Part shown: one piece after another, positions 1-64,000 of the stretch
Layout of the letters: the number at the start of each line of letters is the position of its first letter
How positions within the stretch are numbered: position 1 is the first letter of the stretch
NCBI GenBank assembly: GCA_021613535.1
Contig: CP075492.1
Location: 14,384,001-14,448,000, forward strand
Origin: Adineta vaga
Taxonomy: Eukaryota; Animalia; Rotifera
Reading direction: 5' to 3'
Length of the DNA: 64,000 bases
The notes under the pieces: model-generated
The model's input: the letters and a program-made list of their open reading frames with translations, nothing else
Told to the model about the DNA's origin: nothing
Database searches by the model: none
Program-made: the position numbers and the translations under genes

Positions 1-945
1 CTAGTTATCTTTCAGATATTGTATATGTATTGATATTAAGGAACAGATTAATTTATTATATCGATATCGAGTAAAATTTGGTGATTGTTGATGCAGGAAA
101 GAGAAAATACGATTATTCTGTGGTAATATGTTTGGTTTAACTGAAGATGAAGATTAAAATAGAAGGGTCAATATCGATATAATTTTGCATTTCTGAATAT
201 TGATCTCTCGTTATATTTGTTCGTCTAAACCAGCAACAACATAGCGAGAACTTACTGTGACACTTTTAGATGAATAGAAGCTTTCGCGTTGATGGAGCTA
301 CGCTTTCTTTTATTTGTTTATATTATATATTGCATCGTGTTGATGGAAAATACTTGCTTATATATTCGCCAAATCGGAGAGAATAACCAAGAGAAAATAA
401 GTTGAGGACAATACATAATAAAGAAGGAAATATCGACTAAATATTCTACTTTTTAGTCAGCGTACAGATACCCGATTGATTCAATATATCTGCAGAGAAA
501 AAGTCAAGAAAAATGGGTACTGATGAATTTTTGAACACATGGACTGTGAGCATTAGATGGATACCTGATATCGTCACATTCACATACATCTATATGACGC
601 AATCGATAAGAGATTCAGTTATTCAATCAATTTGACGTCATCAAATTTTGTGCATTATTATTTATCTCTATACATCCTTTTCCTCTTTCACATTATATTA
701 TAACATGTGTTGCTTATTTGACAATTGGATATTTTATCATGTCGTTTTTCCCTTTTTTTTAGTCTCTAAATCTATATAAATATATCGGGAAATCAAATAC
801 AATAAAAGCGAAAGAAAGATTCTTAAATTGTAGTTTCATAGAATTCATATTGTAACAGGTGAATCTACTGTAAGCTGTCAAGGAGAATAGAACGTTTAAT
901 GAATCTAGTATTTTTATTTGTTTTATTATATTCTAGTTTTAATCA

Positions 946-2175
946 ATGAATACTAATTCGACAGTACAAACAACAACTGTTCAGTACAAAATATCGTATG
1001 ATAGTTTACAAATGTACTTGATTAAATACATCTTTTTTCTCCTACTAGATGTTTCCATAATCGAAAGAAAAAGATACAGTGTATGATTTTATCGATCTTT
1101 CTTGGTATGTTCATCTTAATAGGAATCATAGTTCCAGTAATAATTGTTGGTAAATTCTCTGAGATAACTGTACAATCCACTTTTATGACAACGAGAACTA
1201 TGGAGCTATCAACTACAAAACAGACAAGTACTACACGAGGTATTATCACACCACAACCTACGACCACCAAACCTACAATATTATCAACTACAACACCTAA
1301 AAGAGGTATTTAATAAAAACGAAGATGAACATGTATAATTAAAAGAAACTATCACAACAAACCTTTTCTCTTAACAGTATCGAATATTTGAGTTCGTTGT
1401 GAATATAGATAATCGATGTGAAACAACATCTACTTTAGTAACACGTCAGCAATCATTTAAAAAGAACAGTTAGAGTATAAAACCATATGTATCTTCGAAG
1501 TCATCCAACGGAAAATATTTCTTACATGTCAATGCGCTTAAAATAACGATTTATCGAAAGTTTTTGAAAAAATCTTGCATTTATCTATAAAATAATTTTG
1601 TAGTTTTAATACCACTGTACACCGTTAATGGGTCAATTATGGGAATATATAACACAACTATAGGTGGAAATAGTTTACCATCAACACCTGGCTTTGAAAC
1701 TGGTCAATACCCACCAAAACTCAAGCCACATAATGTATGTGATGGTGACATATCAACAAAATATCAAAATTTTGGACATTGTTCAGTAACTTTCATGAAT
1801 GGTACATGTGGTTCAGGTACGGGTTTGTATTTTGAATTAGAACGTAGTACAATGATAGTCACTGCTCTAAGAATTTGCGTAGACAAAAAAAGGCCCCCAC
1901 GTGAACCGAAAACAGTGTCATTGGAAGGAAGTAATCTTTCGAGAGGAGCGCTCACTTTTGGTACAAGTTGGACTCTTTTGTATAATGGTGCGACTGGATT
2001 TACGTCAGATTATCTGCGGGATGAATGTGGTCCGTTACAATCATTCAGTAACTCAGTGCCATACAAAAGCTATCGATTTCTCGTTTCAAGCACGAACATC
2101 AACACAGACAGTACCGAATACTCTGATTTGGAACTATATGAAGATGAATTGTTGCATACGAATGGATCTTCATAA
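946..2175 (+). CDS. Type II membrane protein: TM helix, Thr-rich stalk, C-terminal discoidin/galactose-binding-like domain (multi-exon)
   Basis: ATG 946; GT-AG intron 996-1048 joins in frame to ORF 1083 (TM ILSIFLGMFILIGIIVPVIIV plus Thr-rich stalk); phase-1 donor 1306, possible mini-exon 1409-1444, exon start 1604 in frame with ORF 1639-2175 (CDGDISTKY...SLEGSN...YKSYRFLV...EYSDLELY). Confidence 0.65.
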
Positions 2176-2536
2176 AACAAAATTCATTGATTCGCTTCAT
2201 TTTCTCAAAACTTCGATTTTTTCCTGATATTTCGATGATATCTCTATATGTAGTTTTTTGCTTTCATCTGTATGCTTTATTTATTGAAAAATTATAATTT
2301 TCGTGGGTGGTAATCATTTTCAAACATCATCCATTGTTCTTTAGTTCACACATTTTATTTGAGCATAAACAAGATGTATCGCCATGTATCGGAAGATTGT
2401 AGTGCACTCAAAAATGTCTGACTCATATTTTTCTTATCTTCAAAAACTTTGAATTAATACGTTATTTCAATTCTGTGATGTAATTACATATTTATAAAAG
2501 AATCACGCTCTGCATTGAAGTCGTCTATACTATACA

Positions 2537-3574
2537 ATGCCTGCTTCAAATAACAAATACAATCGAACATTACCAAAATTATATCAATATCCAAATTGGG
2601 AAGTACCTGCATCGAATATTATCCAGACTCATTCATTATTATCTTTATCTGGATATAAAGAAACGCTTAAACAAAACCAATCGACTATTCCACATCTTGT
2701 TGGTTTATCACGACCAGAAGCTAATTATATTTTATTGAATGAAACATTCTATGGATTATTAATCAAAGAACATTATCGATTAAATGAATCTTATCTGTTA
2801 GAAAATGTTCAGAACGAAGATGAAACATTAGATATCGATGAAGAAGAAGCATTTCGTCTTGAATTAAAACGTACGCTAAATGAACTGGATAGAGAGCCTT
2901 GTGAACGAAGAATTGTTGAATTGAAGAATGATTCTACTAAACTATTTCCTGCTTTAAATCAATTGAAACATGGAGATATAATACAATTTCGAAATGAACG
3001 ATTACAATTTTCTTTTTTTGTTTATCAAGCAAAAAAAGGTACATTTGAACAATTATTAAATCAATTTCAACTCTATATTCGAAAATTTCTCGAAGAAAAT
3101 GATGATTCAATTCATAATGTTCAATCATTGTCTACTAATGAATATGAATTCATCTTAATTCCAACGATTGAACCTGATGGATATGGTATTCCATCTGTAT
3201 TCAATGATGCACCATTATATTATTTTAAACATTTATCACCTGGTGTGATGTATCGTTGGATTTATGTGAATTTAATTGATCAATCAATGCCGATTTATGA
3301 TTATATTCAACGAGATATTCAATTGAAAAAACAATGTCCAACCTATCGAACATTGGTGAATGAAGCTGGCATCACTGATAGTTTAATTGATGAAGAAGAT
3401 GGTGAAGAAATGACTATTGAAGATTTAGAAACATTTCCAAATGATTATGTATGTCTTTATGATGAAGTGAAATCAAAATTAAATATTGAATGGAGAAACA
3501 TTGATGCGAATGATTATTGTAATCGATATTCGGCAATGTATTTACTAACTAAATGGACACAACAACTACAATGA
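2537..3574 (+). CDS. Hypothetical protein, 345 aa, intronless
   Basis: Long ATG-initiated ORF in AT-rich DNA with protein-like composition; no motif recognised. Confidence 0.7.
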   Translation: MPASNNKYNRTLPKLYQYPNWEVPASNIIQTHSLLSLSGYKETLKQNQSTIPHLVGLSRPEANYILLNETFYGLLIKEHYRLNESYLLENVQNEDETLDIDEEEAFRLELKRTLNELDREPCERRIVELKNDSTKLFPALNQLKHGDIIQFRNERLQFSFFVYQAKKGTFEQLLNQFQLYIRKFLEENDDSIHNVQSLSTNEYEFILIPTIEPDGYGIPSVFNDAPLYYFKHLSPGVMYRWIYVNLIDQSMPIYDYIQRDIQLKKQCPTYRTLVNEAGITDSLIDEEDGEEMTIEDLETFPNDYVCLYDEVKSKLNIEWRNIDANDYCNRYSAMYLLTKWTQQLQ

Positions 3575-4120
3575 GTCGGCATAGTTTATTGCTTATTTCT
3601 TTCGTTTGTATTGAGGGTGGGTGAGTGTAAGGAATATTATGAAAGTGTTGATGTGAGTTACTTATTTATAATTCAATCCTACCAACATTCTCAAACACAC
3701 TCTCACCCACTACAAATTCTCGGACAAATTACAATTATAAGTTGCTTTGGCCAGTTTCAGCCTTCCTGAATTAAATAGTTTTGCCACATATATAAAATAT
3801 GATTCCGAAGTAATTTTATGAAAACAAATACGAATCGTAGTCATCCGAAGTCAAGATAATTATTTCGCATAATTGATGATCGATAGTATCTAAGTAGCTA
3901 TTTTCGCAACTTTAGGAAGAGCTTAACAAAATAATCAACCTAATTTGAATTTCATACTGAAGTCTCTTGTACTGCCAGTGACTTATATAATATTTCTTTG
4001 AAATTACTCAATGATAGGACACTCGCTTTGTTTTTCGAACAAATAATTGTTTAATATACGATGACAAAATACGTTCTGTTCAATTGATCAGAAGCGATTC
4101 GATTTCAATACTATTCAGTA

Positions 4121-4214
4121 AGTGGTGTGACATATCCTCTGTTTCTGAGACGCCCCATCAACTCTCACATAAGAGGAGGGTGCGCTCCCAAAACACAAGT
4201 TATGTGACACTACT
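4121..4214. repeat. Small degenerate inverted repeat (possible MITE remnant)
   Basis: agtggtgtgacata at 4121 versus tatgtgacactact at 4201-4214 (reverse complement agtagtgtcacata); arms continue imperfectly for ~30 nt. Confidence 0.35.
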
Positions 4215-4971
4215 GCAAAAATAGAACAAACTTTCCCACACTCGTTGTTTACTCTTAGCATACAACTCTGATTTCCTGGTGAATGAATTCGTTTTAATGA
4301 CCTTTCATATTTAAACGATTCTTTTCACTCCTTATTTTGAGCTTGGCCTACGTTTCGTTCTTTCCTCACATTTGCACAACTCATCAGAATGACCTATGAA
4401 CACACTTTGACTGAAAACCATCTTCACACACTCGTCTTTGACAGCTCGAGTTATGCAGCAAGAAACTAAGTATTTTCAGAAGTAAAACTAAAATCCATTG
4501 CAGAGTTCAAGAAAATTGAAACCTTTGAAATGTATTCATGCAATATAAAGTATGCAAGCGTTGCATAACTATACAGAATATATTTCGGTTTTGTGACCCA
4601 AAAGTTGCATTTTATTCAAAGAAACAACCCTATACGTACGGGATTGATTTTCATACGGCTATCCTCGTTCCAAAAAAACGTAAAAATCGATAATCTAGAT
4701 ATTGGTCAAACGAGCTGGAAACCTACAGTGCCTTTCTAACTGTGTAGTGAATTCTTTTCAGCATCTTTATATTCATTGCAATATCTTTGAAACCATAAAC
4801 TTCGAAATTCCAACGATTCAAACATACCAATCAGAGAGAAGTTTTAAAAATTGGTTTATGAACATAGAAGAACTCTCATAAAAAGAAAAATATAAAAAAT
4901 ACAAGTTCTTTGCTAGTACTCGGAGGCTTTAGAGCTTGTAGAAGGCCGGACTTTATCGATTGCTTACTTTT

Positions 4972-6156
4972 TATTCTATTGATTATACAGCGTTTACAGC
5001 ATGTTAGGCAAACAAAATGTAGAGAATGGCGACTGATTTGCATTCGATTGGTTATTCGGCGTTTGCAGCATGTTAGACCAAGGGGGACTAGAGAATGGCG
5101 ACGGATATGCATTCGATTGATTATTCAGCGTTTCCAGTGTGTTAGACCAAGGGGGACTCGAGAATGACGACTGATTTGCATTCGATTGATTATTCAGCGT
5201 TTCCAGTGTGTTAGACCAAGGGGGACTCGAGAATGACGACTGATTTGCATTCGATTGATTATTCAGCGTTTCCAGTGTGTTAGACCAAGGGGGACTCGAG
5301 AATGACGACTGATTTGCATTCGATTGATTATTCAGCGTTTCCAGTGTGTTAGACCAAGGGGGACTCGAGAATGACGACTGATTTGCATTCGATTGATTAT
5401 TCAGCGTTTCCAGTGTGTTAGACCAAGGGGGACTCGAGAATGACGACTGATTTGCATTCGATTGATTATTCAGCGTTTCCAGTGTGTTAGACCAAGGGGG
5501 ACTCGAGAATGACGACTGATTTGCATTCGATTGATTATTCAGCGTTTCCAGTGTGTTAGACCAAGGGGACTCGAGAATGACGACTGATTTGCATTCGATT
5601 GATTATTTCAGCGTTTCCAGTGTGTTAGACCAAGGGGGACTCGAGAATGACGACTGATTTGCATTCGATTGATTATTCAGCGTTTCCAGTGTGTTAGACC
5701 AAGGGGGACTCGAGAATGACGACTGATTTGCATTCGATTGATTATTCAGCGTTTCCAGTGTGTTAGACCAAGGGGGACTCGAGAATGACGACTGATTTGC
5801 ATTCGATTGATTATTCAGCGTTTCCAGTGTGTTAGCCCAACGAGGTCTAGGATATGTCGGCGTATTATTGTTCGATTGATTATTCGGCGTTTGCGGTCTG
5901 TTAGCCCAACGAGGTCTAGGATATGTCGGCGTATTATTGTTCGATTGATTATTCGGTGTTTGCGGTCTGTTAGCCCAACGAGGTCTAGGATATGTCGGCG
6001 TATTATTGTTCGATTGATTATTCGGCGTTTGCGGTCTGTTAGCCCAACGAGGTCTAGGATATGTCGGCGCATTTGCGTTCGATTGATTATTCGGCGTTTG
6101 CAGTCTGTTAGCCCAACGAGGTCTAGCATATGTCGGTGTATTCGTGTTCGATTCAT
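4972..6156 (-). repeat. Coding tandem array of 69-nt units (~17 copies, two subtypes)
   Basis: 10 near-identical units encoding SSPPWSNTLETLNNQSNANQSSF (marker at 5147-5768, period 69), 5 units encoding PRWANRPQTPNNQSNNNTPTYPR (5831-6107), and ~2 diverged terminal units. Confidence 0.95.
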
Positions 6157-8056
6157 AAGATGGCATTTGTTGTGGGTGATCGACAAGGATAACATCTGTC
6201 AACCGATTTTCGTTTGAGTGGCCGCCTTTCTTTCCCTGAATGGTCGCAGGGGGCGTTGTATCATATTGATTAGGTCCGAACCCACGAAAGCTGTTGGGAT
6301 TACTTTCATTTATGGATGTTTCAGTGTTTGGCATTAAATATCCTTTGCCATTAGTTTTTGATGGTTGTTGATTTACGCACTGATTCCAGATGGAATCACG
6401 GAAAGTGTCTTGCGGTGTAGGAGTACTATGATCACAATTTGCCTATTAATAGTAAAGAACGATCACTATGATAACATATCTCAAACTGTTACTTGATGCT
6501 CGAGGAGGTTATCAGCGTAGCATGCTTCTCCACAGTACTCACACGGAATTTGTACTTTGATGGGCGTCTGACTTATTATACTAACACGATAGAAATTATT
6601 CATTTTTAATAAGAAACTTAAAGAAATCTACCATCTCTGCTGTTCCATTCGAATTTGTTCTTGTTGACGGCAAATGCCCTGAGAATGAAAAAAAACAGAG
6701 TTTGCGTGATTGTAAAATGGCTCTTTACAATATGAGTCGACCAATCAGAACGATCAATCAATGCGTCACAAAATTCACATGGAATAACAACATTGTCTTG
6801 AGAAGAGGGAACCTGTGTTTGATCTAAAAGCAAAATTCAAGAATAGAATAGAATAGAATAGAAGAATGAAGCAACACTTACTTGGAAATTTATTGACAAC
6901 CTTAGATGACGATGAATGCCTGCTGAAAATAAAAGAACGTCATTAGTTATGAAAGACCGAAACTAAACAACTTTATATAGTTGTCGACTGACTTCGTGTC
7001 AATTGATGACAATAACTCTTTTAAGTCTATGAAAGATGGACGCTTGACAGCTTCTAAATTCCAGCACTGATTGACGATTGTCCAAAGAGAATGACCGCAG
7101 AGGAATGGTTGTTGAAGTCTTTCGTCATTTAATTTTCGTTTTCGAACATCATTGTCATCATGTAGAGAGCTGTATGGTAATTGTCCATGAGAAAGAGCTT
7201 CCCACATGAGAACACCCATCGCATAAATATCAGACTTTTCTGAATAGTTTGATCGATCAGGATTCCGAAGAATTTCGGGGGAAACATATCGCGTAGGAAC
7301 GACTGTCATTGTGGACGTCGATGGACTATCTACCATAGAATAAACGGTGCTTCCACGTGTTAAGCCAAAGTCAGTTAATTTAACTAAATTCTCCTTTGGC
7401 TTGTTTGGATTTGAACGAAAAACGAGAACATTTCGACAAGCTAAATCTCCGTGAATAATACCATTGTCAACAAGACAGATCATAGCGTCACATATTTGTT
7501 CAAAGATTCTTCTTAAAACTTGTTCCGTCGGTTTGAATCCATTTTCGCGAAGTAATTCAGAAAGATCACCATGCGGAGCATATTCTTGCAGAAGCATGAC
7601 AGAACCGGGATTCGATTGGACAAGTCCGAAAGTACGAACAATGTTTGGATGACAACTGAGTTGAACATAAAATGATGCCTCACGATTGGCTTTTGCTCCA
7701 TCAATTTTCAATAAAATAATCGGTGGTCCACTCCGATTAGTCCATTCAACTTCATAAATTGATTTACCGAATCCTTGAAATAATGGTCTCGTTCTTGTTT
7801 TTCGAATATCTACATCGAGTTGAAAGTGATACTGAGTTTGTTGTGACTGAGATGCACTTTTCCATTCTTCGATCATTTTCTTCACCGTATAATTTGTTTT
7901 TAATGAATTTACACTCATCGGCTGTCGTGTAATAGGACTTGTTTTATTTCTTGATAACCATTCTGTAATTGCTACTCTTTCATATGTGTGCCCATCATCA
8001 CCTACAACAGGATCTTCAAATATTTCGCCTGTTATGGGACATTTGCATGACTCCAT
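4994..8056 (-). CDS. U-box + tyrosine-kinase-like (non-RD) protein with CxxC...H zinc-finger-like motifs and a 23-aa repeat tail (multi-exon)
   Basis: U-box CPITGEIFEDPVVGDDGHTYER..I..W...SPITR; kinase HGDLACRNVLV, DFGL, VSPE, SDIYAMGVLMWE; short exons with IPCEFC..H and IPCEYC..H; repeat exon stays in frame to TAA 4994-4996 once compensating indels at ~5565 and ~5607 are allowed. Confidence 0.8.
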
Positions 8057-8345
8057 GCGCACACGTTAAGAATCACAACTTCCTAATTATTGTAGAAAAA
8101 AAGAATGAAATGGATGAATATCAAATCACAGCTTGCTTTTATAGTCTATGAGGACGAGAAAGTGTGTATTTTTCTTCGTCAAACACGGTGTTACCTTTGT
8201 AAAAGAAGATATATCTTATCACAGTGTCTCTGTTTTTCTGCAGAAAAAGGTGAAACAATGATTCACCTGTATAGAGATGTGTATTTTATTGCAATGAAAT
8301 GAAATAGAGAACTCTCTTTAACTCAAAGCATCTTATTTTGAAATT

Positions 8346-9221
8346 TTAAGTGTACATTTGTGTAGCATCAAATGGTCCTTCATCACTGATGAATGATGCC
8401 AATGCTGGATTTCGTAGTATATCATATATGTCATACCATTGACCATTGATTGTCACCATACGATTAACTAATCGTATACCATGACTGTAATCTTTATAGA
8501 AACGATCATGTGATTTATAATTTAATGGTTGAATCATTTGACCAGATGGATACCACCATCCTACGATAGCTACATTTTGTGGGTATGTTAATAGTCCAGT
8601 AGTGATCACTACATCTTTTTTTTGACCGCTAACTAATTCTCCAGGGGTTTTATTTCCAAGTGCAGTTTGGATTTTCGTATTATGAAATACCATTCGTTCG
8701 GTTGACATCATTGATGAATCATAGGGTGGACCATTTGGACTAGGAGTTAGTTTTACTGTAGCTGCTTGCCAAATTTGATACGCCATTTTTTTCGTTGGTA
8801 AAACAGCACTAAATAAATCGGCAACTTTTCTTGCTGTTAATGGATTGAGTGGTGTTCGTAAATAATCTGTATTCGTGCCAACACAAAGAACATCAGGAAG
8901 AACCCAATATACGAGTGTATCATTACCGGCCTTAACCGAAATTGGAATAGGAGTTCGCATAAAATCAGGTATATTTCCAGCTTGAAATTGAGCCAAGATT
9001 AAATCTTCTCTCATTTGATTCGGACCAATATTCATAATTGAATTACCAAATGCTGTTCCAGTTATCGTACTTGATGGAATTGTAAATATTGGCATATCTG
9101 TTGCAGAAATATTCGACGATGCGCTAGCCTCAAAACCAGTATCATGAGCAAGACTTTCTATACAATTACTGGACAACATCACAAGCACAATAGTAAACCA
9201 TACGATGTTGGTTTGACACAT
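8346..9221 (-). CDS. Secreted protein of a bacterial-type uncharacterised family (HGT candidate)
   Basis: Signal peptide; intronless; motifs GNIPDF, LPTKKM, GQKKDVVI, VAIVGW..G..IQPL, DYSHGIRLV, ISDEG resemble a conserved bacterial hypothetical family (recalled, not searched). Confidence 0.75.
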   Translation of the reverse strand: MCQTNIVWFTIVLVMLSSNCIESLAHDTGFEASASSNISATDMPIFTIPSSTITGTAFGNSIMNIGPNQMREDLILAQFQAGNIPDFMRTPIPISVKAGNDTLVYWVLPDVLCVGTNTDYLRTPLNPLTARKVADLFSAVLPTKKMAYQIWQAATVKLTPSPNGPPYDSSMMSTERMVFHNTKIQTALGNKTPGELVSGQKKDVVITTGLLTYPQNVAIVGWWYPSGQMIQPLNYKSHDRFYKDYSHGIRLVNRMVTINGQWYDIYDILRNPALASFISDEGPFDATQMYT

Positions 9222-9715
9222 TTTTAACGAATAAATTTATCGTTTATGTTAAACTGAAAGGTATGGATTACATTTATAGATAGCAAAGAATGTCGATACC
9301 TATATCGGATGAAAATAAATGAATGTGAAAAAAACTGAATGCAACCATATGTTAAAATTAATTTCAATTCGTTTTCTTTTAAGAAAGAACGACGGATGAA
9401 TACAATATGTCAATATATCTTGTAAATCAGCTGAATTTTTTAGATTGTTTTTCTATTTAATAAATAACATATCAATGAAATTATTACGCCTTTCATATAG
9501 TACATGAAATTTAGATAAATCATTATCAAACATGATGATATTCACTTTGATCCGATTTCTTATTAATACAGAAAACGTTATTTTTCATGAAGAGATCATT
9601 CATAACTATACAGAAGATTAAACATTATGAATGTTGTGACAAAAAATGTTTTAATTGTGACGATTCGTATAGTCGCAGTTGCTGTTAGCACTGTTATTGA
9701 TATGTTTGTATTACT

Positions 9716-10189
9716 TTAGGTAGTCATTGATTCCGTGAAGGTTGTTGCCATCTCTGTCATTGATGCGTTCATAGTCGCTGTTGTATTCATTGCTGATGTG
9801 ATCATAGTTGTTGTTTCTGTTACTGATATGGATTCTTCTGTTTGAGTTTTACTGTTTGGAGCATAGGTTACCAGAAGTATCAGTGTCAGAATAATAAAAA
9901 ACATTACAACTATGGATAGTATCCGGCCTAGAGTTTGTTTGTTTTTCTGATCAAAACATCTAGCGAAAAGAAAGGACTATCCTAGATATTTAATAAAACA
10001 ATTTCGAATAATCCTACGATGTTTTCGATCGAACAGGTTTTTGAATATGCATCCATGCGTCTGAATCAATTGATTGTGTCTAAAAATAATATAGAATGAA
10101 ATCAAACAAAACAGTTTCAATTATTTGAATGTTTCCATTACGTCAAGAACTTCGACGACGCTAGGACTTTGAATTGATGTTGCAATCAT
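9716..10189 (-). CDS. Small TM + Thr-rich (mucin-like) protein, probably a truncated relative of the 946-2175 gene
   Basis: Short exons (MIATSIQSPSVVEVLD / ..KPVRSKTS / CFDQKNKQTLGRILSIVVMFFIILTLILLV + Thr-rich); TAA at 9716-9718 with Thr-rich codons continuing after it. Confidence 0.45.
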
Positions 10190-11760
10190 CTTCGTAGTTT
10201 TCGCAAGTATGATTTAAAATTGATGATAGATCTACAAGCATACTTTACACAAATAACAAAAACATTAAAAATATAACTACAACTAAAGTATACATAGAAG
10301 ATGAAGTATATAGCAATAACATCAACGGATATGATGTTAAGCAATGACAAGAGAATATTGTTTTAGTTTCTCGACACCTCTTCAGCAGAGAAATTAATGG
10401 GCACATGCTATCCAAAAGAAACAAAAAAAAGAAAAAAATACTTCTTTTTATTTTTGTTTTATTATAATAATTTTTCTAAAACAACTTGTGAGAAGTATTT
10501 TCTAGATTGTGTTTTTAAGTAAATTAACACATTTGCTTGGGGAAATATTAAGACGAGGAGAGAAGGAAAGTTCCTGCAACATATATTTTCTTCGTTGAAA
10601 ATTTAAATACTGATAGAACATATACTTTCAGGAGTGATGAACGATTTTCGATTAATCGAACTGTACGGGCCCACGTTGTATTCCTCCTTTAGAACCAAAA
10701 CGATGACTATTTTTTCAAACAATATACCTACATTCAGCAATATTATAACAACACGATTTTGTAGTCTTTGTTTTTAGTAAAATAATATTGTTCTGAACAA
10801 AGTAGACTTGCAAAAATGAAATGTAATACACAAAGACGTAACGTATGTAAATCATTCACTGATTAACTTAAATAGAAACACTTGTGTTAGTCGACGTCCA
10901 AAACTATCATTCGCAATCTTACGATCAAACCATGAATTATCGAATAAGTGACGCGCAATATATCTAACTAGAAAACGATTGAAAAGTGCAATGAATATTT
11001 AACTCTCGCAGTCACAACCTAACTGATTTTATCCTGTTCTGTTGAACATGTGTATTCAGATAATTCTTCAAGACAAATTTTACAATAAAATTATTTATAA
11101 GATAATCAGAAATCCTGTTTTCATAATTTTCGATCAGATTTCTGAAACATTATATTGATTAAAACTTCATATCTTTTCATTTGCATAGTCCTTGAAAAAT
11201 TTGAGCTCTGCCGGTAGAATAATTGAAATATTATATACTTTATTAATTTCGTATAAGAAAATCGTCGTGAGACATGATAATTTTACTTAACATTTGTTTT
11301 CTTCTACAAAACCATTTCAGTTACATCTCTCACAAATTTTACCATGAAATATGATTTCTATTAGCTAATTGAATGTATCCTTCAGTCACGTATTATTTCT
11401 CTAATACATATTCAACTTGAAGGTCAGATTTGATAAGATAGACATATTTCAATTTAACTAATTTAACTGTATGTCTATTTTGAAAATTTACACACATAAT
11501 TATGGCAATGCAGCACAATATTGTTTAGTCTTTCTCAAAATAAAATCGATCTATTTTAATCCTATATTCAGCAAGAAAGACAGTTTCGATAACGAAAAAG
11601 CAAATGAGTTCATAATTATAAAATATTCTTTATAATTCTTCGAGTTTCCTTTCTACATTTGAATCTTCTTCAATATGAACGATACCTAGTTGATTTTATT
11701 CATAGATAAATAATTCTTAATAGAGCTCCACAAATTAGTAGTTTTATTCATTTCAACAAT

Positions 11761-12678
11761 TCAAGTAAATGTTGGTCCAATGCGAGTAGGTTTTGAAGTG
11801 AACTTTTTCTTCAAAGATATCTTCAACGGTTCAGCCACTTGAAACAGAGCAATCATCATAAATGCCAATGAAACAACAATAAATATATATGCAATACGAA
11901 AATGATATTTGGGTGCAGAATTAAAAAATGACATAAGAATAAAGAGAACATATGGTAAACCAAGAATAACTAGAAATAAAACAATAGATACAATACGTGT
12001 AGTCATTCGTAATTCTCGTTTTGCACGTGATAAGATATTTATTGGAGTTACACGTTTACCCATGTCTTTAACATATAAAATCATTTTGAAATAGATAAAA
12101 ATAATTGCACTTAATGGAAATATATAAATATAAAATGCATTGAATATAGTGAGAAATGAAAAGCGTAAAGGCATTTGACAAATTTGATCATCAAGAAGAT
12201 ATTTGATTTGATCTGTAATTAATAACAAAATAAGATAGAGAAGTCCACAAAACCAAGTTAAACCAATGAGAAAAGCTTGCAAACGAATAGATTGCCAGAT
12301 TAAACGAGTTGGATATATAACAGTTACGTATCGATAGATTGCTTGTAATAAATATGAATACATTTGTATCATTGTTATTGAATAACTAAATGAACCAGCA
12401 AAAAGACACCAATTATTAATCAATTCTCTTTGTTTAAAATCATTTTCTAATGTAAATGAACTAATTATTAATACATCAAGTGCATAAATTAATTGAGAGA
12501 AATAAGAATTCGATACAAGCAACATGGGAATAGAATGACATGTTCGATCATTGAAAATAATTAACAGACAAATTAAAGCAAGAATAATTGCAATAGTAGC
12601 ACAGATAATCTTGAGAATATCAATTGGTATAAACCAAGATTCCACATGTATTGTAAATGTGTTATTATTCGTTGACAT
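11761..12678 (-). CDS. Rhodopsin-like orphan GPCR
   Basis: Seven hydrophobic segments; QAIYRY (DRY-equivalent), ECL2 Cys, LGLPY in TM6; likely ATG 12678. Confidence 0.85.
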   Translation of the reverse strand: MSTNNNTFTIHVESWFIPIDILKIICATIAIILALICLLIIFNDRTCHSIPMLLVSNSYFSQLIYALDVLIISSFTLENDFKQRELINNWCLFAGSFSYSITMIQMYSYLLQAIYRYVTVIYPTRLIWQSIRLQAFLIGLTWFCGLLYLILLLITDQIKYLLDDQICQMPLRFSFLTIFNAFYIYIFPLSAIIFIYFKMILYVKDMGKRVTPINILSRAKRELRMTTRIVSIVLFLVILGLPYVLFILMSFFNSAPKYHFRIAYIFIVVSLAFMMIALFQVAEPLKISLKKKFTSKPTRIGPTFT

Positions 12679-15401
12679 GAATATACTGAAAAAAAAGAAA
12701 AAAGGATTTCTATATATACTATCATCATTCATATAATCAAAGGCTTTATTTGAATGATGAAATACTGACAGCGATTTTTTTTTCAATTATGTGAAGGGTT
12801 TCGTTGGATGTAGTATGAAAAAAAGTACAACGTTAAATATAAAGTATTTCTCATTGACAAGAATATGTATCACTCACGCGTACAATAGTTTTCATAATTT
12901 TCTATCAACTTCTGATAAAAATATTCTCATTTCTGATTGTTTGATAAAAGAGAATACTATATACGAAACATAATGTAATCATTAAAAAACTGCGACATCA
13001 TCGAATTGCATATAGAAGTTACTTTCTTGATAAACTTATTAATAGATAACTAGAAATCCAGAAGCAAATATATTTTGTTACAGAAAGGAAGTAAGAACTA
13101 TTCATAAACACATTTACAAAAAAGAAACACATAATTATTAAGCAAGAATATTATAATCAGTTTTTTTGAAAAGAAATAGTGTTTTTTATAATGTATGTAT
13201 ATGATTTGGAAACAAATAATAATTGTCACATATAGTTCATAAAACATGACAAGGTTTTTTTTCTCCATGCGCATTCAGTCAATAGACATGTGATTAAGCG
13301 TATTTTCTCTTCATATGTCAATGTTTATCTCGGTATTATAACGAAGAAAAAATGCATCTATATCTTGATTAATGAAAAAATTGTTCTCTTTTACAGAAAA
13401 TCTATTTTTGAATAGACGGATAACGAGGACGTACCTCGCATCAGAATATTATGCGAGATAAGTTTAGTGATGTACTTGATTCGTATCTGTAGTTAAAGAA
13501 ACCGTATGAACTTGGAAGAGAACTATCACGCTTCGAAGTGATGAAAGAAGAAGTAGTGATGTAGGATGATTTCCGTGTGAGCAGATTCTTTTTAAGCATC
13601 AAGATACGTTATTAATTTGAATAACATATCAGAACTATTCTCTGTTCTTTTATGAAATAATGAAGCCATGCAAGGAACCTGGATAAATGCTTCTCTTTGG
13701 ATGAAACTACAAAAGTTAATTTGTATTCGTCATTCTTTTCTGAATGTTAATCTTCTGTGTAACTCATATATGATTTTGTAAATAACCAAAGCATTACATT
13801 CAACCGTATGAACTATCATTATATGATACAATTTTTCATGTGATAAGGAATCTGATTTTGTAGCAAAATTATTTTCTTTAAAAAAAATTAGTTTGTAGAA
13901 AATCCGCATCGATGAATAATATTACTATAAAGGTATAGGAATTTGGCAATAAAAGATATAGATGACATCTCTAACTATGAATATCTATTGACAAAAAAGC
14001 CTGTACGTCTATATCTCTATCGTAGATTCTGGTGTTGTGTAGCAGTACATTACTATTTGATTGAAACTTGAAGTTGATTACAGCGTCTGTCAGTAAGACT
14101 ATTGCGGCGATTGGCTTTTTTTCAAGAATATATGAACGATTTTGAATTTGCAGCAAAACCAAATTTCCCATAAATTCGAATTGTAGATATGTATTATTTA
14201 GTTGTTCGTTTCATTCACAAAAACATAGTAGTCTTTCAAAAATATAATGCATTTAGCTAATCGTAGCTATACTTCTATTATATTCTGACATCGTAGAAGC
14301 AATAAACAACATCAGCGAAAAAACGTGTTCTCTGCTTTAAGCATCCATCACCCTCAGTCAACACAATTTAGATAAAAGTATCATATAAATTTAGTTAAAC
14401 AAATATGATAAAATGAAGTGACATCGCATGATATATTTATCAATTATTAAAAAGATACTGATAAAGATTTAGATTTCATTTCATCCTGAGAATGTGGGTA
14501 AGGATATGAGATAGATATATTATTCGCATTTTCATCAACACTGATACTACCAACCTCCTGTCTGCGAAATATCGCTCGATAACTAAACTGAATCCCTTCT
14601 TTCCCGAAATGAGAAAAAATGGAAGGAAAGTTTTTTCCGAGCAATGAGAAGAATCTCAGTCATCCTCGTCCACGTTTCTCTTACTTCCCTTCTTTGCCCC
14701 TATTCAGTTTTGCGTTCGCTGTATTTTTTCCAACCTGTATATATACTCAATCATTTTTACTTCCGAACCTACACACCATTATGTCGCATAGCCAGCTAAG
14801 AAAAATTTATTTTTCATCAAAGTTTCTTTTAAAATAATCTCTCAAGTGTCTGCAATACATAAAGCTTTAAAGGAAGCATAAAATATACATACCACTGTCA
14901 CTCCCACCAAGTCATCATTGAATATTCACAATAATAGAGTGAGGTAAGTCTAAGCACTTCTTTATGGAAATTTATGGCTGTTGTAGTACGTACAGAATTA
15001 TGAGATAGGAACATTGTCGATTGAAACTCAACAGAATGAAAGGAAAATACTCTTCATGAGGTTCAAACGGTGTACCTTCTGTATCCCAATATAAGTTCTA
15101 GAACAGTGAGACCAAAAGAACAATAATAATAGTTCTGTAGCGTACAAGAGTATCATCAAATAGGCCAAACTATTAGTAATACTACCTAGTAGAAAACATT
15201 GTATTAAATGATTAAGTTCATACACGAATAGATTTTATTCTGACATTATATAAACATCAATTTTATAAATAATTAAATTAGAAGTATAGCAGTACATTAG
15301 TGACATCTATAGTTGTTCGCCAGAAAACGCGCCAGAGACCTCTACAATTGCTTTTTATTACTGATTAAGATATTGGAGGCAAAAGAAAAATAAATACTAG
15401 C

Positions 15402-15504
15402 TCACGTCATTGACTGGTTTTTTCCCCAAATATTATTGCAAGGATGGATTATGTTATTTCATTTGAATTACGTCATTTCTTTATCACGTCACTATATATA
15501 TAAA
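15402..15504 (+). promoter_or_regulatory. Putative IAP promoter: three CRE/ATF-like sites plus TATA box
   Basis: TCACGTCA 15402, TTACGTCA 15468, TCACGTCA 15484, TATATATATAAA 15493-15504; ATG at 15653. Confidence 0.5.
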
Positions 15505-15652
15505 GATAGTTTCATGAACAACCACTCATTTGCACGTCGCATCAGATAACGAATAGATTGTGTTTTTTAGCATTTACATAGTATTTATATCCTTGTTGAA
15601 AATTTTTGATTTTGAAAACATCAGTGCTATTCATTTTTAGTTATAAAAAGTC

Positions 15653-17263
15653 ATGTGTACACAACAATATGGAAATACTGGCAGTTCCGTTTGTTGTAAT
15701 CATCGGAAAAGTTTGGTAACTGCTAAAGTACATCAAATCAAGGATAATATTCGTAAAAAAGTAATAGCACATCGAACAAATGCTTCTGACAATGTGAACA
15801 TAGTCTTGACTAATTCAAGTTCTAATCCAGATAGTTCAGCAAAAACTGATGAACAACAAACAGTAATAAAACGTCAAACTATCGATTTACACCACGAAAA
15901 TATATTAGACGAAGTCAAAACTTTAAAAGAAATGCGACAACGGACATTTTCGCATTGGCCAAGAGAAAATAGCCCATCAGCAGCGCAAATGATATTTGCG
16001 GGTTTTTTCTGTTGTAATGTAGGTGACCGAGTCATTTGTTTGTATTGCAATTTAATTTTGCAACAATGGACTCCTCATACTGATGATCCTCAAGAGGTTC
16101 ATCAGGCTCTTTCACCCAATTGTCAATATGTTCGATATATGCTAAAAATTCGACAAACAGAGCCTATACATATTATTAACCAAAACTCAAATACTCATTC
16201 AAACATTTTAGATACTCTTCGATTTAATGAAATTGTACATACATCAGCATGTCATAGTAACTATATAGAAATTCCTAAACGCTATGCATCGTTTGCTTCG
16301 TGGCCAACAGATCCCTTGCCTTCAGTTGATGACTTAGTGCGAGCTGGATTTTTCTATACTGGAACACAAACCGTTGTAACCTGCTTTTATTGTAATGGAT
16401 CACTTCAAAACTGGAGTTCACAAGATAGTCCTTTAATTGAACATTGTCGATGGTTTCCGCGTTGTAACTATGCAAAACAATTATGTGACGGCGATCTCTA
16501 TCGAAAAATTCAAGAATCAAAACGAATAGCTCAAGGTTTGTTTAATTATAATTAATTTGAGAGAGGTAATTGATTTTATATTTGTTTTCGTTTAGAACAA
16601 GTCAAAGTTAATCAGTCGAAAGAGCAGAATCATAATAAACAAGTACAACCAAAAAATGCTAGATCATTAGTACCGGATGAAACGACTTTATCACGGATGG
16701 TAGCTGCTCGCCTTGACTTAGCAATATCTCAGCGCCTATTGAAAGCAGGGTTCAAATTGTCAATTATCAAACGTTGCTGGGAGGATCAATTACGAATAAA
16801 AAGTGCGTAGGATATTGTGCGCTTTATACATATATATATTTATATTTCTCTTATTCTTTGTTTAGAAGAAGATTATGTCTCCGAAATAGATCTATACATT
16901 GCTTGTGTCATTTTACAAAGACAAATCGATTGTATCAATGGTAAAAAAGAGAATATTATTGTTCCAAGTACTGGTATGAAATCGATCTCTAAAAAAGATC
17001 AATCAAACCCATCCACATCCATCTCTATTATTGAAGAATTACCCTCAGAAAATATTCCTAATTCTTTGGATGCGGATACGAAAACAAATCCTGAAAACAG
17101 TTCATCATCTTCCAATCTCTGTTCTCTATGTTTGACAGAAGAGAAACGACTTGCATGTATTCCGTGTGGGCACTTCGCAACTTGCGTCCCATGTGGTCAT
17201 TCTCTAAGAATGTGCCCTATTTGTAGAAAAGAAATCGATGCATTTGTTCGCATCTATTTATGA
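15653..17263 (+). CDS. Inhibitor of apoptosis protein (BIR-BIR-UBA-like-RING)
   Basis: Two BIR domains (R..TF..WP..AGFF..D.V.C.YC...W..D.P..H...P.C); introns 16536-16595 and 16803-16865 both phase 1 and in frame; RING CSLC..EKRLACIPCGHFATCVPC...CPICR. Confidence 0.92.
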
Positions 17264-17515
17264 AGAAATAATCGTTTATAAGTATGCTTTAGACATTTAT
17301 ATAGTTCTAGTCAAGATTACTGTATTATCTTTCAGAATTCTATCATTTAATCAAGATAATATCACAAATACTCTGGAGTTTGTGTCTTTCCTGTCCTATA
17401 CATTTTGTACTATTTTATTGTTCACGTTGTTTTTTTATTGGAAGTCAAATAAACAGTCACGTTGTCATGGAATATATTAAAAAAAACTAAATATTTTGGC
17501 ATCATCTATCGTTTC

Positions 17516-19128
17516 TTAAATTTCTACTGGCATCAATGCTGCAGTTGATGGTCTTGGCCCTTGGCGTTCGAAAGATTGATTTATATTACCTTTCATTCTT
17601 TCGTGCATTAACACTCGATATTGATCATCTTTTTGTTTCATTCGTTTGCGATAATGCAGTGGCACACGATACAACCATATGATCATTAGTACATGGTAGA
17701 CTAGAAAAACACTAAAAAAAAGAACGAACATCCCATGATCTAAATATTCAATCCATGAATGTTTTGGAACGTGATAATCTGGTGTTTTTTGCCAAATAAC
17801 TGCACTAAGAGTACTGTGCCATATAGAATGGAAAACTAGATTGAATATACCTGCGATACCATATCGATCTAAGGATGTTAAATAAGAAATTGTTGGCTAA
17901 ATGATAGAAATTAATTTTTCGAAGAGAATGGAAATAGACTTTATTAAATTACTAATGATCTATTGATTGTCCAACGAAAAGTAATTGATGTTAGAAGAAG
18001 TGTACAAGAAACTTGTAATCGATTGACTGCATATCTTACATAACAGACGTAAAATCGTTGATTGATAATCAAAAGATATACATACGATCGAGAACTTACT
18101 GTAACGGTATACCAAAAGTACAGAACGAAACTAATGTGATCAATAAAATAAGACAATATCCATTCCAAAAGAAATATTGTGATTGACGCGCTTTTCATAT
18201 AAAGAAATAAATGATCATTTTAAAAACCGTAGAAAGAAACTATTTAAAATCAACAAACCAGCATGACAGGTAACTGTTAAAACTGATCGTTTTCGATCTT
18301 CAGCAGTCATAACATTTTTCATTTGTTGACCATTACTTTCTTGATAATTATCATCGTTACCATCATCATCTTCATTTCGAAAAAGAAATTCTTTGATAAA
18401 TCTTTGTTTTGTATCGATATGTTCATATAAAGACCATTCTTGTTGATCAATAAATGCTTCTCGATTAATTCCACTAAAATGTGATGGATCAGCAATTAAA
18501 ATTACTTTATCATGAAAAAACATTGAAGTAACAGAAATCGATAAATCTTGTACATCGCTTGGAAAATGTTGAAGTTCAAGTTTCTCCCAAAATAAACCTT
18601 TGATAACACGATGTTCGCAAATTTGTATCATTTGATCTTCTTTATTGATCTTTGCACTATATTTTATCTGTTCTTTTACATCACCTAAACCATTTTCAAT
18701 ATAAATTTGAGGATGCCAATGACATTCAGCATATTTTTCTAATACAACAGCTCGTCCATTTGTTAAACGTTGTTGATCATCAGCAGAAAGATTATAAGTA
18801 AATTTATTAGGAGGGACAAACCAACGGGATTCAACAGATGCGTGTGCTTGATATTTTTCATTTAATGTATCGATTTCACCTAGTATAAAGAGACTGACGT
18901 ACACGTTGAGATAAAATGCAAATGAATTATACCTATTCGAAGAAATACAAGACGAACATGAACTATAGTAGCCCTATCAATTTGTGATAATGAAACATCC
19001 AAATCAGTATTTATCATGTGAAAAGCTATGAAAATTAAAATCGAAATATATGACGATCATTGATTAAATTTCATTGTACCTGATAAACCTTTGCTAATTG
19101 TTGACATTGAACACATACTTAATGACAT
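17516..19128 (-). CDS. Cys-less (Pro-loop) pentameric ligand-gated ion channel subunit (multi-exon)
   Basis: WHPQIYIEN, LELQHFPSDVQDL (Pro-loop without Cys pair); spliced M1 YFFWNGYCLILLITLVSFCTFGIP, M2 NRLQVSCTLLLTSITF, LPTISYLTSLDRY-M3, M4; canonical introns restore frame. Confidence 0.85.
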
Positions 19129-19561
19129 TACAATAATATATTCAATATCAAAATTAAAGAAATTTCATTTACATTCAACTCAAAACTAGTAACTACCTTA
19201 AACAATCTTTTGTTGTATACACACTTTAACGACAGCATGAATAACATAGAGATAAGAATGAGAGAAGATACTTCTTTTATACAAGATATGATAAAACAAT
19301 GATGTTTATCCTTGGTGCACTTGATTTTTGTGCAAATGATGAAGTTCATTATATCGAAATGTTCTGGAATTGGAATCGTTTTTTTGTCGTATTGAAAATA
19401 TAGAGTATTAATCCAATGGTCCGATTTGATATTTGAAACTGAATTTTCAATTTGAAAAGATTAATGCGTCAAGATACTCAAAGCATATAGGATGGAATGG
19501 GTATTTAATCAAAAGAGAAAAGGGTCTTTTCATTCCATTTTATTCATACTCAACACTAACC

Positions 19562-20603
19562 ATGTTCGCTAATACTATATATCTTGGTTTGTTATTGCTC
19601 GTTTCTTCGACGTTTGCTGATACATCAGGTGAAAAGATAATTTCTTGACATGACACTTTGTTTAACTATCGTTGTTCTTTTTTTAGTTTCCATTTTGGAT
19701 TGTTCATCATTCCGTTCAGACAAGGAAATTATTCAATCGCTTTCATTTCGTGTCTTAATCAATCCATCAACATCTAACTCTCCTATCTACAATAGTTACG
19801 CTATAGTCAATGGACAAGGTCAAGTCATCGAATTAACTTTATCGACCATAGATTATATTCCATTATCTATTTTTTGTTTGAAAAACTTACAATCACTAAC
19901 GGTACAATATTCGAGCAATATAACTATTCCTGAAGCAATTTCTCGCCTGTCTGGCGTTCTCAAGACATTCAATCTAATTAGTGTCTCCAGAGCACTTATT
20001 CTTCCAACTGAATTATTCAAGATCACCAGTCTGAGATATTTAACTATTATTGGTAGTGGCCTTGCTGTTCTGCCTGATGAGATTGGACAGATGAGGCTTC
20101 TATCAAATTTGACATTAACTAGTAATCAACTTCGATCCTTACCTGCTAGTTTAAGTAAAATTATGGGTCTTCGTTCATTAAAAGTGGATAATAATGAACT
20201 GCTTACTTCATTGGATGGTTTGAATGGAAATCTACAACTAACTGAATTGAGTGCTTCAAATTGTGCTATTGATCATCTACCAAAAAATTTAACAAACTTG
20301 CAAATGATCAATATGGATGGAAATCAGTTAACAACACTCGATGGTCTTGGTTCGATCACTTCATTCACAAGTCGATCAATGATATTCAGTAAAAACAATA
20401 TTACAAGCCTTCCTACGACCATAAACGCATTCTTAACTGTAGAAAATATGGATTTATCAAATAATTTGCTTACAGAATTACCAATGTGGTTGTATAATAT
20501 TCAACTCAAAAACATTAATGTTCGTCACAACAGTTTTCAGGAAAAAGAAAAAGAATGGATTCAAGGAATGTTTCGATTAACAAATACTAATGTCCATATT
20601 TAA
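19562..20603 (+). CDS. Secreted leucine-rich repeat protein
   Basis: Signal exon MFANTIYLGLLLLVSSTFAD; intron 19629-19686 in frame; ~9-10 LxxLxLxxNxLxxLP repeats; no TM. Confidence 0.85.
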
Positions 20604-20686
20604 TGTTTTTCTTTATTGATTATAAGAAAATATTCTTATGAAATAAAAAAACATTTATCTGGTAGAAATTATTTTCTACGAAGATA

Positions 20687-21047
20687 TTAGTGATTTCGAA
20701 AATGATTATGTTGACATTTAAAATCTTGAATAGCTCCTTGCATTACATCATTTCGACTTTTTGCTGTATGACTACCCATAATTTCTTGTCCTTTATTTCC
20801 ATTTCAATTTTGATATTCGTCCTTTTAAATTACCTTTACATGAATTATTACAAATAGTCATTGGTGTATCTTCACCCCAGTTATGAACTTTCTAGATAGA
20901 AGTAGTAAGAGCACTAACACAACCCATATAGTTACCTGTTAGAGCAGTAACACATGCACCAGCAGGAAATTCAAAATCATTTCCACCATGAGTTTTAATA
21001 ATTAAAACACAGAACATTAAGGCAACAAGAAAATATAATTTATCCAA
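20687..21047 (-). pseudogene. Anti-lipopolysaccharide factor (ALF/scygonadin)-like pseudogene
   Basis: Signal-like LYFLVALMFCVLII; in-frame TAG 20892-20894; cationic CKGNLKGRISKLKWK, then a frameshifting deletion, then IMGSHTAKSRNDVMQGAIQDF; absent from the ORF track. Confidence 0.55.
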
Positions 21048-21364
21048 TGAATAAGATCGATATTTTCAATAAATTCATTAGAGATGCAATGTAACGTGTA
21101 CAATATATATTTGTTGGGTGAGCCAGCAGTAGCAGGTTTTTTTATTGTCTATGTAGTTTATGACTTTAACACCCTAATGAGATATATACGTATTTTTTGA
21201 AAGCAATTATATGTTTTATGACCATCTTGAGAATATAACTGTTGAAGAGAATCCTCACATTGTCGTTTTGTTGATAATAAAATTATATTTTTCGATTTAA
21301 ACAATTAAATTACCTATAAAAAAATACCATAAAATGTTTTATTATGTTTACTGATTAAAAATGA

Positions 21365-22654
21365 TTAATATAATTCAGTACTGTTCAAAAATCCATCATG
21401 AGTAGCTCCACCACACATTAACACCTGTCCATTTATTAAGACAGTTGTTGTGTGTTGATATCGTGTATGGTTTATACTATCGGCTAATGTCCAAGTTTTT
21501 GTTGATGGATCATACACTTCAGAATGTTTGGAAAAAACGCTAGAAGAACCATTCCTCCAGCAACTAATATCATTCCATTTCTTAATATCGATGCCGTATG
21601 AAAAGCTTGTGCCTGATGCATTGAACCTGTATTCGTCCAAGTTTCAGTTGATAAATCATACAATTCTGCAGTATTCGTATAATACTACGAAATCCACCAG
21701 CAACTAATACTTGTCCATTTGTTAACATAGATGCTGTAGTGACCGAATCGTTGCATGTTCATATACTAGTAGATATCCAATTTTCTGTTGTTGGATCGTA
21801 TAATAGATTAGCACCCGAAGCATCCTCATCAGTTACCCCACCAGCAATTAATACTTTTCCATTAGTTAACACGGATGCAGTGAAATCAAATCGTGATACA
21901 TCCATACTACTTGTATTTGTCCAAGTTCCAATTATTGGATCATACAACTCGGCACTCCTTAAAAAACGAGTACCATTAGATCCACCAACAATTAATACTT
22001 TTCCATTTGATAATATGGAAGCTGTATGACCGAATCGTGGAAAACTCATGCGACCAGTCATTGTCCACCTATCTGTTGTTAGATCATACACCTCAGCATT
22101 GTCCAGAGCATCTGTACCATTGTATCCACCAATGACTAATATTTTTCCGTTAGTTAAAACAGTTGCTGTATGCTCAGCTCGTGCATAATTCATTCTACCG
22201 GACATTGTCCAAGTTTGACTGGATGGATCATAGAACTCGGTAGTATCATGATAATGATTCGAATTATTGACTCCACCAGTAACTAACACTTTTCCACTAG
22301 ATAATAAAGTCGATGTATGTAATGCTCGTGCATAAAGCATACTACCAGTATCTGACCATCCTTAAGAAAAATATAGATTTCAAAATGACATTTACTAATA
22401 TAAGGAAGTTTTTTTTAAAAGTTTACCTGATAGATGATGGTTGGTCATTGACCATGTCAATGGCATAATAGCGGCAGATTTTCCATATGTACCAATGATG
22501 AGTGCTAATGTCCAGATAATAGTCACCGAAACAATTTCTAAATGAAAAAAAATTGTTGATGATCTCAACGAAAAGACATTCTATTCTCTATTTACAGTTA
22601 ACATATGCATCTCTAACACGATTTATAGTTTACAATGAGATACTCACCGTACAT
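21365..22654 (-). pseudogene. Secreted bacterial-type Kelch/galactose-oxidase-like beta-propeller, frameshifted
   Basis: Repeats R..HTA..L.NGKVLV.GG......AE.YDP....W; spliced signal peptide MYEIVSVTIIWTLALIIG; about four single-base indels between ~21550 and 21765. Confidence 0.7.
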
Positions 22655-22924
22655 CTTTGACAATATTAGCTAATGTTTAGAAAAAGAAACGAGAGTTGTT
22701 GTTGTTATTTGAAAGAATTATATATTTATATATGACGCCTCAATAGCAAAAAATGAGTAATACTATCTTTAATAAAAAAAAACCATCACTGGATACTTAT
22801 CTCTGTATGATAAAGTTTATATATGAGTAATCGAAAGGAGATTGGTTTGATTCTCTATACACTTTATTTGACAGAAAAAAAGAAAATTAATAAAAAGCTA
22901 TATTCAAATGACGGTAGAATTTAG

Positions 22925-24644
22925 TTATTTTCTATCACCAAGCCATAATTGGATTTGACGTGGATTTAATAATTTAAAGGCAAAATTTTTTCGATGAGTA
23001 TATTTAGTCAACCATTGATTGAATTCTTCATTGCTATCGAAATAGTACGTTTGAATAAAAATAGTAATACTTTGAAGGTATGTGAGATTCTCAAGGAGTA
23101 CCTCGAAGTCTTCTTCACTATATACATGACAATTGTTTAAATGTTCAAGATTAGGAAATGCTAAACAAAATTTAGTTCGAAGTTGACTGGGTACATATTC
23201 ACGATTCATATCAAGCCAACGAATTTGTGGATATGTTGAGTGAAGCATTGTATGAAGTTGATATTTTGAAGATGATATTGTCAAACGAGTGAGATGTGGT
23301 GCAATAGTAAGAAGTTCATTCAGTACAGAACATGGCATACTACATGTACCTTGAAATTGTAAATGTTTCAATGTCGATAAATCATTAATAGATCGTTTGA
23401 GTTTGGCAAGATCTGGTATGATGTATTGTTCAACATTTTCAGTATCATGGCTGAGTAGTAATTTGTCAACATTAGAGAAGCCTTGTGATGGAAGATTAAT
23501 TGATGTTTCATTGAATGGGAAATTGATTGATACAATTTGTTGTTTTGAATTGTTTGATAATTCATCAAATGGTGTTACATTAATGGTGTATGAACGAGCA
23601 TTTGTTGTATTATCTGTCCAAAACGCTGTTTCAAAGCCTTGAAGTCGTTCTTTCATTATGGCTGTATCAGATGAAGATGGAATATCAACCTTAAAACAAA
23701 AGACATCAGAATTATGTTTTTAATTATATAAAATAGTCACATACTTTCAAGCGAAAAACTTTCAATTTCGAGACAGATTTCTCGATAATTGCTTGCCACC
23801 AATCACTATCAATCCATTCAAGACTATCCTTTTGATTATGTTCGATATGAACATTTAAATAAGTTAACATTTTGCAAGCTTGAATGATTACTTCAACTTC
23901 CTGTCGAAGACCATACTTCAAATGAATAGTTAAATGAGTTAATGAATCAGGTGCACTAAAGTTTGAGATGAAATCATTTTCAATTGCTCTTGTTTTTAAA
24001 TTTAATTGAAGTCGTTGTAAATTTGGAATACATTTAAAAATAGTTGGAAGATGATCAATTGTTCTAATAAGAACCTTGAATTCACGAAGATTTTCAGCGA
24101 CAGGTAAAATATGAAAATTAAAATCAATGTTTGATGATTCATTGTTTAACGTAAGATTCTGTAAAGTTGATAGACGAAAAATATTGACAAGATTATTTTC
24201 GAATTGTTTTAATTGATCATAATTAAATGTATAACGTGGCCAACGTTTGAAATCAACTCTAAGAGTATGAAGACATTTCATCTGCGACCAGTAAGGAAAT
24301 TCATCGGGATTTCGAAGTCGAAGATGTTCAAGTCGAGTAAAACTTTGATCAAACGTTGGAAATCGTGTAAAAAAATGATCGATTTGACCTGGTGTTTCTT
24401 CATCATCGGAGAGTGTTAAACTCATGATTTGTTCTGGTTGAAGAACACGACAAATGATATCAAATTCACGTTTGGATATTGATTTAAAATTAATTTTATA
24501 TTGATCATAACTGTGTATACATTGCCGTAAATATCGACTGAAATCATGAAATGATCGAAGAATATCATTCGCTGTTAAATAATGAAATATATTGAAAATA
24601 ATTTCCACTGGAAATTGATCGAGAATTAATTGTGGAACAGACAT
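22925..24644 (-). CDS. F-box-like / LRR-like protein (2 exons)
   Basis: N-terminal LDQFPVEIIFNIFHYL...F F-box-like motif, degenerate LRRs, short intron near 23690-23745. Confidence 0.75.
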
Positions 24645-25379
24645 GTTTTTGTCAAAACCAAACATCAAATGACTGTCGTAGAAAATGTGCTAGCATTAAA
24701 TAAGACGAGAAAAACATATTCTCTTTTCTTTGCTCTATATGTGTATATGAGTCATACACATTATAAAGAATACCATAAATGGAAGAATGAAAGACGAGAA
24801 TGTCGCCACACGTGTTTGCTTATAGAGCTGCTGTATAGCCAAAAAATGTTATATCAACGTAGTGATATTATAGGAAGAGAAATCAGTGACTTCTATCAAA
24901 TTATCGACGAATGGATAGCATAAAAGAAAGAGGAAAATAATGCTCGTTCCCACTGTTATACTTCTGACTTTCATATTTATACATGAATATGTTCGTTGAT
25001 TCGACATTTCTTTATTATGCCATCATCTACTGTTCATCGTATACTCGTTGATACACTTAAACTAATATCCAAATACTTATTTGACTATAAACTTGTAGAA
25101 AATTATGGTTTTCCATTTCCATCAAGCAAATATGAACAAGATCGTTTTTTCATTGACAAAGGACCAGTCATATTCTCAGCTATATTCTTGATTTTTATAG
25201 ACATGCCATTTTCTTTCTTACTGATGTATTTCAATGCTACTGTACGTATGGAAGACAATGTGAAGAGACATAAAAGAGCTTAAATTTAGTGACTTTTCAA
25301 CGACTCTTCATGACGGGATTTTGAAAGGCTTATAAACTGTCATGAATTATCTTATTATTGATCGCTATGAAAAGTCAAA

Positions 25380-27047
25380 CTAATCGTGACAACGACAAAC
25401 AATATGACCTGCATCACAACAAGCGCGTGCATCTGTTCCCCCGATACGATAATCGACTTGTGTTCTTGGTGTTGAATATATATCTTTTAATTTCGTTTCC
25501 AAAGCTTCATCGATAGCATCGTATACGGCTGGTGAAACGATAATTGGCGTTGATTCAGCTAAATCGTGACTCAAATCAAAGATTAATGGTGGTTTATGAT
25601 CGATAATTAATCCACGTTGACCACCACAAGCTCCATCAAGAGCCGAATATGTTGTATAATAAGCTTTATATTGATTGAAACGAACAGCTGTAAGAGTACC
25701 ATTTTGATCGGGATGAAATAAATATTCATGGCCTTGATTAGAACCATCGAAGAGTACTGAGCTAAGATCAATTCCATCGAAACTACGATTTGATGGTAAT
25801 GTAAAACCAGTAAGATGAGCAATGGTTGGCAACATATCCAAATGTGATCCAATGGCACTGGAAACAGTACCTGGTTTGATCATACTTGGCCAATGTGCAA
25901 TAAATGGTACTCGATGCCCTGCTTCCCATGTAGTAAATTTTGCTGTACCACCTCCGCCACCTCCAAATGGTAACGATGAAGCTTGCCATATACCACCAAA
26001 TGGTCCTTGATTTCCTGCTAGATCACACTTGGAAGACCATGGTCCATTATCACTAGTAAAGATCAGCAATGTTTGATTTAAGATATTCAACTCTTTTAAT
26101 AGTTGATAGGTTTGATTAATATGATAATCCATTTCACGTAATGTATCACCGTAAATACTCGGTATAGTACTGATATTTTTAAATCGTTGGGAATAATCAT
26201 GTGGAACATGCATATGTGACAAAGGTAGATAAAGAAAGAATGGTTTCTTGACTTTTACACTTTGTTGAATAAATCGTCGATCATTATCAATATATGATTG
26301 TGTTAATGTCGAAAGATTTACCGGTTGTTCAATAATTTCCTTATTACAATCGTCATTCAAACATCGTGGTGTAAGACATTGATACAATGGTATACCGACT
26401 GTTAAATCAGCTTCGATGATCTTCTTTATATCATCAGAATGTTCATGTTTTTGTTCAAAATGAAGTGGTGGATCTCGAGGACATACTTTCACAGGTGGAT
26501 GATTTGCTCCTGGATTATCTGTGCAACCCATATCAATACTATATGGAATACCAATATATTCATCAAATCCCCTATATGACGGATGAAATGGAGGACGATG
26601 TCCAAGATGCCATTTACCATGAATAGCAGTTGTATAACCGACACTTTTCAAATACTCCGATAGAATCGTTTCATTTGTCGGTAATCCTCCGAGGGCAGTT
26701 GGTGCAAAATTTTGCCAAACACCAGTACGTTCTGGTAATCGTCCAGTTAGTAGAGTTGCTCGACTAACACTACAAACAGAAGCTCCACTATGATAATCTG
26801 GAAGACGAATACTTATGGATGCTAAATAATCAAGAAATGGTGTATCGCGTGTATTAGGCCAGTTTGCTCCCATATCACCCCAACTCATATCATCAGCCAT
26901 AATTAGGACAATATTGGGACGTGAACCGATTAAACGTCCCGATAAAGGAACAGTATGAAGAGTAAAACATGGCAATAAATATGTCAGTAACCACAATGAA
27001 GTAAAACATAAAAGTCGTGTTGTAAGAAAAAGAACTATCATTGTCAT
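25380..27047 (-). CDS. Arylsulfatase (ARSG/ARSA-like), secreted, intronless
   Basis: PNIVLIMADDM, CSVSRATLLTGR, GKWHLG, HVPH, SDNGPW, KFTTWEAGHRVP; N-terminal hydrophobic signal. Confidence 0.92.
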   Translation of the reverse strand: MTMIVLFLTTRLLCFTSLWLLTYLLPCFTLHTVPLSGRLIGSRPNIVLIMADDMSWGDMGANWPNTRDTPFLDYLASISIRLPDYHSGASVCSVSRATLLTGRLPERTGVWQNFAPTALGGLPTNETILSEYLKSVGYTTAIHGKWHLGHRPPFHPSYRGFDEYIGIPYSIDMGCTDNPGANHPPVKVCPRDPPLHFEQKHEHSDDIKKIIEADLTVGIPLYQCLTPRCLNDDCNKEIIEQPVNLSTLTQSYIDNDRRFIQQSVKVKKPFFLYLPLSHMHVPHDYSQRFKNISTIPSIYGDTLREMDYHINQTYQLLKELNILNQTLLIFTSDNGPWSSKCDLAGNQGPFGGIWQASSLPFGGGGGGTAKFTTWEAGHRVPFIAHWPSMIKPGTVSSAIGSHLDMLPTIAHLTGFTLPSNRSFDGIDLSSVLFDGSNQGHEYLFHPDQNGTLTAVRFNQYKAYYTTYSALDGACGGQRGLIIDHKPPLIFDLSHDLAESTPIIVSPAVYDAIDEALETKLKDIYSTPRTQVDYRIGGTDARACCDAGHIVCRCHD

Positions 27048-27681
27048 ATATTAGTTGAAGAATGTTATCAATCTCTACTTATTCAAACTAAATAAATAAA
27101 AGATTCTTTTTCTTTCACCAAGCACATGTTCTTTTTTCCATCATATGTAATGATTTCTCTGAACTCTAAACAATATAATAAATCATTATGTTATTATGTT
27201 GTTTCATGCTTCAGTTCAGAATTGTCGTGAAATCTAATTCTTTTTTTTTCTTTTTCTCATTTATATCACGTGGGAAGAATACGATACAAAAAGCAGTAAG
27301 AACTCATCGTGATAGAAGTGTTTTAGACGGTGATTTCGCTCAAATGTATACACTAAAAAATTTCTCTATTGCGATTCTATATCAAGATAATTACGTCCAA
27401 CATAATTATAAAAATACATACTTAACTAGTCGCTTCAATGCTCTGCAATATTAGTTTTTTCTATATTATACTATCAACGCAAATAAAATAAAAACTCGTG
27501 TAAAACTCAAGCACTTCTATCAGTATATAATTTCCTTGATATTAGCATATATAGATACATTATTTGAAAATCCTTGAAAAAATACTGCAACCATTTATAA
27601 CTGACGTTCATAAACAATTTTTGTAGTAAGTAACGACCAAGAATAAAACATCATCTAAATATTTCCCTTTTGATAAGAAAT

Positions 27682-30600
27682 ATGCGTGGACGAATTCATC
27701 AGTTATGGGAAAAGTCGAAACTATATTTACGAAATTTAAATTTATTTCCATCAGTTCCACCTTCAAATGATCGACATCAACTTCAAAATCAATTCATTTC
27801 AACACGATTATTTATTCTCTTATTCAGTCTATTATTACTCATCCTTCTCTCTTATACTTCTCTAGTCACTATTCGAAAAACTATCATCGTCAAAACACCA
27901 TCATTCACTGAATATGTACGATTGAATTCTACCTATTCTGAAACATTAACATGTGCATGCACTAAAATCTCGATTGACTACAAAGAGATTGTTCGTATTA
28001 ACTATACGTTACATCAAGTTTGTTCGAGTATTTTCATAACCAACAACTGGATGAATAGTTTCTATCCAAACAAGACGAACGGTTCGAATGATATACCAAT
28101 CTTAGATTTCCGAGTACTAGGTACATACTCATTTCAAGCTTTGAAAAGCTTCTGTGAACTCGCGAATCAAACAATCTCGGACAGTATAGATCAATTTTAT
28201 TTGAATCAGTACGTGAGCGCATTTGTAACAACATACGATCAATTTCAATTACAAGTTCAGCTTCTGGTTATTCAATTTCAATCTTCTATCATTCGCAATT
28301 TCTGGTCCTCATTGTCTATGATTCGGGAAACTACGCAAGGAAATGCTTTGTATTCAATCATTCAAATAGCATATAGATTATATTTAAATGAATATTCTAG
28401 GGGTTTATACATGACTTCGATCAAATACGTAAATTGTAGCTGTTCAGCTTCCAATAAATGTCTGGGAGACTCTAATATATACAGTTATCCAAGGCCTCAA
28501 ACACTGTTCACAGTTCCAAATTTTTATATCGGATGCTATGTGATAGAGGGATTGCTACAATCAACTCTTCAGTGCTTCTATGATCAGAACTGTATCAATA
28601 AACTTCAGTCTTACTTGTCAAACACTTCACCAGTTCCTGTCATAGCTCTTAACTCATCGTTACCAAGTAATTATCATACCAATTCAACAATTAACGAGCT
28701 TCTCAAACAGTTAATGATTGAACAATGGAATATCTTCATCATGTATGAGAATTACTATGGACAATGTAAGCCAGCTGAATGTAGTTATAGTTATAAGACA
28801 CAAAATGGTGCGCTTTATATCATTACAACAATGATTGGATTAGTTGGTGGTTTGGTAACAGCTTTGGAATTTGCTGTACCATGGTTGGTGAATATTATAC
28901 GAAGAAAAAAGAGAGAAAACAGGCCAGTTGAAGGTAAGAAAAAAGAGTAGTTTTAGTATCGATCATTAAAGTGTTTCCAATAATGATGATGTACGAAAAA
29001 ACAAATGAATCGATCTGCCACAAAATAACCTCAGCTTTGTAAATAGGTGGTTGAAATTTTCAGAGTGATGCATTTAAAAATAACTACTATAGTAATGGAT
29101 ATATATTTTACAGCTATACTCTAGAGTCATCAAATTATTTAAATATTTCAATTAGTAACGCTTCTTTATCCTTTGTAGTACTAAGTATTCATCAACGAAT
29201 AACACTGATACTCCAAACATTGAAACATTCCGTACGAAATTTAAATTTATTTCCATCAGTTCCACCTTCAAATGATCGACATCAACTTCAAAATCAATTC
29301 ATTTCAACACGATTATTTATTCTCTTATTCAGTCTATTATTACTCATCCTTCTCTCTTATACTTCTCTAGTCACTATTCAAAAAACTATCATCGTCAAAA
29401 CACCATCATTCACTGAATATGTACGGTTGAATTCTACCTATTCTAAAACATTAACATGTGCATGTACTAAAATCTCGATTGACTACAAAGAAATTGTTCA
29501 TATTAACTATACATTACATCAAGTTTGTTCGAGTGTTTTCATAACTAAAGATTGGATTAATTATATTGATTCTACCAATACAGAAATAAACTTGTATTAC
29601 TTGGATTTTCGTACAACAGCTGCATATATATTTCAAGTCCTAGAAGGTTTCTGTGAACTGCTAAATGAAACAATCTTCGACAGTCTGAATGAATTTTATT
29701 CTAATTCATATGTAAGCGCATCTATAACATCACTTAATGTATTTCCATCTCAAATTAACACATTGATCAGTCAATTTCAATCGGCAATGATTGATAAATT
29801 TTTATTATCGTTTCTCCTTATTCGGCAAACAACTCAAGGCAACACTTTACTGTCTGCATACATGACAAACTATTGGCCTGGCGTACCATGGGGAGCAACA
29901 TATGTCGGTTCGCGTGCCTTGGAATACGGTGAATGCTCTTGTGCTACATCAGCTACATGTGTCGTTCAATCATCGTTCTACAACTTGGCAGACACGTTAC
30001 CGATGTTCTCGTTGCCGGGTATTTATATAGGGTGTTATGTGATTGAAGCATTGCTTCAATCAACGCTTCAGTGCTTCTATGATCAGAACTGTACCGATAC
30101 AATTCAGTCTTATTTATCATTTACTTCACCAGTTCCAGTCATGGCTCTTAATTCATCTTTACCAAGTAATTATCATATCAATTCAACAATTAACGAGCTT
30201 CTCCAGCAGTTAATGATTGAACAATGGAATATCTTCATCATGTATGAGAACTACTATGAACAATGTAAGCCAGCTGAATGTAGTTATAATTATATGACAC
30301 GAAATGATGCGCTCTTTATCATTACAACATTGATCGGATTGGTGGGTGGCTTAGTTAAAGCTTTGCAGTTTGCTGTACCATGGTTGGTGAATATTATACG
30401 AAGAAAAAAGAGAGAAAACAGGCCGGCTGAAGGTAAGAATCCAAAGTATTCCTTGAGTAAATGGATCATTCTCAATTATATTAAATTGGGGATAGTCATG
30501 ATAGGCCCTTTTCCGATATTTAACAATAATTTTTTTATTCTTTTCAGCATTAAGCATTCTTGAACGAATGACACTATTATACCAAACATTGAAACATTCC

Positions 30601-31831
30601 GTACGAAATTTAAATTTATTTCCATCAGTTCCACCTTCAAATGATCGACATCAACTTCAAAATCAATTCATTTCAACACGATTATTTATTCTCTTATTCA
30701 GTCTATTATTACTCATCCTTCTCTCTTATACTTCTCTAGTCACTATTCAAAAAACAATCATCGTCAAAACACCATCATTCACTGAATATGTACGGTTGAA
30801 TTCTACCTATTCTAAAACATTAACATGTGCATGTACTAAAATCTCGATTGACTTACAAAGAGATTGTTCATATTAACTATACATTACATCAAGTTTGTTC
30901 GAGTGTTTTCATAACTAAAGATTGGATTGATTACATGTACAGCGGTAGTGAAGGTGGCTTATGGGCTGATGACTTTCGAATAGAATCTCCAAGTTTATTC
31001 CAGATATTAGGAGGATTCTGTGAATTAGTAAATCAAACATTATCTAGCCAATTTAATGTATTTTATTCAAGTGGATATATGAGTGCATTCGTAACACCAT
31101 ATGATTTATTTGAATCAGAAGCAAAAGCAGTCATTGATCAAGTCAAATCGTTCACAATTAGTAGATGGATGTTGTCGTTGTCTTTAACTCGACAAACTAC
31201 TCAGAGTAATTCTATTCTAGCAGGAATACTTAGTAACTATGATCTACAAGTAGTACCTGTTTCTGATGGTATTACATTTACAGTAACAGTTTACGGTAAC
31301 TGCAGTTGCGATTCTTCACCGCTATGTGCTGACCATTCTTATATTTATGACGAATTCACGCGTGACATATTATTTAAAATACCGGGTTTCTTCTATGGAT
31401 GTTATTTTGTTGAAGCATTGCTTCAATCAACGCTTCAGTGCTTCTATGATCAGAACTGTACCGATACAATTCAGTCTTATTTATCATTTACTTCACCGTT
31501 TCCTGTCATAACTCTTAATTCATCTTTACCAAGCAATTATCACGTCAATTCAACAATTAACGAGCTTCTCCAGCAGTTAATGATTGAACAATGGAATATC
31601 TTCATCATGTATGAGAACTACTATGAACAATGTAAACCTGCTGAGTGTAGTTATAGTTATGAGACACGAAATGATGCGCTCTTTATCATTACAACATTAA
31701 TTGGATTGGTGGGTGGTTTGGTAACAGCCCTGAAGTTAACTGTACCATTCGCAGTCAGATTGATTTCATATTGCATTCATAAATGGAGTATGAGAGTAGT
31801 TCCAGAGATGCTAAATTTACAACAAACATAA
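27682..31831 (+). CDS. Single gene with three concatenated 2-TM / Cys-rich ectodomain modules (~1260 aa); one +1 frameshift
   Basis: Phase-1 introns 28934-29178 and 30433-30547 (GTAAG...AG) join the modules in frame; extra T at 30853/4 relative to modules 1 and 2; each module is TM1 (RLFILLFSLLLLILLSY), ~330-aa ectodomain, TM2 (IITTLIGLVGGLV). Confidence 0.85.
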
Positions 31832-32099
31832 TTTATTTATAGACACATCTTTCTAGAATGAACATTGCGCGTATATATTGGTATGAAGACGGACGAAAAT
31901 ACAGAATCATTGACACTCTCATGGAAAATAGTTATGTCATGAGAGAACATAATGCTATCCAATCTTTTATTCTTAGTTTGTTGTATTAAAGATGTTAATA
32001 TATGTCTAACTGATACCAATTGATTTTAGATCTAAAAAGATCGCTATTAGGAACGAGTTGGTCCCGGAATTGTTTAAGTATTTACATTAGTTGTTCTGT

Positions 32100-33023
32100 T
32101 GTTCGTCGTTGGATGAATTTCATTTCTATTATTTATCCATCTGCGTGGTAATAAATCAGATATAAGACTTTTTAATTCATGAGAAAATCTTTGTGATGCC
32201 ATCTATATATAAATAGAACGATGCGGTAGGAAAAAAAGATAATTATTTTATTTCACCCATAGAACTGATGAATTGTTCGATAGCTGCTCGATCCGCTGAT
32301 TTATTTGTGACATAAATGGTTACAGCAATATGAAAATATGTAACCATCCATGGTGTTTGAGTTAACATGTGGACGACTATTTGAAATAGAAGCATTGCAA
32401 AAATTTGTTGATCACGTTTTCGATTCATGTTCTCCTCTTCATGCCGAACGTTTGAGTCGAAGATTTCGATGAATCAGTATGGCACAAATCATCATAATAG
32501 AAATGGCAAGAATACCTCCGGTTTGCATAGGTAATATCAACCAGATAATAGTATTTATTACAACCACAGGATAAGCAGTTCGAACTGATGTGAAATTTCT
32601 GATCCGATCATTTGCGGAGGTCGACATAAAACGATCGACACATGAAACAGTCAAATACCAACGATAGATCATAGTTACTATCTGTAGTATATAGAAACGA
32701 AATTTGCAGAAGGCAACATTTCTTGTAGTTGGATTCGGATGATTGAGTGAATATAAGAATGGCGCAATAGTGAGAGACAAATAGATTGCCATTAGTACTG
32801 ATGATGAGCTGAAATCTAAATAATAACAAAAATATCCATATGCTAAGCTCAATTCTATATATAAATTTACATATGGAAAACACGATATTGTACGAAATTG
32901 TCGCCGATTCAATACTATGATGTTAAAAAAGCAACCAATTATACCGAAAACCAAATAGGTTGAATAGACATAGCGAATAATATTTTGTTGAATAGCACAG
33001 AATGTGCTACCTAATGATGACAT
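32100..33023 (-). pseudogene. Orphan GPCR pseudogene
   Basis: FGIIGCFFN, FCKFRFY, CVDRF, RDQQIFAML; internal deletion after ILPMQ and frameshifts near 32440 and 32240; end approximate. Confidence 0.7.
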
Positions 33024-33716
33024 TGCAAGTATAGATATGAGGCCAGTTATAATGTATTTCTTCACAAAGATAAGAGATCTGAAATAAATAAAGATAACAT
33101 GCTCGTTAACAACTATAAAAAATAAGTAGGATGATATGATGTCAATTGGTTTGCTATAATTATCGGATTTTTGTTCAACAAAAAATAAAAGGGATAATTG
33201 AATGTAAATATGTATTTAGAGCAGATGAGAATCGATTCAAATTTTGCTTTCTTTTAGATTTTATTTAAGAGCATGACACAAATTGTTTCCTGAACATGAA
33301 CATTAGTTATGTCATGCATATCTCTTATAATTATTTAAACATGAATTCAAGGATACTCATTGGAGTATATGTAGATTGAAGAAGACATCCTCAATGATGA
33401 TGTTCTTCTAACATATAGGTTTTATTAATGATGGATAAGAATAGGAAAATATGAAATTGAAATAAAATCATGCTTTAAAACTCGGAGTTGTACTCAAGAA
33501 AAAGATTGCTAGATCAAAATATAATAATTAAATATATCAGTTTCTAGTAGTTCACATACTATGAATTTAACATTTAATGATCGAACGATGTTAATCTAGT
33601 TACATCTCTAAAACTTATGGTGTAATTAATAGTTAAAAACATGAGAGATATTCTGTATGAAAACGAACATTAAGACAATAAAGTGACGCCCTTTACATAA
33701 TTTACAATAGTTATTA

Positions 33717-35006
33717 TTACATATAAATAAATAGACTAATGTTATCGACTACAGTATTGTTGTTCATTCTAGAATATCGAATCATTGTGACAAGTACAGT
33801 GAAATAACGAGTTCCAATAGGTACTGTACCATTTGTTTGCCGAAACACCATTGTTGTTAGATTTGCTCGATCTGCATTGAGTATAGGTCCAAGAGTAAAG
33901 GAATTACCCACAATCTGATCGCTTATATCACTAAAAGACAGTCGTATTTCAGCAGAGTCATCCTGATTTACGATTCCACCAAGCCATGCAGAAAAATTAA
34001 ACTTCACTATGCCACTATTAATAAGTCCACTATTGAAGGATCTACTTAAATTTCCCTTTTGACACATCGTTGCTGATGCATATGTATGACCAATGAAAAA
34101 ACAATTACCAAGATGACTAAATAAGAAGAAAACTAGTTAAAAGATAGAATCTAACTTCATTCATTTCTTGCCTCGGTTTTAAATTGACATTTTCGTATTC
34201 AGAATAGAAACTATGATTATAAAATATTTGTGAAAGTGTTCCATTTGTATTCGATAATGATGGACTAGTCACAGTGCTATCAGTCGCGCAAGCACCAGTT
34301 TCACCATCAACATTTACTATGAAATTTGAGGTTGGAACTAAATTACAAACCTTCTTAGAATAATATAGTTTCGCGAAAAAATATTCACTGAAATGTAAAC
34401 TACGATTTGAAAATGAATGTCTAGGGTCAGATTTCATATCAACACGCATAATACTTCTAAAATAGACTCGCCTATCTTTGTTGCTGCTGTCACTGTTGTG
34501 CTTGTGAATTCAGTAGTAGTTGTTGGAGTAGTAACTATAAAGAAATTGAAAGCAATTTAGAACTTGCTTGATACAATTCATTTCTAATGCAGTACACGAA
34601 TAGATGTTGTCTAACAGTTATATTATCCATAGGGTTCTCGTTCAGATGATAAATTATTATGATTTAGTTTGATTGTTATGATAGAGAGAGAGAATGGAAA
34701 GCAAATAATAGTATTTTTCTACTTACGAACAGGCAGTAGTCTGTCTGATAGAGCTGTCATAGTTATAACACTTGATTGTGCCATCAAATGGCCATATTGA
34801 GTTGGAGTGTTAGAGAACAATTCACAGAGATTACTGTTTTGTTCGAACGTCACTGTACGACATTGTGGGTTCACTTCACATATTGCTTCGAAAGCCGTGT
34901 ACACACCTTTAATCTTTCTCGATAATTTCATCAATTGTTCTTCTCCTGTTTTATTTAATGAAGTATATAAATAGAATTGATTTGTGATAAATTTTTCAAG
35001 GAACAA
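33717..35006 (-). CDS. PAN/apple + Thr-rich linker + bacterial-like carbohydrate-binding beta-sandwich (multi-exon, possibly decaying)
   Basis: ICEVNPQCRTVTF...CELF; Thr-rich exon ~34470-34536; FIVNVDGETG...FSAWLGG..QDD.A...LGP...DR...VP.GTR...VDNISL; start uncertain. Confidence 0.55.
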
Positions 35007-35362
35007 ATCACTCGTTCTCCCATTACGTGTGAGATGAGTAAAAAGACAAGTTCGTCTCCATCATATCAGGCTCGGTATAGTTTTGTCATGTAATTTATTT
35101 AACTCACATCAACATAGATCGATTACAAAATTAAGTTGGAAAAAATTTACAACTTCTCTTCTTCAATCGGTAAACATTATAACAGAACACGCGAAAAAAG
35201 TAGATGCTATGTGTTATAACATCATAAAATCGAACGAGAAATGATACGCGATGGAAGAAAAACAACGGTCTTATAATCAATAGAAAATTTCTGATGAATC
35301 TCGCTAACCTTCCGAATAGATTTATCTGATTTCGATCATCAACTTTTCTTGTTAAATATGTT

Positions 35363-36292
35363 CTATGGCTTTGAATTTAATTTCTTAGTTAATGCTTGGT
35401 CAATTAATGTCATTGCAGTTAATGCATCCACTGTTAATTCATAAGTTAATCGATTGCGTTTATTTTTATAACGTTCATCAATCATTGAATGTTCAACAGA
35501 TGGATTGATACGAATGAAATGAGCAATCCATTTTTTATTATTAAACATCATTTCACTTTCATTTCTTACCGATGAAATTGTTGTACCAGCTCCTAATTCG
35601 ATAATTAATAATTTCGATTTTGTCTCGACGATATCCATTTTGAATTGTTCATAACGATCGATCTGTTCATTGTATCGTTCACCGGCATATTGACGATCCT
35701 CGAACATCAATATATTGGGTCGAGCTAAACTCTTACAATTTGGACAGAATGGTAATGGATCAATGACACAATTTGTTTCAGAATCGACATTGAGTTTCAA
35801 TGAATTATTGGTTGACCATACAGAATCAGCACAATTATTAACACATTGCATATAATCAATAGAACCATGACATTCAAGTATGGATAAATTATCCCAACCA
35901 GATTTTCTCCAATGACCATCGATATTACTCGTAAAACTAAATGCATATTTCATATGGTTTAGTTGACTCCATTGTTTCGCAATAAGATAACCTTGATGAG
36001 GAACAGCAGTAGTAAATAGATTGAACTGATAGATCCAAAATGCATATCCGAAATTAGCAGTATCATGTTTAATACTATTTCCTTGTTCTTTTCGAAACCA
36101 AATTGGATTACAAATATCTGTATAATCATACTTAGGTTCTTCTAATAATGGTGACCAAATATCAGCTGTACTTCCTCGAAAGGTACCAAGACCACTTCCA
36201 ACACTCATACCAGCACCACTTGTAAATAAGATTGATTGGCATTGCAGAATTAAGTCAACTATTTTATCAACAATTTGTTCGATTTCATTCAT
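35363..36292 (-). CDS. Sir2-family NAD-dependent deacylase, bacterial-type, intronless
   Basis: GAGMSVGSGLGTFRG, FTSNIDGH, ECHGS, C-x3-C...CPNC, RPNILMF, IELGAG. Confidence 0.9.
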   Translation of the reverse strand: MNEIEQIVDKIVDLILQCQSILFTSGAGMSVGSGLGTFRGSTADIWSPLLEEPKYDYTDICNPIWFRKEQGNSIKHDTANFGYAFWIYQFNLFTTAVPHQGYLIAKQWSQLNHMKYAFSFTSNIDGHWRKSGWDNLSILECHGSIDYMQCVNNCADSVWSTNNSLKLNVDSETNCVIDPLPFCPNCKSLARPNILMFEDRQYAGERYNEQIDRYEQFKMDIVETKSKLLIIELGAGTTISSVRNESEMMFNNKKWIAHFIRINPSVEHSMIDERYKNKRNRLTYELTVDALTAMTLIDQALTKKLNSKP

Positions 36293-36777
36293 GATTTAAT
36301 TTTGATGTACTTTTCGATGTCATAAAATTGAATTAAATAGAATATGACTATTCGAAAAGAGGATATATATGATGTCAGTGGATAAAGATAATCGATGAAA
36401 TAGCACTACTTTCTTTCTTCTTCCATTGATCTGAATGGGTGATTTCACATCAAATAGAAAAGAACACACTGAACGAGTCGCTCTTTCACACACTAGAATA
36501 CAGAGAAAAGGTTAATTTTCAAGTACACGGAAGAAATGATGAATTTCAAAAATTTTCATTATCGGGAAAAAGGAGAGTCAATACGAGGTAGCATATATAT
36601 TTAACAAATAAGAGTCAGGAAGCTTTGAAATATTTTCATTTATATTATTCTTTTTATTTTATGTAAATATCATGTCCGAGAAAAGAAATTCATTTATTAT
36701 TTGTTTTTTTGCTCGATCATGTTCAGATAGAAATCATTATTCGGAACTGTTCATTTTCTTTGTATAAAATTATTGCT

Positions 36778-37501
36778 ATGATTAGTTGGTACATTGGTGC
36801 ATTGTTCTTTTAATAATCAATCTGACGATAGGTGAATCAACAATTTCTTCTTTTCGATGAAACCTTATCGATAAGTTTATTCTAGCATGCACCATAAATT
36901 TGATCGTAAATGGCGATGGTGAAACTGGTTCATGTGAGCATAGCAATAGTATCACACATCCGACAGGTTGGTCATATTATGGAACGATCATACAAATGGC
37001 ATACAATAATTCAGGATATGGATCATTATATGACTCGTCACCAACCAAAGTATAGTAAATATACTTATTAGTTCATCTTGATATTCTATTTATTATTTTC
37101 AGTGACCGTGGTCGATGTTATTTTATTGGAGGCAACAGTGCAAGTACATCGTGGGTCAAATAGTGAATTTGACGGCATTTGCAAATATCATCGATAATGG
37201 TACGACCATGTTTAATTTGTCTTCATGGTTTGGTGGATGGAATACACAAGATGATAATGCTGCGTTAACCGTTACTTTTCAAAATTCTGCTTTGATGAAT
37301 ATCGGAAATTCAACGATTTTGGGTCCTTTTCTCGCAGTTGATCGTAATATTACAACTTGCAGTATTTTTCGAAATATAATTGGTTTAGTTCCTGTCAATG
37401 CTCGACAGATGACTGTTATGGTCAATATAACAAGAGTCAATGCAGGACAATCTAATGATGGTAGTGTTGACAATATTCGATTTGAAATTGCATGTAATTA
37501 A
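36778..37501 (+). pseudogene. Secreted bacterial-like carbohydrate-binding beta-sandwich protein, frameshifted; paralog of the 33717-34340 domain
   Basis: NLIVNGDGETG...PTGW...DRGRCYF.GG...LSSWFGGW..QDD.A...LGP...DR...NDGSVDNI; frameshifts in the signal exon (~36810) and near 37150. Confidence 0.6.
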
Positions 37502-37759
37502 TCTTCTTAGATTTCTTTTGCTAACGAGAAGATCAGTATAGCGCCATCACTTATTTTATAAAGTTATGATTCGAAAAGGATGTTACGTATTATAGTATAG
37601 TCATAGACGATCAATTGAGAATAAATATTTTCATATTTTCTAATCATATGAAAAAATACAATTAGTTTCTCAATTAGTTATACCTTTCTTTACATTTAGA
37701 TAAGATAATATATCTCGTGTTGTCAGTAACAATGAAATTTTGCTTTCATATTTGAATAG

Positions 37760-39091
37760 GTATTGAAAATATCGAAACAACAACTGAGCAAGGTACAACA
37801 TCACATAAATCAATTCATGAAACAACCGAAATCACAGTACACAGCACACAAATTGGTGAGTTCATTTGTGGCGCAGAAAAAAAATAATACAAATATGTAA
37901 TTTCATCATCGGCTTGGCAGATTGTTTCCTTCCAGAGCTTAAAAATTAAAGATTGATCTCTCACTATGAACACAATATCGATAAAATATGAGCCGATTGC
38001 CTTGTCGTTCTCATGAGCAATAGAAGTTTCTATGATATCACTTCATCTCTTATATTTTAGTAGAAACAACAACAAATGATCTTCTTCAACCAACGATCCT
38101 CTCAACATTTACTTCTACAATAAGTTATTTACATACGACTTATCAGACATGTAAGTAATGGTCATACACCTTTTCAAATGTGTATATATATATATATATA
38201 CAAAGATGAGATGAATGTTCAATAGAATTCTTCATTTTTCAGATACAACAACTATGTTAACAACAGAAGGTACAACGTTGACCAATAATAAAACTAGTAA
38301 GTTCATCCTTTATTAATCTAATGTGTAACTGAAATGATACAAAAGATTTTTATACAAATGTTTGTTATTTTCTTAAGATGGATTGTCATCAATTTTCTTG
38401 ATTCCACCTCCGTGCATGAATCCATATACGATTGGTCTTCAATGCAATATTTCTAGTACAGTATGTGACATGTTGAAACCTTGTCTCAATAATGGCACTT
38501 GCACGAACATGAATACTTCCGATTTCGGTTATAATTGCTCATGTCCATCCGAATTTATTGGCGCTCGTTGTGAATTCGATCATCGAGTTTGTAAAGAAGA
38601 TACCTGTTTGAACAATGGTAAATAACTTCGATTACTAGAAAAACGGCGAATAGCATTACTTTTTATAATTGATAGGTATTTGTAATAAAACATCAAATAC
38701 AACATTTAATTGCAATTGTTCAACTGATTGGCAAGGTATTCATTGTGAGGAAAGATTTAATTATTGTGAGAATATTACCTGTGAAAATCAAGGGATTTGT
38801 CGGCTATTATCACATAATTATTCCTGTGAATGTCTTGGAGATAATTATTCTGGTCGACAATGTGAAATAACGGCTACAAAAATTTCTGTCTATAGAATAG
38901 TTTCGAAATCATTTGCTTCTATTGCAATATTTTCTATGATAAGTGTTGCCATCTTCATCCTTGTTATGGATATATTGAAATATTTTTTAAATATTGATCC
39001 ACATGAAAAAGAATCAGAACAAATTCAAACAAAAAAACTAAAAGCAACACGCAAACATCCGCTTATACAAAAGTTTACATATATCAACTGA
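37760..39091 (+). CDS. Thr-rich + ~4 EGF-like repeats + C-terminal TM protein (multi-exon; 5' end uncertain)
   Basis: PCLNNGTC..YNCSC...F.G.RCE, CENQGIC...YSCEC....SG.QCE; TM FASIAIFSMISVAIFILVMDIL; Thr-rich mini-exons 37760-38297. Confidence 0.75.
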
Positions 39092-39277
39092 TCGCCATCA
39101 GAATCAATATCGATACCTTAACATAACAGTCGAACGTATCATTAACTTTTCTTTTTTCTCCTTAATTCGTGTATACAAGATAATAATTTATATTATAAAG
39201 GCAACTACAAATTGGATTAGCATATAGTATAAACATTATTACATTGTAAAGCAAAAAATTGTTTTAAAAAACAAATA

Positions 39278-40753
39278 TTAATCTCGAACAATATTCCTAG
39301 TTAACTGATAATACAATCTTTGTTCTGACTCTGTCTTTTCTTCGACTATAGCATTGGCTTTGACGAGATAATCGTATTCAAGCATTTCACTTTTTCTTGT
39401 ATCTAATTCATCTAATTGATTCATAAATATTTGCGTATGTTCTTCAATAATATCAGTGTAACGACTTTCTAAATAATTCACCCAAAATTCTTTATCAATG
39501 ACAAAATCAACTAAATAATCTTCTCCAAGTTCATATTTTTCCTCTTCAATTTGTACAACTGCCTTTCGAACATTGTCATTCGTTGTTTTCAATGCATTTA
39601 AATCGCGTACAAAACGTATTCTTTCATTATCTAATGGCATATCAAGAGTATTTGCTGGTGAACCATAGAAAAACAAAGTTGTTTCTAGTTCTTCGACAAT
39701 TTGATCATCTTCATTTGTTGTTAATTCATTAAAATTTTCTCTCGCATACAGCGTAGCAAGATTTTGTAAACGCGAAAAATTATACACTTGTTCGATTGCT
39801 TTGCGTACATCTTCATCAGATAATTCTAAAGCCATTATTCTTTCTTCAAGTTGAATGATTTCCATGAGAAATAACGAAAATAAAATACCATCGTAACATG
39901 TTCCAATAAACGTATTTGCTTCCACAAAACATCGTTGACGCAAACGTAAATTGTTTATCATGGATTCCATTAGCTTAACAATACGTTCTCTTAACATCTC
40001 GCTATAAGTTTCTATATTAGGTAGTTGAAGAAGTAGTTCGAAACGTGCTATCCATATTTCAAAACAACCTGAACCTCCTTCGTACTGTATTTTCTCTTCC
40101 CAATATTTGGCAAATTCGACGGAAAAACTACCAATTGCTGCAGGTGGAACTTGATCATCTATTTCAAGGGATTTAATGCAATGAATATTGTCTGGAAATT
40201 GAAGAATTCGATTATGAGACACGAGCACTGTTTCAATTCCTGGTAGATGTGCGAGTTCATTGGAAACTTTTCGAAGTTGATTACAAGTTACGTTGAGAAT
40301 TTTTAAGTTTTTGAAAGATTTTATACTGTCAGGTATTTCTTGGAGTACATTATTGGAGAGATCCAATAGTTTTAAAGAAGTTAATTGAGTCAAAAGGTGT
40401 GGCAATTCAGAAAAAGAATTGTTGGCAAGTGATAAGAATTGTATATGTTGCATTTTTCCGATCACATCTGGAAGTGTAGTTAGGCAAAGAAAAGATAAAT
40501 CTAGACTCTCAGATTGTTGCTCAAAACAATCTTTGATTCTTTCTTTTGCTGTGAAATCTTGCGCATCTTCTTCCGGATCTCGCCATGATTCTAATGATTC
40601 TAATAATTCTAGAACAGTCAGAGTCCGCTGTGATGATGAAAGTCTTAAAGATCGTATTTTTGGTGACAGTGTATTGCTGGCATTTGCACGAGTTCGCCGT
40701 ACAACTGTAGGATTTTGACGTTGAATTAATCTGACGGTGGTGCCACGAATCAT
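39278..40753 (-). CDS. IpaH/SspH-like LRR + NEL (novel E3 ligase) protein, intronless, HGT candidate
   Basis: LESW...AKERIKDC....SLDLSFLCLTTLPD (effector-type LRR cap), ~5 LRRs, then LRQRCF.EA...GTCYDG (CxD), FSRLQNLA, EELET.L, FWVNYL. Confidence 0.8.
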   Translation of the reverse strand: MIRGTTVRLIQRQNPTVVRRTRANASNTLSPKIRSLRLSSSQRTLTVLELLESLESWRDPEEDAQDFTAKERIKDCFEQQSESLDLSFLCLTTLPDVIGKMQHIQFLSLANNSFSELPHLLTQLTSLKLLDLSNNVLQEIPDSIKSFKNLKILNVTCNQLRKVSNELAHLPGIETVLVSHNRILQFPDNIHCIKSLEIDDQVPPAAIGSFSVEFAKYWEEKIQYEGGSGCFEIWIARFELLLQLPNIETYSEMLRERIVKLMESMINNLRLRQRCFVEANTFIGTCYDGILFSLFLMEIIQLEERIMALELSDEDVRKAIEQVYNFSRLQNLATLYARENFNELTTNEDDQIVEELETTLFFYGSPANTLDMPLDNERIRFVRDLNALKTTNDNVRKAVVQIEEEKYELGEDYLVDFVIDKEFWVNYLESRYTDIIEEHTQIFMNQLDELDTRKSEMLEYDYLVKANAIVEEKTESEQRLYYQLTRNIVRD

Positions 40754-41530
40754 GTGTAACTCTTGTATGTATAAATATAGCTTCAAAAATAGATGAGAAA
40801 TGATATATGGTATAGAATTTCAAAACTAAAATCTATTGAATGAGTCTTTTAGCCAATATAAAACATTATATAGAGTTACAGAAGTTGGATATTGCCGAAG
40901 GAAGTATTTATCGGCGAAGAATAAAATTTTCAAAGTCAGAGATGAATGCTGTCATCATCTTTATATTCGTAAGTGAGCAAGCAAAAAGATAAGCTTATCA
41001 CGACAAATAGAAGGAGAGAAAAGAAAAAGTAAAAATGCTGCTTGTTTTCTATTGCGATAAAAAGCACAAATAGTTAATCTTTGCACTTCGAAAGATCTAT
41101 TATCAATGTAATGCATTATTTCGAAATGTCATACGAGCATCATTTGAATTCTATTTCTATGATAGAATAACAATAGCAATACACGAAGGAATGCACCTTA
41201 TCGAACGTTAGACATGTTAAACGATCACTATCTATTAGAAAACGATTGTTATGATAGATTAAAAATAGAATTTTCTTTTTTCTTTTCTCTTTTTGATGTC
41301 AACAACATTTTTTCATGCAACAAATTCAATTATTGTGCAGTGAAGAAAACGTTTCGTTCATAATTGTAAAGTAGAAGTAGGATAGTTTAAGACAATGATC
41401 AGTTTGTATTTTTTTCTTCCAAATTTGCGAATAGAAACAGTTTATATTACTTTATATGAAAGTTCATTTAGTGATAAGTTAATTTTTCCTCAAGTTTAAG
41501 ATAAAAAATGTTTCTGTTATTTTATATACA

Positions 41531-42420
41531 AGACACCATAGAAGATCGTGATAGGCTTATTTGCAATATATTTCCGAAACTACGAGAATATTGTTTACAC
41601 ACATATAATATACCATTTCAGTATGCTGACATGTTGTGGGATGTACAAGATCAGGCTGCTATATTGATCACTCGACTGCATATATATGTATGCATGGCTT
41701 TGCTCAATGTTGTCGATTCTCATTAGCAACCAACTGCATAATATTCTTATTGTTTTCAATTCTTCATACGCAAAACAAAATTTCTATTTTTCTTCAGTTT
41801 CTCTTGAGTTACCGCTACGGTGCACGTATACCACTCCTTGCATTGATCAGAAACTTTTCAGAAGTTAGAAAGTGTTCTGTCCGAAGATGAACGCGATTTT
41901 ATTAATTGTGAATATCATTGAGATGAAAATCCACTCGAACTTTTCTATGCTCTTCGACAGATTGCTTCGGAGAGAAGTTCGAAATAATCTTGCATCGTAC
42001 ATCGACGATTTGCTATCTGGAAATAAAGATAATCAACGAGAAAGAATGATTGCATTCTTTTGAGAGATTCAAGATATTGATAGTTTCAAATCTTCAGTGA
42101 ATTCAAAATTTAATGATACGAACGATGATGAAACACAACAATTACGGACAAAATACACAATCACATTTGTGTAGTTTGGAATAATGGATCAAGTAGAAGA
42201 GAATATTTACAGAAATTTCAAAATAATTTCCTTGTTGACGTTTAGCGATACAAAGATTCACATACAAGAGTTGAATAAATCACTAGCGAAAGAAGTGTTT
42301 CAATCATGGTTAGAATACGACCATCGTCATTTGACACCAATTCAAATGACTTGGCCACAACCAAAGTTAAAACCTCATCATCGTCTTCTTTTTGCTGCTG
42401 AACTCGAACAGCTATGTTAA
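41531..42420 (+). pseudogene. Degraded NWD1/2-like (DUF4062-NACHT-WD) remnant
   Basis: DTIEDRDRLICNIFPKLREYCLHTYNIPFQYADMLWDV, FLLSYRYGAR, VFQSWLEYDHRHLTPIQ; many frameshifts and large deletions. Confidence 0.6.
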
Positions 42421-42829
42421 ACCTTGAAACTTGAATTCAATTTAAACAGTTTCATATGAACTATTCTATTTGTAAAGCCGCTGTCGCGTCCTCACAGTTG
42501 CTGGGTGCTGTATAGATGCCGAACAGCTGTAAAGGCAGTCTAACGTATACGCTGTTCATTGATCATTCGTTACATAGAAACGATTTTATGTACTAAACAA
42601 CGATTTTTCCAACAAAGACAAAGTAAGTTTCAGTGTTGAGCGGCTTTTTCTATGATTGCAATGCAGAGAAGCCTTTGGCAAAATACATTTTGCGACGCTT
42701 GAAAAGTCTTCGCTACTATTAAAAAAAAATTGTATGTATTGTTTATACGTTGGAAGAAATGCAAAAAAATGAAGTAGTGACTGGGTTTTTTCTTTTCATC
42801 ATAACGAAGAAAAACACAAATTGTACAAC

Positions 42830-45800
42830 ATGTCTCAAATCTTTAAAATCGTACTCATCGGCGAAACAGGATCAGGTTTGTATTATTTTACACTAATGTA
42901 TGGACCTATTACATCCTTGCACTCCTATAAAAAAGTCTTTCCATGTCTAGTATTGTTTTTCACCTTGTTCGTCTTTTTGTTACACAATAGATTCTTCTGG
43001 ACATAAAAAAAAGATTGTTTGGAGTTGGAAATATTTATTTCATTTTTGATATCTTGTGATTTTTTCAGAAAAGATAGCCGTCATGGGTTGAGAACAGTTG
43101 CTCGTCGGACAGCTGAACGCGGACATTTGAGGAGTGGGTGTGGGTGTGGGTGTGGGTGAGGGTCTGAAATGAAACAGAAAGATCCATACTCTCACTCAAA
43201 ACACATTGGACACTAATTGTTTATGTAAATTTGTTTTTGTTTCCTAGTTCACTTAGTTTTAATTGTCAATAAATAACACCTTTCTCTCATTTATTTAATT
43301 TAACTCAAAACGGTTGTTGGCGAGCAAATGTCCGTTTCCCAGTCGTCATGTGCTGAATCGATAGTTTCTCCATTAGCATAGTTCAACATTACTACAATGT
43401 TCTTGGTATATTGAGTGAAAATAAAGTAGCTGTGCGACAGTACGAATGAGTCTCATATCTATCACATGTATATAGAAGGTATATTATTGATCCAATCTGT
43501 TAATGTTATACATTGTACAGTACTTATCTCTTTGCACACTTGACTTTCGAAACACATTTTACATTATTCTGTATACATTTTAAATGCAACTGACTATAAA
43601 TCAGCTATCGTTGAAAGATTATTCCGTTAACCCATATAGTTTAGTCTCATTCGCTCACATTTACATTCGATAAATGAAAAATTAGATATTTAAACGCTGG
43701 AATTAGTAATTAGTTTTGAATGAGTGAGAAATCGGCTATTGTATATGATATTAATCAGAAATCTATCTCATTAAATTTGGTCATTCTTAAAATAGTACTG
43801 CAGTTACAGCTTACAGTGTGATAAAAAGTAATTTTGTTTACATACTCTTCAGTTTAGGAAATATCTACAAATTATAAATGATGTTTATTATAGGCAAGAG
43901 TACATTTATCAACTATTTGTGCAATCTATTTGAAAATGGTAGCTTGAGAAAGCCGCATATTGTCGTACCAAATGAGTTCTATGAAGCGACCACAAACGTT
44001 AGCAATAGTGAAAATAACGTTAACGACCGAACTACCAGTAAAACAACGGAATGCAAACATTATGAATTTAAGAATAACATCGGCACTTTTGATTTTTTGG
44101 ACACTCCAGGTATAAGTGATACTGGAGGTTATTTGAAAGACAATGAGAATGTTGACAAAATTTTTTCTGAAATTCGACGAATGGAAGAGGTAAATGCATT
44201 AATACTTATCATGAATGGTACTTACCATCGACTTACGCAAAACATTTCTAACGTCCTTGAGCGATTTCGGAATAGCATTCCAGATATCTTTACAAAAAAT
44301 ATGATCGTAATACTAACAAATTGCGAAGGGTACTCTGTTAATTTTCGTCCCGATTCTCAAGACTTTCTCAAGAACTGTCCTCGGTTTGTCATGCAAAACT
44401 CTGCGTTCTCATGTGCAAAAGGAGAGCTGTCAGAAGAGGAAAAGAGTGATCTGAAAAAATCATGGAAAGAGTCAATGAAGACTCTCGGAAAAATTATTGA
44501 CCATCTTGGTAAAGTCGCGCCTTTGTCTATCGACAGTTTTCGTCTGTTGAACGACGAACGTAATAGAATGAAAGATTTGCTGCACGAATATCGTTTAACT
44601 ATTTTGGAACTACACAATGTGCATAATAATCTTTTGTCTATGGAAAATATCTCGGCAGCGTGTGCACAGGAACAGAACAAATTTCAAAACTACTGTGCCA
44701 CTAACACAGTTGGATGTTGGGAATATACTGCTACTGATTACCACAATACATTGTGCGAGAAATGTAATATGGTGTGCCATGAAAAATGTACATTAGAAGA
44801 AACGCATGAGATGGGTGCAAACGAATTGCGTTTTTGCTGTGTTTTTCCGAACAGAAATTGGTGTGTTCAGTGTCAGTGCCATCTAAGTCATCACTATCAT
44901 GCAAGAAAATTAATTCACTACACGGAGCGATCAATGAGTTATATCATCAATAGCATATATGCGAAGTTCGAAAATGCCAAAAAGAACAAAGAGCATTTTA
45001 ATCGTCAATGCAGCAGTATTCAAGAAACGAAATCATTTCTTGAGGTTGCTTTGCAAAATCAATGTGAAGAAATCGAAACTGCTTGTCGAACTATCAGAAA
45101 AACGTGCTCAGGATATAATGTTGCCGAGGATTTATCAACGTTTATTACGCAATTAGGAATAGACTGTGCCGCTATTTTGTCTTCACCGATTACGCGATCG
45201 ATGGTCGATAATTTGATCAAACGACTAATAACACTCTGTGAAGAGCTGAAACCATCTGACCGATCACTGATTACACTTCAACGGACAAAAAGTTTGATTT
45301 TAAGTTCCAAAGAAGATTCACTAGCCAAAAGGAACCTTCAAAGGAGCAAGAGTCACATTTCAGACGAGGAACATGAACAAGGCCATAACCTGTTTGATGC
45401 TGGCGGTAAACATGAAAACAAGTCATTGGCATATATAGGCACACATGACAAAGAATTAGAAGATAAAAATCCCGAAAACAATAATATCCCAGTTTTAACT
45501 AACGATTGTGAACGATGCTCAGGTATGGTAGAAAATGATGTTGCAACTTTGACCAATGACATGAATCATAAGTTTCACAATGAAGAGAACGATACTACAT
45601 TCTCAGAATCATCTGGAAATGAGCTATTCGCTAATACTGGTAGATCAGCAGCTTCCTGTGCGTATCCTGAAGATGAATCGACGACACCTGGAAGTTCAGT
45701 GATACCTATACAGCAATACACAACACAAGACATTATGAAATTACTTTGTCAATGTGATATCAGTGCTGAACGAGAGATCGACAATGAACTTCGCAATCGT

Positions 45801-46040
45801 TGTGATGGTGAGTCTGTTGGATTTCTCTCGCGTACTCAGCTCTATGTTTTCGGCGAAAAATATGCTCAATATCAACAAATGAAAACTGATGAACTGAGTC
45901 GGGCTCAACGTCAACTGAAACGTGACGTACAAAGGGTAACCAACAAAGATTCACGTCAAATCCAGAAACTATCATCTGATCTCTTACTTACATTAGCAGC
46001 GATCGATATTATCTTGGAGAAGCGTGATGATGCTATGTGA
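42830..46040 (+). CDS. Septin/AIG1-like P-loop GTPase with Cys/His cluster and coiled coil (paralog 1)
   Basis: MSQIFKIVLIGETGS-G / GKSTFINYL joined across phase-1 intron 42876-43893; DTPG; VILTN; HNTLCEKCNMVCHEKC...CVQCQC...HYH. Confidence 0.85.
43085..43340. mobile_element. MULE/Mutator-like MITE (256 bp) with internal telomere-like repeats
   Basis: GGG...CCC ends; imperfect TIRs (gggttgagaacagttgctcgtc versus reverse complement gggaaacggacatttgctcgcc); 9-bp flanks agccgtcat 43076-43084 and agtcgtcat 43341-43349; TGTGGG/TGAGGG tract 43133-43163. Confidence 0.7.
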
Positions 46041-46504
46041 TTCTGTTTTGTATACATATACACATGTATTTGCATAGAATTTTCAGAAAGCCATAAAATT
46101 GCTGAAATAGTTGCGATTGTATTTTGCACCGTTCTTTACTCTACTTTTATTGTCTGCAACGCATTACCATTTACTTTTGCTAATCACGTATGAAACCTTC
46201 TTTTTAGATAAAAACTTCTGTTAATACCATTGATACGACAGCTCTACTCAATTGGGGATAAAATTTCGAATACACAATCGATAATTTTATAGAGCAGTGC
46301 GGAAGTGAGTATCACTATTATACAAAGAACATGTCTTAATTTTCTATAATTTCATATTATATAAAAAAAGACGCGAATATATCCTAATTATATCTAGCAA
46401 TGTAGTTCACAGAAGCTGAAAATGAATGGGTGGGCGTCGTTACTGTCTTTAACTACACCTTTATCCTCTAGATATATTTTAACAGATTTTCTCTTGTAGG
46501 ACAC

Positions 46505-49500
46505 ATGAGTTTGATAGATGCTGTGAAAAACGGTGGAAAAGTCCTTCTTGGTAAATTCAACAAGTTAACGACGAATGATGAGCCCAGAAAAATTAATATT
46601 CAAACAGATGATGTGGCGAAACTGCTTATCATTGGTGAAACAGGTTGTGGAAAATCGACCTTCATTAATTATCTGGTTAATTACTTTCGTGGAGGTAGTC
46701 TGAAAAATTTACGCGTGGCGATTCCTTCGGTATATCGACTGTGCGTAACTGAAGAGTTTGGTCACACGGAAAATGCGATGCATGATACTACAAAATCACA
46801 GACGGATGCCTGTCATCAATATGCTTTTGAAGATCCAAAAACTAAAAAAGCTTATCTGTTCCTTGATACTCCTGGTCTCAGTGACACACGTGGCGCTGAA
46901 CAAGACGATATTAATATCTTCAAAATTATTGATGCTGTTGAGAGTTTGGGCGGTCTAACTACTGTCATTATCGTTGTAAATGGTACAACACCACGCATAA
47001 CTTTAAATTCACAGAACGTTATTACTCGTTTACGTGGTAACTTACCAGATTCTGTTATGGAATCAGTAATTGTGGTTTTAACCAACGCAAAACGACATGC
47101 TTCAAACTTTAAAATTCAGGCACTGGGCTTAACGGGCGATGTGTATCCATTTTATTTTCAAAATTCGGCGTTTTCAAAGCCGGAAAATGAATGGGATTCT
47201 GAGTCACTACCTCAACTTGAGAGAGATTGGAGAGAATCGATGAATAATATTAAAAGAATGCTGTTAGAGATTGACAAACTTGCAACAAAATCTGTAAGTG
47301 CATTTACCGAAATGAAAGCAATACGCAATGAAATCATGGCATTGATGCATAAAATAAAAATGGAAGTGATTGATATTCAGAAGATGCAAGATGAGATTGC
47401 TGCCTTTGAATCTGCTGTACAAAAATATGGCTCTGATGCACTAACTTTTGAGGATTTCACGAAAGAAATAATACAAGAGCACAAGCAACATGTACCTGCT
47501 GATTATCATAGTACTCTATGTACTGTATGCGACTTTGTCTGTCACGATGGCTGTGCACTTCAAGAAACAGTAACACTTGGAGATCAAATTTTTGTAGGCT
47601 GCTGGGCGATGGACAACGGTTTTTGTCAACAATGTCCTGGAATCGTCGTTGATGGGCAAGTGACAAGATGTTCATTCAAAAAACACTATCATGCTCGAAA
47701 AACAATTAAAATATCAAAAACTTCGAACAAACGGATTTTACATGAAATCAAGGCTCAGTACGAACAGGCAGCCCAGAATAAAACTGAATTTGAAGGAAAG
47801 TTAACTTCGGCAACTCAAGCAAAAACACTACTAGCAAAAGCTCTTGAGGAAAAATATATTGAGTTGCAAGAAAAATGTAAACAATTACGAGCACTCTGTC
47901 ATGGATTCGATATTGTAGAAGAACTACGGTCTTTAATCGCTCAACTGCAAGCAAGTCATCTTCAACTACATGATATTGAAGCCAAACAGCAATCAGAAAA
48001 GATGATAAGAGGTCTCACCGAGTTCTGTCAAATGATCGGCAATGAACAATGCTCAGATCGAACATTGCCCCCGATGAGACTGATAGACAATTATCAATCA
48101 GGGCAACAGCAACAAACAGAACCAGCAACATCTACAACACCGCTTCCATCGAATATTTCTATATGGGAAAGTCGAGCGCAGAAGAATCAAAATCAGAAAG
48201 GTGATTCAAAAAGAAAGAAACAAACTAGCGTAGAATCAACGCATCAGTCGAATAGTGACGACACGTCGGATACTTCGTTATCAAGTGATGAAAGTAGTAC
48301 TGATGAAGCTAAAGTTACGAAGAGAAAGAGTAAAAGTAATAAGGAAAAAAAGATTAAAGAAAAGAATCGTACACTCACGAGTGGACGAACAAAAACTGAC
48401 AAAAACATTGGTTCGGAAGAAAGTGAAAACGATCATAAAACATCTTTTAAAAAAGAGCGTTTTCCAGAAACTGCGCTTCTTTGTTCAATGAATACACACG
48501 AACTTATTGGTCTGTATTCAACCTGTACAAATGTCAATGAAAAAAATTTAATTATAGAAGAACTGAGAAAACGAGCAGAAGGTCGCTCATCTCAAGCACC
48601 CTATGATAAAATTCAATTTGCTAATATTTATAGAGAATATTCATCGTACGACTTACCACAACTTCGTCAACGATACGATCAAATGCAACAGAAAATTAAC
48701 GAAACTATTGAGCAAGATATTCTTCACATTATACGAGTGAATCCAAAACTTTTAACAGAAATATCTGTCATCTACCTATTAATACATCCAACAAATGATG
48801 ATCAATTTCATTCACATCCGCAACAATTACCTTACCATCCACATGAGTATTACACAAACCAATCACGATTTCTCAACACAAATTATTCTTCAAATACCCA
48901 TCCCCAATTACACTACCCTTATCATTCTCAACCACAGCCCTTCAACTATGAGAATCAGAGACGTAAGTATAGAACATATGATAAATTCTCTATCAAGTTA
49001 TAATTACATGTATGTCGACGAAATCTATGATAAAATACGATGTTCTGTAGTAAGTGTTTAGATCAAGTCATAGATTGATTGTTTATATCCTAGTTTTATA
49101 GCATTTGTCAAGTGAATAGCGAGAAGCGAATTGAATAGGTATTTCATAATAAAATTCATGAACTGACAAAGAACTAGTTTTCTGCATCATTCAGTAAGAG
49201 CGTAAATCTATTTTTCGAAAGCAGTTTTGTTCTATCGTTCATGCATTTTGTTATCGAAGATTACTCGACTTAGTCACGAATGGTTAAGGAGATAAACCAA
49301 CAGAAGTGGTGAGACAAACAATTATAATTTCCTTTATTTGAAGTTGCAATTCGTTGCACATAATAGTTTCTCTTGGATGATCTTTTATTTTAAAGATATC
49401 TTGAAACATGTTCGCACCATTCGGTAGCCTTAGTTTTGTCATGTATTGTCTATGAAACAAAAATAAATGAAACTAGTTTTCAAAGACAAGAAGTTGCTTG

Positions 49501-50239
49501 AATTGGAGAACGTTCTGTTTACAATAGTTTTAGATTGACGAATACTGTATATATACGTAATTCAGTCACTCGAATAAATCACAAAAATTAGAAACGTGAT
49601 TATCTCAATTTTTAACGGTTATAAGACTATGTCAGGTTTTCATCTAGAGATTCCACAGTGGCAAACACATGGTCACTCTACAATGCCCGTGCCATACGGT
49701 TATAACCCATATGTACAGTGTCAAAATGAATTTCATCAAAATACGACTAATATTGGAACTCCAACACATCATATGAACCAGATGGTTCTTCAACAAATGT
49801 CTCAACTTACAATTCAAATGCCTATCAAGAGCAGCCACCACCCTATTCGAATGTTGTTTGTGATCAACAGGCTGCTACGTCATATCAACAACCATTAAAT
49901 ATGTCGACGCCTTCACTTTCAACATTAATGCATGAACCAAGAGCTTATTGTGACGGCCGTGATCCTTTTGAATCAAGACAAAACATGCCCACTTACGGTT
50001 CCCAATCTCAACTAAATGATCTTCTTAATTCACCAATTACGCGTCGTATCCTAGATGCCCCAGTAAATACAGGCGATATGAGAGGGCATCACACTGGTCA
50101 AACTTTCGAAAGTCTTTCCAATGCAACACTTGATAACTTACTTCGATGGCGGGACGAAGCTCGAAGTTTAAATCAAACAGATCGCGAGAATACCATCACT
50201 GAAGAAATTTTTCGTCGATTAAACACAAATAAATCTTGA
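46505..50239 (+). CDS. Septin/AIG1-like P-loop GTPase (paralog 2) with low-complexity, PPPY-containing tail
   Basis: GETGCGKST, DTPG, VVLTN, HSTLCTVCDFVCHDGC...HYH; donor 48963 (GTAAGT), phase-1 acceptor at ~49635; one frameshift near 49750 links to ORF 49901-50239. Confidence 0.85.
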
Positions 50240-51035
50240 TTATCTATTCCTTAGCTGACACATTCGATTAACAGACATTTTATTGTTTGAACTTTCGTTT
50301 TCGGTAAATAATAAATTCGAAACTATCAAATAGTTATTGACTATAATTGTGGAATACAACACGAATATGAACAATGTAACTTACATTTGAATAAGATCTG
50401 CATATATTTTATATTAACCCTTTCACAATCTTAATTACATGTTTATGGCGAGTCGGATTGCATCATATTTATTCTAATATGTAACCAAATTCTTCGGAAA
50501 GGTTGTCGCTTTCCTAAGTTGTTCATTTTGATGAATTAGAACTACTCATCCCTATCTAGAATCTTTGACCGATCGATTATAAAGTATAATTCTCGTACTG
50601 TAAACTTTTACAAAAACAAAATTATATAATAGTCATTTCATTGATTGAACACTTTCTCCACGATTCTCTTAATAGAATAAGAAAGATATGATTGGAATGA
50701 ATGTTTTATGAATAAATATGTTTATTTAAAAGAGAACAAATGAAAGATTTCTTTGAGTAGTAAGGCAATAGATTTTAGAAATATCGAAAACAAAATTCAC
50801 AATGATTATGATCTTTCGAAAAGATGTAATTGAAAACTTAATGTTCATCATAAATATAATCATACGAACACATTCTCAGTGTATGAAAAATAGCATAAAA
50901 TATAATAAGATCTTCAGAATAAAAGGAATGCTATAAGAGAAATAAACTTAATTTTTTTATTAGAGATATGAAGATACAAACGAACTTGAACAACAATAAA
51001 ATTTAAACTACGACATAGACTTTTTCTATCACTGT

Positions 51036-52076
51036 TCAGTGCAAAACGTTTTTCATGTCTTTTTCATCCAATTTGATTTCTTCGCGATTCAAAAGTTCTA
51101 TCCTTTCTCCATCACCTGATGTGAGTGGTTGAGTAGTTGTATTCATAATATCTGCTAAACTACTCAAACTTCGTTTTGTTTTCTTCCGTTGTCTTTTCAA
51201 ACAATATACAGATTCTGATATAGCATTCCTAATCGAAGGTGTCTGTAAAATTGTGATGATATGAATAAAACTCATTCCAATCGCGATAAATAAATAACTA
51301 AGACGATAAGTAAGAAAATGTGTTCGATATTGATTTGCTATTGTTTGAAAGAAAAGTATTAGATAGGCAATACCTAAAAACATTAATGAAAATGTTGGTA
51401 AAATCATACGTTTAAGCATTGTAATATTTCGATCTATAGTTCGTCGACGTCTAATAGTGGCAGAAGTTGTTTGTCTAGCATAGATATAAATCCAAGTATA
51501 GATACTAATAAAAACCGCTATAAATACTCCATATACGGCGACTGCAATATAAGTAACTGAAAGAGGTTTCGTAAATGGAATTGGACAGAAAAATTCACTT
51601 GGTATGTAGACGAATGATTGTGAATATAACATTGGATAGATGAGTAGAAAGGAAAATATCCATTGAAAGACACATAAACAGATAAATGTCATGTAACTAG
51701 ATTGTTTTCGATAAAAAATGACTTGTAAAAGTCGATAATAAGCTTGAAGACAATAACTAGTGTAGAGCAAAGAGAATCCAGTAAAGAGAAAATAGGAACG
51801 AATTGGACAGAAAATCTTTTGATCCTTAATACTTTCTATGGTAGTATTGGACGAAAAGTCATGCGAGATAATGTAACCATAGATAATAAGATTACTAAAA
51901 CAAAGTTCGATCGTACAAGCACATGTATTAGCAAGTAAAAGATTTGTAATAATATGTTGACGAGTGAATTTACGAACAATAATGATTAAAATAAGACATG
52001 AAGTAAAAATTCCACTAAGCAATGAGACTATACCAATAAGATCAAGAAGAATAAAAAGATTACGATGGGATGACAT
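51036..52076 (-). CDS. Rhodopsin-like orphan GPCR
   Basis: Seven hydrophobic segments; NLLLANTC, FCPIRSY, QAYYRL. Confidence 0.85.
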   Translation of the reverse strand: MSSHRNLFILLDLIGIVSLLSGIFTSCLILIIIVRKFTRQHIITNLLLANTCACTIELCFSNLIIYGYIISHDFSSNTTIESIKDQKIFCPIRSYFLFTGFSLLYTSYCLQAYYRLLQVIFYRKQSSYMTFICLCVFQWIFSFLLIYPMLYSQSFVYIPSEFFCPIPFTKPLSVTYIAVAVYGVFIAVFISIYTWIYIYARQTTSATIRRRRTIDRNITMLKRMILPTFSLMFLGIAYLILFFQTIANQYRTHFLTYRLSYLFIAIGMSFIHIITILQTPSIRNAISESVYCLKRQRKKTKRSLSSLADIMNTTTQPLTSGDGERIELLNREEIKLDEKDMKNVLH

Positions 52077-52588
52077 AATTCTAGAATAGATAATCTTCTG
52101 AAATAGTTCATAAGTTTTCTTTTTTCAATGGATCGTAAACAGTCATCGTTCCACAAGAAACTGGAGAGATTTGTTTTACATCCTCATCTACTTGGCTATT
52201 TCATAGAAATGAAAAATATAACTAATAATTCTTGTTCATAAGTTTTATGAATTTGAGTTCGCATCAATTGTATATTCAAAATCTTTGATGAGCATGACTA
52301 GAGTATAATCGTATATATTCTTTTATTCAATCTGAAATGAAAAGAATACATAATAATAGTAATCCGTATTCATGTCATTCATATAGTAACATCAATAAGG
52401 AAGAAAAAACGGCACCTTCTTTTCTCGCAATGATACTATCTGCTTTTTGTCTTTCATTCTCTTAAAAGATGTTTTTATGTCAATACATCACATGAGAACA
52501 TATAAATGAAAATCTTACACTGACACTTTCATAGATTAAAGTATTCTAAAAAAAATTGAATGTATACTAAGAGAACTATTCAACAAGT

Positions 52589-54578
52589 TTATGAATATTC
52601 AGTCAATCGACGAATATTTTCTTCTATTATTTTATAATAGGAATGTTCATTGGACACAAATTTTTCATACATATTCATTGCATGTTGATAATAATCTCGA
52701 GCCATAGATATTTGATTTTGTTTTTCATAACAAAGTCCAATATTATTTAAAGTTTTACCGATTTCAAGATGACCAGATGGATGACATTTTTTTTGTATAT
52801 CCAATGCTTTTTGATAATAATCAAGAGCTTGTATATGTTGTTCTTGATCGAAATGAACAACTCCGAGATTATTATAACTTTGAGCAATATCAACATGATC
52901 ATGTAAATAGTATTTTTGACGAATTTCTAATGCTTGTTGATAATAATCTAAAGCTACTGTATAGTTTCCTTGACATTTTAAATCATTACCAATATTATTA
53001 AGACTTGTAGCAATACTTGGATGAGCAGATTGATAAATTTTCTTTTTAATTTCTAATGCTTGTTGATGATAATTAAGAGCATCCTCATACTTTCGTTGCA
53101 TGTACAAACTATTACCAATATTATTAAGACTTGAAGCAACACTTACTTCATCAGATGAACAAAATTTTAACTTCATTTTTAATGCTCGTTGATGATATTC
53201 AATAGCTTGATCATAAATACCTTGATCATTAAAAAGCAGACCGATATTATTGAAGACACAAGCTGAATCTTTAATTCGAGCGGGTATTTCTGTCATCATT
53301 ACATCATATGCACAATTATAATAGTATCGTGCTTCTTCCCATTGACCTTTCAAATGAAAAATTCGTCCAAGATTATGTTCAATCCATGCTATATCTTCAC
53401 CATTGGGATTTTGTAATAGTTGTTCAAAATATTTTTGTGATTGATCATATTTACCTAAATCACACATTAATTTTCCAAAAACAATCGTTGCACTTTGTTT
53501 TTCGGTTTCTTTTTGTGTTAACTGAATAAAATGTTTCGTTATTTGTTCTCCTTCATTAGATACTTTCATTCTTATGATTCGTAATGATTGTTCTTCTTAG
53601 TGCAAAACCATTTGCTTTTGAACGATTTCGACTTGTTGATAAATAGCCATTGGTTGAAATTAATTGACCTTGATTTTGTTTTAAACGATGAAATTCTTCT
53701 TTATCAAGATGAACTCCTCGATAAACAGTAAACATTTCTTCGTTGGATGATAAAAGTTTTTCATGTTCGTTTTCAAGATTTTTGGAAAGATCACCAACGA
53801 AAAAGCGAAATACATAAAGTAATTCAATATCTTCTGTTCGCAAGGCTTTATTAATTAATTTATACACAAAAGAATCTTTTGTATACCATCGAATGGCTTC
53901 TTCAGGTTGATATTCTTGTTCGAATTGATCAATTAATTTCAATTCTTTCGTATTTCCATGATAGTATTGTCGACATATTTCAATCATTTGTTGTTTTGAT
54001 TGTTGATTTCTTGGTAGACGATTAATGATATGATGAAAAAGTTGAAACCAAAGAAATTCAGTTGATTCTCTCGAAAGATCTCTTGTCGCTTTTTGTCGTT
54101 GATCAAAAAAACTAAATGTTTGGAGTTGTTTATCGATTAGATTCGTTTGACATTTTATTGCTTGGCATAAATCATTAATTTGAACATAAATACCATTGAT
54201 TTTTGAATATTCATCGATTAAATATTCATATCTCGATTTTTTCATACAGAAAATAAATATTGAATCAATTTGTCGAAGTGAAGCTACACGAGGTAAAAGT
54301 TGAGAAGCTTTTGATCCAGATGTAATTAATAAAATTGTTTCCTTTTCAACGGATTGAATAAATTTCACACATTCTTCTAAATCTGTATGAAAGATAACAT
54401 AATCATTGATACATCGAAGCATTTTTTGTGTTTCTAAAGTATCTTCACGTGATCCAATATTTGGATCAAACCAAAGTAATGTTGTACCTTCTTTATTTTC
54501 ATTGTGCACATTACAGGTTGAATTATTATTATTAGAAACATTTTGAGTGGATTTGTTAGACGAAACGAATTGTCCCAT
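52589..54578 (-). pseudogene. ADP-ribosyltransferase (R-STS-E type) + TPR gene with the catalytic region deleted and a frameshift
   Basis: MGQFVSS; AIRWYT..SF.Y..INKALR, VYRG, GYLSTS present; jumps out of frame at ~53580 to IIRMKVS with no ExE loop; ~7 TPRs (A.SLNNIG..Y..AL.Y.Q.AL). Confidence 0.8.
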
Positions 54579-54785
54579 GTTCCTCTGAATGAATGTACGA
54601 TGATGACGTGACGAATATGTAAATAAGCATACAAAATAAAAAGGATTACAAATTTCCAACTTGGTTTGTTGCTTAGTAACATTTTTCATTCTTTTATTCA
54701 ACATTTGCACATATAAGAAAAAAATACATCTCCCTTTTTCTTTATGTCCTATAAGAATTCTTTGTTGATTACCCTCAGGAAATAG

Positions 54786-55428
54786 TTAGATCAAATTCCG
54801 ACGTCGTGAGAGAAGGTTCAGGCATTGTTGACGAAGACTATTTCGAAATAATTGACTTGTTAATGTATTAATATAATATAACCATCGAGCAACGTAACTA
54901 GACGTATAAAATATTATAAGTTGGTATGGATCGTTTGGCAATGGATTAAGATAAAGGATAACAAATAGTAGATTTAAAAATACCGTAAGGATAACCTGAA
55001 CTAAAACCATGCATAGTATAAGAGACCTATGACGATTATGTACAGTTCTTGGATTTGATTTTGTTTTTGATTAACACGATTTCAACGTCGTTTCATATTA
55101 TAGTAAATTAATAAACCAAATACACATAAGAAAAATAGAATAATAAGTCCATCAATAATGAGAAATATAGTTGACGAACCAAGTACAACTTGACGTTCAT
55201 AGTTCATTGCTATGGGAATTCATAAAACATCATAAGCAATTGGATAATGTAATGCAAGCATTGCCCATGGTAGAACTCGAAGTTGTTTTTGAAGAAATGT
55301 TATGATATTTAACCAAGCACCACATGTACCAATAACATAAAGAATGACAAGTACGTATCTATTGATTTCTTGTATAATTGACAATGCTCGAAATAGATCA
55401 TTGGTGGATGCACTGTTGAATTCGACAT
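54786..55428 (-). pseudogene. Orphan GPCR pseudogene
   Basis: EINRYVLVILYVIGTCGAWLNIITF...; YYINTLTSQLFR; frameshifts and large internal deletions. Confidence 0.65.
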
Positions 55429-55790
55429 TACTTCGATGTGAAATGAAACTAACTCTTCAATATCAAAAGAGAGAGTTTTTATGGTAATATAAGACCAGAA
55501 AAGTAATTAAAGAAAGAGAGATAGAGAGAGACCTACGGAAATAGAATCGGTTATATTTTCTAAGCAGGTTGATATTAATGAATAGTAACAGGAAAAAGAT
55601 TCTTTTTTTTTAATTATATAGATTATAATAGACTTATCTTTTCATCAAAAGATATTTGATTATTTCTCTCGAGTATCACATTACAAGTCTTGCTTTTTTC
55701 TATGAATTTATTAAACTATAAATAGACAACATCATTTGATAAAATGAAATTCTTATGTTTATGTTTATATTATACTCGATGCTCAATATG

Positions 55791-56371
55791 TTACAAAACG
55801 TTTAACGATATTGCCGTTGGTTGTTGTTCAGTTTGCAATTCTTGACCAAAACGTTCTCTTAACATTTGTATTGATATAGCTGTAGTTAATAGTGATATTC
55901 CATGCAAAAGATAAAGACTAGCAAGCCATTTCGATGGTTTTTTCCATTGCCATTTCCATTGAACAGTAGATATATCTTTTTTCGCACGATAACATGGATA
56001 CGTTTGATATATCTAAAACAACAAAAAAGACTTCATAGTTCTTTGTATATATTCTGATACTTTATATAAATTTGCTTCGCTCCTTGCGCGTTCTTCTGTA
56101 AAATAACCATTTGATGCCATAAAACTATCGGTTTTTGTTTCATTTTCATGCCATACTGTGATATTCCAACTTGGATAAGACATAACTATGGTTTTATTTA
56201 CTCCAATAGATGTCACTTGACATAGATCAATGATAAATGTATGTGATTTATACAATTCTTTAAGACCAGAACCAAGAGACGACAAGAACATGAGATGAAA
56301 AGTTTAAGGAAAAAATTATTTTCTTTGGCTATGAACTTCTTCACCTTAAAACATGAAATCGAAGATGACAT
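55791..56371 (-). CDS. Small probable membrane protein (2+ exons; 5' part unclear)
   Basis: ORF 56013-56291 splices (GT ~56061, AG 56013) to IYQTYPCYRAKK...WLASLYLLHGISLLTTAI...stop 55791. Confidence 0.35.
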
Positions 56372-56564
56372 GTTGTCTGCAGTGTTACGTACAACAATTT
56401 TATCATTACCCTACGTCTCTTTAGATTTGCTTTTCTTTTCATAGATAGATGAGTCATCGAAAATGTTCGGAATATGACCTCTTGACCGATGTATCAACTA
56501 TATATTTTTGAACATCGTATTCAACCATAGGGTTAAGAAATAGGTACACATCAAGTTTTTTCTC

Positions 56565-57560
56565 TCAAGGATCATTATGCATTGTTGGTACAATTGTGAC
56601 AGGTGCTGGGCGTATCCGAGGCCTTTTCTGCATGAAATATCGCGTGAATTTGTGGATTGCTTGACAAAATGATTGACGAAAGGAAGCAGACGAAATAATA
56701 AATAGAAAGAATGGTGACACATTATTGATATATAATACATAATTACTAGTTACAGAGAAAATAATTGATTCGATAGCAATACGTTCTGGATTTTTTTCAG
56801 TCCAATGTGTTATAGCTGAATAAAGAACATTCGCTGGATAGAATAAATTAGTAATGACATACATCAGAACAAGTGCTATAAGCATTCGTATAAATTGTCG
56901 ATCACGTGATTTTAATCTTGATGTTCGAATAATTGATGCTTGAATACGATGATGTAATAGACGTAAATTTCGAATTGTTAATGAAATAAATGTCACCATA
57001 AAAACAATGGGTAAGAGGCCAACAACAAGAAAAAAATATATAGCAAATGGAATGATATAAGATTCAATATTAATACATTGATTCTTTTGAATAGTAGTAA
57101 AGAATGGCATGTGTATTGCAATTAATGGCCAACTAGGAGGAACGATTAATATAGTCCATTTAACGTATTGCGATCGACATAGAGAACGTAAACTTGTTTG
57201 AGACGACGATAATGAAAATGAAGCAATACAAGCGAGAATAATATAAGTTCGAACAATCATTAAGAAAATATGTCGAATATATAATCGTAGTTTACAAAAA
57301 ATCATCGAATATGTATCTGGACTAATATGATCAAGTGAATAAAGACTCGTTCCAATGCCATAAACAAGTACGATAATATTGAAAATCGATGCTGCTGTAA
57401 ATAAAAGTGATATACCATTCGAACGAAGTGGTTTTTGACAAAAAACAATACACGAGAAGGTATTTCCTAATAGTCCAAGAACTAATGGTATAACTAAACT
57501 ACGTGTTATTTGTTTTTGAACAACAGCTAAAGTAATTATCAAAGTTGTATTCGTTGCCAT
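56565..57560 (-). CDS. Rhodopsin-like orphan GPCR
   Basis: LGLLGN, FCKLRLY, RDRQFIRML, NLFYP, PFFLF..SS.SFR; seven TM segments. Confidence 0.85.
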   Translation of the reverse strand: MATNTTLIITLAVVQKQITRSLVIPLVLGLLGNTFSCIVFCQKPLRSNGISLLFTAASIFNIIVLVYGIGTSLYSLDHISPDTYSMIFCKLRLYIRHIFLMIVRTYIILACIASFSLSSSQTSLRSLCRSQYVKWTILIVPPSWPLIAIHMPFFTTIQKNQCINIESYIIPFAIYFFLVVGLLPIVFMVTFISLTIRNLRLLHHRIQASIIRTSRLKSRDRQFIRMLIALVLMYVITNLFYPANVLYSAITHWTEKNPERIAIESIIFSVTSNYVLYINNVSPFFLFIISSASFRQSFCQAIHKFTRYFMQKRPRIRPAPVTIVPTMHNDP

Positions 57561-58515
57561 TGATGCTAAAAAGACTTCGAATGTTTACATTATGACTTTA
57601 TGACGATAAACTAGAAGAAGAAGAAGAAGAAGTTCAACAAACACCTGCAAGTATTTCCTCTTATATATTTATATCATGAATTATAGTGAGTTATTTAAGG
57701 AAATACATTTTATTCCTTTCTTTTTTGTTTATTAATTTTCCTAAAAAGAAACATGAAAGAGTGGTAAAAGTAAAATCTAGTCGTGCAAAATATAATAAAT
57801 TCTAACTGAATACTAATGCGATAACCATAATGGAGGAAAACATATCCACTCACATTCTTTATACTCGTCTTAGCTCACCAACATAACTACATATAAATAA
57901 GTTTTTCTTCTTCCTCTTTCAATTACATCAGTTATTATTCGAGGTTTATGAATATGTCTCATATCATCTCAGAAAGGATTAAATGAACCTACTGATAACT
58001 TATTTAGAATATATTCTATCAATACAAAAGTCAGATATGTTTTTTTTTTGAAACTTAGAAACTTCGTATTGTATAAAGAATAAAAAGTCGTATTCAATAA
58101 TAACTTGCATCGCTCTGGGTCTCATAAATATACGGAAGTCCATTCTGATCATCACTTTTTTTTTCTATTTTCAGACACTAATTAAACTTCGCTGCTTGAC
58201 TCCATATCGAATAAATTAGTATAAGCCAAAACTATTGTAGAAAATGCAGCTAGATGTAACTTACTTGTAAAACTAATTTTGATAATATAACTAGTTTTTT
58301 TTCTTTTTGTTCGAGAAGGAAAAAAGATTAGTCTTTACGTGTCTATTCAGTTTTAATCTTTTTATAGCTTCATCACGCATACTTTCTTTTCTATTCTGTT
58401 TGAAATATTGTCATTAGAAGACAGAAATCTGTAATCCGTTCAAATGAAGAAGGATATTTTTATTCAATTTTGAAAAAATCGAAATAAAATAAAAATAAAT
58501 CTTCAATATCGAACT

Positions 58516-59966
58516 CTATTGTTGTTTTTTTTCTGACATTGAATTTTTTGATGTATAGATAAATGGATGATCTTGTGATGGACATTCAAATGGTTCACCT
58601 TGATGCCATGAAGTTTTTTTTGCACCAATTGGTTCGAACATATTATTCCAAAGAGATAAGGATGCAACAGCATGACCTTTGGCTAAAATAAGAGCAAAAA
58701 AAATGTTGAATAGAATTGAAAAATTAGAATAATTTACCGCTGAAATGGAAACAATCAGGAGCAAAATAACTGAAATCAATCTTATTAGCTTTTCGAGGAG
58801 GTGTGGTTTGTGATAAGAATGGTTGAACAACAACAGTAAAATCATCTCGACCATCATAACGACCACTGTTTATTAAATCAACAACGCCTTGTTGATATTG
58901 AGGAATCCATTCACTTAAAGTTTTTTCTTGATCTTCAGTTGGATATGCAGCACATGGACATACTGATTTATGAAGAATTTTACAAACAAAATTGCCATCT
59001 TTAAGTTCTCGTACTGGACGAACATCGAGAATAAGAACAACATTAACTAATGTTCGAGGTAAATTGGCATTGTATAAACGATCGAGTGTATCACGAATCC
59101 AACCAATATAATTTGCTGGATCATGTTTTTCCATATCAGTACAGAAATCACACAGATCATTACCCTATAAGATCATGCAAAAATAATAAATAATATCGAG
59201 AGAAAAGAAAGAATCTTTACCCCAATGAAGAATGTAATCATTTTCCAATCATTATCCCAATCACATAATTTTCCATTTTTTAAACGATCCAAAAGAAGAT
59301 CAGCTTGATCTACCATATGATATGAACGAGCACCAGATTTGGCTAAAATCAAACAAAAATAAAAGTTATTATTTAGATAAAGAAAAATACATTTTACATA
59401 CCAACATTTAATCCATTATGTTTAGCATTTTGACCATTAAGAAATGAAATGGAAGTTTTTGTTGAAAAACCTTTCAAATTAGGATTATACAAACGAAGAA
59501 TATTAGGTAAGGATAACACTTTTTTATAAGAATCATCACCACCAACCGACCAAGAACGACCTAAAAATATGAAACAAATAAATCTTAACGCAATATGAAT
59601 TTTATTACCTCGACTTTCTAAAAGTACACCAACGGGAGTAATAGCACGAGCACCCATACCAGCTGTAATACTATCACCCATACCAGCAATACATTGAATA
59701 TCACCAGGTCGAAGAGCATGTACTGATGTTGGTACTTCTACACTTTTCATTCCTTCTGTTGAACAAGGAAATGGTGGTGGAGTTGGACCATCGATATAAT
59801 CTGGCTGTGAAAATAATTCCAATGACCATTTCGTATATTCTTCAACAAACTTTTCATCAAGTGCCAATTCTTCAACAGTTGTAGCATATTCTGTTAAATT
59901 CAAACTATTCACATTTCTCCAAGAGAGAACGAGAAGAGATACGAGAAAAATCGAAGCTCGTGTCAT
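58516..59966 (-). CDS. Phospholipase B1-like GDSL lipase, secreted (multi-exon)
   Basis: PTSVHALRPGDI, GDSITAG, WSVGG, LPNIL..YNP, GNDLC, VVQPF, FAPDCFHFS..GH, LWNNM. Confidence 0.9.
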
Positions 59967-60983
59967 TCTTATCAATATTTTGGTCGATTTATGAAATAAA
60001 AGAAAAATGTTCTTGGTTTATAATAACCTAATTTTTCAATAAAGAAAAGAAAAATAAGTCGATTTTTTTACAGATGTCTTCTCTCTCATTGTGCTACAGA
60101 TAGTTTAATTAGAATGTTAAAAAAAACATTTTTGTTTTCAATCTTCATCAGATGCAAATATTTCCATCTAATTTTAGATAGGTGAAGGTGTAGATATAAG
60201 AAATTTACAAAAAAAAACACATTCGAAAGTATTGAATGCAAATAAATTATATGTATGACCTTATAAGAAGAACACAACCGCAATGTGAAACAGGTAAAGA
60301 TGAGGAAGATGTATCATATGCAACAGTCACCAATATATTCAATAGGGATGCACATTAATCAAGTCTATTTTTGATTAATGATTAAATACACTAATATCAT
60401 GGTTTTAGAAAAACAAGACTATGTTAATCATATACTTATTATTTTATTTTGAATGTTGGAATAGTTCTGATTAATCAAACTGAATGAAGGACGTTATTAT
60501 TGATTCGGAAGTATTTATTACTTTTTCTGTATAGAATATATGCTGGGGACAACAATATATTGAATCACATTAACGAAGATCTTAGTTGTATTTTTTTTTA
60601 TATCAACTGTTCGTAATATATCGGATTTTCAAAACGAACAATTGAAAATATGGTCTATCGACTCTTTACTAAATGTTCATATTGGCAGAAGTATAGTGAA
60701 CTTGTTTTTCTGTTATTCTATTTAATCACAGTGACTCGTAGTCTGATACGATAAATGCTTTCGAACGTTCTATAACAGCATTTGTCTATACTATTACACA
60801 ATATCGGTGTTTCGATTGCAAAGAACTGGTTTTTATTTGTCTTATTCCTATTTTAACAATATTGTGTATCCATTACAAAAATATGATCAATCGTAAAGAA
60901 AATCCATCTATTCGGTTTATCTTTGGTCGTTTGCCATCTTGCCATGTGACAATAGTTTCACATCAACAAACTGCTGCACGAAA

Positions 60984-61058
60984 GGGTGTGGGTGGGTGTC
61001 GATGTGTGTGAAGAAGGTATGCCCACATCCACACCCACCCACACCCACACCCACACCC
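60984..61058. repeat. Palindromic telomere-like repeat (GGGTGT.../...ACACCC)
   Basis: Arm 60984-61008 pairs 23/25 with 61022-61046; extra CCCACA units extend to 61058. Confidence 0.8.
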
Positions 61059-61150
61059 TTATCAATAGAGGCAATCATAGAATTTCTGAATAGTTTATTA
61101 ATCATTTCGTTAAATTAAATATGAAAAGTCTGATATTTTATCTTATATGA

Positions 61151-64000
61151 TCATTCTGTTGAAAAGAGTTTTGTGCTATTGAATATAATACTTCCGACAT
61201 GTGATGTAATCGGTGCATGAGAATTATTTCGATTTTCTACTAAGTGTTTTACAAATTTCATTGGATTGGAGGTAAACCGACATTGCAAAATAGATAAACT
61301 AGAGCGATGTTCGGAATTTATAACGAATCCATCTGCTCCAATCCATCCTTGTTCAAAAGCGTCTGTCTCGAAAGGTGTTCGAGGCTTTGGACAAAGACCT
61401 AAGAATGCACAGTACGCGTTCTGTTCATGCATTGTTTGAAAATATAATGTTCCATTGAATAGAAATAATTCAGCTAATTGATTATCTGGTACGTTAAAAA
61501 TAGAATTACCTCTAGGGAGTCTTAGCGCCGGAGGAATACTAAGAGTTGGTGTATTGATGAAAATTGATTGATGTCGTTTCAGGCGTGGTAAGAACAAACG
61601 TAATGTGGTAGCTAATGAAGTATTCGATTGTAAATGATATATCAACCAATTTGCTTCGAATGCACTAACACAAATCATTGTTTCATTACGATAGATGATA
61701 ATCCATCGAGGTGGACGTAAAAATGGATCTAACCACTCACCATTTCTTTCTATGACACGTTGAAATTCAGTAGTAATCCAAAGATTTTCATGCCAACCAT
61801 TCGACGGACAATCTTGAAAAAATCCAGTGCCTACGAATGCCTGTGACAATGGTTGAAATATTGATGGCAGGTGTTTTAAATTGACTTTGTTTGCATTCGT
61901 ATCACATAATCTCTGGAGTTCTTCATGTAAGATCGGTACGCAAGGCTTTACTGGTGGAGGAGTTTCGCATTGTCGTTCTTCTTCTAATTCTTGTTCTAAT
62001 TCTTTCTCTTGTTCTTCATCTAGTAGTTGTGCTAGTCGTTTTTTTGAACCACTATATGTTTTCAATTGATCTTTTACTTTTTGATGAATGTCTGGTAAAG
62101 ATGCAGATTGTTGTTGTCGAAATAGATAAATATCCAATACAGTTTGCATTTGTTTTGGTGAACCATACATTTGTTTCAATTCAATCACTTCAGGTTCTAA
62201 ACATTGTTGTACTAATTGTTCCATGATCGTATTGGTGAATGTTTCTTGATGATTTTTCCAATGAATATTTTGAAATGCGAGAACTTTCCGTTGATAACTC
62301 AAGCTTTGTGCTGCCCAATGATGAAAACCATCCCATATTGAATGAATTGTATTCTGATAAACCCAACGAAGAATATCGATAGCATAGCTATTTCGTTTCT
62401 TCGATATTCTAATCTGTTGATGAACTTCATTCGAACTCCAAAATGATAACGAATGACCATCTCCTAATCTTCGCATTCGCATACATGCTTGAACAAAACG
62501 ATCTTTTGTTAAACCAGTTCCTAATGTTACAGCAGCATGAAATCCACTTGGAAATTTAAAATCTGTTCCTCGAGTGTGAATTTCATCTAGATATATGATA
62601 CAACGATCAAGACGTTCACTAGCAGGAGATGTTAGAAATGAATGATGATGAAATTGACGATTACAAACTATAATCGAATCAGATTCTAAATAAATTGCAT
62701 AATCAATTTTGGTTTTATCCGACATTTCTAACCATTTTATCGCAACTTCACGATTGGTTTGATCAATAAATAATGCACCTACATCAAGAATCACTTGAAT
62801 CAATGATGTGTAATTGACGATTTCAGTTAAAATACTCATCGTGTTTGCATCCATGGGCAGCGATTGATATCTGTTATTTTCTGGTTTCAACAAATTATTA
62901 ACAACGATTGCATCGGTTTTTCGAAGTTTAGGTAAATCATATTGGCGTATAGAAACAGGTAGAAGTAGTTGTGTATCATTCGTTCCACTGAATCCAGTGA
63001 CGCGATGTGTTCGGTCTGCTGTCGAAAGATCCCATGCTGATGAAATCAATTTATATGGAAATTGTTTTGCTTCTCGAGGATAGACAAAATGATTGAGAAA
63101 GTAGTTAATAACAAGCGTATTGTATCGTAATGTTGGAAAGAGATAACAAGTTCGTTGATAATAATCTTTCAAATTCACATTCTTCCATTCTTTAATACTG
63201 ATATGAATTTGTTCTTGATTTTCCTGAAATATCCATTCGTCATAGATCAGTCTAGGATCACGTTCTTCTTCTATCAAACGATTAAAACAGTCCATCATTT
63301 GTGAATCTGTTAAACCAGAATAATAGTAGGAAAGTTGAGTTAAAACAATAGCGACATCAATATGACCAAATTCAGTTTTTTCAGCTGCGACGTCTTTCGC
63401 ACGAAATGGTACAGCCATAAGACGATTAAACGAAGAATTTGGATTGACACCATAATTAACACGAAATCGTTTTTTCAATGCAACTAATAAAACTTCGGAT
63501 GATAATAAACCACGAAGAGTAAGAAATAATTGAATATCATGATGTGAAAATTGATTAATCAGAGAATCGATCGATGTATTCGAATTTAAAATTAAATTTG
63601 AAATTAAATCTCGCTCATTTTGACGATAATTTTTTCGACTGAACCAATCTTCAGCTATTTTCTCACACAAAGTTGGATATGGTTTGTTGCCTAATAAATG
63701 AAATTTAGGGAAATGATTCTTATGTTCAATGAATTCAAAAGAAACTTCCTTTGAAAAGTTTTTTGCAATATCAGATGCATGTTTTCTCACTGATTCTAGA
63801 ACTATTTGGATAGTTTTCCAACGTTCTATACCACCGTCAATCTGTTGTTGACCACCCACTGTATATATTAATTGATATTTAACATGTAAAATTTCATCTG
63901 ATTCATCGAGAATATCACGAACGAAATGTTTTGACCAACATTGCATGAATAACATTAAACGACCAATATCGAATTCCTTTCGTCGACATTTATCGATAGT
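61151..64000 (-). CDS. Large DUF3638/DUF3645 protein (fungal/protist-type), C-terminal part; 5' end outside the window
   Basis: RDILDESDEIL, RVNYG...AVPFRAKD...EFGH.DV, GFSGT, LDE.HTRGTD, QACMRMRRLG, EEQEKELEQELEEERQ; frame open to 64000. Confidence 0.85.
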   Translation of the reverse strand, partial: TIDKCRRKEFDIGRLMLFMQCWSKHFVRDILDESDEILHVKYQLIYTVGGQQQIDGGIERWKTIQIVLESVRKHASDIAKNFSKEVSFEFIEHKNHFPKFHLLGNKPYPTLCEKIAEDWFSRKNYRQNERDLISNLILNSNTSIDSLINQFSHHDIQLFLTLRGLLSSEVLLVALKKRFRVNYGVNPNSSFNRLMAVPFRAKDVAAEKTEFGHIDVAIVLTQLSYYYSGLTDSQMMDCFNRLIEEERDPRLIYDEWIFQENQEQIHISIKEWKNVNLKDYYQRTCYLFPTLRYNTLVINYFLNHFVYPREAKQFPYKLISSAWDLSTADRTHRVTGFSGTNDTQLLLPVSIRQYDLPKLRKTDAIVVNNLLKPENNRYQSLPMDANTMSILTEIVNYTSLIQVILDVGALFIDQTNREVAIKWLEMSDKTKIDYAIYLESDSIIVCNRQFHHHSFLTSPASERLDRCIIYLDEIHTRGTDFKFPSGFHAAVTLGTGLTKDRFVQACMRMRRLGDGHSLSFWSSNEVHQQIRISKKRNSYAIDILRWVYQNTIHSIWDGFHHWAAQSLSYQRKVLAFQNIHWKNHQETFTNTIMEQLVQQCLEPEVIELKQMYGSPKQMQTVLDIYLFRQQQSASLPDIHQKVKDQLKTYSGSKKRLAQLLDEEQEKELEQELEEERQCETPPPVKPCVPILHEELQRLCDTNANKVNLKHLPSIFQPLSQAFVGTGFFQDCPSNGWHENLWITTEFQRVIERNGEWLDPFLRPPRWIIIYRNETMICVSAFEANWLIYHLQSNTSLATTLRLFLPRLKRHQSIFINTPTLSIPPALRLPRGNSIFNVPDNQLAELFLFNGTLYFQTMHEQNAYCAFLGLCPKPRTPFETDAFEQGWIGADGFVINSEHRSSLSILQCRFTSNPMKFVKHLVENRNNSHAPITSHVGSIIFNSTKLFSTE

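Follow-up and report, generated by a model that had tools for sequence, protein, structure and literature searches.

Three consecutive modules on the forward strand of an Adineta vaga contig each have the layout of a two-transmembrane (2-TM) membrane protein with a large ectodomain. Are they three genes or the exons of one, and if they form one chain, what might that chain do? Here, we examine them within a window of 64,000 nucleotides (contig C3:14384001-14448000, in a 100.8-Mb assembly of six contigs). We propose that this locus is probably a single gene and belongs to a very large family, uncharacterised and found only in bdelloid rotifers, with three modules per chain, this being the best explanation of the evidence as a whole; the architecture itself, a single chain of three modules, we regard as highly probable.

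The three modules share one plan. Each has two hydrophobic segments (at about residues 36-65 and 377-400), and between TM1 and TM2 lies a glycosylated ectodomain of about 315 aa with 12 cysteines and 6-9 N-x-S/T sequons, so that the order of parts given in a preliminary description of this DNA (TM1, a Cys-rich ectodomain with sequons, TM2) was recovered by script in all three. The best conserved segment of the module is TM2, with its GLxGGL and TT motifs; it reads IITT(L/M)IGLVGGL in the window and IYIITTLIGLxGGLxTVLK as the family consensus. The marks of the family (the 12 conserved ectodomain cysteines, H-x-x-C, YY..C.P..C, and GLxGGL in TM2) are all present in the window modules. The basic sequence RRKKRENR, earlier seen as a linker between modules, forms the tails of modules 1 and 2.

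A script and the list of open reading frames bear out the earlier description in all its coordinates, its GTAAG donors and acceptors, and its phase-1 reading (Table 1). The GT of each donor follows the first base of a codon, and the frames downstream of the two AG acceptors enter modules 2 and 3 and reach TM1. Reading through intron 1 leads to a stop after 5 codons. Module 2, as had been noted, is without an ATG of its own: none stands in frame ahead of TM1, and the triplet that corresponds to the ATG of module 3 (30568) reads ATA. The tail of exon 3, YCIHKWSMRVVPEMLNLQQT, is of a type restricted to last modules. Contigs from two 2013 runs, the kind of which is not on record, span each of the two introns without a break and have a gap at 30697-30853, and an exact-protein look-up returned no record for window module 1 or for the neighbouring sulfatase. 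By comparison with paralogs and with other species, the window locus would be spliced at both junctions.

Table 1. Features of the three-module locus (C3:14411682-14415831; window coordinates in the table; slashes mark splice boundaries)
Feature	Position	Strand	Details	Basis
Exon 1 (module 1)	27682..28933	+	417 codons + 1 base; start ATG at 27682, cytosolic N-terminal helix, TM1 ~27787-27876, ectodomain, TM2 ~28810-28890, basic tail RRKKRENRPVE	ORF list, script, AlphaFold
Intron 1	28934..29178	+	245 nt, phase 1; donor G/GTAAGA, acceptor CCTTTGTAG/	script
Exon 2 (module 2)	29179..30432	+	1254 nt, symmetric 1-1 exon; TM1 ~29292-29381, TM2 ~30309-30371, tail RRKKRENRPAE
Intron 2	30433..30547	+	115 nt, phase 1; donor G/GTAAGA, acceptor TTCTTTTCAG/	script
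Exon 3 (module 3)	30548..31831	+	TM1 ~30661-30750, TM2 ~31673-31756, stop 31829-31831
Frameshift site in exon 3	30853..30854	+	TT instead of T	DNA alignment of modules, script
Variable core, module 1	28042..28521	+	module residues ~121-280	DNA alignment, identity profile
Variable core, module 2	~29550-30030	+
Variable core, module 3	~30920-31400	+

Is the number three peculiar to this locus? In a six-frame search of the genome, 1080 candidates yielded at least 99 scored modules, most of them grouped in threes, and a degenerate DNA pattern for YY..C.P..C matched 523 times, against 24 times for its reversed control; the A. vaga genome holds about 500 modules. Exactly three modules make up 19 of 20 arrays fetched with 1.5-kb flanks, the remaining one (L050) having two, and no fourth module occurs in the 20 arrays within those flanks. 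The motif list for contig C1 contains 15 clean triplets, and nowhere do four motifs follow in a run. Beyond this assembly, 245 public bdelloid proteins (Adineta, Rotaria, Didymodactylos) include 110 with three full modules (median 1276 aa), 33 with one and none with four. For the number of modules per gene across rotifer homologs, for which the preliminary description had asked, these counts support a fixed value of three.

The junctions between modules are equally regular. Leaving aside those that lie in fused open frames, a canonical intron that preserves the frame is present at 33 of 34; these introns are 43-1142 nt long, are all of phase 1 and mostly have the donor G/GTAAG. Such a recurrence of one layout among paralogous junctions is a pattern far beyond chance, and the phase-1 donors and acceptors are kept among paralogs at 40-50% aa identity. 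The spliced linker, measured from the GG motif of TM2 to the NLF motif of the following module, is 49 aa long at the median, and exactly that long in 15 of 33 cases and at both junctions in the window; in the four fused open-frame junctions it measures 49, 49, 46 and 55 aa. One intronless paralog, L035 (C2:1012958-1016647), encodes three modules in a single open frame of 1260 aa, and an environmental metagenome contig carries a continuous ORF of 1283 aa with three modules. Across arrays, modules 1 and 2 terminate in RKKK...xG/GTAAG, the tail (Y/W)xI(R/H)KW...VVPE... followed by a stop is confined to third or last modules, and about half of modules 2 and 3 are without an ATG of their own. Both phase-1 introns recur in gene models from A. 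ricciae and Rotaria.

These observations support the reading of the modules as exons of one gene, as first suggested for this locus, over three separate tandem genes, each encoding a 2-TM subunit for non-covalent assembly, which we consider very unlikely. To be sure, module 1 read through into its intron makes a complete ORF of 422 aa, module 3 has a possible start codon, and single modules exist among the public models, but against separate genes stand the missing ATG of module 2, the conservation of the phase-1 splice sites, a spliced linker of the same length as in fused ORFs, the paralogs with a single open frame, the terminal tail found on third modules only, and arrays that are never longer than three. 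For this copy as assembled, neither the intact chain of 1262 aa that had been described nor the uninterrupted frame through three modules that marks the family is supported. The sequence at 30850-30856, GACTTAC in module 3, is GACTAC at the matching place of modules 1 and 2; because this one extra T shifts the frame of module 3 by +1, the track of open reading frames shows a fourth ORF (30827-31831). The spliced frame as assembled thus ends at a TAA (30874-30876) after 944 codons, and a product of 1262 aa is obtained only by dropping that base. A programmed frameshift can be rejected, since third modules are also broken in two other arrays (L038 and L044), by independent 1-nt deletions, and the three lesions differ in site and direction. 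The extra T is about equally likely to be a young lesion, which would cut the protein short at 944 aa, or a mistake of assembly within a stretch present in three near-identical copies. We give a little under an even chance to the window copy being a young pseudogene or truncated allele of a three-module gene, with translation ending after module 2 and TM1 of module 3. The frameshift is, after all, present in the assembly, internal stops occur in several family members, and the broken third modules of L038 and L044 make a real decay of the third module plausible. Pointing the other way, the +1 frame runs on without a stop for 334 codons downstream of the shift and retains every conserved cysteine, dN/dS between modules 2 and 3 is 0.23-0.40, and the site sits in a stretch of about 330 nt, almost identical across the three modules, where short-read polishing is weakest and where public contigs collapse.

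How have the three modules of one gene evolved? A. vaga is an animal known for gene conversion. Aligned as DNA, the window modules are nearly identical in the N-flank, about 93% identical in the C-flank and about 50% identical in the core, with a dS of 1.5-2.4 in the core versus 0.06-0.40 in the flanks. We extended the comparison to 21 arrays (the 20 fetched and the window), taking residues 21-120 and 301-400 as flanks and residues 121-140 and 221-280 as the most variable stretches of the core. Between modules of one gene, amino acid identity was 0.47-0.82 in the flanks and about 0.30 in the most variable core stretches; between modules of different genes, the corresponding values were 0.28-0.62 and 0.24-0.31. 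Within genes, dS was 0.02-0.4 in the flanks and 0.4-2.4 over the whole core (residues 121-280), and between genes it was uniform along the module. The low flank dS within genes, taken with the uniform dS between genes, indicates that constraint alone does not account for the flanks, which are homogenised by gene conversion within the gene. Conversion maintains near-identity among the three modules in the membrane-proximal flanks and the TM helices, and the central cores escape it, diverging as far as the cores of different genes. Core dN/dS (0.24-0.94) is raised, short of proof for positive selection. Trees place modules of one gene together. Clades specific to position in the chain were ruled out, label changes being about as many as with shuffled labels both in trees of whole modules and in trees of cores alone; without clustering by position, modules 1, 2 and 3 differ in their tails and not in their bodies.

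Does the module belong to a known protein family? The family is uncharacterised: it has no name, Pfam entry, structure or detectable known fold. Each exon of the proposed gene was searched by itself. Window modules 1 and 2 matched no Pfam family at E<=1, and four full-length paralogs searched at E<=10 matched neither DEG/ENaC/ASIC (PF00858) nor P2X (PF00864); the paralog matches to TetR-C_39, DUF3278 and Ogr_Delta were short and spurious. A module-profile search of PDB sequences gave no match. Foldseek against the PDB, with the ectodomain as part of a larger model, yielded no relative (best E = 2.8), and Foldseek rows to Nav/Cav, with TM-scores of about 0.05, are meaningless. The ESM Atlas returned rotifer clusters only, apart from ciliate rows that score 0.77 and count as a lead. 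Literature searches found no description of the three-module family. The earlier statement that no characterised family could be recognised was thus borne out, no relative outside rotifers having emerged from Pfam, the PDB, Foldseek or the ESM Atlas.

The likeness to trimeric channels drawn in the preliminary description is one of plan; kinship is not supported by the Pfam, PDB sequence and fold searches. Like the module, the subunits of the DEG/ENaC/ASIC, P2X and PAC (TMEM206) channels cross the membrane twice, with both ends in the cytosol and a large, glycosylated ectodomain rich in disulfides, and the number three is shared as well. The palm, thumb and finger of the DEG/ENaC/ASIC ectodomain fold were not recovered for the module, however, and the TM2 consensus does not contain the G-x-S selectivity motif. 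For P2X (PF00864), neither the profile nor the ectodomain fold was recovered, and for PAC/TMEM206 neither the profile nor the beta-rich ectodomain fold.

We draw a distinction between what is predicted for one module and what is predicted for the chain. The AlphaFold model of exon 1 (417 aa, with 101 other modules as the alignment) has a pLDDT of 94.6 and a pTM of 0.80, and shows TM1 and TM2 as long helices, the first preceded by a short N-terminal helix, with a mixed alpha/beta ectodomain between them that includes a long helical hairpin. For the whole chain, the intronless L035 stood in for the window gene (L035:1628-5227, 1200 aa, with 84 public three-module proteins as the alignment), giving a pLDDT of 87.7, with values below 50 in the two linkers only, and a pTM of 0.79. 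By a rough estimate from the definition of pTM, rigid modules of undefined mutual orientation would score about 0.4, and 0.79 corresponds to a mean inter-module error near 7 A. Set against the value expected for free modules, the score of the L035 chain gives weak support to a fixed packing of modules. A complex prediction with three L035 ectodomains reached 0.31 against a mark of 0.34 and is counted neither way. We infer from the models that the chain may behave like a covalent hetero-trimer of 2-TM subunits.

Two further readings of the chain have to be weighed. Instead of a surface receptor, it might be a luminal protein inside the cell that belongs to the early secretory pathway, as the 2-TM ERGIC/Erv41-46 proteins do. 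The topologies agree, and one paralog, P0151, just reaches the PF07970 cut-off of 23.6 bits over 37 residues at TM2. Nevertheless, a profile match across the luminal domain was not found, the window modules do not match PF07970, an Erv41-like fold had no match among 48,161 chains, and housekeeping cargo receptors do not typically form families of hundreds with hypervariable cores; we find this reading improbable. The other takes the chain for a natural covalent pseudo-heterotrimeric ligand-gated ion channel in which three TM2 helices line the pore. The 2-TM topology with a Cys-rich ectodomain, a module number of exactly three, the strong conservation of TM2 with its GLxGGL and TT motifs, the pTM of the L035 chain and the absence of a cytosolic signalling domain would all fit, and gating of a pore lined by the conserved TM2 (GLxGGL) is possible. 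Yet there is neither a sequence nor a fold relation to ENaC, P2X or PAC, and conserved glycine motifs serve plain helix packing too; we hold the channel to be doubtful.

Given one gene and one chain of three modules, what might the protein do? Three symmetric phase-1 exons, one module each, would be joined across two short introns, and the TM2 of one module would be tied to the next TM1 by a basic cytosolic linker (about 49 aa from GG to NLF). The product would be a six-helix membrane glycoprotein whose three ectodomains all face one side of the membrane, and its modules may hold fixed positions to one another as a covalent pseudo-trimer. The variable cores, placed by connectivity beyond the flanks next to the TM helices, are a candidate recognition or binding surface, and the conserved TM2 (GLxGGL, TT) together with the basic linkers might transmit a signal or gate a pore. 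That the family is a diversified repertoire of surface receptors, chemosensory or for the recognition of non-self, we give about an even chance. We are much more tentative about its being a bdelloid-specific repertoire of ligand-gated channels or receptors that are covalent pseudo-heterotrimers and have an ectodomain of new fold, in which each gene would offer a fixed order of three variable cores and conversion would keep the pore or scaffold matched; this we think rather unlikely.

Other proteins are built on related principles. The SLC25 mitochondrial carriers consist of one chain of three tandem homologous 2-TM repeats, with six helices and pseudo-threefold symmetry, and resemble the rotifer family in having three tandem 2-TM repeats in a single chain. 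Their repeats, however, are about 100 aa long and without an ectodomain, the rotifer modules do not match PF00153, and the fold search gave no match to the six-helix bundle of SLC25. The Nav, Cav and TPC channels follow the same principle of concatenating the subunits of an oligomer in fixed order in one polypeptide, but as pseudo-tetramers of four (or two) 6-TM repeats. As for mode of evolution, receptor repertoires under gene conversion, such as paired immune receptors, likewise form large lineage-specific tandem families with constant parts homogenised by conversion and other parts diverging; the rotifer family differs in that conversion acts between modules within one gene, and spares the core rather than the tails.

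Among the gene families of A. vaga, the three-module family is one of the larger, having about 500 modules in a genome of 100 Mb. A single gene in which conversion maintains constant flanks and leaves the cores free to diverge makes a clean system for studying concerted evolution together with diversification, and the intronless paralog L035 is a directly expressible construct. If the chain is a pseudo-trimer of fixed order, it would be a natural version of the engineered concatenated trimers of ENaC, ASIC and P2X, on an unrelated fold. If, in addition, a repertoire of covalent receptors or channels proves to be the true nature of the family, bdelloids would have a new way of building combinatorial sensory or non-self receptors.

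The frame of module 2 in the three-module gene stays open for 43 codons through intron 2, closing at a TGA that lies just ahead of the module 3 ATG, and therefore a transcript that retained this intron would encode just two modules, followed by a hydrophobic tail. The match of one contig from a public sequencing run (X3) coincides exactly with intron 2, and at either side the contig continues into unlike sequence. Comparable loose contig ends occur at three other positions in the gene, and all of these, the intron 2 contig included, may be library chimeras.

Three frameshifts were seen among the 21 arrays considered (20 fetched A. vaga paralog arrays plus that of the window), every one in a third module. 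Two paralog arrays, L038 and L044, carry independent 1-nt deletions there, that of L038 hitting the codon of an invariant Cys. Another array, L050, has only two modules; the tail characteristic of final modules sits on its second module, and the best intron at its junction is phase 0, not phase 1.

As for the neighbours of the window gene, a 555-aa ORF lies directly upstream on the opposite strand and has sulfatase-like motifs (such as CSVSR and GKWHLG), with no identical public record found by exact-protein look-up. Downstream lies a hydrophobic 208-aa ORF fragment, which looks like a portion of a multi-pass (7TM-like) receptor gene.

Coordinates of the features discussed (window positions unless a locus is named)
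Feature	Position	Strand
Sulfatase-like ORF	25380-27047	-
Loose contig ends	29041, 29075, 31023	
Open frame through intron 2	30433-30563	+
X3 contig match	30434-30547	
TGA	30561-30563	+
Module 3 ATG	30568	+
Receptor-like fragment	32439-33065	-
L038 third module	L038:4289-5487	
L050 array	G000:C4:405300-413000	

Among the public bdelloid proteins, about 20 three-module members from several Adineta species (P0021, P0046, P0047, P0060, P0209, P0234, P0235 and others) bear a C-terminal extension of ~470 aa with FG-GAP/VCBS Pfam matches, which represents either a genuine subfamily or a recurrent fusion of adjacent gene models.

Follow-up and report, generated by a model that had tools for sequence, protein, structure and literature searches.

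Regional gene conversion as the probable cause of near-identical flanks around old ectodomain cores in a three-module array of Adineta vaga

A window of 64,000 nucleotides of the genome of the bdelloid rotifer Adineta vaga (contig CP075492.1, positions 14,384,001 to 14,448,000) includes three tandem modules, M1-M3, at window positions 27682-31831. Each module of ~1.4 kb encodes a first transmembrane helix (TM1), a Cys-rich ectodomain and a second transmembrane helix (TM2), and nearly identical flanking blocks enclose strongly diverged ectodomain cores. Regional non-allelic gene conversion that homogenises the flanks around old cores is, taken as a whole, very probably the best explanation of this organisation. 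Features of the locus are collected in Table 1.

Table 1. Features of the three-module array (positions in the 64,000-nt window)
Feature	Position	Strand	Description and evidence
M1, first exon	27682-28933	+	ORF with ATG at 27682; TM1, Cys-rich ectodomain, TM2, basic tail
M1 5' constant block	27727-28040	+	TM1 and next ~58 residues; alignment columns 88-402
M1 variable core	28041-28530	+	nt identity 53% (M2) and 50% (M3); aa identity 39% and 37%
M1 3' block	28531-28933	+	GCYVIE.LLQSTL through TM2 to donor; 89-90% nt identity to M2
Putative intron 1	28934-29178	+	GT...AG, phase 1, 245 nt; other in-frame acceptor at 29124
M2, exon 2	29179-30432	+	ORF and junction scan
M2 5' constant block	29232-29545	+	Alignment windows and genome search
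M2 variable core	29546-30037	+	Alignment, dS, breakpoints; 29559-30030 in the earlier note
Hypervariable patch	29847-30017	+	Module aa 210-266; beta-strands around C.C....C motif (predicted secondary structure)
M2 3' block	30038-30432	+	Alignment windows, BLAST, dS
Putative intron 2	30433-30547	+	GT...AG, phase 1, 115 nt; further in-frame splice candidates exist
M3, last exon	30548-31831	+	Stop at 31829-31831; frame broken by 1-nt insertion
M3 5' constant block	30601-30915	+	2 substitutions and 1 inserted T relative to M2
Extra T in M3	30853-30854	+	gacTTacaaag versus gacTacaaag in M1 and M2
M3 variable core	30929-31400	+	Alignment, core search, dS
M3 3' block	31401-31740	+	90% nt identity to M2

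M1-M3 were aligned with MAFFT and scored in windows of 50 columns. Each window of the 5' block has 46-50 of 50 identical positions, those of the core 17-35 of 50 (to column ~900), and those of the 3' block again 36-50 of 50. The earlier note, made by eye, had described near-identical 5' blocks, very similar 3' blocks, an abrupt 5' transition, unlike introns and cores sharing mainly framework residues, and the alignments bear it out on each of these points. Over 311 nt of the 5' block, M1 and M2 differ at 8 nt and M2 and M3 at 3 nt. The 3' blocks share 85-90% nucleotide identity over aa 274-390, and in a BLAST search the M2 3' block matched M1 at 90% identity (391 nt) and M3 at 93% (339 nt). 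The cores are 50-53% identical at the nucleotide level and 36-39% at the amino acid level in pairwise comparisons, and DFR, FCEL, TTQ.N, C.C....C and GCY belong to the fully or almost fully conserved columns in an alignment of 75 sequences of the family. Similarity between M1 and M2 persists up to the splice donor, and owing to a separate C-terminal tail, from about 31741, M3 diverges ~60 codons 5' of its stop. The two putative introns could not be aligned to each other. Amino acid identity between the modules of the window is 94-97% in the N (5') block, 36-39% in the core and 80-88% in the C (3') block, compared with a background of 54%, 36% and 49%, respectively, between arrays. In the rest of the genome the next best match to the 5' block is 75% identical and that to the 3' block 72%; the likeness of the flanks is exceptional only within the array.

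Synonymous divergence, calculated by the Nei-Gojobori method per module segment, is far from uniform along the modules. In the window, dS is 0.017-0.057 for the 5' block (0.05-0.06 for M1 versus M2) and 0.27-0.47 for the 3' block (0.34 for M1 versus M2), and the core is saturated, with values from 1.8 to >4. The gap between flanks and core is thus 30- to 100-fold, and purifying selection alone is therefore insufficient to account for it. A binned dS profile of 61 within-array module pairs revealed the same heterogeneity. The two-breakpoint maximum chi-square reaches 201-262 for the three window pairs and at most 17-24 in 100 permutations, and the breakpoints lie at module residues 109-116 and 269-278, in agreement with the coordinates placed by eye. 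A 5' breakpoint at aa 106-117 is found in 15 of the 21 arrays.

The dN/dS ratio is about 0.2-0.3 in the flanks and about 1 in a patch of the core, aa 210-266. The median within-array dS of this patch is 1.04 and its dN/dS about 0.7-1.2; none of the 61 pairs has a patch dS below 0.15, and the patch is homogenised in no array examined. Even in young arrays such as L034, L037_1/3 and L049_2/3, dS of the patch exceeds that of the flanks. Raised GC3 was not found in the converted blocks of 62 modules (N block 0.149, core 0.179, C block 0.184). The GC-biased signature used for conversion in fish protocadherins (PMC1852091) is therefore absent.

The A. vaga genome contains several hundred modules of the family; the survey of arrays covered 20 other arrays and the window, 21 in all. 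Exactly three modules are present in 19 of the 20 fetched arrays, and the constant-variable-constant pattern recurs in at least 13 of the others. Separate trees were built for the segments. The three window modules form a clade in the N-block tree (support 100) and in the C-block tree (99); the core tree has no such clade. There, the M3 core groups with the third core of array L031 (97/80), and the M2 core with L031_1/L039_3. In nucleotide sequence, the window cores are 56-59% identical to their positional counterparts in L031 and 50-53% to each other. In genome searches the M2 core ranks about 22nd when the M1 core is the query, and in the reverse search the M1 core ranks about 43rd; the cores are not mutual nearest relatives. 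Monophyly of the three window cores is not rejected by the AU test (p = 0.097). From this array alone, positional orthology with L031 is therefore not distinguishable with confidence from an early triplication of the cores at the locus itself; under either history the flanks of the window are by far the younger parts.

Across the 20 other three-module arrays flanks cluster by array, and in two pairs of arrays, L042/L043 and L035/L046, cores cluster by position across arrays. Positional cores are 64-71% identical in nucleotide sequence between L042 and L043, and 65-72% between L035 and L046 (bootstrap 95-100). N blocks within arrays reach 98% (L043_2/3), 97% (L035_1/2) and 92% (L046_1/2) identity, and the modules that pair in the C block are not those that pair in the N block (97% for L043_1/2, for instance). 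In both pairs the cores are older than the duplication of the array and the flanks younger, and such incongruence of core and flank is characteristic of regional gene conversion. Thus, the proposal of the earlier note that gene conversion homogenises the flanks is upheld by the dS gap, the segment trees and the positional cores of sister arrays. Its further suggestion that cores diversify or are swapped between paralogs fared less well. The window cores look old, not fast-evolving, with dN/dS near 1 only in aa 210-266, and the best core elsewhere in the genome, at 41-49% amino acid identity, points to no recent donor.

Conversion would date back less far than the cores themselves, and its age was sought in the surroundings of the locus and in related proteins. 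The sole close paralog of the neighbouring sulfatase gene, a degenerate copy, lies at C1:11.99 Mb and not beside the nearest array, at C1:1.48 Mb, so L031 is not shown to be a whole-genome-duplication partner. Orthologs of the window cores were not found among 48 three-module representative proteins, and conversion is consequently not datable against speciation.

Two explanations do without conversion and leave the modules of one age or their likeness unreal. In the former, the flanks have stayed constant by strong purifying selection on the TM-proximal parts and the cores have been free to change. The lower dN/dS of the flanks agrees with this, as does their better conservation across arrays, but the dS gap already refutes it. 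Furthermore, the same blocks share only 67-75% nucleotide identity between arrays and are therefore under no nucleotide-level constraint, and the segment trees are incongruent. This explanation is extremely improbable, and hardly more can be said for an artefact of assembly or polishing, i.e. repeat collapse or bleeding of the consensus among the three copies. Near-identical 311-nt repeats 1.4 kb apart do favour mis-assignment of reads in polishing, and the reads, examined as contigs, are shorter than the three-module span. However, three studies (2013, 2021 and 2022) provide short-read contigs in which every flank/core junction is crossed at single-copy depth with 0-5 differences. A single-copy contig at 29529-30072 bridges both junctions of the M2 core in all three studies, and one at 30899-31317, from the M3 5' block into the core, is likewise present in all three. 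A contig of the shared 5' block (29233-29491) has ~2.7-2.8x the single-copy depth in the three studies. The reproduced junctions together with this depth make assembly collapse, a concern of the earlier note, unlikely; independent reads show the sequence to be genuine. The module-specific differences (8 and 3 nt) persist, and the pattern is seen not only in the other arrays but also in a protein of Adineta ricciae from a different assembly (CAF1323976.1; N 93-95%, core 41-44% identity).

Two further explanations accept the likeness of the flanks as recent or as instrumental. A recent triplication, after which the cores would have diversified very fast and in a targeted way by hypermutation or strong positive selection, is in keeping with the AU test, with dN/dS of about 1 in aa 210-266 and with the excess of patch dS over flank dS in young arrays. 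Nevertheless, synonymous sites of the cores are saturated, the window cores are slightly closer to their L031 counterparts than to one another, and the M3 core groups with L031_3. In L042/L043 and L035/L046, moreover, the duplication of the array falls between the ages of cores and flanks, and N and C blocks of unequal age allow no single date of duplication. Such a history is accordingly improbable, if the least so of the four. Alternatively, the constant flanks could be recombination handles by which whole cores are brought in from other paralogs. In Anaplasma msp2, Borrelia vlsE and Neisseria pilE/pilS, conversion replaces a variable core from silent donors, and the layout of the rotifer locus, a central variable region between conserved flanks, recalls these cassettes, as do its sharp and recurrent breakpoints. 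Unlike in the cassettes, conversion here is on the flanks, and the cores are stable and ancient. No silent donors with near-identical cores were found in the genome: for all three cores, no match outside the locus in the 100.8-Mb assembly exceeded 41-49% amino acid identity (45-46% for the M1 core). At 67-75% identity the flanks of other arrays would also be poor handles for exchange between arrays, and cassette exchange is therefore very improbable.

Regional gene conversion would have acted on the locus as follows. The three cores probably split about when the subfamily radiated, and probably before this array separated from its nearest relative, at C1:1.48 Mb. Both ends of each module would since have been overwritten repeatedly by non-allelic conversion between modules 1.4 kb apart, the 5' block (TM1 and ~58 residues) very recently, as suggested by its dS of 0.02-0.06, and the 3' block (~90 residues and TM2) earlier. 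Tracts appear to end where homology collapses at the core, at residues ~109-116 and ~269-278, and to stay out of the introns. Mismatch-driven heteroduplex rejection in the ~50%-identical cores may hold this limit, and selection that preserves distinct outer domains in the three modules, particularly in the patch at aa 210-266, may reinforce it. Conversion templated by cDNA, which would explain why tracts avoid introns, was considered and dropped, since C and N blocks differ in age and the introns are retained.

Two phase-1 introns could link M1-M3 in frame, and the three modules most likely form one chain with six TM helices, spliced or, in some arrays, read through. At both junctions in the window, as read from the sequence, a GTAAGA donor is paired with an AG acceptor, in phase 1. 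For M1, the donor AAG/GTAAGA at the 3' end and the frame were read by hand and came up in the junction scan. The open frame of M2 contains no separate ATG 5' of the N block. Among 40 junctions in other arrays, 4 are continuous ORFs, and 22 of the other 36 lack an ATG for the downstream module; a GTAAG-type donor is present in most. An array without introns lies at C2:1012991-1016647. Most of the top representative proteins have a length of about 1,200-1,290 aa and match in 3 stretches each, CAF1323976.1 of A. ricciae among them. In M3, the extra T causes a frameshift with a stop at 30874-30876, and the remainder is open in the +1 frame; M3 was analysed as two separate pieces. The bin 30768-30911, in which the insertion lies, is covered by contigs of 3 studies with no indel reported, the covering piece itself being unlisted. 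The locus was not found in RNA runs, apart from a single 151-nt contig at depth 2.9 in one run.

The family comprises 3,918 representative clusters at 50% identity, and every relative with a name or taxon label is a bdelloid or is labelled Rotifera. The usual unit consists of three modules in tandem, each with an N-glycosylated, Cys-rich ectodomain of ~310 aa. Among more distantly related three-module proteins the median N-block identity is 36% within a protein and 33% between proteins, and the flanks are diverged like the cores; homogenisation is therefore not universal in the family, nor is it a requirement. Literature searches gave no description of the family. A Pfam scan of M1 and M2 gave no family at E <= 1, including the ASC and P2X_receptor signatures, and the only match of M3, Ogr_Delta at E 0.9, was regarded as noise. 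Y80K_N (PF27811), the N-terminal domain of a ciliate 80-kDa protein, which may not be contained in the Pfam copy scanned, is a weak lead, with a language-model score of 0.77-0.78 and an atlas TM-score of 0.31. With an AF2 model of a module (pLDDT 87), Foldseek retrieved nothing from the PDB at E <= 0.001, and a wide fold search with VIA gave generic helical matches only (best Z 7.3); in the ESM Atlas, only Rotifera clusters were matched (TM 0.75-0.81). From adjacency in sequence to the TM helices of the AF2 model, the blocks may be membrane-proximal and the cores distal.

Like the rotifer modules, DEG/ENaC/ASIC and P2X subunits have TM1, a large disulphide-rich ectodomain and TM2, and three make a unit. 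An ASIC/FaNaC fold was not recovered from the AF2 model, with Foldseek E of 2-9, TM-scores of about 0.1 and helices only in the VIA matches. A functional design in which the array is a single-chain pseudo-trimer, conversion keeps the scaffolds interchangeable, the three outer domains are selected, and hundreds of such genes with a new fold make up a combinatorial surface-recognition repertoire of bdelloids is unlikely. The patch at aa 210-266, unhomogenised in 61 module pairs, is singled out in the pseudo-trimer reading. The sensory or immune role proposed for the family in the earlier note would be pure conjecture.

The closest known system is that of the clustered protocadherins, in whose variable exons regional gene conversion has been described in fugu, zebrafish and human (PMC1852091, citing Noonan et al. 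2004 and Wu 2005). In both systems, tandem paralogous units encode a transmembrane, receptor-like protein, of which the membrane-adjacent part is >95-99% identical in nucleotide sequence, synonymous sites included. The outer ectodomain, which putatively gives specificity, escapes conversion and carries the phylogenetic signal, and converted blocks of different subclusters or arrays are strongly dissimilar. The protocadherin units are alternative first exons, but those of the rotifer are modules of probably one polypeptide; in the rotifer, moreover, each module is converted at its two ends around a central core, and GC3 does not rise. The recognition role of the rotifer family, for which no fold match was found, is only putative.

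Regional, partial conversion between paralogs is thus a known process and the family a previously uncharacterised one. The locus provides a clean, quantified case of regional concerted evolution within a gene, and strengthens the case for pervasive ectopic conversion of short tracts in the genome of this bdelloid. Calls of phylogeny and orthology in the family must rest on the cores and not on the TM-proximal blocks. The locus also points to a very large, uncharacterised family of three-module membrane proteins, so far known only from bdelloids and with no known fold, in which the unhomogenised patch at aa 210-266 is the obvious candidate for ligand or partner specificity.

The window (G000:C3:14384001-14448000 of a 100.8 Mb genome in six contigs) carries three tandem modules, M1 to M3, each of which encodes a hydrophobic helix (TM1), a Cys-rich ectodomain of ~310 residues with abundant N-glycosylation sites, a second hydrophobic helix (TM2) and then a basic tail. 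The TM1/ectodomain/TM2 layout is visible in an AF2 model of M2 (75 homologues in the alignment; mean pLDDT 87.4). By reading of the sequence, the 3' ends of M1 and M2 are alike (...GAAG/GTAAGA donor), a pyrimidine-rich ...AG precedes M2 and M3, and the frame is restored at each junction; alternative in-frame acceptors are present besides the putative intron ends. It is probable that the three modules are parts of one polypeptide. Protein searches were run module by module, with M3 as two pieces. Named relatives of the proteins of this stretch were solely from bdelloid rotifers (Adineta steineri, A. ricciae, A. vaga and Rotaria), and kinship with DEG/ENaC or P2X was rejected, as no likeness to either was seen by sequence or fold. 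The only close paralog of the adjoining arylsulfatase gene, at C1:11988966-11989514, is degenerate with four stops. The 208-aa ORF had no Pfam match and may belong to a gene for a multi-pass membrane protein.

Features of the module array and its surroundings (window positions)
Feature	Position	Strand	Remarks
Arylsulfatase gene, intact, 555 aa	25380-27047	-	Pfam Sulfatase, E 9e-58; adjoins module array
Three tandem modules, ~1.4 kb each	27682-31831	+	ORFs and sequence
Putative intron 1	28934-29178	+	GTAAGA donor, AG acceptor, phase 1
Putative intron 2	30433-30547	+	GTAAGA donor, AG acceptor, phase 1
ORF, 208 aa, several hydrophobic stretches	32439-33065	-	Directly downstream of module array, opposite strand
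ORF, 502 aa	39278-40786	-	ORF seen in window

The constant-variable-constant layout described in the earlier note was confirmed, as were its abrupt 5' transition and unlike introns. In the three-way MAFFT alignment of the modules (A1), identity is 46-50/50 in every window of the 5' block (N block; columns 88-402), falls abruptly to 17-35/50 in the core, and climbs back to 36-50/50 in the 3' block (C block). In the 5' block, M1 differs from M2 at 8 positions and M2 from M3 by 2 substitutions and one inserted T. The likeness of M1 and M2 extends to the splice donor, and the two putative introns did not align with each other in A1. For the window module pairs, the two-breakpoint maximum chi-square was 201-262, as compared with <=24 in 100 permutations, and placed the breakpoints at module residues 109-116 and 269-278.

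The near-identity of the flanks could have arisen from collapse of the repeats in the assembly, or from purifying selection acting on the flanks alone with synonymous divergence uniform along the module. Logan contigs from runs of three separate studies (2013, 2021 and 2022) were placed over 27600-31900; none of them crosses all three modules, and one run may be the source of the assembly itself. Every run has one single-copy contig that crosses the M1 core and its two junctions (28000-28587; 28024-28587 in run X4) and another that does so for the M2 core (29529-30072), while a third contains the 5' junction and most of the core of M3 (30899-31317). The shared 5' block, as a contig of 259 nt (29233-29491), is 2.7-2.8 times as deep as single-copy sequence (199.8 vs 73, 300.5 vs 108 and 76.8 vs 28). 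The junction-crossing contigs and this depth make an assembly artefact unlikely. Differential selection is ruled out by Nei-Gojobori dS, which is 0.017-0.057 in the 5' block and 0.27-0.47 in the 3' block, as compared with 1.8 to >4 (saturated) in the core. The best matches elsewhere in the genome are 75% identical for the 5' block and 72% for the 3' block; therefore, nothing conserves these blocks at the nucleotide level. At the border of the M3 core and 3' block (31318-31408), each of the three DNA runs also yields a variant contig at ~40-50% of the depth; its 7 differences over 90 nt do not simply match M2. This contig looks like a heterozygous haplotype and may mark the end of an allelic conversion tract.

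The suggestion that cores were swapped between paralogs was not supported. Protein searches of the whole genome with each window core placed cores of other arrays nearest (41-49% identity), and the sister cores at the same locus ranked 17th to ~57th (36-40%). No recent donor was found in this search, so there is no evidence for cassette swapping, and a cassette-variation system was rejected for the array, as the genome search showed no donors. The window cores are old. Maximum-likelihood analysis of 62 cores pairs WIN_3 (the M3 core) with L031_3, the third module of another array (97/80), and groups WIN_2 with L031_1/L039_3 (93/85), with WIN_1 basal to the latter group. At the nucleotide level, the window cores are 56-59% identical to the L031 cores at corresponding positions and 50-53% identical to one another. 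Monophyly of the three window cores was not rejected in an AU test (p = 0.097). The three modules of the window group together as a clade in the trees of the N block (support 100) and the C block (99).

Most of the family members listed lie in groups of three, and 19/20 arrays fetched have exactly three modules. Amino acid identity between arrays is 54% in the N block, 36% in the core and 49% in the C block, as compared with 94-97%, 36-39% and 80-88%, respectively, within the window. Within arrays, N blocks are in most cases 85-100% identical with the core often at background, and 13 of the 21 arrays (the 20 fetched and that of the window) contain at least one pair of modules whose N blocks are >= 85% and cores <= 55% identical. 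The 5' breakpoint falls at module residues 106-117 in 15/21. Among 61 within-array pairs, binned dS reaches its minimum at aa 51-85 (median 0.10, with 59% of pairs under 0.15) and its maximum at aa 210-266, around the C.C....C motif (median 1.04; 0/61 under 0.15), where dN/dS is about 0.7-1.2. In L043, the N block is common to modules 2/3 (98% nt) and the C block to modules 1/2 (97%); partners likewise change between segments in L035 and L047. In L042/L043 and L035/L046, each core has its ortholog at the same position of the partner array (bootstrap 95-100; 64-72% nt identity on the diagonal vs 50-60% off it), and the N blocks group by array, not by position. This incongruence is direct evidence of conversion after array duplication. 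In five arrays (L034, L037, L038, L049 and L050), most of the core has been converted as well, and only a patch at aa ~196-272 is still diverged, sometimes with a second at aa 116-150. L045 (G000:C4:9551900-9557900) shows the reverse: between its modules 1/3, synonymous sites are the same in aa 86-160 (dS 0.00-0.07), with divergence in the portion holding TM1 (dS 1.1) and in the C block. Tracts can therefore fall within the core. Introns between modules are lacking in L036 (G000:C2:1012991-1016647), a continuous open frame of 1,260 aa with all three modules, and at the 2->3 junctions of L032 and L047; therefore, intron presence varies within the family.

The dS contrast, breakpoints and tree incongruence thus support the proposal that gene conversion homogenises the module flanks. 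The conclusion is that this conversion is non-allelic, between modules 1.4 kb apart, and that the events which converted the 5' blocks were distinct in time from those which converted the 3' blocks. Since homologous recombination is limited by mismatches, tracts probably stop at the cores, whose ~50% identity would keep a heteroduplex from being stable. Selection for three different outer domains, above all in the aa 210-266 patch, may add to this limit, dN/dS near 1 being equally compatible with a lack of constraint. The converted blocks show no rise in GC3, and hence no sign of a GC bias in the conversion. The sensory or immune role suggested in the earlier note gained no support.

The extra T of M3 relative to M1/M2 (gacTTacaaag; 30853-30854) shifts the frame and leads to a stop at 30874-30876. 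As the remaining 334 codons are open in another frame, the break looks recent. No indel was reported over the extra T in the contigs of the three studies, where the bin is covered by a piece other than those listed; therefore, the frameshift appears real. Conversion from M2 could erase or spread it. A different frameshift, a 1-nt deletion, is present in the third module of L042 (L042:4140-4160; G000:C3:~15036440), in the first Cys codon of a conserved T-C-P-C motif, ~7 codons upstream of the position of the M3 break. Hence, the third module is broken in 2/21 arrays examined.

Among 1.84 billion representative proteins, a profile search matched 3,918 clusters at E <= 0.001. The best matches, which include two gene models from Adineta ricciae, are mostly of ~1,200-1,290 aa with three matched stretches. 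The constant-flank/variable-core pattern recurs in the nearest matches, P0121, P0122 and P0124. In 48 three-stretch proteins, within-protein flank identity has a median of 36% vs a between-protein background of 33%; therefore, homogenisation is a trait of the younger subfamily that includes the window, and the three-module architecture does not require it.

The closest described parallel is regional conversion among the clustered protocadherin variable exons. Their 3' parts near the membrane have >99% identity between paralogs, and the diversity resides in EC1-EC3, which escape conversion (PMC1852091 and references therein). Unlike in the protocadherins, both ends of each unit are converted in the window array, each unit is probably one module of a single polypeptide, the converted blocks show no GC3 rise, and the module fold had no match at E <= 0.001 in a Foldseek search of the PDB. 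The array is a real and well-marked feature, and the process itself is of a known kind.
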